Shown piece after piece: positions 1-64,000 of a DNA stretch of 64,000 nucleotides (position 1 is its first letter; each line of letters opens with the position of its first letter). The position numbers were made by a program, and so were the translations under genes. The notes beneath the pieces were generated by a model, which made no database searches, was not told the DNA's origin, and was given only the letters and a program-made list of their open reading frames with translations. The stretch is taken from assembly GCA_000091205.1 (NCBI GenBank), contig AP006500.2, one strand, 5' to 3'. Source of the stretch: Cyanidioschyzon merolae. Its lineage: Eukaryota.

Positions 1-606
1 GGCCTGCTCCGCGGAAACAGAGGCAGCCAGTTGCCCTGGGGAGCCAGCGACAGCCATTACCGTTTCGGAGAAATCTGGTTCCGTTACCATTCTTATTTCC
101 GTATTGCGACCAGACTGGTGCTTTTCAGTATCAGTGAGTCCACGCAAGCTCTCCGGTATATGCTTCAAAAATGCCTCATGTAGACACGTAGCCAAATTAT
201 CTAGATAAGCCTTCAAGAATCTTTGCTCATGCATGGAAAGCCGTCCCATCGAGGTTTGCGAGCCTCCTTCGGCCTCCTGCTGGTAGTATGCTGCATGGCG
301 CTGGAGCTTCCAAAGTCGAACGCGCAAGTAGCTCGCTAGCAAGTAACGAACGCGTTCAAGATCCATACGTTGCAACTGTGCTACCAGCGATCGCCGGAAC
401 GCAGTTTCCGTATCGCTCTCTTCTCGATCACCACTGGAAGCATACGCCGAGTGCTGTCCGACACGCTGCTCCTGGAACGCGATGACCGCCTCGATATCCT
501 CGACAAGGCTCGCGCGGAATGGCAACAACTCAGGAGCGCAAACTTCTTCGCAAAACGCCCGTTGCAACGCTGGAATCTGATCGTTTACTTCGCATCGGTG
601 AGGCAT
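1..606 (-). CDS. SLD5: GINS complex subunit SLD5 (GINS4), 3'-partial: start codon ATG at 606..604 (minus strand), C-terminus runs off the left edge of the window
   Basis: Manual minus-strand translation: MPHRCEVNDQIPALQRAFCEEVCAPELLPFRASLVEDIEAVIAFQEQRV...RMDLERVRYLLASYLRVRLWKLQRH... colinear with SLD5 N-terminal and central helical regions (ELIERLEQAW..FAPELL..; MEMERIRYVLSSYLRCRLMKIEKF). Absent from ORF track because no in-window stop. Confidence 0.6.
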   Translation of the reverse strand, partial: MPHRCEVNDQIPALQRAFCEEVCAPELLPFRASLVEDIEAVIAFQEQRVGQHSAYASSGDREESDTETAFRRSLVAQLQRMDLERVRYLLASYLRVRLWKLQRHAAYYQQEAEGGSQTSMGRLSMHEQRFLKAYLDNLATCLHEAFLKHIPESLRGLTDTEKHQSGRNTEIRMVTEPDFSETVMAVAGSPGQLAASVSAEQA

Positions 607-1326
607 ATGGATCAACAGGTCTGTTGCGCACCTTGGTCGAGCACACCGATACGGCCGGAAGCGCACCGAAGAGGACGCAACAGGCGCGACCTTATACTTG
701 GCGCGCTGCCACCGAGGCGTTCACACCCTCAGTGCGCGTTATCCACGAGGCCACGAACGGGTTTGCAACCTCGAGCGCGATCCCTACAAACGAACGGGAT
801 CGCTGAACAATAATGCTGGACGCGCCCCCTCTCGAATTCTTCAAGCGCGCTATCGGGTATCGCGCTTCACCATGAACATTCTTTCAAACTATAAAGTCGA
901 TAAAAAATGGCGGGACGGGTCGCCGACGCGTTTTCGCAATCACCAGCGCCTCGTGCGAGGCTGCAGGCCGCGTTTCGATTTCAGCCCGGCCCCTATCGGT
1001 ACCGTCGCCTTGCAGGGCCTGCCCTGGCATCTCGACAGTAATAGCGACTTGCAGGGGAAGCGCCTCCGACGCCTGCAGAACGGCGGAGTCGGAGCCAGAC
1101 GCGGAAACGTGTCGGCAGTTGTACTGGGAGCTCGAGGCTCAGCTGATTCTCTTACTCTGTTTGTAGGTATTTTGTATTCAGAAACAGGCGCTTTTCAGCG
1201 ACTTGGTTCGAGCGAAAGCCGGGACCCAAGTCGCGGTGTCCCTTTGGCTGGCTTAGGACGGAGTATTGCGCCACTGGGTACTTGACGTACTAGTCGAGTG
1301 ATCCCCGAGAGGCTCGCTGGGCAACC

Positions 1327-2982
1327 ATGGAGCGCGATTTGGTCGGCAGGGGCGCCGCACTTGAATGCAGTTTGCGGCGAGCGCTTCAGAGGCAAATGCC
1401 GGAAGAGCACGTCTTCTTTCTGGCGGAAAGGCTTTGTGCGGAAAAGTCGACTGCGGAGAGCTTTGCGCTTTATGCTCAGGCTCTTGCGCAGTACGGCCGA
1501 CATCGGCAGGCAGTCGACGTTGTGGCGAAGTACTGGCAGCAGGATCTTGAGTGTAGGTACTGGTACGCACTCTGCTGCATTGAGGCTAATGAGTTGGCTG
1601 CCGCCTACAAGGCGCTATCTTTCCTGCTTCAGGAGAACGCGAACGAGAACCTTACCAAGGAGGTTCGCTCGTCCCTTAACAACGCTCGGGGTCTCCCGTC
1701 CGAGAGAAGCCTGTCTGTGCCATGGCAGGCGGAGGGACTATATCTACTAGGGCGTGTGTTTCGCCTCTCGAACACGCGCGTTGACCAGGCTGCTCAGTGT
1801 TTCCGACGAGCGCTTGAAATTGATCCGTTTCTTTGGTGCTGCATCGAGGAGCTCAGCTCCCTCTATCGATATATAGATTATTTCGTACCGGAAATGTTTG
1901 GTATCTCTGGAAAAGAAGAGCAAGTCTTCCAATCAGGACGAAGCTCTCTTCGGCTGGACAACTGCATTTTGCGCTGGAAGACGAGATCCTCGGGCTCGCC
2001 TCAGGATAACTTTCAGGCCTTGGCCACCGTGCGTGCACTCGTTGAAGGATACCATTGCCGAGAGGCGGTCGCTCTAATTGCGACGTTGCCATTGGCGCTT
2101 CAGCAAGCACCCGTGGTGCTCAAATGGCAGGGTCGTGCATATCTTGATGCCGGTGAGCTATCCGAGTGTGCGCGAACGTTTGAAAAGTACCTGAGTTTGA
2201 ACAGATCTGGATCCTTGGATGGCCTCGAATACTACTCGACGGCGCTCTGGCATATGCGGCGGGATGTTGAATTAAATGCACTGGCCCGGTATGCACTTGA
2301 ACGAGACCGCTTCTCTGCAGCAACCTGGTGCATTGTGGGTAATGCGTTCAGTTTGCAACGAGACACAGACAGCGCTATCGAGTTCTTCCTCCGTGCCGCC
2401 CAGATTGATCCGCGAAATCCGTACCCCTGTACGCTAGCGGGTCATGAGTATCTTTATTTGGACAATTACGATGCCGCTATGAGATGTTACCAGGACGCGC
2501 TCTACAGGAACAGTCGACATTATAATGCCTGGTTCGGCATCGGACAAGTCTATCAACGGCAAGAGAAATTCCGTCTAGCGGAAAAACACTATCGAATAGC
2601 CCTCGATTTGAACTCGAATAATTCCATGTTGTGGTATTATCTGGGCCATGTTATCCGCGTCGGCGGAGGCCGCGAGGTCGATGCACTGAACGCTCTGGAG
2701 AAGGCTTTGGAAATGAACCCTCGCAATCCGGTGGCGCGTTTCGAGTGCTGCAAACTATATATGCAGATAGGCCGCTTACAGGATGCCTGGAAAGAGCTGT
2801 ACCAGCTCCGGAATATGGTGCCCCGTGAAGCAGCTATCTACTACCAGATGGGTGTCATCGCTCGCGAACTGGGTCTTAAGAATGCCGTAGAGCTGTTTAG
2901 CATCGCTCTCGATCTGGATCCGAAACAACCGCTATATAGGCAGGCGCTCTTATCGCTAGACGAGACGCAAAGTGCGCCGTAG
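1327..2982 (+). CDS. CDC27: Anaphase-promoting complex subunit CDC27/APC3 (TPR repeat protein)
   Basis: 551-aa ORF with ATG start; C-terminal TPR block AWFGIGQVYQRQEKFRLAEKHYRIALDLNSNNSMLWYYLGHV...NPRNPVARFECCKLYMQIGRLQDAWKEL...VPREAAIYYQMGVI matches the conserved CDC27 C-terminal TPR array (AWYGLGMIYYKQEKFSLAEMHF...). Confidence 0.8.
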   Translation: MERDLVGRGAALECSLRRALQRQMPEEHVFFLAERLCAEKSTAESFALYAQALAQYGRHRQAVDVVAKYWQQDLECRYWYALCCIEANELAAAYKALSFLLQENANENLTKEVRSSLNNARGLPSERSLSVPWQAEGLYLLGRVFRLSNTRVDQAAQCFRRALEIDPFLWCCIEELSSLYRYIDYFVPEMFGISGKEEQVFQSGRSSLRLDNCILRWKTRSSGSPQDNFQALATVRALVEGYHCREAVALIATLPLALQQAPVVLKWQGRAYLDAGELSECARTFEKYLSLNRSGSLDGLEYYSTALWHMRRDVELNALARYALERDRFSAATWCIVGNAFSLQRDTDSAIEFFLRAAQIDPRNPYPCTLAGHEYLYLDNYDAAMRCYQDALYRNSRHYNAWFGIGQVYQRQEKFRLAEKHYRIALDLNSNNSMLWYYLGHVIRVGGGREVDALNALEKALEMNPRNPVARFECCKLYMQIGRLQDAWKELYQLRNMVPREAAIYYQMGVIARELGLKNAVELFSIALDLDPKQPLYRQALLSLDETQSAP

Positions 2983-4075
2983 TGGCCAACAGCGCCCGCG
3001 GTATATATGCGAACGAAACGGCGAATAGAGACCCTACAGGCTGTCGTACGAGTAAGTCGCCAGCTGTCCATGCGGTAAGCGCCAGTTGACACCTCGGGGC
3101 TATTTCGATTCCGCACCCGCAGACATTGATCCGTCTGTATTGGACCGGATGTCAAACCGGTAGCATGGGAGCTAGGATTTTCGATACGGACGCGACGGCA
3201 ATCGCATGTTAGTCTGAGCGTTGCTCCGCTTGTGCGAGCTCTCGAGACAGACTCGGATACGAGAGCTGGTACCCGTCTGCGATGGACCCGCTTGGACTGC
3301 TACCTTGCACCGGCGCTCGCGGGAGATAGGAAACTAGAATCCTATCTTTCTGTCAAAACCTTCCTGGAATTCCCTTGGGGTGCTTGATTCTATTCAGCGT
3401 TCTTCAGTCTGGAACTGGCGGGTGCCAAAGTGTTGCTGTTATTCTGATAGTTTCACTCATGCAGCAAAGGCGAAGGCCCTCTCGAAGACGCAGCAATGCT
3501 CCGCGCTTGCCGTCTGGGCGCTGATCTCTCCCCCCTCCATTCTAGACAATTACCGATGCTCTTGGGATTCGCTCTGGCCATCGCTTCTCGCGGGGCCAGC
3601 TCAGGGCTTGAACGACAGCGCGGCCTCAGCAAGTTGGGTTATTCTCGTGAAGGCAAGTCGGTTGATTGCATGCTGCACGCGCTACTATTCCGTACGGCAG
3701 AACGAGCGTTCTAAACCAGCGCCTACGGGTCGCCTTTCGAACGCTGCAATTCCTCTCTGGTGACCTGACAGGAGGGCTCACCCAAGATCTCGCTTGCTCG
3801 TAGGGCTCTCAGGGCCGCGCCACTGAATACTGACGCAGCCCACTCCTGCAAACTTTGACGATACAGAACCTGCGGCCTTTGAGGCTTATGAAGCGTGCCC
3901 CGTGGGGCACGCATTCTGCATTTGCGTCGTGACTCCACAGCAGGGCAGCCGCCAATGCAAACAGCCCGTAACCATCGGGCTCGCGTGTGCGGCCTGTTAC
4001 CGCACGGTTAGCCTGTCACCAGGAGGCAAAAACACTTGTCAGGCTCAAAAGATGCATTGCAATCTTCATTTTGTT

Positions 4076-5452
4076 CCCGCCTTTCGATCGTTTCCCGAAT
4101 GTTCGCTAGAAACACAGCTGCAATATTCAAAGTGCAGCAATAACGGCGAATGGATTCATGGGTAGTTCTATGCCCCTCGGTTGTACTATCCGTAGGGATC
4201 CCGTCGACTCCCTGCCGCTGGCATTCGATACGTCACCGGGATCAAGATGGTTCGTGACGCCCTCATACGCGGGTTCGTAACATAGCCGATATCATCATCT
4301 CATTCAGTCGCACGCGCCTGCACTCTTCTGTTTTCCTCAAGTATAGCATGCTTGAATCATGCATTCTTCAAGTTTTCGATATTTCTCCTTAAAGGCAACT
4401 CGAGGGCGCAGCAATGCGTACAGCTGGGTGGACAGCGAAAAGAATCGCAACGACTTCACTTGAAGACTTTGTCACATGCTCATATCGAAGGCTGACTACA
4501 ATTGTCAGGTCAGCTAATCGCATCCGTCCGAGAAGGAAATCCGCCCGTCCTTGAGACAAGCGGCAACGTGGCGTTCACAGCCGGCGAGATAACGCTCACG
4601 GCATACGTCCCCAGAGGCTTCGCTCGCTTCCGTACACACCGAAGAAAATCGGAGACTCAGACCTGAGTTATCGCAGCGACCGCGCCAGATAGAGAGTCTG
4701 GCACCGCCTTGCACGGAGGAAGCGTAGACGGATCGAAGTTTTCTAGAATTGCGCTCCAGCCTGCATTTTTGCCTCGCGGTACATGGTTCACCACGAAAAG
4801 CTTCCCGTTCCACGAATCCTCCATCGAATGCGACACTGTGCACTGGCTTGCGCTGGCTTGCACTGGCTTGCGCTGGCATTGCCCCGCACTGCCTCGAGCC
4901 GACGCCCTCTGTGTGGTACGGCAACGCCGTTCTGCCTCCGTGCAGCGACCGCACTGGCGCTATAGGCGTCATTGCTGTCGCTTTCGGCAGGCACTAGGCA
5001 CACACGATAGGACGTATGAAACGACTAGAATATCCGGGAAGTAGTGTGGGTCATGGAACTTGGAGGCAGGGCGTTCGATGGCTACTTCACCGCACACAAA
5101 CAAAAAGAAAACAAAAAGTGCACAATCGGAGAACGCTGGCCTAAGTAAGCATTTTGTCAGTGAGAAAAATCCGACACTGTGTTCGCTGAGGGCATTGCGC
5201 TGATGCAACCTGCCAGCGAAGCGCACGGCAGCGAGCCCGCAAACTGAGAAGAGCATCGTGGTAAGCCTTCGATACTCGTCAATTGCATGGAACGAGCGAA
5301 AACGCGAGCTGTACGACGCCTCAAAACGGCCCTCCGAGGAAGAGGAGCAGGAGCAGGAGAGGCTTTGGTGGATATACGGGAACACCTGACCACAGCCAAA
5401 AGTCATCGATGCGAGGACGCACAGAGGCTGTATACAATGAAGATGAAAATGG
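4076..5452. repeat. Direct repeat copy R1 (1377 bp), >99% identical to 14734-16110
   Basis: Identical ORF translations (4514-4972 = 15172-15630; 4969-5406 vs 15627-16064, 1 aa difference) and direct sequence comparison; boundaries where identity stops (left ...ctttcgatcgtttcccg; right ...gaaaatggcaagcgaa). Contains the microrepeat cactggcttgcgctggcttgcactggcttgcgctggc (4845-4881). Confidence 0.85.
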
Positions 5453-6360
5453 CAAGCGAAGCGCAGGCTGCAACAACCGTCCGCGCAACAAGTGCGTCGA
5501 CAACTACCGAACGCAGTAAAATCGGGACTTTACCACCACCGCCATCAATATCCTGCGACTGCCGAAAACCTAGCCAGAGAAGATAGGAACAGGAAGCAGT
5601 CACAGAAAAAGCCCGCACACGCTAGTCTCGATGCCAGCTCGAAGACATCCAGCCGTTCAGATTCGCACTCGAGCGCGCAGCGAGCACCGCAGCGTATACC
5701 TAGCGGACACGTATGTCGGACCCGATCCAACTGGAGGCCCCTGTGCGCTGCTTCGTTGCTGGCGGGCAACGCGCAAGCACGCGCGCGGCGCCGTTGACCG
5801 CGAGATCGACGGCGGGTATCTCACGCGTTGCGCGAGCGGCTGTATGCGATGGCGCGCGCATCTGCAAACGCCGCCTCTGAAAATATCTGAGGAGCGGGGC
5901 GTACACGCGGCGCCGAGCGTCGCGTCTCGAGAACGTTTCGCGGGCGATCCTGCGGCGAAGGCGCGCTTCGTCTCGACATCGCTAGATGCTGTGCGCTGCA
6001 TTATCGAATGCAGCTGCGCGTCAGCGGTGATATCTTGTAGCTGCAGTGCTGTGACGTGAGCGACCAGTTGCTCGATATTTGCGTGAGACTTCGAATCAGC
6101 GCTATAATATCATAGTTGTGGAGGTTGACGGCTTCTTTGACTGGTTCGAGGGGTGAGCGACTACATCTACTAGAAGCAGTGAGCAAAGTCCGGACGGCGG
6201 CGGCGGCGGCTTCTAGAACCTCGGTACGCTGAGGGTTTGGCACGCGCAGGCGCAACCGAGCTCGAGAACGCAACTCCTGGGGCGAATTTGTGCCAAACTT
6301 TTTAGGTTGTTTTCTTGAGTTTAGTTCGTCTGTGGGCGGCTAGAGTGTCGGCGCGGTACG

Positions 6361-8370
6361 TTGCCGCGTGCCTGCTGGCGTGACGTGGTCATGAAACGGC
6401 GTCCAGATAATATTGCGCTCGCCGGTCGTACAGACGCCGAGCCTGGCAATCAGATGGACGCAACGAAGCAGAGACTGACTAATCGCCCTTCCGGTACGAA
6501 TACCGACCGGTTCGTAGGCCCGGAGACCCAGCAGCATTACTCCGCTTTGACGACATACCCGCAGGTGACGCCAGCGGCTGCATGCTGGGGCAGGGTGGCT
6601 GCCCCGGGTTACGCGGGCGCTGGTTCCATGCAGGCACAATCCAACAGTTACCCCTGGACATCGAGCTATCGTCCGCTTATGCTCCATGGGTATCACTTTC
6701 CAATAGGGCCTCTGCCGCATTCGGGTCCACGTGGTGCTGGTGCGACTTCGGTGACGGCTTTTGGAGTGCCTGCTAGCGCGAGGGCACCCCAAGCGCCGGC
6801 GTCAGGCTTTCATGGATCACTGCAGCACGCTGTGGATCGCTGGGATCCAGTTCCGGTGCAGCCACCGACTAGAGAGGCGTTGTACCAGCAAGAACTATTC
6901 TATCAGTCTGCTCAGTTGTTCGGAATGACGCCGAGACACATAACGGGGACTGAACACACCCGCGGTTGGCCCGTTGCAGTGAATGCGGAGTTTTACAAAG
7001 CAGCGCATCCTGGGCAAATACCGGTGCCTCATAATATCCCATCGTCAGCTGAAGCGTGTTGCGCAAGACCTCATGACGGAGCGTTGAATTGCTTACACGC
7101 TTTGGCCGCAATCTCCTCACAGGCGGCTACCAGCCTTTGTGGCGTGGGAATGGCCCGCCCAAATACCGGCGCGCAGCAGTCCGAGAGAGCGACTGCATCA
7201 TGCCCAGCTGAAAGAGCGCAGAACCGAATGGAGAACCCGCAATGTTGCAACGTTCCAGCGGACTGTTCAATGCCTATGCATACCTCTTCAAACGAAGGCA
7301 TCCCAGCATGCCTGGAGCACCGTCCTCGCCCGGAGTTCTACCCCGGTAAAACGGACGGCACGCGCCCCGGTCATGTGCAGGTTTCAGAGGGCAACATGAG
7401 TATGGTGAGCTTGGATGCCTCGTCGCATACGAATCAATCGATGTCGCTGCCTACTGCGCTTAGCAGCCGCTTTAGGACTGGATACCAGGGACCGTGGATG
7501 CAAACGGTCCCAGAAACCAATGCACACTGGGAGCGAATGAGTCGAGACAGTAGTGGAACGAGCGCCCGCGCGATGCCAAGCGACGCTGCAAGTCAGACCG
7601 GATTGGATCGTTCTTCGAGCGGCGATGATGACGCAGCTTCGCTTGCGGGTGGCGAGCATCTGCAGCGTATGTCCGGAGACAATCCCTGGACTGCCGCAAG
7701 CGCATCACCGACAGCAGGCGATGCTGCCGAGAGATCGATCTTACACAGAAACGTAGGTCTCGCTGGTGGCGGTGCAGCGTCGTCAGACCCCACGGCGGAC
7801 TTTTACAGGGATGGTGCGAGTTCACAGGCTACAGGGCATGTGGCGGGACTGCCAAGCAACGCTGCAGGCCCCGTCGAAGCTCCAGATCGGCGGTTTCAGG
7901 TGCCTCACACGTCGTTCCCCGCGGGTGCGATAAGATGGGTCCAGACGCTCCCTGCGTTGCAACTGGATCAGAGCTCCAATGGTGTTCTTCTAGGCGGGAG
8001 ATTCGTAGCGTCGGAAAACACCGACCATGGCATGGATCGAATACCGCTGACCATCGAGCACCCGCGCTGTGCAATAACGGACCACGCCGATCGAGTCGCT
8101 GCTGTCGGTGCAGCACCTGACACCGCAGCAAAGTCACCGACCTGGAGTGCCACTGAACGAGAGCGCTATCGCTTGGAGCGTGTGCAGCGCTTCCTCGAGA
8201 AGCGCCGCCGTCGCGTAGCGCATCCCGGCTTGATCCGCTACGACGTACGCAAGCGCCTCGCAGATGCACGACCCCGGGTACGCGGCCGCTTCGCGCGACC
8301 TGAAACCGTTGCTGCTGCTACTGCTGTTGCTGCTGCGCCTGCCACGACGAAGGCGCCGACTCCCCCCTGA
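6361..8370 (+). CDS. CCT-motif (CONSTANS/CO-like/TOC1-type) domain protein; first ATG probably at 6391
   Basis: C-terminal RERYRLERVQRFLEKRRRRVAHPGLIRYDVRKRLADARPRVRGRFARP (about 8158-8300) is a canonical CCT motif (R-x5-RY-x-EK-x3-R-x3-K-x2-RY-x2-RK-x2-A-x2-RPR-x-KGRFxK). Rest of protein low complexity; no B-box or receiver domain recognised. ORF starts at TTG. Confidence 0.55.
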   Translation: MPRACWRDVVMKRRPDNIALAGRTDAEPGNQMDATKQRLTNRPSGTNTDRFVGPETQQHYSALTTYPQVTPAAACWGRVAAPGYAGAGSMQAQSNSYPWTSSYRPLMLHGYHFPIGPLPHSGPRGAGATSVTAFGVPASARAPQAPASGFHGSLQHAVDRWDPVPVQPPTREALYQQELFYQSAQLFGMTPRHITGTEHTRGWPVAVNAEFYKAAHPGQIPVPHNIPSSAEACCARPHDGALNCLHALAAISSQAATSLCGVGMARPNTGAQQSERATASCPAERAQNRMENPQCCNVPADCSMPMHTSSNEGIPACLEHRPRPEFYPGKTDGTRPGHVQVSEGNMSMVSLDASSHTNQSMSLPTALSSRFRTGYQGPWMQTVPETNAHWERMSRDSSGTSARAMPSDAASQTGLDRSSSGDDDAASLAGGEHLQRMSGDNPWTAASASPTAGDAAERSILHRNVGLAGGGAASSDPTADFYRDGASSQATGHVAGLPSNAAGPVEAPDRRFQVPHTSFPAGAIRWVQTLPALQLDQSSNGVLLGGRFVASENTDHGMDRIPLTIEHPRCAITDHADRVAAVGAAPDTAAKSPTWSATERERYRLERVQRFLEKRRRRVAHPGLIRYDVRKRLADARPRVRGRFARPETVAAATAVAAAPATTKAPTPP

Positions 8371-8807
8371 GCATGAATAAGCATGCTTTACGCTGTTGAC
8401 ACTATACATTGGGTGTGTGTGTGTTTGTGTGTGAAATCATGTTGGCGTTCTGCGTATATCGAGAGGCACGAAGAACTCATGATACACGCTCGCTGCGACT
8501 CCGAGCATGATCCTTACGGACGTTGCTGTCATTGCAGTAGATGCTGTTGGTCACACATTGTTACCATCATCGCGTACGAAACAAGAGCAAAGCGCACGCT
8601 GTCTCAGTGGGTTACACGCACCACGTACAGCAATGGACACGTGTCCAGAATACCGCTGTGTACACGCATAGACGCATGTATCGACACAGGCATGCGTGCT
8701 CGTGATCCGTGCCCAACACCGATCGGGGCATGCAAGGCTGGCGTTACGAAACGCAGCATTGAACGGGAGCGCGACCTGGCCCAGTCACGTACCGTGCATG
8801 AGGCGAC

Positions 8808-11800
8808 TCAGCGCGTGTGCGTTTGTCGACGTGCCCGCCCCGCAGCACGTGGGTTCCGCTCCGCTGTCGCTGCTGTTGCTGTTGCGGATGCTGGTGAGGC
8901 TTGAGGGAATCCTCCTGCGGTGACGCCTTCGGAGCGTTTCTTCATTGACGCTTCTAATTCCAAGACCTCGGAGCTAAAGCAACCAGTTGCGCGACCTCGA
9001 CGTTTTGAAGGCGATGCGATCGAGGCAGTGCGGAGATTCCATGTGCTGCTCGCACTCGATGTCGTTGTTGCGCTGCTGCTGGAACTGTTGCTTGCGGAGC
9101 TGCAATTGCTTGATGGCTCGAGTTGCAGACGTTGAGCCGGGGCTCGTTTTCCAGTGTTCTGGAGGTTTTGCACGCAAGGGTGCGCGCCTCCGGGCGCACC
9201 TTCGCGGTTGGCGAAGGTTGGTGCCATGGCAGCTGCTCCAGTGCTCTCCAGACGCGCAAGAATGTGCTTTCCATAGGAGAAGCGTTTGATGACGTTCAGA
9301 TTCGCACGAAGAAGCTCCGCCGCTTGCTGACGTTGTTCGTCGCCGGCTACATCCAGGACTCGCTGCACGACATAATTTCCGAATTGGTCCTGGACAAGAT
9401 CTATCAGAGGCACGCTGTTGCGGGGTAACGCAGTTGCGCCAGAACTACCACCACCACCGCTGCCACTGCCAGCAACATCAGATCGGCCCAGGAGAATATC
9501 GATGAGGGCTTTGCGATCCGCTGGGGAGCCATGTTGCAGACATCGCTCGACAACGTTACTCGCGTACTTGTGTTGACTCATGCTAATACACTGATCCCTG
9601 ACCATGCGGAGAATATGCGCACGCTCTTCCTCCTTTCCATGCTCGACAACGTGCTGGATGACATAGTTACCGTATTGGTCCCGAATGAGGGTTCGGCACG
9701 CCTGCATAATCTCGCGCATGATCGGGACTTTTTGCTCCTCTGGTGAATATTCTAAAATGCGCTGTATAACCCGGCATCCATAGGAATGTTCAGCAAGCGA
9801 GACGGCCTGGCCCCGAACCGCGTCCACGATAAACTGAACGTGTTGTCCTGGAACTCGTTCGATGCATTTCTGGATCACATGATTGCCATTCTGATCACGG
9901 ATACACTTCAACACGTGTCCGTCGAGTTCGATCACGAGTTCCGCCTGCGTACTAGCAGGCAAGACTTCGAGTGCCTTCTGTACAGCCCTGCAACCATACA
10001 TGTGGAGTGAGAGCGCTAGGATCCGGTTTTTCAATTTCATCGCGATTGCCTGTAGGTCACGTGCTGTGCCGTGCTCCAAGAGTTTTTGCACGACGTAGTT
10101 GCCAAAGACATCCGTCACCAGGCGATTCATTTCTGCGAGCACTTCCTGCAGCACCCACCCAACCTGATCAGGAGTTGCAGTCTCCAACTTGGTCTGAATG
10201 AAGCGCGAGCCATGCTGATCCGTGCTGAACTCCACGATTTGACCACGAATATCCTCCAGTTTCCAGGAAGTGAACGCCTCGTCCGACGCAAGCAAGGCTG
10301 TCCGGAAGCGCTCCAGGAGAGCCGAGCGCCCAACGGACGCTATGACTCCGCTATTTGGCGGATTAGCGGCATCTGGACTCGAGAGGGTGCCACTAGTACC
10401 CAAATCCAGTGACGGAAAGTGTAGCGGTGACCTCGGGGGGGCCCCTGTCGGTGGAACCGTTGCCGGTGGAGCAGCGGCAGTCTGCAGAAAGCCGCCGACA
10501 CGCACTTGCCCGCTGTACGAGTCTGTGAGTATCGGTGCGACGCTCACGAACGGGGCGCGCAGTTGAGCCACACCACTAGAATGCCCCATCTGGGTTGTTG
10601 GTTCTCGTCGAGGAGCTCTTGCTGCTGCTGCTGCTGCCGGTATCGGATTTGCACCAGCGGGGCCAACACTCCCTGGCACGGCGGGCCTGCCACCATTTTC
10701 TTCGGATACAAAAGAAGAAGAAGACGCCGACGACGGCCTCGGTGATGTCGTTTGCGCTCCATAGGCTGCGGGTTCTGCTGAAAGACAAGATTCCGGAATC
10801 GAAGCATCAGCCAAGTTCCCATGTTTTGCGCTCCGCATTCGCATGGCATCTTCTGTGGCATGTGCACAAACGAAGCGGCATCCGCTCGGAATGACCGGGG
10901 GAAACGATACGCAATGGTCCGGAACCAAGGAAAACATTGACGACTCGTTAGCATCCTCGCTGCCAGAGGCAACCAAAGTGCTCTCTTTCCGAACAGATGC
11001 AGCACGACCCTGTGGACAAGCGATTCCCGACGGCAGCTGTGCAGCAGGGTGCCAGGAATACACGGGTGTTGCTCGTCGATCCGCAAGCTCCACCTCAGTG
11101 CACAAGCCCGCTTGTTCGCTGCCGTTCAAAACGATCTGATCTGGATGAATCCAGATGCTTTCTTCGAGCGGTTGCGTCGCACCTGGTGATGGCGATATGA
11201 GCGGAAGCGCCTGCGAGAGATGCGCGCCGGCCGCGTTCGCAACTTGCAGAGGCCTAGGGCTCGTAGCTGAATAGCCTGGACACAGACGTCGACCGTTGTG
11301 GCATTCGTAGTGCTCGAAAGTGCCTTCGACGAGCGAACTCTGCCTGCTCGGTGAAAGTCTATGGGTCCTATTGGCGTTGGGATCGATCTGAGGCCGCCCA
11401 GTCTCAGATACGGAAGTTGTTCCACTGCCAATCATTTGGGAGTCCACCCGACACTGGTTGTCAGGCTCTGAAACACCGTCAGCGGGGCTCTCCAAGCAAC
11501 AGCGGGCTGTTCGCTGCTCCTGGACACAGGTTTCCGGGCTCGGTTGTGATTCCGTGACTGGGATATTCAACGGAGGGCGGCTTGCCCATTGCAGTGTGGA
11601 TTCGAGACGTGCAGCCGCATCTCGACGACCACACGAGGATTCCTCACTGTTCTGGCTCTTTCCATTGGTGACATGACCCACGTAACCAGGGGAGCTCGCT
11701 GCGCGTTCTCGACGGTTCGGGACCCGCTGTTCATGTTCTTCGTTACCGTTGGTATCCAAACCGTCCCCCTTTTTCCCAGTGCATATTTGACGGTCATCGG

Positions 11801-13328
11801 CGGAGCGTTCTTTCGGTGCTCGGGGCTGATGATTGAGCACAGCGGGATACCCGCTGTTCGGCGCCTGCACCGTGGCAGGACTACTCCAGGATCTGGTGCA
11901 CACAGTACCGCTCTGAGCGCTCTGGTATGCCGCTGATGCATTGTACAGCGGTGATGCGCCACAGCCTCCTGCCCAGCGCATCAGGCTCGGATCGGAAGCC
12001 ACGATTGATGGGTTATTAGCCATTGGTAACGACGACGAACTCGAGGAGACCGATGACGCGGAAACCGGTGCTCGAGGCGAACGAGCATAGCCATTCAACG
12101 TGTTGATGCCTGACAATGCCGTCGTTGCACGCTGCTGATCCCAGGCGTCTTCGCATGACTTCCACGAAGCGGCCCCGGACACAGGTCCCGACCACGCAGA
12201 ACGGGAGCTTCCAAACGCGCGACCGCTCACGACAGATCCCCCTTCTAGCCCAGACACGGAACTGTACTGACTCGCACTTCGAGCTCGCACCGGTGACGAC
12301 ACTACCGAGGAGGACTCGAAGGCTGGGCTTGGCGTGCGCGCCACATCCGACCGTGCTATCTCTGAAATCGTGCGGTGCGGAATCGGTGCCCAGAGCCTTG
12401 AGTAGGCGCCCTCCGCAGCCGACGGTGTGGTCCTTCCAGTACACGTCAGTGGACCAGCCAGGGGCTGCTGTTCACTCGGCGAGGAACAACACGCCGCAGG
12501 CTGCCATACCCGCGGGCAGGGCGCCACTCCCCAGCCTTGAGGAGTTGCAGTGCGTAAATCGCTTTGGAAAGCGGCTGATCCGCTCTCAGAGCCTGCGGAA
12601 AGAGCTGACTGCTGTGCACGCCACCAGTCCGCCTGCTCTGGACGGCTTTGAAACGTCCACTGGGTCGGTGCACGCCTCAATGGCGGGGCGCTCTGAATAG
12701 ATAAATTTGAAAACCTCTCCAGTGTTGTCTGGTCCTTTTCTGTCCAGTCCCTTTGTAGGACACGGGGTCCACGTAATGGATCCGTCTGCGACCCGTAGCC
12801 ACGGAGCATCTCGTTGCGCCGGGTGTCGGCTCCCAGCTGATGGGAGCCAGAAGCAACTTTCCAACTCGCAAGGCGATCCGAAGACATCTGATTCGGCGTG
12901 GACAGCTCTCCAGGATCAGAATACTGCGCGTCGTTGGAGCCGGAAACACGTCCCGGTGACGGTACTGAACAAAAACCCGGACATCCCCAAATCGTCGAAG
13001 CATACATAGAGTTCTTGCCCGCATCTTCCCCGGATCCACCGATGCGCTCGGATGCTGCACTCCAAATATCTTCGCCTGTTGCCACTCCCAAAAGCGATGC
13101 ACCGCGTCCAAACTCCACCTTCTTCCGGAACTGACCCGGAGGCGGCGCGCTGGCCACTCGGGGCGGCTGTTCGTTTTCCAACGCCGCTTCAAAACCGACC
13201 GGAAGTGTCATCTGAGGCGACACAGCACTTCCGCTAACCGTACCAACGCGCACACGAGCCGCGTCGTCTTGCGCGGGCGCCGCCCTGGCTCGAGCATCGA
13301 CGCCGGTCCAATTGCGTTGCGTGCCCAT
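8808..13328 (-). CDS. Pumilio-family (PUF) RNA-binding protein, 1506 aa, long low-complexity N-terminal region
   Basis: Eight PUF repeats near the C-terminus (about nt 9130-10210): FGNYVVQKLLEHGT, MYGCRAVQKALE, DQNGNHVIQKCIE, SYGCRVIQRILE, DQYGNYVIQHVVEHG, HKYASNVVERCL, DQFGNYVVQRVLD. ATG start at 13328..13326. Confidence 0.85.
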   Translation of the reverse strand: MGTQRNWTGVDARARAAPAQDDAARVRVGTVSGSAVSPQMTLPVGFEAALENEQPPRVASAPPPGQFRKKVEFGRGASLLGVATGEDIWSAASERIGGSGEDAGKNSMYASTIWGCPGFCSVPSPGRVSGSNDAQYSDPGELSTPNQMSSDRLASWKVASGSHQLGADTRRNEMLRGYGSQTDPLRGPRVLQRDWTEKDQTTLERFSNLSIQSAPPLRRAPTQWTFQSRPEQADWWRAQQSALSAGSESGSAAFQSDLRTATPQGWGVAPCPRVWQPAACCSSPSEQQPLAGPLTCTGRTTPSAAEGAYSRLWAPIPHRTISEIARSDVARTPSPAFESSSVVSSPVRARSASQYSSVSGLEGGSVVSGRAFGSSRSAWSGPVSGAASWKSCEDAWDQQRATTALSGINTLNGYARSPRAPVSASSVSSSSSSLPMANNPSIVASDPSLMRWAGGCGASPLYNASAAYQSAQSGTVCTRSWSSPATVQAPNSGYPAVLNHQPRAPKERSADDRQICTGKKGDGLDTNGNEEHEQRVPNRRERAASSPGYVGHVTNGKSQNSEESSCGRRDAAARLESTLQWASRPPLNIPVTESQPSPETCVQEQRTARCCLESPADGVSEPDNQCRVDSQMIGSGTTSVSETGRPQIDPNANRTHRLSPSRQSSLVEGTFEHYECHNGRRLCPGYSATSPRPLQVANAAGAHLSQALPLISPSPGATQPLEESIWIHPDQIVLNGSEQAGLCTEVELADRRATPVYSWHPAAQLPSGIACPQGRAASVRKESTLVASGSEDANESSMFSLVPDHCVSFPPVIPSGCRFVCAHATEDAMRMRSAKHGNLADASIPESCLSAEPAAYGAQTTSPRPSSASSSSFVSEENGGRPAVPGSVGPAGANPIPAAAAAARAPRREPTTQMGHSSGVAQLRAPFVSVAPILTDSYSGQVRVGGFLQTAAAPPATVPPTGAPPRSPLHFPSLDLGTSGTLSSPDAANPPNSGVIASVGRSALLERFRTALLASDEAFTSWKLEDIRGQIVEFSTDQHGSRFIQTKLETATPDQVGWVLQEVLAEMNRLVTDVFGNYVVQKLLEHGTARDLQAIAMKLKNRILALSLHMYGCRAVQKALEVLPASTQAELVIELDGHVLKCIRDQNGNHVIQKCIERVPGQHVQFIVDAVRGQAVSLAEHSYGCRVIQRILEYSPEEQKVPIMREIMQACRTLIRDQYGNYVIQHVVEHGKEEERAHILRMVRDQCISMSQHKYASNVVERCLQHGSPADRKALIDILLGRSDVAGSGSGGGGSSGATALPRNSVPLIDLVQDQFGNYVVQRVLDVAGDEQRQQAAELLRANLNVIKRFSYGKHILARLESTGAAAMAPTFANREGAPGGAHPCVQNLQNTGKRAPAQRLQLEPSSNCSSASNSSSSSATTTSSASSTWNLRTASIASPSKRRGRATGCFSSEVLELEASMKKRSEGVTAGGFPQASPASATATAATAERNPRAAGRARRQTHTR
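10619..10638. repeat. (GCT)6 microsatellite inside the Pumilio CDS
   Basis: gctgctgctgctgctgcc read directly. Confidence 0.7.
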
Positions 13329-13892
13329 CCTGCTCCCTCGCCAGCGTCGTGTGTCGACGGCAAGGAGTACTCAAGAACCTCGAAACGCACCCGAACCGCA
13401 ACACAAAACCGGCAATCACGACACGCTTGCACTAGCTATCGTAAGCACTGGAAGCTCCTGAGCTGTTTCAGTCTCCCCGTTTTGCAAGCCCCAATGAACT
13501 ACAAACCAAAGCGCACCAGCAGTTTATCTCCAAGCCACAAACTGACAAAACTGCTGCCCCGAACGAGCCACAGACACTATACCAATAACAACCCGCCGTG
13601 TGGACTTTCAGAAAACAAGCCCGGCAACAAAAACTATTGCCGCGGCTTCAACCAGTTGCAAGCCAATGCGTCGATAGATAATTAGCAACGCTTGTTGCGT
13701 CGTCCGCCGTCGCTGCAGCCGCGTTGCCCGCTGGATCGCGCAGATCGCGCCCATCCCCGTTGCTGTTGCGCTTTTCTTTAAGGCTGCGACGGCGCGCGTG
13801 CGCTCGTGCACCGCGTGGAGGCTCCCCGGGCGCTGCTGTTGCTGCCGCGCGCTTTAAACCAAACAGACACGCCCTCGACGACGGGGACGGCG

Positions 13893-13912
13893 ATGGATGT
13901 CACATGTGACAT
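13893..13912. repeat. Perfect 20-bp palindrome GGATGTCACATGTGACATCC, about 565 bp upstream of the Pumilio start codon
   Basis: Read directly; self-complementary around a central CACATGTG core. Function unknown (possible regulatory site or hairpin). Confidence 0.4.
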
Positions 13913-14733
13913 CCGGCGAGACCGCATGAGTGGCGCTGCGCTCCCGCGTCCGCGACGTGCCGTGGTGCGAGCGCGGGGCGCGATCGGAATGGGAAATTGG
14001 ATAATGCAGACAATGCGGACAGGCTGCGCGGGCGTCGATTTCTTGCTGATCCCGTGGCGACGCGTGCGGGTTGTGTGGAAACGGCAGCGGGCAGTCATGC
14101 CGTGCACCGCATGCCGTCGCTCGGTGTTGGCCATGGCGGGGCGGTGGCGCACGCGCTCCTCATTGATAGGGGATTCGCGGTGGTAGAAGACTCGGACTGG
14201 GTGTTATGCTGGAGTGCCCAGTTTGAAGTCACCTGCCTGAAAGTGCGTCTTCGCTCGAAAACTGCGAATTCCGAAGGTGTTTCTGGTGCCTAGATGTCCA
14301 ATCAGCAGTGGTTACGATGGAGCTCAGTTTCTGAGTGACCTGGTGCGCTGACGGTAGCGTGACGTCGCTGCATTTGGGCCTCGGCCATGGTCTCTTCGAA
14401 GCGCAAACCTCCTTTATGACTGCGTAAGCCAGTCTGTTTGAAAAGATGTGTGGAATCCGTTTACCTCCACGGTCCACAGGATGAAAGACGCTGATATACC
14501 CACTTGATGTTTGACATTGCGGTACAAGACAGACAATCGCAGTTGCCTTGCTCCGAGGCTGCATAGTCGGTGTGCACGGTGTCGTCCGTGGGAATTTATC
14601 ATGATGCACTGATTGCGACAAATATCGCTGCGGCTTATTGGTACACGCGGATGAACAAAATGCAGCTACTTGGCCCCAAGCTCTGCTGAACCCATTTCGG
14701 ATAAAAATGGAACACTGAAATGCTCGTAGTGTT

Positions 14734-16110
14734 ATTTTCTTTCGATCGTTTCCCGAATGTTCGCTAGAAACACAGCTGCAATATTCAAAGTGCAGCAATA
14801 ACGGCGAATGGATTCATGGGTAGTTCTATGCCCCTCGGTTGTACTATCCGTGGGGATCCCGTCGACTCCCTGCCGCTGGCATTCGATACGTCACCGGGAT
14901 CAAGATGGTTCGTGACGCCCTCATACGCGGGTTCGTAACATAGCCGATATCATCATCTCATTCAGTCGCACGCGCCTGCACTCTTCTGTTTTCCTCAAGT
15001 ATAGCATGCTTGAATCATGCATTCTTCAAGTTTTCGATATTTCTCCTTAAAGGCAACTCGAGGGCGCAGCAATGCGTACAGCTGGGTGGACAGCGAAAAG
15101 AATCGCAACGACTTCACTTGAAGACTTTGTCACATGCTCATATCGAAGGCTGACTACAATTGTCAGGTCAGCTAATCGCATCCGTCCGAGAAGGAAATCC
15201 GCCCGTCCTTGAGACAAGCGGCAACGTGGCGTTCACAGCCGGCGAGATAACGCTCACGGCATACGTCCCCAGAGGCTTCGCTCGCTTCCGTACACACCGA
15301 AGAAAATCGGAGACTCAGACCTGAGTTATCGCAGCGACCGCGCCAGATAGAGAGTCTGGCACCGCCTTGCACGGAGGAAGCGTAGACGGATCGAAGTTTT
15401 CTAGAATTGCGCTCCAGCCTGCATTTTTGCCTCGCGGTACATGGTTCACCACGAAAAGCTTCCCGTTCCACGAATCCTCCATCGAATGCGACACTGTGCA
15501 CTGGCTTGCGCTGGCTTGCACTGGCTTGCGCTGGCATTGCCCCGCACTGCCTCGAGCCGACGCCCTCTGTGTGGTACGGCAACGCCGTTCTGCCTCCGTG
15601 CAGCGACCGCACTGGCGCTATAGGCGTCATTGCTGTCGCTTTCGGCAGGCACTAGGCACACACGATAGGACGTATGAAACGACTAGAATATCCGGGAAGT
15701 AGTGTGGGTCATGGAACTTGGAGGCAGGGCGTTCGATGGCTACTTCACCGCACACAAACAAAAAGAAAACAAAAAGTGCACAATCGGAGAACGCTGGCCT
15801 AAGTAAGCATTTTGTCAGTGAGAAAAATCCGACACTGTGTTCGCTGAGGGCATTGCGCTGATGCAACCTGCCAGCGAAGCGCACGGCAGCGAGCCCGCAA
15901 ACTGAGAAGAGCATCGTGGTAAGCCTTCGATACTCGTCAATTGCCTGGAACGAGCGAAAACGCGAGCTGTACGACGCCTCAAAACGGCCCTCCGAGGAAG
16001 AGGAGCAGGAGCAGGAGAGGCTTTGGTGGATATACGGGAACACCTGACCACAGCCAAAAGTCATCGATGCGAGGACGCACAGAGGCTGTATACAATGAAG
16101 ATGAAAATGG
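14734..16110. repeat. Direct repeat copy R2 (1377 bp), >99% identical to 4076-5452
   Basis: See R1; a few single-base differences (e.g. 4183 a vs 14841 g; 5284 a vs 15942 c). Confidence 0.85.
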
Positions 16111-16814
16111 CAAGCGAAATATGCATCGAAACATCTGCATGCGCATGAAATGTGTTGAAAACCACTGGAAGCAGCAAAACAGGGGCTTTAAATCTGCAGT
16201 GAACATCTTCCGATCGCTAATGATGGAGCTGGAAGGAACGGAGACACCGTCGTATCTCAAGTCGGAGCTCGAAGAGAAGGAAGAAAATCAGCCGCGAAAA
16301 AGCCCTTAATGCCTGTTGCTGACGGCAATTGGAGGATACCTAAAATTCAGTATTCACGTTCGAGGTAGAATAGTGTATCCGTTTCATTTTATTCTGAGAG
16401 AGGTCTAGCTCATGGCAGCTATAGAAAATGACTCACTGACTGGCTGCCACTTGCGATGAAGAGCTTGCATAGCAGGTTCTTTTCTAGATCGCAACACCTA
16501 CTGCAGGACCAGAGCTTGGGACAGTATCGTGAATAAGTGTTGTGCTTTGAGAAAGCGGCTGCACGGGCTCTGTACCAGAACGACAAGCGCGGTGAGCCCG
16601 CTACGCTGAAGATGCATTCGCGTTCGAAGCAGCGGCACACACAAGTGCGGTGCTGTCGCCCGCTAGCGCTGGGAGCGCTCCGCAAGCACACTCTTGAGGG
16701 CAACTTTCCCATCACGAGTCGAGTACTTTCACGCTTGCACAGTTCTAGAGCCGCGAGAGGCAGCACGCACAACTTCGTGGCCGCTGAAGCAGACGGCGCT
16801 CCTCGAGTTCGAAG

Positions 16815-19499
16815 ATGCTTGCCGGGTTCTCAGACGTTTTCTGCTCTCCTCTTAGCCAATCGCCCGCGCACAGAACGTTTAGAGAGCGTGCTGCACTCGA
16901 CACGTCCCGACGGCGCCCCAGAAGTATACGTCGCATAAAGGCTTGTGCAGAGCCGTTATCGGATCACCCGAGGAGACCTTTTTATCGCTTCCACGCCCCG
17001 TCATGGTACGGGCCTTTGCGCCACTTCCCACCGGGTCCAGTACATCCCATGGACTTGTATGGAAGGCCATCGTCCTTATCCATAGAAGATGATCGGGAAA
17101 TTCGCCCCGGTTTGAAAGGAGACTCTGACTTTGATGTCGCGATGCGGTACTGTGAGCATCATCCGCTAGCGCCTATGCGGATCCTCGCGGATGCCCTGGA
17201 AAATGCTCCCGACGCACAGCGCATTCCAGAATGGCCGCAATACCTCCAGTGGTTTGACTGTGATGAGCGAACGGGTGATGTACGTAGCATCTATGCACCT
17301 TTGCATCCCGCGGAATCAGAAAGCATCACGGTGTTGCAGTTCTTTACAACGGAGAATACTGACTGTTGGTTTGGTCACCGATTTTGGCGACATGCGCAGC
17401 TAGTATGCCGGGAATATCCAGCAGTTCGCTTCGTTCGCATTCTCGCAGAAAAGTATGAGGCAGTCCGCGAGAAACTCACTAGAGAGCGAACGGAGCAGAG
17501 GCTGAACGAAAGGCTCGGGGAACGGCCACCGATGCCGAGCAAGCGATCCCTGCACAGCACTTTGGAGCGCGAACGGCTTGACGGTGTCGTTGCAGTGGAT
17601 TCCGAGCGTCTAGATTTTTTTCGGACTGTAGGCGCGATCGGGTGGCCGTTTTGTGTGGTGCTCGCCCCCACAGGCACGCTAGTCGCAAAGTGGTATCAGG
17701 GGAGTCTCTGTGGCGGCCTCGCTCTAGATGAGAACAATGGCCATGTATTCTTGTTGGATATCATCCTAGCAGGAGCTATGGATTACTATGCCACACAATT
17801 GCGTTCCGGCCTTCATCCCGGACAGTTTTCATTGTTGAATGATCCACAAAGGCCGCCTGTGTTCCCTGAGGAGCCGCCAAAACCCATTGGACACCAGCTT
17901 GTGCCACGCTCACCCAAGAAGCAGGCTCAAGAGATGCTGGACAAATCTGAGGCGCTGAGGCTTCGGTACCCTTCCAAAGTGATCGTATTTCGTAGGGTGG
18001 AGCCACTAGCGTCAGCAGTGCGCTCGCCAGACTCCGGGCAGCATCATTCCCTGTGTGACATAGATGACTCGACTGTAACGTCGCGCACTTACATGGTCAT
18101 CGCCGATACGAACAACGATCGAGTGGTTTGGTGCCTCTTGGACGAATCCGGTGCCATACCGAAACTCGATCTACGGCACAACGGAACGGTTGAGGGTCTG
18201 CGACGGCCCCGGGGAATTTGCTACGATCACACGCACGATCTTGTCTACCTTGCTGACACAGAAAATCATCGAATATGTCGTTTCCGAGTACCACAATTCG
18301 CGATGCCGAATCCCGGAACACCGTATCCCGTCGAGTGGATTGCGGGAACTGGTGCTGCAAAATTTGACCTTTTCGGTACCCGAAGAGCGCGCCACCAGTC
18401 GCTGGTCTTTCCCTGGGACGTGGCCGTGGGACCGCGCTTTCGCTTCACTCCGACTGCGCCCTTGGATGAGGCGAACTCAGCCGCACCCTTGGGTTCGCCG
18501 GACCGCAGCCCCGCCTCCCATGCCGTATACGTCACGAACGCTGGTTTGAATCAGCTCTGGCAGATTGATTTCTTCGCGAAACAAACCGCCCCAGATACGA
18601 TGCATCCTGAGCCGCGCTCCTGCCGAGCGGTTTGCGGTAGCGGTGATCATCGCCAACTGGATATCACGAGCGCAGACAACGAACGCTTGCGAATAGAGCC
18701 CAAACGTTCGTGCTGTTTTGTATCGAGTATGGCTCAACCGACTGGTCTCGCACTAATTCCAGAGAGCTGTGCTGGCGATGGCGACACGAAGGGACCCTTT
18801 ATCGCCTTTATCGATGCTGAGTCGAGTTCGGTGCGTTACTTTGCGCCGAGATCACGCAGTCTGTGCACACTGGCTGGAGGCGGCTCAGCAACAGGTGACA
18901 TCGATGACCTCTTTGAGTACGGGTATTTGGATCATGCGTCTGGAAAGAACGCAAGATTTCAGCACCCGCTGGGTATCACGTACGATTCGTCACGTCGAGC
19001 GCTCTTCGTGGCTGACACCTATAACAATTGCATCCGCTGTGTAGACTGGTCGACTGGTGCAGTAGATACAGTGCACCTTGTTCCCGCCGATCCAGCAGCG
19101 ACAGAACTTTTAGTCGACATGGATCAACGTGGAAAGGTAACGCAAGACGATGCGATACCGTTCTGTTTGAACGAACCAACAGGTGTGGAGGCGGATCCAG
19201 AGGCTTTTCAGGGACGAGGCGCGCTCTGGATTGCAGACACGAACGCGCACCGTATTCTCTGTGTCGAGTGGTTACCGAGTGCATCGAGCGAGGACTCGAA
19301 GGAATCGATGGATGACGAGCAGCTTGCTCAGAAGCAAACGCCCAAGCAGCGCGGAGATCAACGGCAAAGGTTGAAGCTTTCGCGGGTCACGCTCTGGGGG
19401 CGTGTGCATGTTGTTTGGGATGATGCCCTTCTAGAGCAGGCCGCTCACTTGGGGCAGCGTGCACGAGCGGGCATCGTTGAGGCTCAGCCCCGAACCTGA
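16815..19499 (+). CDS. NHL-repeat protein resembling NHLRC2 (N-terminal thioredoxin-like region followed by NHL beta-propeller repeats)
   Basis: Repeated NHL-type motifs LVYLADTENHRICRF, YVTNAGLNQLWQIDF, ALFVADTYNNCIRCVD, ALWIADTNAHRILCVE; N-terminal region with VVLAPTGTLVAKW-type thioredoxin-like segment; ATG start at 16815. Confidence 0.65.
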   Translation: MLAGFSDVFCSPLSQSPAHRTFRERAALDTSRRRPRSIRRIKACAEPLSDHPRRPFYRFHAPSWYGPLRHFPPGPVHPMDLYGRPSSLSIEDDREIRPGLKGDSDFDVAMRYCEHHPLAPMRILADALENAPDAQRIPEWPQYLQWFDCDERTGDVRSIYAPLHPAESESITVLQFFTTENTDCWFGHRFWRHAQLVCREYPAVRFVRILAEKYEAVREKLTRERTEQRLNERLGERPPMPSKRSLHSTLERERLDGVVAVDSERLDFFRTVGAIGWPFCVVLAPTGTLVAKWYQGSLCGGLALDENNGHVFLLDIILAGAMDYYATQLRSGLHPGQFSLLNDPQRPPVFPEEPPKPIGHQLVPRSPKKQAQEMLDKSEALRLRYPSKVIVFRRVEPLASAVRSPDSGQHHSLCDIDDSTVTSRTYMVIADTNNDRVVWCLLDESGAIPKLDLRHNGTVEGLRRPRGICYDHTHDLVYLADTENHRICRFRVPQFAMPNPGTPYPVEWIAGTGAAKFDLFGTRRARHQSLVFPWDVAVGPRFRFTPTAPLDEANSAAPLGSPDRSPASHAVYVTNAGLNQLWQIDFFAKQTAPDTMHPEPRSCRAVCGSGDHRQLDITSADNERLRIEPKRSCCFVSSMAQPTGLALIPESCAGDGDTKGPFIAFIDAESSSVRYFAPRSRSLCTLAGGGSATGDIDDLFEYGYLDHASGKNARFQHPLGITYDSSRRALFVADTYNNCIRCVDWSTGAVDTVHLVPADPAATELLVDMDQRGKVTQDDAIPFCLNEPTGVEADPEAFQGRGALWIADTNAHRILCVEWLPSASSEDSKESMDDEQLAQKQTPKQRGDQRQRLKLSRVTLWGRVHVVWDDALLEQAAHLGQRARAGIVEAQPRT

Positions 19500-20039
19500 T
19501 GATGCACGTGCCGTTCTGATCAGCGTTTCAGTACAGTGGGCGTTGTATCCAGGGGTGTAGGTAGCGCTCAGCCGCGTTGCCAAATGTGGTGGCTTCTGTA
19601 GCGGCTTCGATGGATTGTCCTTGCGAGTACGAGGTGCTGTCCGCATGAACGCGCACGCTCTTCTGGAGTTGCTGTTTGTCGAAGACCTGTTCGCCCCTTC
19701 TTTGGCATATGTGTTCGTGCAGTATCGATTTTCTCGACGTTGCGAAGCAGGGCGGATGTGCTGCTCTCATGCTGCTCGTTGCGGTAAACGTATAGATCAT
19801 CATGCAAGCTCAGGGGTGTTTCTTCGTTTTGAGCGTGCATCTACAGGTTGCAGGTCAGGAGGCACTCTCAAAACAGGTGTGCCTGGTGAAAAGCGCGCTA
19901 CGATGCCTGGAAGAGAGTAGTGGAGGCTTCCGGTCTCTTTCGGATCTTCGTGGCAGACTCAGCGCCCGGACGGTCGCTGAGTCTGCCAAATTGTTTTCTT
20001 AGAGTATGGTTGTTCAGTTTGTGGAATCTGGACACATCG

Positions 20040-21590
20040 CCGCTACATCCATTTTACATTAAAGAGGGACACGTTCTCGAACGCTGACGGACACGCTCAA
20101 ATTCTGGCCTTTTTTGATTGCCATCATCATAAGCATTTGCAGGATGTTTCTGCGGATGCTTCATTTTCCTCTTCCTTATCTCCGGATTGTAAAACGCAGA
20201 CCTCTACTGTCGCTTTTTTTCTAGTGCAAGGTGTAAAAGGACGTTGTTGGTAGCGCCAAATGCCCGATTTCGTAGTTTTCCGCTGTTGTCGAAGCTTGTT
20301 ACGCACAGAAGGAAGCTGCGATCTACGCTTCGATTGCCGTTTTCATCTTCCTGTGTACAACTTGTCGGCCTGCTTGGCAGCGATGACACTTTGCTATGGT
20401 CAGATGTTCCGGTATGTCTCGTGCAGTAAGTCCTGCTTCTAGGGCCATCCTATGATTCTTGAACGCTCGCCCTGCAGCTCGGTAGAAGCTTTGGACGAAA
20501 AAGAGGGCTTTGCTCGATGCCTTCCTATTTTGTCGTGATCGCTATCGTCTCATACGATCACGAGCTTCCTCTGGAAGATTCCCTGGACGAGGACTCTGTC
20601 CGCTGCGCATGGGAGCGCATGCTTTTTCACTAGAGATGGGATTTGCGGAACGCGATGTTGTCTATGATGAAAAGTACCTGAAAGAAAATCTACGCTGCAG
20701 AACAAGTCCAGAAATTTCGATCCATCTACGTGCTCTTCGTCGAATGCTGCATCACGTTTTGCATTGCAAGCGATCGTACCGATGGCTGAATTCCAAGTCC
20801 AGGACCCTTTTCCACACAAGCAGAAGAGAAGGAAGCCTCCGAGAGCGTATTCAGTGATGGGATTATGGCGCTGTCGATTGCTGTTTCAAGGGCGGCCATG
20901 ACGAGAGTGGAATTTGTCCTTCGAACAGAATCGATTGTTAAACGTTAGAAATTAAGTGGGCTTTGAGCCTAAGATTGTGAATAGGTTGTCAAAGGGCGAC
21001 GTCGAGTATTTTTTTGCCGTCAATGCAATGGCGTGAGTTGGTGCGTCTACTAGTTGCCTCGAAACAGGGATATCGCAAACTTGGGGAATCTACGATTCGA
21101 GAATGCTGCACACGATGAACGGAGAATCGGGGCTTGGACGCATGCACTGGATAATTATATAGATTGCATGGCGAAGCCTTGTCCAATGTCATTGCAAATT
21201 ATGCGGGTTACGGTAAAGTAACCAAATCTAGCGGCGAAGCATACATTGCGCGACTCCGAAAAGACGAGCAAGCACTCCAAAACTAAGAATGAATTCGTAA
21301 GCCCATAATCTTGCATTTTGAATGTCAAGTATATTCATCGGGAAAAACGAAAGGAAACCACAGAGCGCGCTATTCAGTATTCCATTTTCATCTGATGTCG
21401 GTGAAGATATCAGAGCTAGGTCCCGGCGATCAACAACGTTTTGCAAAACCCGAACATTTTTGTTCATCATGTTCGATTCTGTGGCATGACAAACGCCGAA
21501 GGCGTCATACCCATTTGCGTCTGCTGGAACAAGCGAGTCTCTGGGAAGGCGCTGAAGTCTCGTACCCTGATCGTTGGCAGCGATCCCTCA
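20040..21590. repeat. Dispersed repeat block, copy A (about 1.5 kb), diverged colinear homolog of 30500-32100; directly abuts Fanzor remnant
   Basis: Multiple colinear matching segments at roughly 75% identity and constant offset about 10.45 kb: catcatcataagcatttgcaggatgtttctg vs catcaccataagcgtttgcagaatgtttctg; aagctgcgatctacgcttcgattgcc vs aatttgcgatctacgcttcgcttgcc; gaaagaaaatctacgctgcagaacaagtccag vs gaaaggaaaatccagactggagaacaagtccag; ttacggtaaagtaaccaaatctagcggcgaag vs ctacggtaacgtcaagaattgcagtcgccaat; lower GC than flanks. Confidence 0.55.
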
Positions 21591-22400
21591 TCCAGGAAGC
21601 GCTGACTCAACTGGCCCATAATTTAGGTGCTCAAGGACGCGAAAACGTTTCGCTACCATAGAGTGTACATATATGTCTACTTGCAGACAACTCCCGGACT
21701 GTTTCGACAGGACTCCTGCTATCCTCTTCAGCTTCTCATCGTATACTTCGAGCCCGAGAGGCTGCTCCATAAAGTTAGATAGCCACAGCCCTGCGGGTCT
21801 TGTCTTCAGTACCGCACATTGTCGGATTTTTATGGCGATGTTGAAGTCTCTGTTCACGAACTCTATGCGTTCGTTCTCGCTGGTGGAATTCACTGATACA
21901 AAGAGTCCTCGGACTCGTGCCCTGTATGGCGCCAAAGTCTCGTCATCGTTCCATCGGGCAAACGCCTTTTCTCGACGATCTCCTCATTTCTTCTTCGTCC
22001 ATTGTTCTTCTTCTTCGCTCGAGAGTCAACGAGAAGAGGATTTTTTGTTGTTTTTCCTGCACCCGGCGATGCCGACCCCCCTAGGATTCCCGACTTGCAT
22101 GTCCATACTTTCCCCTGGTTTTTTTATCACTTCAAACGAAAGCACTTTGCATGCGTCCGCGGTAAGCAGCGAAAAAGCATTTGATGACATGCACCTGAAT
22201 GCGGAACACTTTTCAGGGCAAAGACTGCGATGCGATAGCGATCAGCAGCGCGCGGCGCACCGCCGAGGCGTTACGCATTGCGGAATCGCGCACGCACGTA
22301 CGCATGCACGCATCGTATGGCGGCTTCCCGCCAGGCGATCTCGCTGATCCGTGCATGCCACGCGGACGGCACAGCCGTTATCGCCACATGCAACTGGCAT
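21588..22400 (-). pseudogene. Decayed Fanzor-like (TnpB/OrfB homolog) gene remnant, C-terminal RuvC-III region retained
   Basis: ORF 21588-21935 (minus) RARVRGLFVSVNSTSENERIEFVNRDFNIAIKIRQCAVLKTRP...LEVYDEKLKRIAGV..SGSCLQVDIYVHSMV aligns with the intact copy RAKVRGLLAIVSTTRNGKKRMEFVNRDFNAAINVRRCAVLETRP...VELDEKKLEAVVG..AGRCLHVSWRHLL; nucleotide homology to 59988-60165 visible; upstream continuation has frameshifts and stops (e.g. ..MER then shifted RARVRG; GRMQSAF stop vs GGKQRAFANF). Confidence 0.55.
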
Positions 22401-22424
22401 TCATATTCCTTGCGTTTCTAAGCA

Positions 22425-24527
22425 GTGACCAACGAAACTGCTCTATTGACGCTACAGGAACTATTGGTGACGTGTACTAGTAGACACTTTTTCTTTGAAT
22501 CATTGACAGGGGATATGGAGCGATCTCAGCGCGAAACCTGGTCGGAAACCGCCCCGGATATGCATCCGTACGGCGTCGGAGGTCGTGCAACTCGAGACGG
22601 TCGCGACGCTGCGCTCTATGCGCCAACGAACGTGAACGAAGACCATTTTCGGCTGGATGAAACACGCGCACCGTATAGGCGGTATTCAAAACGCGAGTCT
22701 CTGAAACTGCGCAAGGCATCCGGGTCAACCGGAATAGAAGAGCATACAGCGGGCTCTGTTTACGGGATCGGGGATGCTCCAACAGGAACAAAAGGCCGCA
22801 CACTCTATAGGCCTTTAGAGCTGCAGTCTGGGTGCGTGCAATCGGTGGACCTGCAGGAACCTAGCAGCTTTCCAGCTTCGGTGCCGCGTCCACCGGAAAC
22901 TGTGGTTACTCGAGCAGACACTTCGTCTCCCCCGTGGTACGCTTTCCGGAAAATGCACCCGCAGCACGGGCCGTTCCGGCTTCCAGACGCGCCTGTTACG
23001 CTCCACGTAGCAGGTCTGATGCTTATCTGGGTGCTGGTTCTAGTCAGCTTGCGGAACCGTAGCAAATACGGTGTCCAGCGAATCGACCGCGGCGCGCGCA
23101 TCTGGCGCGAGCGCACTCGTGCCAGAGCCAGGCACCATGGAAGCCCTGCATCGGCTGCTTCTCTCGCGCAACATGTGCATCCGTGCTGTTGGCTGCTGCT
23201 TCCTCTGCCGAGGGTAATACGAGTGCACAGCGCGTCTGTATGGCCGACGGTTAAGCCTATCACGACCACCAAGCTCGAGAATCCCGACCATCTCGAACGC
23301 CTCTGGTACCAACGCCATAGTCGCCATTATGCGAATCTGCATGATTTATCCCTTGGTGGGACTTTCATCGCCTTGTCGGATTCCGATGTCGACTCCGAAG
23401 ACTCGGCGATACCGACGATTGAAGAATACGCAGCGCACCGCAGCGAGTTACCTGCTTCAGAACTGATGCAGCATCGATCGGCCAATGTCCATACAATTGA
23501 GAATCTCGCATTCCCTACGGTTTCCGGGCAGATAGAGAAGAATCAAGCGCCATTCCGAGCGCGCCTGGAAAGCAAACCACAAATACAAGTGCTGCGCGAA
23601 AGGAATCAAGATGTACCCGAGAGGCAGTCGAAGTCAGGTCGCCGCAATGGGCCAATGGGCAAACGCGCATCTCTGCCAGCTTCTTGGGACGGCAGCATCC
23701 AGTATTCGTTGCCGATGCCTGGAGCTGACGCACGCGCACCCATTTTCGACAACGCCAGCAGCATCTCCCTGTCAGCCATTGACTCCTCACTTGAAGCAGC
23801 GAACACGGAGAAAGGCGATCGTGTATGGGAGCATCAAGCTTCAGCTGGGGATATCTCTTCATCCTGGCTTTTGCCATCAAGACATTCTGTGGGCGATTGC
23901 TTCGAGGCCAGCGAGCCAAGCCTCGAATTCGAAACCAGTGAGCATGCGCACCACCCCGAACGATTCATTACAGCGATGACTGCTTTCAGTGCGCGTGCAG
24001 GCCCTGTATCCGAAAGTGGCCAGATTCGCGCCAGTGCAGCACTGCCGGATCAGTCCGGCACCGCTACCGAGTGCACTCCGACGGCGCCGAACTCGTTCGC
24101 CACTGGTTCAAAGCAGGGCCTTCCCGTGCTCTCAGCGCTCATATGGCAGGATGCCCGTGTTCGCCGAAACGCAGACGGCAACTGGTGGCTCGAGCGCCAC
24201 GGCGAGTACCGCCTCGAGCACCAACCACATGTTCTAATCCATTTTGGGGACAAGTTCGGTGTGGATGCAAGAATCTTGCCACACAGTCAAGAATCACAAG
24301 TATGGTACGAGTGGTACATCGAAAGACGGCCCGCTAATTCGTCTGTGGAGCAGCCCTCGTACCAGGGTTGTCGCTGGGGTCGTAACAACGCCGGCGATAC
24401 CTGGTACGTCCGGTACGGCACCGATACAAGTGGTTATCACTGGGAGCAGCGTCTGGACTCGAATGGGGCTCGTTTCCAGCTGGAGTGGGAGCAAAGCATT
24501 GCAACAGTGCTGCACGTGCGACTATGA
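22425..24527 (+). CDS. Hypothetical protein (700 aa), no recognisable domain; C-terminal W/Y/G-rich repeats (WYVRYGTDTSGYHWEQRLDSNGARFQLEWE)
   Basis: Long uninterrupted ORF in GC-rich DNA with ATG start; no motif identified. Confidence 0.35.
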   Translation: MTNETALLTLQELLVTCTSRHFFFESLTGDMERSQRETWSETAPDMHPYGVGGRATRDGRDAALYAPTNVNEDHFRLDETRAPYRRYSKRESLKLRKASGSTGIEEHTAGSVYGIGDAPTGTKGRTLYRPLELQSGCVQSVDLQEPSSFPASVPRPPETVVTRADTSSPPWYAFRKMHPQHGPFRLPDAPVTLHVAGLMLIWVLVLVSLRNRSKYGVQRIDRGARIWRERTRARARHHGSPASAASLAQHVHPCCWLLLPLPRVIRVHSASVWPTVKPITTTKLENPDHLERLWYQRHSRHYANLHDLSLGGTFIALSDSDVDSEDSAIPTIEEYAAHRSELPASELMQHRSANVHTIENLAFPTVSGQIEKNQAPFRARLESKPQIQVLRERNQDVPERQSKSGRRNGPMGKRASLPASWDGSIQYSLPMPGADARAPIFDNASSISLSAIDSSLEAANTEKGDRVWEHQASAGDISSSWLLPSRHSVGDCFEASEPSLEFETSEHAHHPERFITAMTAFSARAGPVSESGQIRASAALPDQSGTATECTPTAPNSFATGSKQGLPVLSALIWQDARVRRNADGNWWLERHGEYRLEHQPHVLIHFGDKFGVDARILPHSQESQVWYEWYIERRPANSSVEQPSYQGCRWGRNNAGDTWYVRYGTDTSGYHWEQRLDSNGARFQLEWEQSIATVLHVRL

Positions 24528-24777
24528 TTGCAATCGATTTGTATCCTCTTTCGCTGTCGGCATGCACTCTATCTAGCCCCTGTTGTGCACGACAAACCCA
24601 AGCTGTATCCAAATCGAATGCATCAAAAGCGAATATAGCCATCCGAACGTAGCTTGTAAACGAGCACGGGAAGGCTCTGGAAACAGCCGCCCCGGACGCA
24701 CTGCAGCTTCGTATCCAGCTTCGGTCGCAGCACCTCTGAGTATCCGACACTGAGCGCTAAGCTTGGCGAACATCTTT

Positions 24778-25518
24778 TCAAACTCTCCCGTTGGTATTTG
24801 CCGGCGCCTGATCTCCTCTTGCTGTCTGTTTAAACATCGAGCCGAGGCGCTCGAACTGTCTTGTTAGATAGGCGGCGGCGCCGAGACTATCCGCTGCACT
24901 CCACGCGGTCCCTCGACTTGCAACGCGAGCGCACTGCCAGTATGCAGAAAGTTGACTAGCCTGGAGTATGAAAGCAATAAAAACGACGAGAAGCCAGTTG
25001 AGTTCAAACTTCAGCATACATACGACACCAAGAAGCGCCCAGCACGCTGGTGCAAGATACAGGGACCACCAGAACACCTGGCGCTCGAACGCGGTCGACA
25101 CCAACTCGCTCTCGGGTCGAAACTCAAATCTCAGCGTGTTGCTGCCGTCGAGCTGAACGTGGTTCCACCACCGAAGACCCACCAGCCTCCTTCCTGAAAA
25201 GTTTTTGACCGTCCAAAAGTCCAGCGCAAGTAGGAGGAGCGTCACTACCGTCTGGACAACGAAGGAGTTCGTGAACACGCCCAAAAGAAGAAAAGACACC
25301 ACCGCCCCTATACGAAAGACGAGTGTCGCCACCAGCGCGCCATAGTGTACAGAACGCTGTACATGCCCTTCTCCGGAACCAGTCCTCGAGGGTTTTTCTG
25401 CTTCCTCGGGGGCAGACATGCGGCAAGCGTGCCCACCGGATATCGACAGCAACCGTCGAAACGGATGGGTGTCGGTGCCAGGCGTCGGATCTTCCTGTGC
25501 TGCACCATTTATATACAA
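24778..25518 (-). CDS. TVP23: Golgi membrane protein TVP23 (FAM18) family; likely true start at internal Met (MSAPEE..., about 25419)
   Basis: LLLALDFWTVKNFSGRRLVGLRWWNHV plus four hydrophobic segments match the TVP23 signature (DFWxVKNVSGRxLVGLRWWN). Confidence 0.75.
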   Translation of the reverse strand: MYINGAAQEDPTPGTDTHPFRRLLSISGGHACRMSAPEEAEKPSRTGSGEGHVQRSVHYGALVATLVFRIGAVVSFLLLGVFTNSFVVQTVVTLLLLALDFWTVKNFSGRRLVGLRWWNHVQLDGSNTLRFEFRPESELVSTAFERQVFWWSLYLAPACWALLGVVCMLKFELNWLLVVFIAFILQASQLSAYWQCARVASRGTAWSAADSLGAAAYLTRQFERLGSMFKQTARGDQAPANTNGRV

Positions 25519-26813
25519 GCTTGTATTATACGGAATAAAATGGACGATTTACGAGGCGCGCTTCTCACGCATCGCGTTGCCTGTCAGCACGCCTGCCGCT
25601 ACACAGCAGCCGCTGTGTACTGGGTGTAGGCGGCAGCCAGTGCACCCCGCGGATGCTTTCTTTGGAGCTGCACAGCAACAACGCTGGATACCCGAAGGAT
25701 GTGCTGGCAATGTCGCGCCTATAGACGTTTCAAAGGTGTGCGAAGCACCATCAAGGGTGAACGCTCACACCAGACGCAATTTTTTAGATGCTCGTAACGC
25801 AAAGATGACACCCTGTCCATGAAATTGGTATCACCGCGGGGCCAGCCTCTACGATACGCTATTCGACAGCGGCGATATGCGCGTGCTTTATCGCCCCGAA
25901 GTATCGTCGCTTCAAGGGATGACGTGCAGCGTTACCGACAACAAGGGTTCTGTCCGTGGGAAGCATTTTTCCATTGAACAGTAAACCATCGAATACGATC
26001 GCGATATCGCACGATTCGTCCGCTCTTTCGAACGCTGAGCCTATGTGGCAACGGCAAATGGTGACGCTTCCACGAAGCATCGATATCATCTGTGGTACGC
26101 CTCGGCTGTATCATGCATCGCATGCGCAGCGCGCTCGATTCCTCCGGGTCCAGAAACGCGCTGTGCATACTCGTGGCCATCACACGGAAGCTAGACAAGT
26201 GGAGTGCTCTTCAGTGGCAAGCGATGGACGCAGCAAGTCGTGCACCCATCGGGCGCTGACGCAAAATTTGTTGTGTTCGTGCATCAGCAACAGCTGGAGC
26301 ACCCGTAACTGCTGCTGCTGCACCGAGTTCTTTTCATGATCAGTGCGAATACCCTTGAAATCACAAGAATGCAAGGAAGCGAACAAGGTACAGTAGCAGC
26401 GTCTATCAAAATCATTTCGGGCACATCTGGTTTTCCGATGCAGTTCGCGTCATGAGCCTCGAACAGCATCCATTTGACAGAGCCAGCGTCGACGGGTCAT
26501 CCACGAGCATCGCAGCCGCTGACCAGTAGCGCTGGAGTACAGGGCACCACGCAGCGCATGTTGTGTCATCGGCTGCACTTGGCGGCTTGCTCGCACCAAG
26601 GCGAACATGTTCGACACCGAAGCGCCACGACGCAAGGCGTCTGGGACATGGGATCTAGTGCAGGGTCAAGTGTGCGCACTCGTCGTCGCGTGTACAAGTT
26701 ATTGAAGCACTTCATTGCAAAGATAAAAAATCTCTCATTGGCACGGCACGTGACGACATCCACCAAATCATATCCTGAGCTACACCGCTGGGGGTAGAGA
26801 CCAGTCTACAATT

Positions 26814-29800
26814 TCATGTTGACGACGAATGTGGCGTCGTGCGCCCTGTACAACGTGGCTGCGAAGTGACGGGCTCCATACAGGCGCGTCTAGATATCGA
26901 CGGCTGGCGACGGCTGTGCGAACGTCGCCCGTTTCGACCTTGCGCTGCCTCCATAGCCTCAATAATCGCCATTTGCTCCGCAAGCCAGGTCGCTTCTGCC
27001 TGTTCTGCAGCCTTTTGTAGCTCTTCATGCTCAATTTCACTGATGGAGGCCCTTGCCTGACCTGAAACGTAGCGTCGATCCCACAACGGTGATAGCTGGT
27101 TTCGACGCACAGCGCATGCACAAGAACGATCTGCATTCTGGGTTTCCTCTAAGAGTTTGCGAAATGAACAAGGCTGTGAGACAGAGGGTCCTGATCCCGC
27201 CTCCTGTCCCCAAGAGCGGGCACGCATGGAGGATGCCGCTGAACCCAACGCTGCAGCCAACGTGTCCGAAATCAAGAGCGAGGGCAAAGAACCCGCCTGC
27301 TGCTGCTGCTGCTGCTGCTGCTCCGGTAACACGGCGTCGCGCGGAGCACGCCTCTGCTGTCGCCCGGCACCAGCCGGGTGCTTAGCGATTCGTTGTGTGC
27401 AAGTTGCGGGATTTTCGGGCGTGCCCGCGATGCTGACAAGCTGCGTGGCTCTTTGCGTGTCCGCTGCCTCTTGCTGAAGGAGCTCTCGAAAGCTCTGGCC
27501 AGCTGAGCGGGCTTTCGCACTGCTAGACGGTGAAGCGCGATCCACTGAAGCGCCTTCGACCGATGAAGTTGAGTGACTCTTTCCGGAAAAAAACGAACCC
27601 GCCTCGCAACATGTTTCTTGGTGCCAAGACCGGTCGCTTTTCGTTCGTATGTACGATTCACGTCGTGCGATATGCTGGGGAGCGGAGCGGCCGCTCGTCA
27701 TGCGCCCCGCACCGGTGTGTTCAGAAGCGTCTTCCATTACGCGAGCGCCGGCGTCTCCTGGGAGCAAAAGAACAGTTGTATAGGAGCCAGCGTGCCCGTC
27801 ATTGTGGGTTACGGCATCGTTCGCCGCTACATGCACCAGTCCAGCGGGCGTTTCGCGCGATGTCGTTTCGCTGGATGTAGACGCGGACTTTCCCGATCGT
27901 ACCGGGCGCGTTCGCGAAAATGGTTGTGCTTCTGCTTTTGATCGCTCTGGGGCTTCTTCGAGATGTTCGCGAGTTTCCTGCATAACGAGGGAACGCCCGT
28001 TCCTTAAGAGAGCTACGTCTGACAAGGCGCGATCCCCCAGGCCCGGTGAGGGAAAATCTCGCGCACTGCGCATCACATCTTCACGTGTTGAAGCGCTCTT
28101 TTCGAAACGCGTTAAGGAGCATACCGATAGACCATACCGAGCACATAATTCACGGAAGGATTGCATCGCAGCCGCCCGGTGCGATTGTTGCTCAGCCCGC
28201 GAAACCGTGCCCCAGTGCTCCGTTTGCTGCAGCATGCGAGATCGCTCATTGGTGTTGGCTAGCATCCGCTTCAGATCCTGCTCGAGAAACGCAAGTGCCA
28301 TAGGAAAAAACTCGAGGTCAAGTCCACGTTCCGTCGTGGACGCCAAAAAGATATCCAAATTGCCCAGCAAAAAGCGCGAGCAGGATTCGCGAATGCACGG
28401 TGTGTTTGCGTACGCGGACGCTTCCAGCAGATGCCAAACTGTGTCAAATGTCAGACGTGCAAGGACCGCCTCCTCGCACATATGAGATAACGAGCACGGC
28501 AGAGGAGTCGTTGTCGTTGTCGTTGTCGCCGCCTGCTGCATTCGAAAATCACAAGAACCCCACTCGAGCGAGCAGGCAGCCATTGAAGTTTGCGCTTGCG
28601 TCCACCGGGCTTCGACAATCGCAAACGCATGCTGCGCAGAGGCGGCAACTTCGATAGCACCTCGCAGATAGGGTACCCGTTTGCCACGACGACGCTTGGT
28701 AAAGGCATCTTCAGTACTCCACTGCCAGAGACAGCCCATTTCATCCAACGCATAGCAAACAGTCGCAGTACAACAGATGCGCTGAAACCGATAGGACATA
28801 CGTCCACTGGTCTGCAGCGGTTGCGCCCATAGCCCTTTCATCTCTGGGTGATCCTGTCGATCGGCAGCAGGAGCTGGCGCTCGATCCCGCCGAGCGTACG
28901 TGTCGCTGTCCAGGCGCAGCAGAAAAGGATCGCCAGCCTCTCCCAGTATCAATACAAAACTACCAGCTGCCGATATTTGCGCGAAACGACGACAAGGAAC
29001 AGCACCTCGGGGGCGTACGCGACTCGCCAGCGACAGCCTTGCACCTGGGGCGTGATCCAGTTCGTCGACGTGCGCGCTCATCGACGCTGTGAGGCCCGGG
29101 AAACGAACCCGCCGCAGGTCCGCGCTACCCGCTATCCAGACCAACACCTCGTCATGGTGATCAGTACGAATGAGCGCAGCACAACGGAAACCGTCACCAG
29201 CGGCAATGGCGCGTGTCTTTCGCTCGCCCAGTGCACCGTGCATGATAGCCCGGTATTTGCAGGGTGCATCTGCAGGCGCCCAATAGACAATGTTTTCCCG
29301 CGAAAGCGCCAAGGCATGTGTTTCACTCAAGTCAACGATGCGTATGGGGTCGTGTTTGAGGCTGGTCACGAAGGTTGGTGACCACAGATCCGAACCCCAG
29401 ACGCAGAGCATACCGCAGGCGGTGATGGCTGCGGACTGTTTGCCACCAGCAGCAACGTACACAATGGGTCTGAGTTCCCATTCAGGAGGTGATAGCCGCA
29501 CGGGTTGCAGGCATGAAAACGGGGATCGATTCGTCCCGAATGCTGACTCACTGCTCGACGAGCCCGTCCTGCTGTATGGACGCCCGAGACCTAGCCTGCC
29601 GTTCGCTCCGAAGCCCGCCACGTATACGCGTCGGTCGCGCGTCAGAAAGATGGTGTGTTGTTCAGCGGTAGCAATCTGAATGACGTCAGCATCAAAAGCG
29701 GCAGAGCCGGACATAGCTTTGCGACCCTCTGATGGCCAACTAGTGCCACCATTTCTGCCAAGCCGTCTTGGTTTCGCATCCGCAGACCGCGTGGAGTGCG

Positions 29801-30482
29801 GTAGGCCCAGCTGGAAGTCAGCGTTTTCACCCCAGGCCCAAACCTCTCGAATCGAGCAAGTCGCTCTCGGAGGTCGGTTGAGGGGCGCGACGTAGCGCAA
29901 GTAGTACAGGTCCAGGGGTGACAAGTTTTCGTGGTCTCGGCTGAGGAGCACCTCGTGGTCTTTCAAAATAAGCTCGATGAACGCTCTCAAGTTGCCAGTG
30001 TATACTGCTCGGTGTGCTGCCGACCAACCGCTCTCCCAGTCGCGCTCCCTCAAGAAGTTGCTAGGGCAACGGTTCGCGGCGAGCAGCTGCTGCACGCCTT
30101 CGAAGGCGAGGTCCGCGTTTTCGAAGCCTGCAATCCAGTGTAACAGGGTACGTCCACACTCATCTCTTTGAGAAACTATCCCTGTTAGCGTGGTTTCTCT
30201 TTCATCGGTGTCCAGCGGCGCTAGTCGGCGTTCCACGCAGTTTGACGCTGCTTTACTGGCGAGCGTGCACGGCAGAGCGCTGCATACCCTGCGTTCGGAC
30301 ATGGACGACTCCTCAGCGTAGCAGCTACCGACCAACTCTATGCCATTCTCAAACGATACAGTATTTGGCAACCCGTAGCTATGAGGCAAACGCTGTCGTT
30401 CAAACAAGTCTGGCGGATGGTGCGTCCAAACGGTTGAAAGTGGCCGCGAATTCTCGGTACCAGGTAGAGACCGGGGAATCAC
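26814..30482 (-). CDS. IBTK-like protein (ankyrin repeats, RCC1 repeats and BTB domains); ORF starts at GTG, true ATG probably downstream (e.g. MSERRV..., about 30302)
   Basis: N-terminal ankyrin repeats (GRTLLHWIAGFENADL..., SGWSAAHRAVYTGNLRAFIELIL), RCC1 repeats (VWAWGENADFQLGLP, VYVAGFGANGRLGLG, MLCVWGSD), BTB-like segment (MCEEAVLARLTFDTVWHLLEASAYANTPCIRESCSRFLLGNLDIFL). This domain order is characteristic of IBTK. Confidence 0.65.
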   Translation of the reverse strand: MIPRSLPGTENSRPLSTVWTHHPPDLFERQRLPHSYGLPNTVSFENGIELVGSCYAEESSMSERRVCSALPCTLASKAASNCVERRLAPLDTDERETTLTGIVSQRDECGRTLLHWIAGFENADLAFEGVQQLLAANRCPSNFLRERDWESGWSAAHRAVYTGNLRAFIELILKDHEVLLSRDHENLSPLDLYYLRYVAPLNRPPRATCSIREVWAWGENADFQLGLPHSTRSADAKPRRLGRNGGTSWPSEGRKAMSGSAAFDADVIQIATAEQHTIFLTRDRRVYVAGFGANGRLGLGRPYSRTGSSSSESAFGTNRSPFSCLQPVRLSPPEWELRPIVYVAAGGKQSAAITACGMLCVWGSDLWSPTFVTSLKHDPIRIVDLSETHALALSRENIVYWAPADAPCKYRAIMHGALGERKTRAIAAGDGFRCAALIRTDHHDEVLVWIAGSADLRRVRFPGLTASMSAHVDELDHAPGARLSLASRVRPRGAVPCRRFAQISAAGSFVLILGEAGDPFLLRLDSDTYARRDRAPAPAADRQDHPEMKGLWAQPLQTSGRMSYRFQRICCTATVCYALDEMGCLWQWSTEDAFTKRRRGKRVPYLRGAIEVAASAQHAFAIVEARWTQAQTSMAACSLEWGSCDFRMQQAATTTTTTTPLPCSLSHMCEEAVLARLTFDTVWHLLEASAYANTPCIRESCSRFLLGNLDIFLASTTERGLDLEFFPMALAFLEQDLKRMLANTNERSRMLQQTEHWGTVSRAEQQSHRAAAMQSFRELCARYGLSVCSLTRFEKSASTREDVMRSARDFPSPGLGDRALSDVALLRNGRSLVMQETREHLEEAPERSKAEAQPFSRTRPVRSGKSASTSSETTSRETPAGLVHVAANDAVTHNDGHAGSYTTVLLLPGDAGARVMEDASEHTGAGRMTSGRSAPQHIARRESYIRTKSDRSWHQETCCEAGSFFSGKSHSTSSVEGASVDRASPSSSAKARSAGQSFRELLQQEAADTQRATQLVSIAGTPENPATCTQRIAKHPAGAGRQQRRAPRDAVLPEQQQQQQQQAGSLPSLLISDTLAAALGSAASSMRARSWGQEAGSGPSVSQPCSFRKLLEETQNADRSCACAVRRNQLSPLWDRRYVSGQARASISEIEHEELQKAAEQAEATWLAEQMAIIEAMEAAQGRNGRRSHSRRQPSISRRACMEPVTSQPRCTGRTTPHSSST
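27297..27323. repeat. (CTG)8 microsatellite encoding poly-Gln (QQQQQQQQ) within IBTK-like CDS
   Basis: ctgctgctgctgctgctgctgctg read directly; protein shows LPEQQQQQQQQAGS. Confidence 0.8.
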
Positions 30483-30499
30483 GCGGGCAAACCTAGTAC

Positions 30500-32100
30500 T
30501 CCTTCACCCATTTTCGAGAAAAAATGGATGCATCCATTTGGTTACCTCGGGTGTGAAAACAGAAAAGTTTGAGTCTCTTTCCGATGTCATCACCATAAGC
30601 GTTTGCAGAATGTTTCTGTAAATGCGGCATTTTCCTCCCCGTATCAGTGAAGTTTAACGTCGCTGATCTCATCTGCCTCTTCACATCCGTTGTCAGCCGT
30701 CGAAGGATGTTGATTCTGGCGTTATAGTCCCGAATTCATAGAATCCGGTTGTCTTCGAATCATAGCATACACAGAGGGAATTTGCGATCTACGCTTCGCT
30801 TGCCACTTTCATCTCCATTGTGGTGAGCATCCGCGCGCCTTTTCCAGAGAGGTCCATTGGATTTGGTCAAGTTTTCTCAGATGGCTGCCTTAGGTCCACC
30901 TCCGAGAGCAGTCGAGCGACACGTTGACGCTTGCTTCATCATCCGGTGCATGTACTTTATAAGTACTGGAGGCCCTGCTGAATACTCTCCTCCGTTCCCG
31001 CACCCGGTGCCGTATCCTACGATCACCGGCTTGTTCTGGGTGATACGCGGAACGCTTGCTCTGACCGGTTCGTGTGCGATCTCACGTTGTTCCGTCGAAT
31101 AGGGATTTGTGGAACGCATTGTCTTCCATGATGGAAAACTATCGAAAGGAAAATCCAGACTGGAGAACAAGTCCAGTATTTTCGATCCGGATACGCTGCC
31201 GTCGTGCAACGCGGTGACACTCACACCAATCCTAGTGATAGTACAGGGCCGAGTTCAAGACTCGTCTTCGCACGAGCAGAAGAGAAGAACACTTCCGGAA
31301 GCATTACCTGTGAATGGTATCGTGTTTATGTCGTATGCTGTCTGGTGGATGTCCGGAAAGAGAGGAGGATATTTCTTTAGAATTGAATCGAATATTTTTC
31401 GTTACAAGTTTCAAGAAGTTTCCCGATGAGCTTTTGAAGAGCCGCCAAGGGACGGCGTCGAGTTTTTCTCCTCGTCAAGACATCTGCGCGAACTGCTGCG
31501 CCCACGAGCTGCCCTGACATAGGAGGATCGAAAAATTGAAGAATCCGTGATTGAAGCATGCGTTACGTAAGGAAAGGAGTGGATTGGATGTTTGGACGTA
31601 CGCATCCGAATATGGTATCGATGCATTCACGCGCATTTTCGTTCGAGGACGTCGCTTATCCTCATGACTACGGTAACGTCAAGAATTGCAGTCGCCAATC
31701 GTTGAAGAGCCACTCCGCGAAGACGACAAGGTATCCTAAAATTACGTATGCATTCGTAATTCCTTAATGCAGCAATTCGAACATCGAGTCCGTACATTTG
31801 ATAAAAGTTCGGAAGAAATAGAGAGGCAGGAACGGCGCGACGATTTCTATGTTGGTTTTCATCTGAAACCAGTGTAGAGTGTCAACGTGCTGACGCGGAG
31901 CCACATTGTTCATGATGCAAGATCGAGGCATCTAGACAGGATGCAATGGATACTCGAGTGCTGCCGAAAGCCAGAGAAGCGTCCTCAATCATTCCAGGTA
32001 TGCATCTGCGTACCTCAGGATTCAAAGCAATGTTTTTCTCAGTAAAAAATGCTGGATCCTGTGATCTTCCTGGGCAATAGGCACATCCCGGTTGCCTGCT
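30500..32100. repeat. Dispersed repeat block, copy B, diverged colinear homolog of 20040-21590; lies immediately upstream of the IBTK-like start; no Fanzor-like ORF detected beside it
   Basis: See copy A; lower GC than flanks; only short ORFs. Confidence 0.55.
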
Positions 32101-32804
32101 AAGACGCTAGATACGTCACTGCTGCCACTGCCGCCCAAGAGAGACAGAACAGCTTTCCAGTACCATGACAGGCTTCAGCTCATAGGCGGTGCCGACGTGC
32201 CCCGATACCGATGAGCGTTGCCACGAGCGACCGACTCGGCAGCTTGCCGCCGCCCTAGCTCCCAATGTCTCGTTTCCGAGGTACTCTTTGGAACGCTGAC
32301 GCGAGCCTACGCTAGCAAGATGCGCACATTTCAGGTCGATCTGGATGGAACCTGGGTTGCCACGCTCGCGCTTCCTCCATCCCGACATTCCCCATGTATC
32401 AACAAGACAAAAAAGGTTGCGCTGTACACCGCTCATCGATCATGTACTGGACGCCGTCGAGCTGGTGCGCACCAGACTAGCCATCATACGCACTACACAG
32501 AAACGTCATACGCGTGCACAAGCTTTGAGCATGATCTGCTCCGCTGCTGCCGGGACCTGCCCCGGATCCAGCGCTAGTCTAGTAGCAGCTGCATTTGCGC
32601 CACGCTGTGTGCCAATGATGTGCTAGGTGCACCGCTCGAGATCACGCAAACACTCTAAAAATGAAGTACAGAGGCCTCCAAGGCTTGTCAGTTGCGCGCC
32701 TGGCAACATCCTTGAGGATCCAGTACCAGCGCTGAGATCTGCAGCGAATCTCCCGGCAGCGCGCGGCGTCGAGACAGATTCCTCGTCTGAAGTACGGACT
32801 CGCT

Positions 32805-33479
32805 GTGGGCCTTTCTGAGAATATGTTCGTTTTTGGAGCTTACTGGTTCGACTGTGGTGAAAGAGCGGTCTTACCTGCAAATAGCAGGGGCGCACTGCGC
32901 CCACAGTGCACTAGGCTGCGTTTCTGGCGTGGTCGATACTGGCACCGCGGTGCTGTGTCCGCGTTGAGGCGCGTGCGGCCGCTCAGCGCTTCGACACCGT
33001 CGCCGCGGGTGCTCGACGGATCGCAGTCGTTGGCGGGTACCCCCGACGACGTTCAGCAGTTGTTGCAGCACATGAGTCAGGAGCTCGACAGCGTTGTTCA
33101 GAGTATGGTGCATCTCGAGGAGTACGCACTCGAGCAGGTCGAGAAGTTGAAAGGCGCCATGGAAGCGGACCTACGAAAGCTAGCACTTTACGAGGAGGAG
33201 CAGGCCTTTGCACAGAAACTAACTGAGCAGCTCCAGAAAAAGGAAGGTGCTGTTTTTGAGGCGATGCGTCATTTTCTCTTCCATGTCGTGGGCCTGCAGG
33301 AGCAGACGGTAGCGATTACCAATGAGCTGCAGGTGCTGCACGAATTCGTGAGCGAGAATCATGAACGAGTCGAGCTCGTTCTCGAGTCTCTGCGGGAAAG
33401 GGGCCTATTTGGATCGCGCCAGGACGTTTTCGAGGGCGAGGTCAAGAAGAAACTCGACCGATTCGACCCAGAAATATGA
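32805..33479 (+). CDS. Hypothetical coiled-coil protein
   Basis: ORF with heptad-like E/L/K/Q-rich sequence (LEEYALEQVEKLKGAMEADLRKLALYEEEQAFAQKLTEQLQKKEG); no family recognised; start uncertain. Confidence 0.3.
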   Translation: MGLSENMFVFGAYWFDCGERAVLPANSRGALRPQCTRLRFWRGRYWHRGAVSALRRVRPLSASTPSPRVLDGSQSLAGTPDDVQQLLQHMSQELDSVVQSMVHLEEYALEQVEKLKGAMEADLRKLALYEEEQAFAQKLTEQLQKKEGAVFEAMRHFLFHVVGLQEQTVAITNELQVLHEFVSENHERVELVLESLRERGLFGSRQDVFEGEVKKKLDRFDPEI

Positions 33480-34968
33480 CGATCTGGCACTGAACGCCGC
33501 AGTTGCGCTGCGAATCGATGACGCTGCCAGCACCGGTACCGACATCCATCGAGGAGCCGTCCTGGAGCGCACGCTTACGACGGGAATGCACTGATCGCAC
33601 TATTGGATAAGCGCTCGCTTCGAGCATCCGAGAGCATCTAACGGTACGATGTGCGCTGGTGTACTGTGCAGCAAGCCACGCTGGAGCCCAGTAGCGGGCA
33701 CAAGGCAGCCAGCGGCTTGTCCGGACTACAGGGGCAGCGCGAGCGCCTGCGCAAGGCGATTCGTCGCTGTGTGCCGCCGGGCAATGCAGCCTATCGCCTG
33801 TGAAAGCAGCGAGTCGCAGGGCTGCCGCTTGTATGCAATATTTGCGCTGCGTTCGCTTGTAATGACCATGATAGCCTACTGAGGAGTAAGTGTCAGGTGG
33901 ATTACCTGGTAACAGGTGCTGGGATCCATTGGGCGACCATTAGGCTCAAATTTGACGTTTATGTGTCTCCAATGCGAACCTGATTCACAAACAACTGGAA
34001 AAGATGACTGCTCGTAGATATCCTTGCATCAGAGTGCTACTCTTGATTTACAATGTATGTAACATATGGGAAAGATGCTCCGCGGCAATCGTGGCTGCGG
34101 CGATCGATCGTGCAGTACCGCAGGTACGGGCGATACGTTCGCTCCGAGTGGCGGCTGCACAAAACTGCCCGGAGCATGTGCTTGCTCCAGTGCCCAACCT
34201 GGTGCTTTATTTGCGACCCTTTGGGCGCATTTTTAATGTACGCCAGATGCCAGCTACGCAGGATGGACGCGACGCCGTCCATTCTTCGACTTCGGACTCG
34301 TACCAGTGCACGCTCTCTACCATGACGTTTGTGTCGTGGCAACGCTGGATGCGCTGCGCAATCGCCATAGCGAGCTGCTCTTCGGAAGCCGACCAGCGTG
34401 CATCGTCCATGAGCTCGGGTACGGTTTCATCGATCCATTCAGACGTAACCTCTTCGAACACGTAAACGGAACGCATAGGGTATCGTGTGTCGGTTGCACT
34501 GTTCGAGTCCTCCAGGCGAAACGCTGTATACTGCATGATCTCGTGGTGTCTGTAGAGACGCTTCGTGCTGCGAACAACACCAACGCCTTATGGAGTGAGT
34601 CAGTACCCGTTGAGCAGCAACGCAAACCAGTCGAGCGATCATCTCGAAGAAAGCGTCAGTCAAACGTTCTGAACACACACTGACGACTCGTGTCAAAGAC
34701 ACTGCACTTTAGGAATCAGGCACGACCCGCGTGCCCTGTCAATCCAACAGTGCGCCGTTGATTCGGATGACTAGTCCAGCGGGTCAAGGGCGCTGCGATC
34801 GGAATCAACGCTTGACCGACAGTCGCTGCACGATGTAGTGCTTTTGCAGTTTCGCTCTATGAGTGACACAGGTGCGCTATGCAGTCCAGCGTCTTGAGTG
34901 CTTTCTGGAAATAGCGTGATACGGTTCAAGGAGCGAACAGACACGCTTGCGGCTAAGCTTGATCGTTC

Positions 34969-37032
34969 ATGGCGGAAGAGCCGGCGACTCCAGCAGACAC
35001 CGAGCTGCGGGACTCGCAAGGCGCTGACACTAGCCGGGAAGGGTCCTGGAGCCCCCACGAGTACCTCATTGAGCAGCCGCTGCACGTAAAGCAGCACCAA
35101 GGCGACGAGGCATCAGTTGCGGCCGACAGCGCACTGCCAACTGCCGAGACGGCTATGTGCACTGCACCAGCGCTGATGGAATACGAGGGTGATCGTCAGA
35201 GCAAAAGGGCTCGCGCCTCGGAGCTGGACTGGTCACCAGCGCTACCTCAAGGCAAAGATGAAGCATCAGCAACTGCTCACAAGACAAATAGTGAACATCT
35301 CGGGTCAGAGAGCCCCGACGATGTTGAGAAATCGAGTACGCCAGGTCATACGGACACAGAACTGGACAGGAATAGCACGTTAGTGTCGAACGCGGATCAC
35401 GCACGAGAACCCCTGGAGCGACGCCCTGGTGGTGACTATGACGAGCGCGACGCTTGTGCGACTACAGCTATGACAACGGGCGCTGCACCCCAAGACCCCG
35501 GGGACGAATGCAACGGCGACAGCGACGCTGCATCCACTGTCGACACAGAGCTCCTATTCGAGACACCGCTCGCCATCCTGAAAAAGTTCCTGGATGGCCA
35601 CTGGGTAGATGCCGGTCGCGGTCCAGTGCGCATTCTACGCCTACGCAGGTGCAGCGAGTCATCGGGCAACACAGAGACGTTTCTGCGCATGGACAGCGGC
35701 CTGCGCCCAGTGCTTTACCTCAGACTGGAGCACGAAACGGCACGTACTGCGCGATGGGAAAAAGTTCGCGAACGAAGTATCCGGTTTCTGTGTCCAGTCA
35801 GCGGGCAGGGCCCAGTGATGTGTGTGTTGCAGTTGCGCAATGCAGCGACTGCAGACAAGCTGCTGGCCCTGATCGAGCAGGTGGCGTTTGCTGCGGCCAA
35901 CAAGGCGCCAGTGGCATCGTATACTGAGCGTTCAACTGGCGTTCAGTACTCGAGTAGCTTTACTGAGCTGTGGACTAGATTCCAGGCAGACACAGTACCT
36001 GTTTTGGAGCAGCATCGAGAAAAAGCGCTCGACGATGACGAGACGGCTACTGCTCCTCGGGTTGTGCGCTTGGAGCAGCTCATCGATGCCTCACGCAAGA
36101 CGCTCGAGCTGCAGGACGCAGCGCAAGAGCGTCTCCTTCAGCTCCTAGAGGAAGCACGCGAGACTTGCACCCGGACAGAGCGCGAGCTCCAGACTGTGCA
36201 CCAGCGTCTGTGCCGGCGCATCGCAGCCGTGGAGCCGCAGCTCTCCAAGCTGAGGTCTAGTCTGGGACCCGTCGACTCGCCCGCACCGCTGACATCGGAT
36301 CCTGCGAAAGCGCTTTCCAACAATGACCTGATGATCACGTCGGTAGAGAGGCGTGCAGTGGAGGCATCCGCGTATGCAGATCCTGCCGACTTTCTTGGTT
36401 TCTGCGCGCGCTTATGCTCGTTTCGACCAAGCTGCTTCAAGCAGATGCGCTTAGAAGAGAAAGGGGCACAGGGCACGGGATATCCGCTTGTTATTGAGCT
36501 CGCACTTGGCGGATGGACGTATCTCTTGTCTGGGGCGTTGCACTGTGGGCGCTGCGGGGCCACATCAGCTGTCAGTGAACTCGTGAACGAGTCGGAATCC
36601 AGTGCACAGGGATGCAGACACCAGCCTGGGTGTCGCTGGCTCAGCGAGCGCTCTCCGACGACTTTTGCGTCGTTTCGTGCGGACTCGTCCACAAGTCGGA
36701 CGGAAGCATGCTGGGCACTGCACCTCGCTGACGCAGTCCGCTACTTGCGCGACGCACTGGAACGCTCCGCGTCTCCAAATGCCTCTGTTACTGAGCGTGT
36801 TGCATTTCGCAAGCTAGCCAGTCATGGTTGGGTATGCCAAACGCGGCAGGAGCGACTGCTTTTTTCCTGTATGTTCTGCGGGACACCGCGTTTCATGGCT
36901 CAGAGCGAGATCGAGCGTAGCCTCGACTCGACCGCAGCCGCAGGTCACCATCGCAGGTACTGTGCGTTCGCGGATACCACTGTTGCTGTCGATATCGAGC
37001 AGCAGCTACGAAATGGAACATCTGCAGCCTGA
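34969..37032 (+). CDS. Ran-binding-domain (RanBD, PH-like) containing protein, acidic N-terminal region
   Basis: Segment ELLFETPLAILKKFLDGHWVDAGRGPVRILRLRR...TFLRMDSGLRPVLYLRLEH...VMCVLQLRNAATADKLLALIEQ is colinear with RanBP1-type RanBD (EELFKMRAKLFRF...EWKERGTGDVKLL...RLLMRRDKTLKICANHYI...LLAIRFLNAENAQKF). Confidence 0.5.
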   Translation: MAEEPATPADTELRDSQGADTSREGSWSPHEYLIEQPLHVKQHQGDEASVAADSALPTAETAMCTAPALMEYEGDRQSKRARASELDWSPALPQGKDEASATAHKTNSEHLGSESPDDVEKSSTPGHTDTELDRNSTLVSNADHAREPLERRPGGDYDERDACATTAMTTGAAPQDPGDECNGDSDAASTVDTELLFETPLAILKKFLDGHWVDAGRGPVRILRLRRCSESSGNTETFLRMDSGLRPVLYLRLEHETARTARWEKVRERSIRFLCPVSGQGPVMCVLQLRNAATADKLLALIEQVAFAAANKAPVASYTERSTGVQYSSSFTELWTRFQADTVPVLEQHREKALDDDETATAPRVVRLEQLIDASRKTLELQDAAQERLLQLLEEARETCTRTERELQTVHQRLCRRIAAVEPQLSKLRSSLGPVDSPAPLTSDPAKALSNNDLMITSVERRAVEASAYADPADFLGFCARLCSFRPSCFKQMRLEEKGAQGTGYPLVIELALGGWTYLLSGALHCGRCGATSAVSELVNESESSAQGCRHQPGCRWLSERSPTTFASFRADSSTSRTEACWALHLADAVRYLRDALERSASPNASVTERVAFRKLASHGWVCQTRQERLLFSCMFCGTPRFMAQSEIERSLDSTAAAGHHRRYCAFADTTVAVDIEQQLRNGTSAA

Positions 37033-38257
37033 CGCGTATCGTATGGATTGCGTAGAGCTCATTCGAACATGCATGGATACTTCGCAGGCAGTGCTCAGTG
37101 CTCTCTTGGATGGAGAGCAGGTCCCAAACGAGCGCACGTACCTGCCAGCGACGTCTAGACTGGAGCACCCGACAAGCAGCCGCACCAGATCACTTTTTGA
37201 CATCAAGGCAGCTGGCTGCGTACCATTCGCTGGCCTGTAAACAAGCATGGATGTAGCGTTGCAGAAACATCGACGATACGCAGCACCTCTCTGAAGTTTT
37301 ATGGATACCGACGCAAGCTGCTTCCTGGCGATGGCGAATGCAGGTGCCTCATGGACAAGCGTTTGATGCAGCGACAGACGCCACGGCAAGCGCGTCTACG
37401 CGGTATGCTAGGCCTCTGCTTGCATCGTTGAATGCGGGGAATGACGCTGAAACTGCGAGAGACTGGCACTTTCCATGGCCCAGTGTTCGCCTGTCGAGCG
37501 CGTGTCTTACAAGGCCCGGAGCAACCCCAGTTGAATTCGTGAGCAGAGTCAGTGCGGGGCAAGACTAGTAGACTCGATCGAGTGGGTACGTGACGGGAAG
37601 CTGGACGGCATATTGCGCAGGTGCGATAGCGTAGAAGTGGAGTCACACCATGGTGGTGCTCTGATAACCTGGTGTACCAAGATGGACAAGGGCACTGGGT
37701 TTGCGCTCTGGCTGAACAGTTGCACCTGATGTCGACACTGCGTTATGGGTACGCTGCAGTCGACTCTGGATTCAATACGTTATTCACCAAGTTTCGTTAA
37801 CATGTTGACCAGAGGAAGCAACATAGCGTCGCCTATCCGGATCAATCGACGATTGGTACCTCATTGCGCTTCAAGCGGCATACAAGCACGCAGGCGCTTT
37901 CTTAAACGTCGCCGCCGTCACCAGCGCAACCTGTTCCACGTCACGATACTTTGACAGACTCTGAGCACCCTTCCAGTCCAAGCGCTTCCCCGTAGACAGT
38001 GTAGTAGCAGTAGCGGCACTGGTATCGTCGCTGCCTGTCCTAAGCACTGGATACCGCTGCTCCTGCTTCTAGAATACCCAGGCAATGCTGCCTTCGCCGC
38101 TGACAACCCTCACCAATCGATAAGCAACTCGACGCAGCGGGCGCCTTGCAAGCCGTTCTGCGTACGGCTCCCGTCAAGGTTCCGTAGACGTTCGTGATAG
38201 GAGCTACAACGCTGACGTTACTTGTCTGCTGCACCAATGCCTGTCTGACGGTTACCA

Positions 38258-40075
38258 ATGTTCATAACAGCACACTGTTTTCGTCATTGTATACAGGGCG
38301 TCGGCTCAACGAGCTGGCACACCAGGGACTGCCCTCGGGGACGATCGAAAAGGTGCCGCCCGGTGTGCGCTTCCCGAGCACTCCCAGCGCTACGTGCCAC
38401 GCAGGATCGTACAGAGACTGCTGCGAAACTGACAGTGGCGAGTAATGGTGATGCTCCAGTTTACTGCTACATCACCAGCTCACCGTTCAAGAACGATTAC
38501 CTGGAGCGCGTCCTTAACGCCCGCGTTTACGAAGCGGCCGTTGAGACACCGCTTGACAACGCTCCGCTGCTGTCGCGTCGCCTTGGTCGACGAGTCCTGC
38601 TCAAACGCGAGGATCTCCAGCCAGTTTTCAGTTTCAAGATCCGTGGCGCCTACAATATGATCGCACTCACAGACATGAGCCAGTACGAAGGCGGAGTCGT
38701 TGCAGCCTCCGCTGGTAACCACGCGCAGGGCGTTGCACTGAGTGCGCAGCTGCTCGGGTTGCGTGCCACCATCGTGATGCCTTGCACCACACCGTCGATC
38801 AAAGTGAATGCGGTTCATCAACGAGGCGCTGAAGCCGTGCTCCACGGCGACACGTTCGATGACGCACAGGCACATGCACTGGCGCTGGCAGCGGAGCGTG
38901 GGGCGCTTTTCGTGCCCCCGTTCGACCATCCCGATATCATTGCGGGTCAGGGAACGATCGCTCTGGAGATACTTCGCAAGCATCCTGGACCCATTGAGGC
39001 AATTTTTGTGCCAGTTGGTGGGGGCGGTCTCATCGCTGGCATTGCTGTGGTTGTGAAGCGCCTTCGTCCCGAGATACGGATTATCGGTGTCGAGCCGTTC
39101 GATGCCGATGCCATGTACCAGAGCCTGCAGGCTAGTCAACGGGTCCGTTTGGCGCAGGTCGGGGTATTCGCTGATGGGGTTGCAGTGAAAGAGGTCGGCA
39201 CCGAGACGTTTCGCCTGTGTCGAGACCTCGTCGATGAGGTCATCCGCGTCGAGAACGACGAAATCTGCGCAGCCATTAAGGACATGTTCGAGGACACACG
39301 CTCGATCCTGGAGCCGGCTGGGGCACTCGCTATTGCCGGCTTGAAGCGCTACGCGCAGCGGAACATGGACACTAGCACTAGCACTAGTAGTAGCAGTAGC
39401 AGCAATAGCAATAGCAGTAGCAGTGGTACCCTCATTGCCATTGCGAGCGGTGCGAACACCAACTTCGATCGACTTCGACACGTCAGTGAGCGAGCAGAGA
39501 TCGGCGAGCACCGTGAGGCGGTACTAGCGGTTCGTATCCCGGAACGGCCGGGTGCCTTTCGGGCGATGATGAACGCACTCGGGCCGGGTGCCAATATCAC
39601 CGAGTTCAACTACCGCTACGCATCACCGGAAGTTGCGCATGTGTTTGTGGGACTCTCGGTCTCGGATCGACGCGGTGCTGCAGCAGCAATATCAAAGCTT
39701 GCCGCCCAAGGTTTTGCGGCTACAGATCTCACCGACAATGAGATGGCGAAGTTGCACTTGCGCCACTGCGTTGGGGGCATGGGTGGACCACATTTCGCCC
39801 CAGCGCACGAGATTGTCTACCGCTTTGAGTTCCCGGAGCGCCCAGGGGCGCTAGCACGATTCCTGAATGGTCTTCGTGGCTGGAATATTACCCTGTTTCA
39901 TTATCGGAATCACGGTAGCGATGTTGGTCGGGTGCTTGTCGGCTTGCAGGTGCCGCCATTGGAGCGTTCCACCTTCTTAGAGTTTGTGGAGCGCCTTGGC
40001 TACGCGTACGTGGACGAGACCCAGAATATCGCCTACCGGATGTTTCTGCGTCCGTTACCGAAGAACGAATCTTGA
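38258..40075 (+). CDS. Threonine dehydratase (threonine deaminase, biosynthetic, PLP-dependent) with N-terminal extension (probable organellar targeting peptide) and two C-terminal ACT-like regulatory domains
   Basis: PLP-binding motif FSFKIRGAYNMI, catalytic core (AASAGNHAQGVALSA, GGGGLIAGIA) and tandem regulatory domains (EFNYRYASPEVAHVFVGL; LFHYRNHGSDVGRVLVGLQV); about 75 aa R/S/A-rich leader upstream of the conserved core. Confidence 0.85.
   Translation: MFITAHCFRHCIQGVGSTSWHTRDCPRGRSKRCRPVCASRALPALRATQDRTETAAKLTVASNGDAPVYCYITSSPFKNDYLERVLNARVYEAAVETPLDNAPLLSRRLGRRVLLKREDLQPVFSFKIRGAYNMIALTDMSQYEGGVVAASAGNHAQGVALSAQLLGLRATIVMPCTTPSIKVNAVHQRGAEAVLHGDTFDDAQAHALALAAERGALFVPPFDHPDIIAGQGTIALEILRKHPGPIEAIFVPVGGGGLIAGIAVVVKRLRPEIRIIGVEPFDADAMYQSLQASQRVRLAQVGVFADGVAVKEVGTETFRLCRDLVDEVIRVENDEICAAIKDMFEDTRSILEPAGALAIAGLKRYAQRNMDTSTSTSSSSSSNSNSSSSGTLIAIASGANTNFDRLRHVSERAEIGEHREAVLAVRIPERPGAFRAMMNALGPGANITEFNYRYASPEVAHVFVGLSVSDRRGAAAAISKLAAQGFAATDLTDNEMAKLHLRHCVGGMGGPHFAPAHEIVYRFEFPERPGALARFLNGLRGWNITLFHYRNHGSDVGRVLVGLQVPPLERSTFLEFVERLGYAYVDETQNIAYRMFLRPLPKNES
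39361..39425. repeat. Imperfect (AGC/AGT)n microsatellite encoding a Ser/Thr/Asn linker (TSTSTSSSSSSNSNSSSSG) between catalytic and regulatory domains of threonine dehydratase
   Basis: actagcactagcactagtagtagcagtagcagcaatagcaatagcagtagcagtgg read directly. Confidence 0.7.
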
Positions 40076-41276
40076 GGAGCACACGAACAATTGTTTGTCC
40101 CGAAGCAGACACATCAGAATCTCTGTTAGTGCACATGTCTCGACACGATGAGAATCCGCCGATACCGTGGAGTCCTCTGATCCGAATATGATGCACGAGA
40201 CGTCGGGCCTTGTTTTCGCACGATCCGATCGAAGAAGGCAGTTGGGCTCCACTGCTTGCGCACCTGGTGCCGGCGACCAGGGAATGAACTTCAGTGCCGC
40301 CCCAGCGACGCTTCTGGGTTCCACGGGATCCAGATGAGGCTCGCTATTCGGCGCAGAGGCCCAATGGAGACCGCAATTCCTTGGGGTAGAGAGCCTCAAG
40401 CCAGCGCTTGCTCCCGCGCCCAAATACGCCGCCATGGTCGCTATCTGGACGCAGCACTGCTTCGCCAGTTTCTCGCTGGCGTTTGCTCTAGGTTCGCTGT
40501 ACTCCTCGCCTGTCATGAGAATGGAAGCGCTTTTTAAACCACTTTTGTGGAAGCATTGCCACTGCAAAAAAGACGCGACTTTGTTCACGTTGGACGACGG
40601 GCAACGCTCCAGAATTTGCCGAAGACGCATCCATATCGTATCGCTGACGCGAGCTAGATCAGCGGATCCACCAGCAAGTCGCTTTTGCGAGAAACGCATC
40701 CACATGACCCAGCTAATGATCCAGATGCAACGCTGTCCCGTGGATGCTCAACATCGCGTTCGTGGTAGACTTTTCCACGCGTGCACGCGAGACGCGAGCG
40801 ATAAAGTACCTCATAGAACCAGAGTCAGGTAAACGCAGTCCACAGTCGGTGACAGAATTCGTATCGTCCCGATTCTTTGTTTTAGAGATTGCTACCATAG
40901 ACCGGAGATGTCTGATTGTGCGCTTGCCATCGGCGATCGGGAAGGCTTCCATCGTTCCAGCCACCTGCTGGCTCCGCTATCCACTATGATCTTCAGAGAG
41001 ACGGATCATTTTCCACGTTCCTTCGCGCGTCGAGTCTCTGAGAAGCGTCCACCATCGTGCCTGTTGCGTCAGTCCGGGATGCAGCACGCATGCAGAGCGG
41101 CCTTGCTATACCACGGAAGCCGTCAGCTCGGAATTCCCGCTGATGTCGATGCATACCATAAACAGACGGAGGATGCGTTGTGCACCTCCAGAAACAGAGG
41201 CAACACGCTTTGCGTCCATACTCGAGTTTACTGCCAAGGTGCGCACTGATTCGCATCCATCCTAGTCTGAAACACT

Positions 41277-42215
41277 CTATCTCGGCCTGAAATCCGCGAT
41301 ACTCTCACAGTAAAAGTCTGGGATGACCTCATCCTGGCTGAAGAGACGTTCCTTCGTGGTGACACCACTCAAACACAGAACTGCTCTGGTACCGTTGCGC
41401 TTCCCGAACAGCACATCCGTATCAAGGCGATCGCCAACAACGCAAATCTCACTTTTTGGAATGTGGAATTTGTTTGCCAGATAGTCAATCATAAGTGGGC
41501 TCGGTTTGCCGACGACGGTCGGCTCCACCTGCGTGCAGCCACGGATAGCGCCAACCATGGTGCCGTTTCCTGCCCACTCCTGTGCATCTGTGAGATGCGT
41601 CACAGCGTCCGTGTTCGTCGCTATAAATTCAGCTTTGAGCTCTCGAATGCATACATTGGCGTACTGCGCTTTGTAATAGTTAAAGTAGCGATCGAACCCG
41701 ACCACGACGGCGCCGACCATGGGGTCAACCTCGAGTTTATCGCCGGGGCCCATACGCGGCTGCTTGTCCTTGTCGGCAGGACCTCCGATATGTGGAATCC
41801 CCAGTAAATCAAGTTCCTCCTCAATCCCGACTTCGCCGATGATATACACCTTCTTGCCGGTGGCCTTGAAGTTTTTCGATTCCAAGTATGCCGCTGCAGC
41901 AAAGGATGACGAGAAAATCTCTTCGGGACTAATTTTAAGCCCCAAGGAGGTAAACTTCTTCACATAGCCTGCCCGGGATTTGGTGGAGTTGTTCGTTACG
42001 AAGAAGCAGCGCTTGCCAATGCTGCGCAAGTAGTCGAGGGTTTCCGGCACTCCTGCGATCAGCTTATCGCCAAGCCAAATAACACCATCACAGTCAAAGA
42101 GAAATACTGAGGTCGAGTTCAGGAGCTCCTGCTCCGGATCCTGGAGCTTTCGAAAAACCGCTGTGCCGTTTTCTGCGACTGTCGTTGGTTGTGCGCTGCC
42201 TGTCGTTGTGCTCAT
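41277..42215 (-). CDS. HAD-IIA family phosphatase (phosphoglycolate phosphatase / p-nitrophenylphosphatase PHO13-like); ORF-track entry begins at TTG 42560, functional start is the internal ATG (MSTTTGS...) about 42215-42217
   Basis: HAD motif I FLFDCDGVIW, FFVTNNSTKSR, C-terminal GDRLDTDVLFG motif; colinear with PGP/PHO13-type enzymes. Confidence 0.75.
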   Translation of the reverse strand: MSTTTGSAQPTTVAENGTAVFRKLQDPEQELLNSTSVFLFDCDGVIWLGDKLIAGVPETLDYLRSIGKRCFFVTNNSTKSRAGYVKKFTSLGLKISPEEIFSSSFAAAAYLESKNFKATGKKVYIIGEVGIEEELDLLGIPHIGGPADKDKQPRMGPGDKLEVDPMVGAVVVGFDRYFNYYKAQYANVCIRELKAEFIATNTDAVTHLTDAQEWAGNGTMVGAIRGCTQVEPTVVGKPSPLMIDYLANKFHIPKSEICVVGDRLDTDVLFGKRNGTRAVLCLSGVTTKERLFSQDEVIPDFYCESIADFRPR

Positions 42216-44278
42216 GGTCAGCTGCGCGTTGACGTACGCGATAGATAGCGGACGGCGCCGCGCTTTCAGGGCAAAAGACTTGTTTTGACTAGTTCGGCAC
42301 GAATTTGCGTCACTGAGGTGCCTAGGATAGGCGCTATGTGTCGCAGAAGTGTGCAACACCGTGAATTTACTGCGGAGTGCGCACTGCACACTCTGGACGA
42401 AAGCGCTTCCTTGTGACATAACAGAACCGTTGAAATGCGAGACAGGCGGCTGAACTGTGCAAGCACGTGGCAGCGACCAAAGTCCTTTCGTATGAGAAGG
42501 CCAATTACTTGCCGCGATGTGGCAGACGACGACCTCAACGACAACGCTCTGGTGCCACAATGACGGAAGAGAAGCGCATCATGCGCATCGAAGGCTGCTC
42601 TGCGGTCTATGCGGCAGCGCTGTTGTGGTCGCCACGCATTCTCGCGCGCTCCGAGACTATGAATCGAACCCGAGTTTCATGGCGGTGCGCAGCTGCAAAC
42701 GTAACCTCTACATACAGGTATTCTCGTGCAGCTGGTCCAAGAGCGGCATATCCAAAAGTAATAGTGGTTAGATGTGGTAGTTTTGGCGGCTGTTGTTGAA
42801 GCATTTCATGAAGAGACGGAAAAAGCGTTCGACGCTTCGCTTCCCGTTTTCATCTGCTTCGTGGACTGCTTCGAGGCGCTCTTGGACGCAGTAACACTAG
42901 TGTTTCTTTGGGTGTTGCCATATGTGCACGTCACATACCTCGCTCGATCATTGTCCTGTGCCGCTTGAACGCTTGATTCACCGCTCGGTAAGGGCACTTG
43001 ACAGGCACAGCGAGCGCTCCTCGATACCGTCCCGCGTTTATGCACACCGGGGCTGTATCGTACGATTACGGGCTTCTTCCGGGAGATCCCGTCGGCAAAC
43101 ACGCTGTCCGCTGCACACAGGAGCGGACGCTCTTCCATTCGATAAAGTACTTGTGTAACATGATGTTGTCCATGATGAAGGAAGCGCGGGAAATAGAACC
43201 ACGCATCAAGAGCAAGTCGAGAAATTTCGATTTTTCTTTCGCTTTCTTCGGGGGAAACGGTGACTCAGTCTGCACTGGGAGCGACTGCTGTGATGACCCA
43301 CAACCGAGCCCAATACACTTTTCTATGCAAACGGAAGAGACAGGAGCACCCAAAGAGCATGACGTGTGAGAGATATGATGCTGCTGTGGAGTACTGTTTC
43401 GTCGACGACCAGACAGATATGTTGCTTTGCCTCTCGGCCTGAATTGTTTTATCGGTGGGAGAAATTCAATGAACTTTAGGAATGAGCTTGTGAGGAAATC
43501 CTTCAAGCACGAGCTCTATTCTTCGTCGTCGTCAGTCCAGCGGAGCGACTTGCTGCACCCCCAACTTGCCCGGTAACCGAAAGAACGAAAACTTGATGAG
43601 TTTGCGTGATTCGAGCAATGCTTCACCTAAGGAAACGAAACGAATGGATGCTTATACCTATGATTTAGATAATGATATCGGTTATTCATAAAACCCTATT
43701 TCGAGTGTATTGCGATTTAGCTTGATTCTAGTTCTGGTATACATGCCAGCGGCAAAGCGCCAAATGAGCCCTTCCAAAAATGCGACGAAACACATCAAAA
43801 TACATATGACTCGGCAATGCCTTATCGCTGCACATGTATTGTCGAGGCTGTCACTGTAAGAGAAAGCCCCTAACAATCGACACACAGGAACAGAGCGACC
43901 AGTTCAGTGTTCCACGGGAACCAGACGCTAGTGTAGCCGCGTGGCCCCTGTTAGCGTCCACGCGCCTGCAGAGCGCCATGCGCGATGCCACGTTCCCAGT
44001 CGGTGCACGATCCAGGACGGCCTCCTGTTTGTCCTGGTATCCTGCGAGACCTTGTAGCAGCTGCAAGGCTGTGCTTTCAGCTCAGGACAAGGCACGTGAG
44101 CTTCGAAATCCCCTTGAGGTGTGTGTGCTGCGTTTACTTGGTGAAGCTTCTGTTTCTCCAGAAGCATATTGAACGGGTAACTGGTGCAAAGCGGCGCCTT
44201 CATCTGAGCTCGCACTGGAGCGCAGGCTTCGACAGTCTTTTCTCGAAGCACCATACACAACTGAAATGCACTGCGCTC

Positions 44279-47047
44279 ATGAAGCCAATAGATGCGCACA
44301 CCAAATCTCCGAGGGCGCTCACAGACGATGCCACCGAAACAGCAGTGTCACAGAGCCTTCAGGCGAAGCGACCAAGAAGCTCTGGGCAAACGCTTGCACT
44401 GCACTGTACCACGCCGCCAGTGTCGAGTGCAAACGCTCTGAGCGGTGCTGACTTTGGCTTCCCATATCCGCAGCCATACGGGACTCAGCTTGAGCTCATG
44501 CGAGCGGTATATGAGACCATCGACCGTGGTGGAATCGGCGTGTTCGAGTCGCCAACAGGCACAGGCAAAACGCTCTCCCTTCTATGTGCAGCGCTTACCT
44601 GGATACGACAAGACAGGCATCGAATGGACCGTACCAACGACGTGCACGAGGAACCTAGTTCCCAAAGTGAACCAGACTGGTTACGGGACTACGAGATCGC
44701 CAGCAGCTCAGGTTCAAACTCGCCGATGAAGTACAATTCTTTCGTGAACAGCGGAACGCGAAGCGAGCCTACGCGCGTGATGCAGTTCAGCATAGGGCGT
44801 TATTCGCAGGGAACGCGAACCGAAGACCCCGTAATTTATTCACCAGTGCACTCACTCGATACGAACACCAGTGGATCGCTAGGACGAGCCAGTGCTGCCT
44901 CGTCTGGTTTGGTGCTTTTCGGAGATGACGACAGTGCGTTTGCCCCCGACATGCCGCGTCAAGGAATGCACCCCGGCCGGATGCCGCCGCCGTACCGTAT
45001 CCTTTACGCTTCACGTACGCACTCGCAACTTTCGCAGTTTATCAGTGAAGTTCGACGGACCGAGTATGCGAAGCAGGATCCGACATTGACGACAACCGTA
45101 CTCGCATCCCGAAAAATGATGTGCATCCATCCGAAGGTGCGGATGCTGCGCTCAGCAGCAGCCGTGAATGAACGCTGTCACGAGCTGAGGAACAACCAAG
45201 TCAAGACGGCAGCCGCTGAGCAGCAATCACAATGCCCGTTTTATCAGAAGGAGCGTATTCGCAATCTCGCGAATGTCATGCACCAGCAGGTTTGCGACCT
45301 CGAAGATCTGCTGGCGCTAGGGCAGCAACACCAGGCATGCCCGTACTATGCAGCACGAGCGTCGCTTGCGTGTGCGGAGCTCATCGTCATGCCGTATCAG
45401 ACGCTGCTGCACGAGACAACGCGCCAGTCGGCGAATGTGCCCGTAGACCAGCGCACGATTGTGATTTTAGATGAGGCGCATAACTTGGTGGATGCACTGA
45501 ATGAAATGCATACAACGAAGCTTTCCATAGCTGAAGTTACCGCAATGGAAGCCACCGTGAGTGAGTTTATCGAAAAGCAGAAGACATGGAAGCCGGACCC
45601 GGATCGGAGTTTCCATCTCGAGCAGCTGCGACGGCTGCTTGCGGCGCTGCGGCAGGGCATGCAGCCGGAGGACCTGTCTCGGAGGCCGTCTGACCCGACG
45701 CGAACGCGCCCACTGGACAAGGCGAGCGACGAGCACTCACCTGTAGTCCGTAGTGAAATACCAGAGCCTGGAAGAGACCTCCAGGATGACGTCATCTTGT
45801 CCGAGTTTTGCCAGACGCCGAGCGATTTTTGCTTTCAAATGAAAATTGAGCAAATGAATTTTTCCCAGTTAATTCGTTATTTATTCAGCACGAAATGCAT
45901 GCATATGTTACAGAGCCTTCACGAGTCGCGGCGGCGAACGGAGCGCTCGATAGAATCGTCCGCGCACTCAGTGCTGAGCGAGGTGGCGTCGGTTCACTCG
46001 AACGAATCTCCGACTTTGTATGGAACGGGCTTTTATGAACTGGCCTCCTTTTTGGCAGCGCTTTGTGAGCCACGCGCTTGTGGCAAGGTCCTAACGGCTC
46101 CGAATCGCCACATACGATACGTTCTGCTGGATCCGATACCCTACTTTTCCCCGATCTATCGCACAGCTCGGGCAACGATTCTCGCTGGTGGCACGCTCGA
46201 GCCACGCGAAGCGCTTTTGCCAAGACTCTTCGACGAGGAAACCTGCAAGCAAGTATACTTTAGCGCGTTTCAGCATGTTGTACCACAGGAGAATGTGCTC
46301 GCCCTGATCCTAGGCAAAGGACCTACCGGACTGCCGCTGGAGTTTTCCTTCTCCCAGCGGCAATGCATGGCGCAGATAGATGAGCTTGGTCATTGTATTG
46401 TGAACCTCTGCGCTCTCGTTCCCAAAGGACTCGTAGTTTTCTTTCCGTCCTATGCTCTGGAGCGTCTGGTATGGACGCGCTTCGCTGAAACGAATATAAG
46501 CGAGCGGATCGCCCGACGCAAGGAGGTCTTCCGCGAACAACGCGGCTGTGACGTGGACAAGCTCTTCAACGACTATCGTAGCGCAGTTACCGCGCTACCC
46601 GCCGCCACTGAGCGAGCGGAACTTGCGTCTCCCCAAGAACGAGACGGCGCCCTGCTCAGTGCAGTCATTGGTGGCAAGTTATCCGAAGGCATCAACTTTG
46701 CCGACGATCTCGGGCGTTGCGTGGTAGTCGTCGGCTTGCCGTTCCCAAACGCACGCCAAACCGAGACGCGCCTCGTCCTGCACTTTCTCCAGGAACGCTA
46801 CCCGAGTTCCGACCTAAGCCGCGAGTACCTCGAAAACGCCTGCATGATCGCCGTCAACCAGTCCGTAGGTCGAGCTATTCGACACGCCCGTGACTATGCT
46901 GCTGTTGTCTTCGTTGACCAGCGGTATGCAGCGCAGGAGCGACTGCGGTTCAAGTTACCGCGTTGGTTGCGCGGTCGCGTTCTCGAGCCGCGAACTTTCG
47001 GCGACGCAATACAGCAGCTGGCGTCGTTCTTCCGCAACAAGTGCTAG
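44279..47047 (+). CDS. DDX11: ATP-dependent DNA helicase DDX11/Chl1 (XPD-family Fe-S helicase); ORF-track start 43985 is upstream of the probable ATG at 44279
   Basis: FPYPQPYGTQLELMRAVYE, Walker A ESPTGTGKTLSLLCA, Fe-S cluster cysteines (CIHP...C..YY...CPYY), DEAH box ILDEAHNL, C-terminal VVVVGLPFPNARQTE and VGRAIRHARDYAAVVFVDQRY motifs. Confidence 0.85.
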   Translation: MKPIDAHTKSPRALTDDATETAVSQSLQAKRPRSSGQTLALHCTTPPVSSANALSGADFGFPYPQPYGTQLELMRAVYETIDRGGIGVFESPTGTGKTLSLLCAALTWIRQDRHRMDRTNDVHEEPSSQSEPDWLRDYEIASSSGSNSPMKYNSFVNSGTRSEPTRVMQFSIGRYSQGTRTEDPVIYSPVHSLDTNTSGSLGRASAASSGLVLFGDDDSAFAPDMPRQGMHPGRMPPPYRILYASRTHSQLSQFISEVRRTEYAKQDPTLTTTVLASRKMMCIHPKVRMLRSAAAVNERCHELRNNQVKTAAAEQQSQCPFYQKERIRNLANVMHQQVCDLEDLLALGQQHQACPYYAARASLACAELIVMPYQTLLHETTRQSANVPVDQRTIVILDEAHNLVDALNEMHTTKLSIAEVTAMEATVSEFIEKQKTWKPDPDRSFHLEQLRRLLAALRQGMQPEDLSRRPSDPTRTRPLDKASDEHSPVVRSEIPEPGRDLQDDVILSEFCQTPSDFCFQMKIEQMNFSQLIRYLFSTKCMHMLQSLHESRRRTERSIESSAHSVLSEVASVHSNESPTLYGTGFYELASFLAALCEPRACGKVLTAPNRHIRYVLLDPIPYFSPIYRTARATILAGGTLEPREALLPRLFDEETCKQVYFSAFQHVVPQENVLALILGKGPTGLPLEFSFSQRQCMAQIDELGHCIVNLCALVPKGLVVFFPSYALERLVWTRFAETNISERIARRKEVFREQRGCDVDKLFNDYRSAVTALPAATERAELASPQERDGALLSAVIGGKLSEGINFADDLGRCVVVVGLPFPNARQTETRLVLHFLQERYPSSDLSREYLENACMIAVNQSVGRAIRHARDYAAVVFVDQRYAAQERLRFKLPRWLRGRVLEPRTFGDAIQQLASFFRNKC

Positions 47048-47079
47048 TGCGCTGGTTTGCTCGTTCACTCGCTCACCTC

Positions 47080-47712
47080 ATGTCGGTCGGTCGTAAAGTC
47101 TTTCTTTGGTTGAGGAAGTATCTCATGTTCTTTATCGCTGGGTTTGAGGCGGTGAATGTCGCGCTCATGTTGGTAACACCTGCGGGCGGACCAAGTTTTG
47201 CGGCAACTGCGGGCTTGTCCACGCTCCACAACCCGTTTCCGTTTCTGCGGAACCTCGTCGCACCTCTCCCGTACATGCGGAAACACTTTTGGCCTTGCTT
47301 GGTTGCTTCAGCGAAAACGAGGACTTTCTGGTTCTACTATTTAGAGTACGTGGTATTGTTGTTAGCGTTACCGTACTTTGTGGCGTTCATCTTCAACCTG
47401 AATGCACCCGAGTATACCCCGCTCACCGTCTCTCTATCTCGCATTGGGTTGCTTTGGGTATTTGGAGACTTTGACGTTGTAGGGAAGTTTATGACGCACC
47501 TCAGTAGAGATATACTTTACCTGAACAGTGCTGTTGTGGTCGTCGTCGAGGTCCTCTACGTCTTGTTCTTCTGCGAGTCGTGCCACCTGCCGATGGCGCC
47601 CTGTCGAGCGTCTTCCAAGGCGCGTGCAGGGAGCGGCACGGAATCCCCCAGAGAGCCAGAGACATCGAGTGCGAATGTGTCGCTGGCGGCAGGTCATGCC
47701 AAGGCTGCATGA
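47080..47712 (+). CDS. Hypothetical small membrane protein (3-4 predicted TM segments)
   Basis: ORF overlapping the helicase 3' end in another frame; hydrophobic stretches (FFIAGFEAVNVALMLV, YVVLLLALPYFVAFIF, VVVVVEVLYVLFF); could be spurious. Confidence 0.25.
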   Translation: MSVGRKVFLWLRKYLMFFIAGFEAVNVALMLVTPAGGPSFAATAGLSTLHNPFPFLRNLVAPLPYMRKHFWPCLVASAKTRTFWFYYLEYVVLLLALPYFVAFIFNLNAPEYTPLTVSLSRIGLLWVFGDFDVVGKFMTHLSRDILYLNSAVVVVVEVLYVLFFCESCHLPMAPCRASSKARAGSGTESPREPETSSANVSLAAGHAKAA

Positions 47713-47933
47713 GCAGGCATCTGTGCTCGTGGTGGTACTGCGTACCGCTTGCGTTATGCGAGAAGGAGCGATCAAAACGAACCGCGCGGTGTCGTATCAA
47801 GGACCTACTCGCAAGGGCGGTTGCATTCGGGTCGCTTAGAGTCAATGCATCGGGGAAACTGGGCAAGGGTCCAGGGGCAGGGTGCAATGTACTGCTGCTC
47901 GGTGGAATCGCGCATGCGTAGCCTACTTTAGAG

Positions 47934-47957
47934 GTAGTAGTAGTAGTAGTAGCAGCA
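47934..47957. repeat. (GTA)6(GCA)2 microsatellite
   Basis: gtagtagtagtagtagtagcagcagcc read directly. Confidence 0.7.
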
Positions 47958-49378
47958 GCCTTGACGAAGCCCCAACTGACGCTCCAGCATGCAGTGACGT
48001 GGATACTGGGCGACGTAACGGAAGGCTTATGCGCATGTGCTGGTGACCGACGAGACGAGGGCAGTCCGGAGGAGTCCAAGGCGTACGCACGCTTACCTGC
48101 AACGTGTAACGCGCACGCTACTCGACAGGGATCCACGTGGTGCCGCGTACGCTACCGGAAGCGTTGCGGTGAACATCGACACACCAGCTATCGATTGAGG
48201 GCATCGGTGTTTCCCGGTCAGGTTCTCGAGGGTATGTGTGTGATCCTCGTATGTCGCCACAAGTTACATGGCATCGTGGTGGCATTGCGGCACACGATGT
48301 CCTTATGCCGTTTGTTTCCTTGCAATGCCATCGTGGAAACACGCATCTTGCTGTGTCTCTGTTCACGACAAGGGAAAGGAGAATAACGCGCATCCTGCAC
48401 GACTGAGCGTGCCTCTGGTAACATCCGATAGTGGCGAAGCAGGTATGACAAGGATTGGAACCTATCTGCAAACCTGCTGGCAAACATAGCGCGTTGTCAG
48501 CCTGGTGTAGCGTCGCTGGTGAAGAGCGTCTGTGCGCTCGCGTCTCGCGATACCGCTGGTACCCGGAATCTGATGGACGTTTCCACATCGACTCTGGACG
48601 TGCGCTCTCCCGGACTTTGAAAGTCGCGTTGTATGTCGTGCATTAGCAAGGCATCGGGGTCGTTTCTTGCGCAACCGGATCCGGTGCACTTGTCTCGGTG
48701 ACAGGCATTTCATGGAGGCTGGCTGAGCACGTCGGAGGCACCACGTCGCTTCCCGCTGAACAAGATTGGTCGGGCGTTTCAGCGTAACTAGGGCGTTTCG
48801 TGTCGGTTCGGTTCGTTGACGTGTAGTGTCTGCTCGATGCGCACGTAGCACAGGAGAGGTATCCGGAAGCTAGATGACGAGTGCCGGCCTTGTCCGTGCA
48901 ACCGGCTGCCGTGCCGGGCCACAGATATTGCACGCCGCACATTTCATGGAATGTATCTTCGATCGTTTGGGTCATGCTGGAAGCGATCACAGATGCAGAT
49001 GAATCAGGTAGCCACGTCGAAGAAATAGCTCTTGAAATGTAAAGGCATTGTCTGGGCAGAAGAGTGCCGAATCACGGAACTAGTGATGCTCTATCGCATC
49101 CGAACAATTCAGTTCATCCACCCTGCTTCCGTTGCTTCGTTCGGCAGCTACGCGGTGCTGATCCTGCTGAACCCGATATCGGAGACGATGCGCTCTAACG
49201 ACCTGCATCGCGGTTACCGGCGAGGTTGCAGTCAAGGGCGTCTTCGTGGCGCATGTGCCGGGCGACATTGTCGTCATGGTCGACGTCGTCCCAAGGTTCA
49301 CGGACGACCAGAGCATCCTCATGGGCTCTACAAAATCCAGCAGGGCTTCGGAAGAAGCTGCTCAGCTCCATGTGCCAT

Positions 49379-50407
49379 TCACTGGGGCCTGACAGTCGCT
49401 CGTGGCGACTCAACAGCGCATCGGTTCACTGTGGCGGGGCCACCGTCGCTTCGCAGCGCGACCTGCACTTGCCGGTAGGCTTCCCAGAGGGCAATGGCGG
49501 CGCTGGTCGATAGATTGTACGATCTGATACCGGCATCACCGGGACACACCATTGGAATCGCAATCGTCCGCTCCCGAGGAATATCCTCGGGCGGAATGCG
49601 TTCGAAACCATCTAGCTCGTTCCCAAATATTAGCGTGATCTTCGTTGCAAGAACCTCACTTCCTTTCTTTGATGAGACAAGGTCCGCGTCCAGCAACGAG
49701 CTCTGTGCGAACTTGGTGAAGTAAAAAACGTTACCCAACTGGGGCAAACCCTCGTCGCGAAAGGCCTGCCAACTCGACCATACACGCAGATCAACGAAAG
49801 GCCAATAGTCAAGGCCAGCCCGTTTCAGGTGGCGATCACTCAGAGAAAAACCCAGCGGTTCAATGATATGAAGCCGTGCTTGAAAACCTACTGTAGTTCT
49901 GGCGGTATTCCCGGTATTCCAGTGAATAGAGGGTGCGTAGAAAACAACGTTCAGTAGGGGCTCGCCTGTGCCCGTGTGACGCAGTGGCGCGCTCACAACG
50001 CCTGGGCCATAGCTCGCGCGTACGCACTTGCTTCTCGAGATGCACTGTCGAGATGCTCTACTGACGCCTGCGAAACAGGGCAGTTCTGGTGACCACTCGG
50101 TAACAAAAACGAACTCGAGTGCGCGCATAAGCGCCTGGCGTCGGTACCAGGTTCCTGTGTCCATACAGAGCGCGCAATATGAGGAATACTGGGGTGTTCG
50201 CCCTGCGGCGAGTGCATTTCTTTGTGGTTCTTTGAGAGCACGTTTCCTCGAACAGGGAATCGTCATCATTGCTGACTTGATACCAGCAATGGGAGAGCGT
50301 GCATGTATCCACGCCTTTCCTCCAACTTCTGAGACCCATATTCCCCGTCGCAGGTAGTGGTCATTTCGTGCGTTCCGCAGTGCGCCGAGTCTGCCATGAG
50401 CGTCCAC
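49379..50407 (-). CDS. SpoU/TrmH-family RNA 2'-O-methyltransferase, TrmL-like (tRNA wobble-position methyltransferase), with about 150-aa N-terminal extension (possible organellar targeting)
   Basis: C-terminal 170 aa LNVVFYAPSIHWNTGNTARTTVGFQARLHIIEPLGFSLSDRHLKRAGLDYW...RTIAIPMVCPGDAGIRSYNLSTSAAIALWEAYRQ is colinear with bacterial TrmL ([73 protein letters not shown]). Confidence 0.7.
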   Translation of the reverse strand: MDAHGRLGALRNARNDHYLRRGIWVSEVGGKAWIHARSPIAGIKSAMMTIPCSRKRALKEPQRNALAAGRTPQYSSYCALCMDTGTWYRRQALMRALEFVFVTEWSPELPCFAGVSRASRQCISRSKCVRASYGPGVVSAPLRHTGTGEPLLNVVFYAPSIHWNTGNTARTTVGFQARLHIIEPLGFSLSDRHLKRAGLDYWPFVDLRVWSSWQAFRDEGLPQLGNVFYFTKFAQSSLLDADLVSSKKGSEVLATKITLIFGNELDGFERIPPEDIPRERTIAIPMVCPGDAGIRSYNLSTSAAIALWEAYRQVQVALRSDGGPATVNRCAVESPRATVRPQ

Positions 50408-52155
50408 AATCGTGCCTATAGCTTCGATACGAGCGCAACAACGAGAAAAAGGCTATTCCCTACCACTGGCGGTGTTTGCGCTGCTGCCCACGCATCGTTT
50501 GCGTGACGGCAACTTACACACTAGCCTTCCGTACCGCCATGCTTGTCTTGTGCATGCGTCCTGCTTGCTCGACTATCGTCCGAGTCTTATATGCGGAAGC
50601 AAAGGCATGCGGTGCTGCGGACATAAGCGATATGGCGCAGTCGAGGTAGCTGAGCGTTGCTCGTCTGCTGGACTGCCTCCAGAGACTTGGACTTATGCCG
50701 CAATCTGGTGTACCTGCAGCTCGTCAACGGCTGCAGCGAAGTTTGCTCGTTTTCGGATCCGAAACGGATCCCATGCTGGTCACGATGCCACCTGAGCACA
50801 CTGCGACGTTCCGGACGCAATGTCTAGAATCCAGCACTCGCTCTGTTGTCGACCGAGACGCCAGGAGCCAAACTCGTGCTAGGGTGAGTCCACACAGGAC
50901 GCCTGTGAGGCCGCTCCACTTGACTCGGCGGTGAGTGTAGAGGTTCGTATGCGGAGCGCATGTCGAGCGCCACTCGGAAGGTTTGCGAAGGTTTGGTTTG
51001 CATTGGTGACCAGCAAAGCCTCTGAAGCCTTTATGGGCGATTGCCTATCGATTCGTTGCCACCGCATTGGGCACCGACGCGCTGGCGAGTGCTCCTCGTC
51101 GACATTGATGCCTGCTGCATGTGCTGCCACCACCCGGGCAGTGCTGGTTGTCGTCGCTGCTTCTTTACCAAGTACAAAATGATCGAGGATTTTATGCAAA
51201 GCTCCGAATACGCTCTGAGAGATGCCGATGTTGATGATCACCGATTTGATTTCCGATTACACCTACGTGAAGGTCAGTGGTGGTCAGCACCCGCGCTGCT
51301 GCCAAGGTGTATTCGGTGCTCGCACACAAGCGCATGCAAGTATCATGCACACCCAGTACCGCCGATACCTGCATGTACCCGCTTCGCGGTTTGTCTTTCG
51401 CCGGAGTCGCTCGTCATGAAACGTGGCTTGTCTCAAGCGTGCGCTTTACAAAACGATGATCCCGAAATCGTTATATCCATATGCTGTGAACCGAAACGAC
51501 CATGGAAACAGCGACGGCTCATCCCGGTCACACCAGCACACTGGGAGACGCTCGACATGCTGAGCACCGCCGGCTGCGATGCCTCTGGAGCGCAACCACC
51601 CGCACGTTCGCCTCATCGCGTTTTTCTGCGCCATATAAAGTCTATGCATTGACCCAGAATTACCCGAGCGCACACCATATCTTTCAGCGGCAAAAGAAGC
51701 GACCACTACTCCTCTTCAATGAATTTTGTTAGCATACGAGCCTCAGGCGATTTTCCTGGTACACAACCCGCTCGCAGGCAACAGAGCGAGCCGTTCTCTA
51801 GTCAAGGACTGGCGGCACGAACATGCCCGCGCTCAAGCAGCCGTCCCCGATGTGCCAGCTGTTCGCGCGAACGTGCGAGCATGCCATGGACAAGGCGGTT
51901 TTTAGCGCTGCCGCTGCCGCTGCTGCTACCGGGGCTGTGCTCTAAGGACAGCTGGTTTCGATAGTCGCCGTGGGAGAGATTCGGTTCACTGGCGCCCTGT
52001 TGCGGGAGCGCGTCTGCACAGTGTTGTTTCGCTGAGCGCCTTGGTGACGAAAAACGCAGGTGTCGCTCACTGGCGTCAACCGGTGCCCGTACTCGCTGTA
52101 GTGCCCCGTGTACCGCCAACGGAGACTTGCTGAGGCCTTTGGGTGAAACCCGTAC

Positions 52156-54792
52156 GTGATCTCGCTTCGATTTACGGTGCAGGTATTCGTTTGTGCAGGA
52201 GGACGGGGAACGCATCGGGATCGAGGAACCTCTTTCTCATTGGACTGCAGCCAAGCAGTCTGGAAGAGGTTCACCTTCTCGTCTTCCCCCATGGCTACGG
52301 AGCAGGATGTTGGTGCTGAATTGCTTGCGTCGTGCAGAGAAAACTGTCGTGCGCTGAAGATTGCTCTTTTACAAACTCTGGCGTCACGAGAGCGCGGAAC
52401 GCATAGCAAGAGTGCTGATCCCAAAACTGAGCTTGTTCAGGAGACGCTACGAAGCATCTTCGATATCTATCGACACAATACCAGTGCCGAAGCATCCTCG
52501 AACAGTACGCGGAATGCATGGGATGCATCTCCTGTTGACGACTCGCTTGTCTGCATCCTGTTCATAGCAGTGGGGCTCCTGGTTCGAACCGAGGGTCTGA
52601 TGCTTGACCAGCCATTCCATGCGATGTTCAGGTCCGTGACGCGAAAGATTCATAGCTTATGGTTTCAGGAGATCGGCAGTGCCGGGGATTCTGGTGTGGA
52701 TATTGAAGCACGAAGTCTTCCCGACACCAGTTGTTTAGTCTACGGCAGTGCACGTGTGGGGAGTCCGGTGTCAAGTAAGCCTTGTGAGGATCATCATGTG
52801 GTCGAGCGTCGCCCCCTTGCGGACAAGCAAACCCGTGCAACGTATGGCCGAGAGACACTGCTGGCAGCGCGCATCAGCAGTCTTGACTCAGCAGATGAGC
52901 CTCAACATGATCCTCGGTTTAGGAGACTGGACCTTGGCACCGCGAGGGATCACGGGGAGTCGAGCTTGCGACGCCGCGGGCGAACTGGAGCGCTGCTCGC
53001 GAGGCTGGGACACCATGGCGAGACGAGTATGCCCCAGTTTCTGACCAGGAAGCTTGTAGCAGATAGAGATGTACTTACCGGCAGCATAGTCGACGCGGAA
53101 CGCGCGGATGCGGCGGTAACTGGAGCACACGCGACATGCACGCCTTTGGAGAAGCGCGTGTCCGAGCCGCATGAACAGGATATACCAGAAGCGCCCGAGT
53201 CCGCAACGCTCCCTCGACAAGCACCAGCCAAACTGGACGGCTTGTTGCAGCCTTGCGATGCGGCATGCGATGAACCGCGCTTCCTGCCAATGAGGAGCAG
53301 CGCTCCACTCGTGGATGCTTGTTCTAATGATGCGTTCAGTTCAGCGCGTCCTCAGCGACTGGCATTCGCTAATCTGTTCCGTGAGGCAGTCGAGCTCCTC
53401 GCTGTCATGTACAAGCAACTCGTGCGCGACATGTATCCGATTTTAGCGACTGCGATGCTCGAGCGCCTGACGCGAAGCCTTCCGTTCGACCACCCCAAGT
53501 GTCGATGCATGCTGCTTCGACTCTTACTCCTGCACGTTGACTTGAATCTCACGGACGACAACCACGACGACAACGGGTTCGCTCTATCCGAGCTCGTCAG
53601 CGGAGCACGCCCATGCCCGCAAGCGAATGCCCGCATCACAGAAGCAGGGGCACCAACGACACCGCCGGGAGCGCAGCTCTTATCTCCGGAGTATGACACA
53701 TGCATCAGCAAACAGATGATGCACCACAGCCACTTCCTGAGCGAGCTGTGGTACTCCTTGGAAAAACATCGCACACGCCTATTGAAAAGCGGTCCACGGA
53801 TCTCCCGGAGCGCCCAGCGAATCGCCGCGAATGCACTCGCCACCCAGTCCGCCGTCTTGTTTGGCGTCGCAATGCCACTCGCACATGCCTATATGCACTG
53901 GCTCGCCAGGTACCTGGACAAGCACCCGTCAGCGGCATTGAGATCTCGTCAGCGATCACGCATCCTGCGTGCGCTGCTGCCTGCATGCATGCAAGTGACA
54001 CGTGTCGCCGTGCACTGCATGACCTCCAGTGCAGCGGCTACACGTGTCACTGCAGTTGGCGGGAGATCGCGAACAGCATCGCCCTCGCCGATCGCCGTGG
54101 ACATGCTTGCGAGCACGCTCCGTATGCTCATCGACTGGAGTCATGCGGAGCCCGGGGCCTCCAGCGATCTGTGTCGCGCTGGCATCTGTGATACGCTGCG
54201 CACGCTCTGGGGCCTCGACCTCTGTTCCATGATCAGTAGGGTCGAATCACCGGCTAGCAGTGTGCAGGCGCTGGGCTTGCCCTATGACTTGCGCATTCTA
54301 TCTCTTGCGCTGTTGGTGAACCTTGTAGAGCAGAGTTCCGAGGCTCGTCATATGCTGTTTGGTCAGTCGCAGTCTAGACCAGGGCTCGAAACGCTCCACG
54401 GGGCTCGAGTACCCGTTCTTACGTATCTGTGGCTGCTGGTGGCTGCATCTGGTACCGGGCTGGAGCACGCCGGCGCACCAGCGGAGGCTTCATTGCCTGA
54501 GGCGGCAACGTTACCTGAAAGCGCGATAACTGCTGCATACAGTGCGCTCGCAGTGGCCTGCGCCGTGGTCCAAGATAGCAACTTGACGGCGTTCGCAAGT
54601 CGTGAGATACCTGAGCTCTCTTTACCTGTTTTGACTAATATTCTGGACAAGTTCGTGCAGCTGATGGAAATAGTGGATGCGGCTGCGGGCTCGTCGACGG
54701 ATCCCGAAGCCGGTCTCCATGAAGCCCTGCTGCGTTTGCTGCAAAGATTGCGTTCGCTGGAGACGAGCGCTACCGACGTGGTGTCACCTTAG
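52156..54792 (+). CDS. Hypothetical protein (878 aa), probably alpha-helical/HEAT-like; no family recognised
   Basis: Long ORF; no diagnostic motif. Confidence 0.35.
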   Translation: MISLRFTVQVFVCAGGRGTHRDRGTSFSLDCSQAVWKRFTFSSSPMATEQDVGAELLASCRENCRALKIALLQTLASRERGTHSKSADPKTELVQETLRSIFDIYRHNTSAEASSNSTRNAWDASPVDDSLVCILFIAVGLLVRTEGLMLDQPFHAMFRSVTRKIHSLWFQEIGSAGDSGVDIEARSLPDTSCLVYGSARVGSPVSSKPCEDHHVVERRPLADKQTRATYGRETLLAARISSLDSADEPQHDPRFRRLDLGTARDHGESSLRRRGRTGALLARLGHHGETSMPQFLTRKLVADRDVLTGSIVDAERADAAVTGAHATCTPLEKRVSEPHEQDIPEAPESATLPRQAPAKLDGLLQPCDAACDEPRFLPMRSSAPLVDACSNDAFSSARPQRLAFANLFREAVELLAVMYKQLVRDMYPILATAMLERLTRSLPFDHPKCRCMLLRLLLLHVDLNLTDDNHDDNGFALSELVSGARPCPQANARITEAGAPTTPPGAQLLSPEYDTCISKQMMHHSHFLSELWYSLEKHRTRLLKSGPRISRSAQRIAANALATQSAVLFGVAMPLAHAYMHWLARYLDKHPSAALRSRQRSRILRALLPACMQVTRVAVHCMTSSAAATRVTAVGGRSRTASPSPIAVDMLASTLRMLIDWSHAEPGASSDLCRAGICDTLRTLWGLDLCSMISRVESPASSVQALGLPYDLRILSLALLVNLVEQSSEARHMLFGQSQSRPGLETLHGARVPVLTYLWLLVAASGTGLEHAGAPAEASLPEAATLPESAITAAYSALAVACAVVQDSNLTAFASREIPELSLPVLTNILDKFVQLMEIVDAAAGSSTDPEAGLHEALLRLLQRLRSLETSATDVVSP

Positions 54793-57294
54793 CGAGACCG
54801 GAACGATTGCGTTTGCTCAACACAGACTCGGCATCAGCTCGTTAAAAGTGCGACCATATTCATGTGTGTCACATGTTTCCGAACGACCAGATTTGCGATG
54901 CCTAGTCGCCTGCAGGTGTCCCGATGCCCCCAGTGAACGACACACGACTGATACTGAGGCGACAAGAAGCATGTGTTGCTGCGTCTGACATTCGCGTAGC
55001 GGTGGCTGCGGCTCAAGGCTTGTCCAGAAAGCGCTCGAGCGTCAAAGCGTCTGCAATTTTGGTGCAGGTTGATCGCGTGTAAACTCTGCACAGGCACGGA
55101 GTTGGTCAACGATAACGTGTTTCCGGACACAGTTCTCGGCGCTTTTTCGGTGCACGGTAACGGTGCGTTCTGCTTGTATGCGAGCTGCAACGCCCCGAGA
55201 AGCGTAGGGCGTAGCACTCAGTGTTTCTAGGATTGAAAATGGTACGGTTCTGGAAACACGTTGTACCTGCCGGTGGGCTTGTAAACGGAGTGCGATGGCC
55301 TGATTGGTAGCCCTGCACCAGAGCATACGCTGTGTGTCGGTTGTTGGCACGGGCCGAAGCCGAACCCAGCACCTGCACTTTTATCGTCGTTACCGTCGCT
55401 CATGCATCACTGGAGATCAGATGGCTATGATGCGTGTAAGCACAGCAATGCCGCTTTTCGACAAGTCGTTCTCTGCGCTCACCAGTCCTGGACTGCTGTG
55501 TAGCATCTCTGCTCATACGTAGGCTGGAGCGTAAAATCCGCGCGCTAGTCCATAGGCGTGCTCGTGACGGTAGTAACGAAAATGAACCTATGGCATACCA
55601 GGTACATAGAAAGAAAAGGCGGGTTTCGGTTCCAAAGCCAAGGAGAAGGCGAAGAATCCCGAAGGCGACGATTAGCAGACGGATCTTCTCGAAAAGAAAC
55701 CCCCGAGAGGCATGAAGGAAAAACTGTCGGGGCGGATGGATCAGTCTAAGACCGCTGCCATGGCATTCTTCATGGGAACATATCAAAGGATAGACCCTTT
55801 TAAAAAGTGAGGCACAGGGCGTTATCACGGATCATGTTGCTCCAAATTTGAACGAGACACGTCTGGCTTTTCTCGCCTTGAAGAACCTCGTTAAACAACT
55901 GCCTGTAGGAGTTGCGGACACAGGGTTCCCAGCTGTCGTCATTCATCGGGAAGCCCTGGGTCAAAACTCGATGGGACTAGTGCTTTACAGGACAGGAGCT
56001 GCAACACGGCCTGATCGTGGGTCCCAGGTTTTGCACACACGCTTCGCAGCATACCTCGACGCATCGCTATGCCATATCGGTCATCGGGACACCTAGAGCG
56101 CATGTGCCAAAGGGCATCGACATAAGCTCCCGGAGCGTATGGGTGTCGATGTCCAGCGTCTCATGAAGCGCACCCTGTGGGCGTCGTCGAAGTCTCTCCC
56201 TAATGGACCAGAAAACCGGGACTCAAGGAACCGATTCTACGCTTCGTGGAGTTTACAAGCGTCCAAGTGGCTCATGCGGACGATCTGTGACTAGGCTGCA
56301 TGAGACTGCACTAGGCCCGCGAACGATTTCATTTACACGAAAGCAATGAGCGTGTACACACCGAGCTATTGAATGAGGTGGCAAATGGAATGACCGCCAA
56401 GTCGCCTTATTTTGTGGCCGCCCATCGCGCTCGACGTATGGCAGCGAGCATGGGCTACACGCCCGCTTTTTGGCGATTGCGTACAATGAGTCCAGGAAAC
56501 GATTCTGCGCGATTTCCGAGGACACCTTCAGGACGGCATAGAGGCATCACGAGCACGGGTGCTTGCTGAAACTGCCAACGGAGAAGCGCGTAGAACAGAG
56601 ACGGATGCACGGGATAGTGTGCGGTACGCTGAGCGAATGCCAAATGGCGAGGCAACCGGAGATGAGCGGCGTCGCCTGGGTCGGATTCCACCGGTAACCC
56701 TGCGGGCAGGCAGTCTCTGCATCGAGACTTGAGCGTCACCGTCAACATTCGACAATGTCTCGCGTATCCGGAGCGTCCAGCGGATTTGTGTAGAGCGACC
56801 TTTCAAAGGAGTCGTTTCGTATTCAGCACGGGTATTTCGCTGAACCGCTGAAGACTCTGGATGAAAAAATACATGCAGTCAGGGTAGAACGCGTAGTCCA
56901 TGCTCGACTGGATCAACGCATTGGTATGGTGTGGTTCAGGGATCGGGCAAGGTCGGAACACCAGACGTGCAATCAACGGAAATGCTTTTCCTGTTCATTG
57001 ATAAACGATTTCAATGTTGCATTTTCCGATCATATACCGGACACCTGTCAACCGACACCCAGGCTCTGGGATACAGCGATTTCGCCATCGCGACGGGGAA
57101 GCGTGCTTCGGCTCGCTTCTCAAGCGCCGTACGCTGGACCCAGACTTGGATTCGAGTCTGAGAATCCGTCCCCGAAGTGAACAAGCGCCCTGGTTCCATT
57201 TCAAGCTAGCGTATGGGTAAAAATTCGCGTTTTACATCGATGCGGCCCGTCACACCCATTCACATACGAGTCGGCGTGAACGCGGCGATCCGAG

Positions 57295-59979
57295 TCAAAC
57301 GGATGCTTGGTTATCTGTCTCGTCCCAGAGCGGTACACGCAACACCGGCTCTATCAAAACAACCCAGGGCTGTAGCCCCGACTGCTCTTTGATGATATCG
57401 CTGGCAGGCCGCTCCGCTCGCAGATCATCACCCCAGGATGCAACCAGCAGCACATCGATCCACACAAAAGGCATGGTGAGCACATATCGAAGCGACTGGG
57501 AGAACGCCTCCACTCGCTCTGGTTCAGCCGTTGACCAGCTCATGTTCGTCCCAGTGCAGAGCGTTGTCAGATCCTCGTCAAGTACCCAAGCCGAAATCAC
57601 CGTCGGCGCAGAAGCGATTATTTTCCGATTTTCGAAACGCAGGTCGTCATTTAGAAACGGCTGATTTTCCACCGCTTCTTTCGATCCACTCGGGCACTGG
57701 AATGGCAGATCTGTCAAAAGCAGCTGCAGCATGTGCCGCGAGTCAGCGTCAACGATCCAGTGCACGTCGCAGACGCAGGCGTACACGCGGTAGAGCCGAT
57801 GCATTGGAGTGTCGGCGCGCGCGCACGCATTACCCGCTGCACGCATCGAGCGCAGTGCACGCATGTCATCCAACATATGCGCAAGCGACTGAGGGCGTAG
57901 CGCTTGCCAGGGTATGCTCATCGTTGAACTTGTCTGTAGCAGCGGTGGACCACTACAATGCAGGCAGCTGGGGTGCTGTACAGGACCCCGTTTGACAATT
58001 CCTGTCTCTGCGGACTCGATATTAGTCGTTGTATGGGAGGTGGTGGTGTAGGCAACGCGTTCGCGATTCAGTTCGGTGCACGGGGCGCTGAGTATGGGAT
58101 AGGCAGCAGCGCTCATTTGTTCCGGTGTATTTCGGGTGCCAAGCGCACGCTGGTGAGCAACGGGCGCTGCTTCGTATGCGCTTTGCGAATCGGTCCGACA
58201 CGTGGGATCAGTCAATGCTGCTCCCAAGTGCTGCATGCGACTTTGCACCTCGGGCATCCATTGCGGGAACTTGTAAATCGATGAACCCTCATTCATGGTC
58301 AGGCGCAAAGGCAGACCCGGGCGTCGATCGAGGCGTACATCGCGAAGCCGGAACCAGTTACCGCGAAGGTGCGGCTCCAGTCGATGTGTGAGCCGCGTCC
58401 AGCACTCTGCGGCAATGGAGACCGTCACCAAATCGGAGATGCTTCCGTCGGTGACTTTGAGCAGGAATTCGTACGGGGTTTTCTCCAAGTCCCGAATGAG
58501 CACCACCAGATCGTATCGTAGCCGTTGCATGGCGCTGCCGTTTGCTGAGTCGACCACAAGCGAACTTTGCAGAATGTCTCGCAGGGTGGCGGAGAACGCC
58601 TTCGAGCCGAGAAAGCCGCTTTGCGACAGGAGTGCACGCGCCCAACGTAGCAACTCCATGGCGTAACATTTTTCACTATTGGTGATCACGATCGATTTCG
58701 TGTTTGACGGGTAAGCATATATGAGCGGATCGGGTAAATGATTCATTTCTTCGAGATGAGTGGCGGTCGCGGCTCGCAGACCGGACAAGTCTCCGGAAGC
58801 GGAAGCCGACGAGCGTCCCAAACCAGCTCCCTCATCATGCTGAGCAAGTGCAGGCCAGAGGCACATAGAAGAGAGCGAATTTGTCTTCAGCTCCAACGTC
58901 TCCGTCTTCGAACCACTCGGACTCTGTTGGGGAAACCACCGCAGCTCGGCGCGATGTACCCGGACGACGTCTCCTACCCCGATGTACGGAACGCAATCGC
59001 TAAGACGGCTACTGAACGAGGTAAGCATGAATTGGGGAGGTGCGAAGCTCACCAGCCGCCCATCAGAGTCTGTTACGACGATGCTTGGATCGATGATCTG
59101 CAGCTCAGTGAGCAGTTCTCCGGTACGTACCAGGCGAGGCGCCCGGACGTCGACGATCACCCCGTAAACGTCATACGTGCGACCGGACATCTGGCCGGGG
59201 TGTCGCAACTGCTCAAGCGTTAAGTAGTGATGTTTTGAGTCCAGGGGCACTACAGGCCTCGGAACTGGTTCGCAACTTTCGTGCTGTGCGACGGGGCGTC
59301 CACTGGTGTCCGTCCCTGCACCATGCTCTGTGACGACCAGAGTTTGCCCTATAGACTCCGGAGACAGCTTCATGATACGTGCGTTTGCAAGTTGGGATAG
59401 ATCGTTGCACTTGCCGGCGTCTTTGAATATGGTGAGCGCGGGTTTGCAGGCTGTTGCGTCTGCGGCACCAGCACAGCAGGCCTCTCGCTGGTCAGGACCC
59501 AGTACCACCGCGTACTCGTGTAGTTCCAGACACGAGTCCAACAGTCCATGGTCCCTGGCCTCACAAATGTCGCCCAGCGGTACGACCTGTGCGTTCTGAA
59601 CCTCCACAACGTCCCAGTGTGCTAGGGCGGTGCCCGCGGCCGTCCAGTCGCCGGTGCAAACAAGCACAACCACGGTCTGCTGTGGAGCAGGAACACTCGG
59701 CCAGGGCTCAAGTAAAGCAAGGATCGCTCTACCTGAACGATTTTCAACTAATGTTCGAAGGACTCGCCCTCGTAGACGAAATGGATGCTCAGCGTTGCAG
59801 GTGTAGGGCTTGAGGCTCCGAAACTGCACGAGACGCAGTTCCATAGATTCCGTCGCACCAACAACGCCGTTCGAAAGTCGAACGACGCCAACGGTGTACA
59901 GTAGTGGCGGGAAAACCGTCTTAGAGAAGATGTCTCCAACTGACGTGCAGACACCTCCCCGCCTTTTTGGACCGGCCAC
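57295..59979 (-). CDS. POT1-like telomere end-binding protein (OB-fold); annotated start overlaps Fanzor stop, true start may be internal Met (MELRLVQF..., about 59844)
   Basis: HYLTLEQLRHPGQMSGRTYDVYGVIVDVRAPRL...LQIIDPS...GDVVRVHRAELRWF is colinear with POT1 OB1 (YTYLPLNQL...VNVYGVVKFF...IVDQT...GDIVRFHRLKIQ); an additional OB-like segment lies N-terminal. Confidence 0.5.
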   Translation of the reverse strand: MAGPKRRGGVCTSVGDIFSKTVFPPLLYTVGVVRLSNGVVGATESMELRLVQFRSLKPYTCNAEHPFRLRGRVLRTLVENRSGRAILALLEPWPSVPAPQQTVVVLVCTGDWTAAGTALAHWDVVEVQNAQVVPLGDICEARDHGLLDSCLELHEYAVVLGPDQREACCAGAADATACKPALTIFKDAGKCNDLSQLANARIMKLSPESIGQTLVVTEHGAGTDTSGRPVAQHESCEPVPRPVVPLDSKHHYLTLEQLRHPGQMSGRTYDVYGVIVDVRAPRLVRTGELLTELQIIDPSIVVTDSDGRLVSFAPPQFMLTSFSSRLSDCVPYIGVGDVVRVHRAELRWFPQQSPSGSKTETLELKTNSLSSMCLWPALAQHDEGAGLGRSSASASGDLSGLRAATATHLEEMNHLPDPLIYAYPSNTKSIVITNSEKCYAMELLRWARALLSQSGFLGSKAFSATLRDILQSSLVVDSANGSAMQRLRYDLVVLIRDLEKTPYEFLLKVTDGSISDLVTVSIAAECWTRLTHRLEPHLRGNWFRLRDVRLDRRPGLPLRLTMNEGSSIYKFPQWMPEVQSRMQHLGAALTDPTCRTDSQSAYEAAPVAHQRALGTRNTPEQMSAAAYPILSAPCTELNRERVAYTTTSHTTTNIESAETGIVKRGPVQHPSCLHCSGPPLLQTSSTMSIPWQALRPQSLAHMLDDMRALRSMRAAGNACARADTPMHRLYRVYACVCDVHWIVDADSRHMLQLLLTDLPFQCPSGSKEAVENQPFLNDDLRFENRKIIASAPTVISAWVLDEDLTTLCTGTNMSWSTAEPERVEAFSQSLRYVLTMPFVWIDVLLVASWGDDLRAERPASDIIKEQSGLQPWVVLIEPVLRVPLWDETDNQASV

Positions 59980-61297
59980 CCACTACTGCTTCCAACTTTT
60001 TCTCATCTAGTTCGACTTTGATAGGTTGTCCAATAAAGTTCTCTCTTGTCAGCTCTGGAGGTCTCGTCTCCAGGACCGCACATCTCCGTACATTGATAGC
60101 GGCATTAAAGTCTCGGTTCACAAACTCCATACGTTTCTTCCCGTTGCGAGTTGTACTCACTATTGCGAGTAGCCCTCGAACTTTCGCCCTCCTTTCCATT
60201 TGCTCCTCCGTCAGCGGTCCGTACTTTGCTATTTCCTCAGGGCTCCTCTGGCACTTTTCTATCTCCACGCTCTGAAGTGTACAACCCAGTTCGTGGTATA
60301 TATACGATGTTCGGAACTCATCTACAGGTATCGTAACAAAACGCCTTGCGCACTGTTTGTGCACCCTCGTCGTTGGAGCTGGAGTAGTGCCTTTCTTGGG
60401 CGCCCAGCGCCCTGCCCCATACGCTACTACGAGCCTTTGACTTTCATCCTCCTTCAAGGCGCTCAACTGATTGAAAAAGTTGGCAAACGCCCGCTGCTTC
60501 CCACCGTATAGATTCATTCGCAAACGAGCCCACCGGGGCTTCGTATACTCCTCCCACAGCGCATCCCAATGCGCCATGCGAACTTCCATGAATTTCCGAA
60601 AAGCTTCAAATTTCGCGCTTCGGCTAGTCACCTTGCTCAAAGCTTCCAGGTGATCCTTCATCCCTGAATTCCAAGTCTCGATTTTCTTCCTTGCATTCAT
60701 GATTCCCGATTCTCGATAGTATCTCGCTCTCGAGAACGTCAAGAGACGCATGTCTTTCTGACGTAAGTTGCCGTCAGTACAATCTTCCGCCCGCTTCGGT
60801 GCTGCGATGGTGATGATATTTGAGTTTCCGGTGTCCGCGCCAACGACAAAGTCGTTATCTTGCACTTTCTGCTTCTCAGAACCGGGCTTCTTGTTTTCTT
60901 CATGGTTCGTCGCGTCAACGACAAAGTCGTTATCCTGCACCTCCTGCACCAGAGGATCCGCTTCCTTCCCATCTTCATCCTTCGTCACGTCAACGACAAG
61001 GTCGTTATCCTCCACCTCCTGCATCGCAGGTTCTGCCTCCTTCTCATCTTCATCGTTCGTCACGTCAACGACAAAGTCGTTCTCTTGCACCTCCTGTGTC
61101 GCAGGATCCGCCTCCTTCTCATATTCATCCTTCGCCACGTCAACGACAAACTCGTTATCCTCCACCTCCTGCATCACAGGATCCTCCTCTTTGTTTTCTC
61201 CATCCTTCGCGACGAGCGCAGCCGAGGGCGGAACTGGCCGACCTTCCTTCAACCGCCGATAGTGTACACACAAGGGTACTCCATCGGTTTCGATCAA
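59921..61297 (-). CDS. Fanzor-like protein, C-terminal segment (acidic tandem repeats, RuvC-II, Zn-finger-like, RuvC-III)
   Basis: See the mobile_element entry; the ORF-track start at 61297 is TTG, and the reading frame is open a further 30 codons upstream. Confidence 0.75.
   Translation of the reverse strand: MIETDGVPLCVHYRRLKEGRPVPPSAALVAKDGENKEEDPVMQEVEDNEFVVDVAKDEYEKEADPATQEVQENDFVVDVTNDEDEKEAEPAMQEVEDNDLVVDVTKDEDGKEADPLVQEVQDNDFVVDATNHEENKKPGSEKQKVQDNDFVVGADTGNSNIITIAAPKRAEDCTDGNLRQKDMRLLTFSRARYYRESGIMNARKKIETWNSGMKDHLEALSKVTSRSAKFEAFRKFMEVRMAHWDALWEEYTKPRWARLRMNLYGGKQRAFANFFNQLSALKEDESQRLVVAYGAGRWAPKKGTTPAPTTRVHKQCARRFVTIPVDEFRTSYIYHELGCTLQSVEIEKCQRSPEEIAKYGPLTEEQMERRAKVRGLLAIVSTTRNGKKRMEFVNRDFNAAINVRRCAVLETRPPELTRENFIGQPIKVELDEKKLEAVVGGRSKKAGRCLHVSWRHLL
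60841..61215. repeat. 5 x 75-bp in-frame tandem repeat (minisatellite) inside the Fanzor-like ORF, encoding acidic 25-aa units (EVQDNDFVVDVTKDEDEKEADPxxQ)
   Basis: Unit starts caacgacaa(a/g)gtcgtt at 60841, 60916, 60991, 61066, 61141 (period exactly 75); protein shows DNEFVVDVAKDEYEKEADPATQEVQENDFVVDVTNDEDEKEAEPAMQEVEDNDLVVDVTKDEDGKEADPLVQEVQDNDFVVDATNHEENK. Confidence 0.85.
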
Positions 61298-61677
61298 CCC
61301 AGTAAATACCTTTTTTTGCTGACTTTTAGACGTTTGAAATCGAAGATACTCTTCCAGTACGTCTCCCGGTGTTCGCCGGAGAACTCCTCCCTGCTAACAT
61401 CGAACTCCGGACAGATCTCCCTCATGATGCCGTAAAGGACGCCGGAGTCGATAGTTACAAAATGTGACTTGACTTTCCACATTGGAACCACGTTGAAGCG
61501 CTTCCCCATTAGGAAATTCTTCCGTCTCTCCCACTGTTCATTTGTCTCTTCACTCAGCTTCACCTCCGCTTTGCGTGCGAGCTCTCGGTCCAAAAACACG
61601 AAATAGCGCAGGATGAGGCGGTAGTATCTTTCCTTATCTTTTTTCAACGGTGATATCTTGTCTGTTGGATTCACCAA
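61294..61677 (-). CDS. Fanzor-like protein, middle segment containing RuvC-I (VTIDSGV)
   Basis: Frame joins the C-terminal segment if the A7 run at about 61313-61319 (plus strand T7) is A8; ORF-track start is TTG/GTG. Confidence 0.65.
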
Positions 61678-62423
61678 CCCAGTGCCGCACGGTGCTCTTG
61701 TATAGCCGCACGGATCACAGAAGCTTCATTCGTGCTCCTGCGTGATGTCTTCATATCGACAAATTCGATCTCATCTTCATACTTTCGATCGTTCGTGATG
61801 CCGTTGATCATCGCCCATATTCCTTTGCGAGAGATGCCCGGGTAGAGTGCAAACACGGCGCGTTTCATGAAACGTTCGAGGTTCTCTGTCAAATGCTTCT
61901 TCAGGTTCGTAATGTACTTCATTACCCCGTATGTGTAAATATTTCCGTCACCCTTGTATCGGGTACGCTCGAAGCGGTATTCGGCGTAGTTTTCGTGGAG
62001 AGCGTGCACTAGCACATTTTCCTTCCGCGCTTCCCCTGTACCAAGCATCAGGTGACGAATAAAGGTCTTGTGGAAAAACTCGTCTGGAATCTCGACCGTT
62101 TCCATGTGCGTCACGTCGCGATACATCTCCCTCGCCAAATGCATCAGCCCTGAAGACGCCTTGACAATACTCTTGGAGTGCGAGTCGACACGTTTTTCGA
62201 TAGCGTCTCGCAACTTTTCCCTGTAGGGATCCTTGATATGTCCAAGAAGGAAGGCTTTCACCACCATCTCGTCGTACAGTCGTCTTTCTTGCCGCCTTCG
62301 ACGTAGGGCGTCCACCTTTCGATTCTCCTTCACTTCCTTTTCTTCTGGACTCGGCACTGTATTTGTTTTTTTTCTGGCAGCCGGCGACACTGGGCCTCCA
62401 GGATCGTGGACTTGCTTTTTCAT
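61671..62423 (-). CDS. Fanzor-like protein, N-terminal segment
   Basis: 250-aa ORF with ATG start (MKKQVHDPGG...), basic N-terminus (KKTNTVP..RRRRQERR, NLS-like); frame shifts by one relative to the middle segment within 61673-61720. Confidence 0.6.
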   Translation of the reverse strand: MKKQVHDPGGPVSPAARKKTNTVPSPEEKEVKENRKVDALRRRRQERRLYDEMVVKAFLLGHIKDPYREKLRDAIEKRVDSHSKSIVKASSGLMHLAREMYRDVTHMETVEIPDEFFHKTFIRHLMLGTGEARKENVLVHALHENYAEYRFERTRYKGDGNIYTYGVMKYITNLKKHLTENLERFMKRAVFALYPGISRKGIWAMINGITNDRKYEDEIEFVDMKTSRRSTNEASVIRAAIQEHRAALGW

Positions 62424-63626
62424 AGCTTTCCTTTTTTAGTTTTTTTGAGAAAGAACGCTCTTTGAACCCTTCTGTTATATACTGCGAAAAATTAATCGAA
62501 TATTTTTACTTGAGGTTTGAAGCACAATCGAACTGAAAGACTGTACGTTGCTATGACCTGAACGAAAATACAACGTTTACAATAGATCTACATGCTAGAG
62601 ATCAGGATCACGTTCCCCTTCAAAAACGGCATGTGCGTCGTGTCTCATGCCTGCCTGATCTCCGAGGTGCGCTCACTGAGCGCGATGCAAACTAGTCACA
62701 AACTATTTATCAAAGAACAACTATCTTTAAGCCCAACACACCACGCCCGCATAAGAGGTCTAGTTTTTCCGGAGAAGCTCTGAAAGTGGGCGAACGCGGG
62801 GTGCTTGGGCGACGGCGAAGGAAGCCCACGACAGGGACGTTGACCGCAACGAACAGAGGGGCGCAGACAGTGGCAGCAGAAAATATTGACGAGGGTTCTG
62901 AGCAGTCATCCGCTGCTCTCGAAACAACGCTGCAGGCTCCGGCGCAAATCCTGGATTCATTCTTGAACTCGGGCTCAGGATTACCTCCTACATTGGTTTC
63001 TACCTCAACTCTGGAAACAGTCTCGGCGGATACTTTGGAAGACGGCTGGCAGTATGTTCGCGGTCGAAGCTGGAATAAGCGACTTATCCGCCTATGTGTT
63101 TGGGGAGCGGATACGAAGCCGCTGAAAGGGTAGTTCGTAGAGTATCCGCTGTGGTTGCGGGTAGCTTCACGCGTCCGGCAAGATAAAGGTCGCATTCGAA
63201 TCGACCTTGACTAATGTACTTCTGATTTTACGCTAGCACTGCGGCAAGCACTCAGTGAACGACTGGAATGCAGGAGGCAATGGTGGCGTGTGCGTTCTCA
63301 CACCCTGGGGAGGGTGCATCTAAATCGACGACGTATCTCTGGAGTACCGCAGCGTTACTCCTATTCCCTTATGCGCTACGACTCGATAGGTTTCGCATCA
63401 TGGAATATTTGTGGGATAGCCTCGATACTAGACGACGAGATATCGAATTACCAGTACAGTAATGAAGAACTGATACAAGTCGTTGACTGTACAATGGGTA
63501 AAGAGACCCAACCAGATACGGAGAAGGAGACACAGAAACCTCATGATCCACCTAGATGCAAAATATCCAGAGAAAGCAGCTCAGGAAAGAGCCCGAAGAA
63601 GAAGAAGACCAGCAAGAAAAAATAGA

Positions 63627-64000
63627 TGAATAGAAAGAAGAACTCCCAAACGAGCCCATCACAAGTCATCCCCCGAAAGGGCACCCCAGCGGGATCTCAA
63701 GAAAGCTGTCACCAAACCCAGGCACCTGCTCACAGCGCTGAAGATCCGAAAAGCCGTGAATACAAATCTTCAGACCAATTGGCACGCGAGTTTGTAGATG
63801 GGAATCAGAAGATTGCCAGAGAACTGGGACTGCTTGCACCTGAACACAACAGTAGCAAGCCGCAGTACCTCAAACGACGTACCAAAACTCGGATTGATGA
63901 ATGCCACCGACTCCATAAGATCGTCAACCGCACCGCCATACGCGCCAACGCCGGAGACAAGGAAGCGAAAGCAGCGCTACCGGCGCTACAGGCGCAACAT
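63627..64000 (+). CDS. Hypothetical ORF, 5'-complete, runs off the right edge (MNRKKNSQTSPSQVIPRKG...REFVDGNQKIARELGLLAPEH...); AT-richer DNA adjacent to the Fanzor-like element
   Basis: Manual translation from ATG 63627; open to window end; basic/low-complexity; no family recognised. Confidence 0.2.

Follow-up and report, generated by a model that had tools for sequence, protein, structure and literature searches.

The question raised by this locus is whether a 75-bp tandem repeat, lying in frame within a transposon-encoded nuclease gene of Cyanidioschyzon merolae, contributes to the encoded protein or is merely carried by it. The stretch of DNA analyzed, 64,000 nucleotides in length, is referred to as the window, and an earlier reading of its letters is referred to as the preliminary description.

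Structure of the repeat array

Tandem Repeats Finder reported an array at 60841–61209 with a period of 75, 4.9 copies, 81% matches, 0% indels and a score of 451, while no second tandem array scoring above 81 was found in the window. In a repeat search the spacing between copies was 75, 75 and 75. The units run head to tail and in frame with a period divisible by three, as in coding minisatellites, and were placed as follows.

60833..61207, minus strand: repeat array, five in-frame 75-bp units of 25 amino acids (Tandem Repeats Finder and unit table with translations)
61207–61133, minus strand: unit 1, in protein register
61132–61058, minus strand: unit 2, in protein register
61057–60983, minus strand: unit 3, in protein register
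60982–60908, minus strand: unit 4, in protein register
60907–60833, minus strand: unit 5, in protein register

On the minus strand the unit reads K-D-E-x-x-K-E-A-D-P-x-x-Q-E-V-x-D-N-D-F-V-V-D-V-T, a rotation of the motif given in the preliminary description, whose period, frame and number of units were confirmed by Tandem Repeats Finder and the unit table. The 85–90% identity between units given there was too high: pairwise nucleotide identity was 80–87% within units 1–4 and 69–72% against unit 5. Asp and Glu account for 36% of the 125 residues of the array, for a net charge of −34. L003 and L004, orthologous metagenome loci that were assembled independently, have the same five-unit array, and it is therefore not an assembly artefact. 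Orthologous loci in JGI metagenomes were 99% identical. An inverted repeat (60785–60803 and 61215–61233, 74% complementary), which is short, weak and imperfect, brackets the array, and the three plus-strand frames across the array are likewise all open because a stop-poor composition is repeated five times.

The transposon copy

59865..62688, minus strand: transposon copy of the CMe-1A family, Fanzor part only, about 2.8 kb
59865..59975, minus strand: conserved 3′ terminal stretch (conservation in 20 copies), comprising the final ORF codons up to the stop at 59921, then about 56 nt of non-coding sequence; it includes a GGCG…CGCC stem and a GTTCGACTTTCGAAC hairpin

The element belongs to the already published family CMe-1 Fanzor1/CMe-1A of C. 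merolae (Bao and Jurka, 2013, Mobile DNA 4:12; PMC3627910), and the array is a minor curiosity of that family, not a new nuclease feature. Positions 660–3169 of the CMe-1A consensus aligned to 62672–59865 with 86–88% DNA identity; homology to the near-intact paralogue L001 began at 62688 and to a second locus, L002, at 62661. After repair of the reading frame, the window protein (834 amino acids) was collinear end to end with published CMe-1 (734 amino acids) in BLASTP, with 593 of the 734 aligned positions identical and exactly 100 gap positions, that is, four extra units relative to CMe-1. The published traits of CMe-1A, which are a length of about 3 kb, no terminal inverted repeats and many copies about 80% alike and mostly decayed (PMC3627910), were matched; when the two ends of the window element were inspected, no inverted pair joining them was found.

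The window copy differs from the consensus in three respects. It is frameshifted; it has five units, compared with one 25-amino acid unit in the consensus (PMC3627910) and one to six in relatives; and it is without the 5′ TE-N2_CMe module (635 bp, or roughly 640 bp), since the alignment begins only at position 660 of the consensus and no significant match was detected upstream of the window copy. The copy is either truncated or a member of a subfamily without this module. TE-N2_CMe-like fragments are present separately elsewhere in the window, the genes of which are intron-poor and about 55% GC. No mention of the repeat was found in Bao and Jurka (2013; PMC3627910) or in literature searches on tandem repeats or disorder in Fanzors.

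In Fanzor elements, it is the 3′ end that encodes the guide RNA. The conserved 3′ terminal stretch of about 110 nt, with its two hairpin-like motifs, is a candidate omega-RNA scaffold; RNAalifold, applied to the conserved 3′ end of 16 copies, predicted only 4 pairs, without covariation.

A Fanzor1 pseudogene

61671..62423, minus strand: ORF piece A, N-terminal REC part, start MKKQVHDPGGP
61294..61677, minus strand: ORF piece B, middle of the protein, in a frame different from those of pieces A and C, collinear with homologues
59921..61297, minus strand: ORF piece C, 458 amino acids, containing the WED end, the array, RuvC and TNB, and including E327 (60319–60317) and D396 (60112–60110)
61678..61680, minus strand: frameshift 1, a G3 run in place of the G4 of the family consensus (CTTGGGGCTGG), common to L003 and L004
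61311..61317, minus strand: frameshift 2, an A7 run; orthologous L004 has a frame-restoring A8, L003 also has A7

The gene that carries the array encodes a Fanzor1. Nothing relevant was returned from the PDB by a single-sequence search or by a shallow family profile. No usable Pfam match was obtained for the repaired protein, its three ORF pieces or P0001 (the protein of L001), and the precomputed match of the homologues was no more than a weak DUF8286. The deep profile of alignment A4 matched PpFz1 (9cf0, E = 6e-18) and GtFz1 (9cer, E = 6.5e-6) in the PDB. For the model of window ORF piece C, the first fold matches were SpuFz1, PpFz1 and GtFz1 (E = 8e-10 to 3e-7); the P0001 model (pTM 0.74) matched SpuFz1 with E = 8e-16 and a target-normalised TM of 0.73, and its top seven matches were all Fanzor1. 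The bilobed REC/WED and RuvC/TNB fold is borne out by these matches. The assignment of the ORF to the Fanzor/TnpB type in the preliminary description therefore holds, on the profile match to solved Fanzor1 and on the fold matches.

The catalytic triad corresponds to D155, E327 and D396 of ORF piece C, of which the first two are invariant and the third nearly so, and the spacings are 172 and 69 residues (158 and 65 for D383, E541 and D606 of SpuFz1). In Fanzor1 the Asp lies on the first RuvC strands, the Glu on the loop after strand 5 and the Asp or Asn on the following helix (PMC11423790), and the placement of the three residues in the model fits this description. The window protein thus shares its fold, its triad and the triad spacing with SpuFz1, PpFz1 and GtFz1 (Xu et al., 2024, PMC11423790; PDB 8GKH, 9CER-9CF3), and like them has a WED-to-RuvC loop after the 'ETDG' hairpin.

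The window locus itself is a pseudogene with an interrupted reading frame. Compared with all homologues it is missing one nucleotide at each of two places; one of these deletions is polymorphic (A8 in L004), and L003 has additional indels. Introns were considered as the source of the two frame switches, as a 17-nt GT…AG interval fits junction 1 arithmetically, and were ruled out because every homologue reads through with one extra base and because the A7 run of the window is A8 in L004. Since the gene is dead, the array does nothing at this locus and is an inert relic there.

Position of the array in the protein

60833..60835, minus strand: codon of the RuvC-I catalytic Asp, D155 of the 458-amino acid ORF (motif FVVGAD-TG), the last codon of unit 5
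61226..61309, minus strand: WED end (beta-hairpin) and conserved start of the WED-RuvC loop (KEGRPVPP)

The array precedes RuvC-I in the protein, occupying the linker that joins the last WED beta-hairpin to the motif FVVGAD(155)TG, and unit 5 carries RuvC strand beta1 and the catalytic Asp. D155 is an invariant column in alignment A4, closes the strand at residues 149–155 in the model and was aligned to 'DPGR' of PpFz1. Units 1–4 are best regarded as the extra copies and unit 5, running into RuvC-I, as the ancestral one, because unit 5 is the unit joined to RuvC-I; the BLASTP gap, which leaves one unit's worth of residues aligned, is placed mid-array.

The preliminary description had located the repeat between RuvC-I and RuvC-II, probably by mistaking the invariant WED motif 'ETDG' for RuvC-I, and had thus proposed an insertion within the RuvC fold. 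Lineage-specific insertions within RuvC are known in Fanzor1: the FRI domain is likewise an addition of about 100 residues, lying within RuvC, folded (three helices, three strands and a long loop) and cyclophilin-binding. The array, in contrast, is repetitive, predicted to be disordered and free of detectable constraint. It also lies wholly upstream of RuvC-I, because invariant D155 is its last codon; in the model, strand beta1 starts at residue 149, after the disordered stretch, and no folded domain is predicted. An insertion domain inside RuvC is refuted on these grounds.

On the other side of the array, the WED-end strands (residues 351–358 and 362–370 of the P0001 model) had a pLDDT of about 90, K17, R20, P21 and V22 are near-invariant, and the WED end has the lowest diversity in the gene. 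DNA-unwinding wedge residues have been described for solved Fanzor1, in which a conserved WED-RuvC loop stacks on the last TAM base pair (PMC11423790). R20 (61240–61238) is the presumed counterpart of the wedge residue, and the array begins about 10 residues past the conserved loop that corresponds to the TAM-stacking one. The distance from wedge to catalytic Asp, 38 residues in SpuFz1 (Y345 to D383; PMC11423790), would be 135 residues here because of the four extra disordered acidic units.

Extra sequence at this site is nothing exceptional, contrary to the earlier suggestion, since the WED-RuvC linker is length-variable in the wider family: it measures 43 amino acids (median) in 72 distant relatives, 54 in the one-unit form and 154 here, and the same position is occupied by an acidic low-complexity insert in P0078, an unrelated relative. 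AlphaFold gave the array, which adjoins a confident RuvC core, a pLDDT of about 30–45. In the model of window ORF piece C, pLDDT was mostly below 50 over residues 27–140, with only two short predicted helices; in the model of the four-unit protein P0001, it was about 30 over residues 376–471. The array is accordingly predicted to be disordered and almost without secondary structure, in agreement with the preliminary description of an acidic, disordered repeat, and it is presumably solvent-exposed.

Copy-number variation

Copy number, proposed earlier as a property to be checked, varied from one to six units among 74 loci counted at the DNA level (5, 14, 21, 18, 10 and 6 loci with 1, 2, 3, 4, 5 and 6 units, respectively) and over the same range among 30 distinct linkers. 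Three or more units were present in 55 loci, and the length offset from the consensus was an exact multiple of 75 bp in 54 of the 74. L012 and L035, which are the same locus (flanks 99.1–99.3% identical), have 5 and 3 units, as read from metagenome assemblies that are probably short-read and able to collapse near-identical units. L019 and L021 differ by one converted unit. Five units were counted in each of the three versions of the window locus, and the near-intact paralogue L001 has 4.

Unit by unit, 71 of 107 were closest to the same-position unit in another locus, so that arrays were mostly inherited through transposition. The repeat is specific to this lineage, as had been anticipated; one-unit forms and distant relatives are without the array. 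It had also been proposed to be a recently expanded passenger. The expansion is not recent at the window locus, where units are 13–31% diverged and most are closest to same-position units in other copies; the status of passenger is favored by the evidence on constraint that follows.

Selective constraint and possible roles of the array

Constraint was read from pairwise position-matched dN/dS and from codon-position diversity. In the same 22 pairs, which are non-independent, mostly dead copies and picked for equal unit number, dN/dS was 1.12 in the array, compared with 0.24 for the RuvC core. Diversity at codon positions 1 and 2, expressed as a ratio to that at position 3, was about 1 in the array and about 0.4 in the core, and comparison of the window units with each other gave pN = pS = 0.216. 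Replacements at acidic positions were 21% acidic, 55% neutral and 24% basic, where random mutation would give 27%, 59% and 14%, and the acidic residues have thus not been kept preferentially. Consensus-based pN/pS values per unit, with ratios of about 3, were discarded, as they mix two ancestral unit types and non-independent units.

Synonymous divergence was 0.14 in the array and 0.30 in the core. Constraint at the DNA level was rejected as the cause, since third-position diversity in the array (0.17–0.19 in 20 copies) is in the normal range of the gene; the choice of pairs with equal unit number also introduces a bias toward recent shared ancestry there. The possibility that the repeat acts as DNA or RNA, as an internal regulatory element, part of a guide RNA or a recombination hotspot, with its coding content incidental, was weighed against these values. 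The open plus-strand frames and the bracketing inverted repeat speak for it, the former having its explanation in base composition and the latter being imperfect. Nucleotide diversity in the array is at least that of the neighboring coding sequence at all codon positions, and the conserved non-coding region of the element is the 3′ end, where guide RNAs are encoded. A role of this kind is very improbable.

A role at the protein level was considered as well. The array may be a functional, length-tunable tether near the wedge and the positively charged cleft, acting either by mimicking nucleic acid, and so auto-inhibiting or proofreading DNA binding, or, through acidic-plus-aromatic motifs (E-D-N-D-F), by engaging histones for work on chromatin. 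A net charge of −34 over 125 residues, beginning just past the conserved 'RRLKxxRPVPP' loop, could plausibly affect DNA engagement; arrays of at least three units predominate and were transmitted by transposition; near-intact L001 has four units; and the acidic insert of P0078 occupies the same site. Moreover, bulk composition or length of disordered regions can be selected without a codon-level signal. Set against this, dN/dS in the array is close to 1 and diversity shows no excess at third positions, next to a constrained core, charge is not preserved and acidic-to-basic changes are if anything over-represented, unit number ranges from one to six with no preferred value, one-unit forms and distant relatives without the array exist, and neither contact nor structure is predicted by the models. 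Such a tether is, on balance, unlikely, and the specific proposal that in intact CMe-1 Fanzor1 the variable acidic array at the WED-RuvC junction, by the DNA-wedge residue, modulates DNA engagement as a nucleic-acid-mimicking or histone-engaging tether of tunable length is somewhat less likely still.

Origin of the array

The best explanation, to which we assign a probability of roughly 0.8, is that the array is a minisatellite that arose through slippage or unequal exchange and was tolerated in a disordered linker of variable length in what is now a decayed CMe-1A copy, and that it is apparently neutral. In the ancestral protein, a single 25-amino acid segment would have bridged the last beta-hairpin of WED and the first strand of RuvC. 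A tandem duplication of this 75-bp segment, followed by slippage or unequal exchange (presumed from the pattern of units), would have given arrays of one to six units. Whole-unit changes stay in frame because 75 is a multiple of three, and extra units would have been tolerated during spread of the element because they are sited in a solvent-exposed, disordered interdomain linker. The extra units would since have drifted, with no detectable selection on sequence or charge. The array is presumably without function in intact copies as well. Against neutrality, most copies have at least three units and arrays were mostly passed on by transposition; an expanded array was therefore at least no bar to spread, and selection for length could yield the same result.

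Coding minisatellites (VNTRs) in disordered linkers typically have units that are multiples of three, change by whole units, encode charged low-complexity sequence and are under relaxed constraint. The present array shares all of these properties. It differs in that its host is a transposon-encoded RNA-guided nuclease and in that the first residues of a strand of the catalytic domain form part of the duplicated unit.

Implications

For annotation of these proteins, the WED motif 'ETDG' is not to be taken for RuvC-I, and the published one-unit consensus hides a length polymorphism of one to six units. An acidic tether that modulated DNA engagement would be the more interesting outcome, a built-in regulator unseen in TnpB, Cas12 and solved Fanzors; the evolutionary signal argues against it. 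What the arrays indicate is that the Fanzor1 WED-to-RuvC linker tolerated at least 100–125 extra disordered residues during spread of the element, a tolerance that may be useful for siting tags or fusions in Fanzor engineering.

Extent and composition of the array

Tandem Repeats Finder delimited an array at 60841-61209 (period 75, 4.9 copies, 81% matches, no indels, score 451), and the spacing between copies in an independent repeat search was exactly 75, 75 and 75 nt. As the next-best tandem arrays across the 64-kb window score 81, it is the sole substantial one. Its coding strand is the minus strand, on which the units are:

Unit 1, 61207-61133, minus strand, KDGENKEEDPVMQEVEDNEFVVDVA
Unit 2, 61132-61058, minus strand, KDEYEKEADPATQEVQENDFVVDVT
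Unit 3, 61057-60983, minus strand, NDEDEKEAEPAMQEVEDNDLVVDVT
Unit 4, 60982-60908, minus strand, KDEDGKEADPLVQEVQDNDFVVDAT
Unit 5, 60907-60833, minus strand, NHEENKKPGSEKQKVQDNDFVVGAD

The same five units were recovered on two metagenome contigs of independent assembly, which follow the window collinearly for 6 kb (~99% identity), and together with both repeat searches these confirm the in-frame array of five 75-bp units in the preliminary description. DNA identity was 80-87% among units 1-4 and 69-72% between unit 5 and the others, below the 85-90% previously given. The 125 residues are acidic, as described (36% Asp/Glu, net charge -34). All three plus-strand frames are open across the array (60768-61435; ORFs of 164, 161 and 191 aa) because a stop-poor unit is repeated five times; no coding evidence was found for these frames, by which gene callers could be misled.

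Identity and fold of the host protein

Pfam searches and single-sequence PDB searches with the window protein were negative. An exhaustive profile search returned 1408 relatives, typically of 600-700 aa, and a profile of the window ORF (59921-61297, minus strand, 458 aa) plus 24 diverse relatives matched the Fanzor1 nucleases of Parasitella (E = 6e-18) and Guillardia (E = 6.5e-6) in the PDB. In the AlphaFold model of the ORF, the RuvC core had pLDDT ~90, and the top seven Foldseek matches were SpuFz, PpFz and GtFz, followed by Cas12 proteins and Fanzor2. The model of P0001, a near-intact four-unit paralogue (pTM 0.74), matched SpuFz1 over its full length (E = 8e-16, target-normalised TM 0.73). 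Two residues are invariant, D155 (FVVGAD-TG) and E327 (VDEFRTS), the latter in the loop that follows strand five; a third, D396 (NRDFNAAIN), where a helix begins, is almost so. They fit the catalytic triad that Xu et al. 2024 (PMC11423790) describe for Fanzor1, with spacings of 172 and 69 residues here and 158 and 65 in SpuFz1. Profile matches, fold matches and triad thus bear out the assignment of the host as a Fanzor.

Position of the array in the protein

Upstream, the array adjoins a conserved loop and, before it, the final beta-hairpin of WED, whose strands are at 351-358 and 362-370 of the P0001 model (pLDDT ~90); downstream it is bordered by the RuvC-I motif. Unit 5 closes with the codon for the catalytic Asp (60835-60833), and each upstream unit finishes with a degenerate version (…DNDFVVD-V/A) of the first residues of strand beta1. 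The array is thus N-terminal of RuvC-I and not, as first proposed, between RuvC-I and RuvC-II. This position also refutes an FRI-like intra-RuvC domain.

The hairpin, linker and 'DPGR' aligned one-to-one with PpFz1 in a profile alignment. In solved Fanzor1 nucleases, a residue of the WED-RuvC loop stacks against the final base pair of the TAM, namely F392 in GtFz1, Y345 in SpuFz1 and R448 in PpFz1 (Xu et al. 2024, PMC11423790); the near-invariant R20 (61240-61238) is, by position, the likely counterpart of this wedge residue. The distance from wedge to catalytic Asp is 38 residues in SpuFz1, ~35 in the published one-unit protein CMe-1 and ~135 in the window copy. A stretch of 25 codons at ~61226-61300 is the least diverse part of the gene whichever codon position is considered (0.114 at positions 1+2 and 0.092 at position 3 in 20 copies, third positions being equally conserved); the WED hairpin and wedge loop may be strongly constrained there, or a signal at the nucleotide level may be present.

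In line with the preliminary description, both models predict a disordered array: in that of the ORF, residues 27-140 mostly had pLDDT <50, and in that of P0001, residues 376-471 had ~30. Apart from a pair of short helices modelled at low confidence in the ORF, the array had no secondary structure. Among 72 distant relatives the median TDG-to-DPG distance was 43 aa (35-58 aa in 66 of them); this linker is 54 aa in the one-unit family form and 154 aa in the window form. Independent long inserts occupy the same site in a few of the distant lineages (P0113, P0078 and P0126), and by this comparison the WED-RuvC linker seems to be a recurrent insertion hotspot. P0078 has a 76-aa linker, mostly an acidic low-complexity insert, and P0113 a 145-aa linker with two Lys-rich segments alike in sequence. 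One alignment member gave a weak Pfam SAP match (E = 0.002).

Copy number and inheritance

A metagenome scan yielded 381 relatives, and for 74 loci the unit number was determined from the DNA sequence between conserved anchors. One, two, three, four, five and six units were present in 5, 14, 21, 18, 10 and 6 loci, respectively. Copy number thus varies among loci, and the array is lineage-specific, as supposed. Length offsets from the consensus were exact 75-bp multiples in 54 loci, 12 carried an extra 12-bp deletion and 7 were frameshifted. In metagenome assemblies, probably short-read, L012 and L035 represent one locus (flanks 99.1-99.3% identical) with 5 versus 3 units, the extra units being near-identical to one another, and L019 and L021 represent another, in which one unit was overwritten by its neighbour.

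The closest match was the same-position unit of another locus for 71 of 107 units and lay within the same array for only 9, so arrays are mostly inherited through transposition; occasional recent gains, losses and conversions of units appear to be superimposed. The earlier suggestion of recent expansion does not hold for the window array, which these matches indicate to be old.

Selection on the array

An alternative is that the array is a functional acidic tether beside the DNA-unwinding wedge, a nucleic-acid mimic or histone-engaging element, as its location and charge and the predominance of arrays with three or more units would allow; the evolutionary signal does not support this, and we consider it improbable. 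When copies having the same number of units were compared in 22 pairs, the array had a dN/dS of 1.12 and the 200 RuvC codons after it one of 0.24. An alignment of 20 copies gave diversities of 0.14-0.20 (codon positions 1+2) and 0.17-0.19 (position 3) for the array, and of 0.07-0.13 and 0.17-0.35, respectively, for the RuvC core. Between units of the window array, pN = pS = 0.216. Replacements at consensus acidic positions were 21% acidic, 55% neutral and 24% basic, versus 27%, 59% and 14% expected from random single mutations, so acidity is not under protection. A role of the array at the DNA or RNA level is also unlikely.

Relation to the CMe-1A family

The preliminary description missed that the host gene belongs to a published transposon family, CMe-1A, with ~150 copies in Cyanidioschyzon merolae that are ~80% identical to a ~3-kb consensus, lack TIRs and in some cases are still intact (Bao & Jurka 2013, PMC3627910). 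The frame-repaired window protein (834 aa) and the CMe-1 protein in the supplement of that study (734 aa) could be aligned over their entire lengths; 593 positions are identical, and the gaps, which total exactly 100 positions, all fall within the array. Consensus positions 660-2196 correspond to window 62672-61135 (85.8% DNA identity) and 2122-3169 to 60909-59865 (87.6%). The consensus has a single unit (…PPSASPVAKHEEKKEADPATQEVQENDFVVGADPGNTN…), whereas the window copy has five; the 5′ TE-N2_CMe module of the consensus is missing from the window copy. No terminal inverted repeats were found in the window copy, as in CMe-1A. From the match to this family the host is probably C. merolae or a close relative, with which the intron-poor window genes (~55% GC) are consistent.

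Related fragments occur elsewhere in the window. A short CMe-1-like piece at 21679-21923 (minus strand) is 50% identical in protein to ORF residues 370-452 (RuvC-III region) and 69% identical in DNA to consensus 2841-3088; it looks like an older, truncated insertion. Near-identical stretches at 4892-5070 and 15550-15728 match consensus 84-256, in the TE-N2_CMe module, at 76.5%, each adjoined by a 2.1-copy 20-bp tandem repeat (TGCACTGGCTTGCGCTGGCAT; 4839-4882 and 15497-15540). From this match they are probably two copies, ~10.7 kb apart, of a TE-N2_CMe-like non-autonomous element, with a third, weaker fragment at 50319-50401.

Decay of the host gene

The Fanzor protein is encoded by three successive ORF pieces that differ in frame:

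62423-61671, minus strand, ORF piece
61677-61294, minus strand, ORF piece
61297-59921, minus strand, ORF piece

Both junctions are uninterrupted in 18 close homologues (junction 1 reads …AVLGLVNPTEK…), so the window gene carries two 1-nt deletions:

61680-61678, minus strand, deletion 1, G3 run versus G4 in the family
61317-61311, minus strand, deletion 2, A7 run

Deletion 1 is common to the window and the orthologous loci L003 and L004. At deletion 2, L004 has A8 and L003 has A7, with two further indels in L003. Introns were rejected as the cause of the frame switches, since homologues are contiguous at the junctions and L004 has A8. The locus, whose two deletions had been overlooked, is a pseudogene decaying in the population. 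None of 30 distinct loci had a fully intact ORF, the best being L001, the four-unit locus encoding P0001, open for 819 codons. L003 and the window differ at ~35 positions in ~560 nt of the element's 5′ part (62493-61929) and at <1% elsewhere, which suggests gene conversion from a paralogous copy.

The last ~110 nt of the element (59865-59975) are strongly conserved, likewise in 19 related loci. Within them lie a GGCG-loop-CGCC stem, whose loop varies in sequence, and, at the terminus, the hairpin GTTCGACTTTCGAAC, which shows paired changes in some copies (GTTCTACTTTAGAAC). The ~110-nt stretch is a candidate guide-RNA scaffold; RNAalifold did not support a consensus structure for this 3′ end. 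Only ~20 nt separate the transposon end (59865) from the likely ATG (59844, MELRLVQ…) of the neighbouring gene downstream, which has the same orientation and is POT1/CDC13-like (Pfam POT1, E = 1.3e-5, below the Pfam cutoff of 29 bits), and the long ORF call for that gene (57295-59979) extends into the transposon end.

Origin of the array

The array is probably a passenger, an option already raised and now the favoured reading, to which we assign a probability of about 80%. The segment that connects WED and RuvC would first have undergone a tandem duplication of 75 bp and then expanded and contracted through slippage or unequal exchange, whole-unit changes being automatically in frame because 75 is a multiple of 3. 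The disorder and variable length of the linker at this site would explain why the array was tolerated, and it would have drifted neutrally since; at the window locus it now lies in a dead gene. What is new here is a previously undescribed length-variable linker in a known Fanzor1 family, and the novelty is limited to that.
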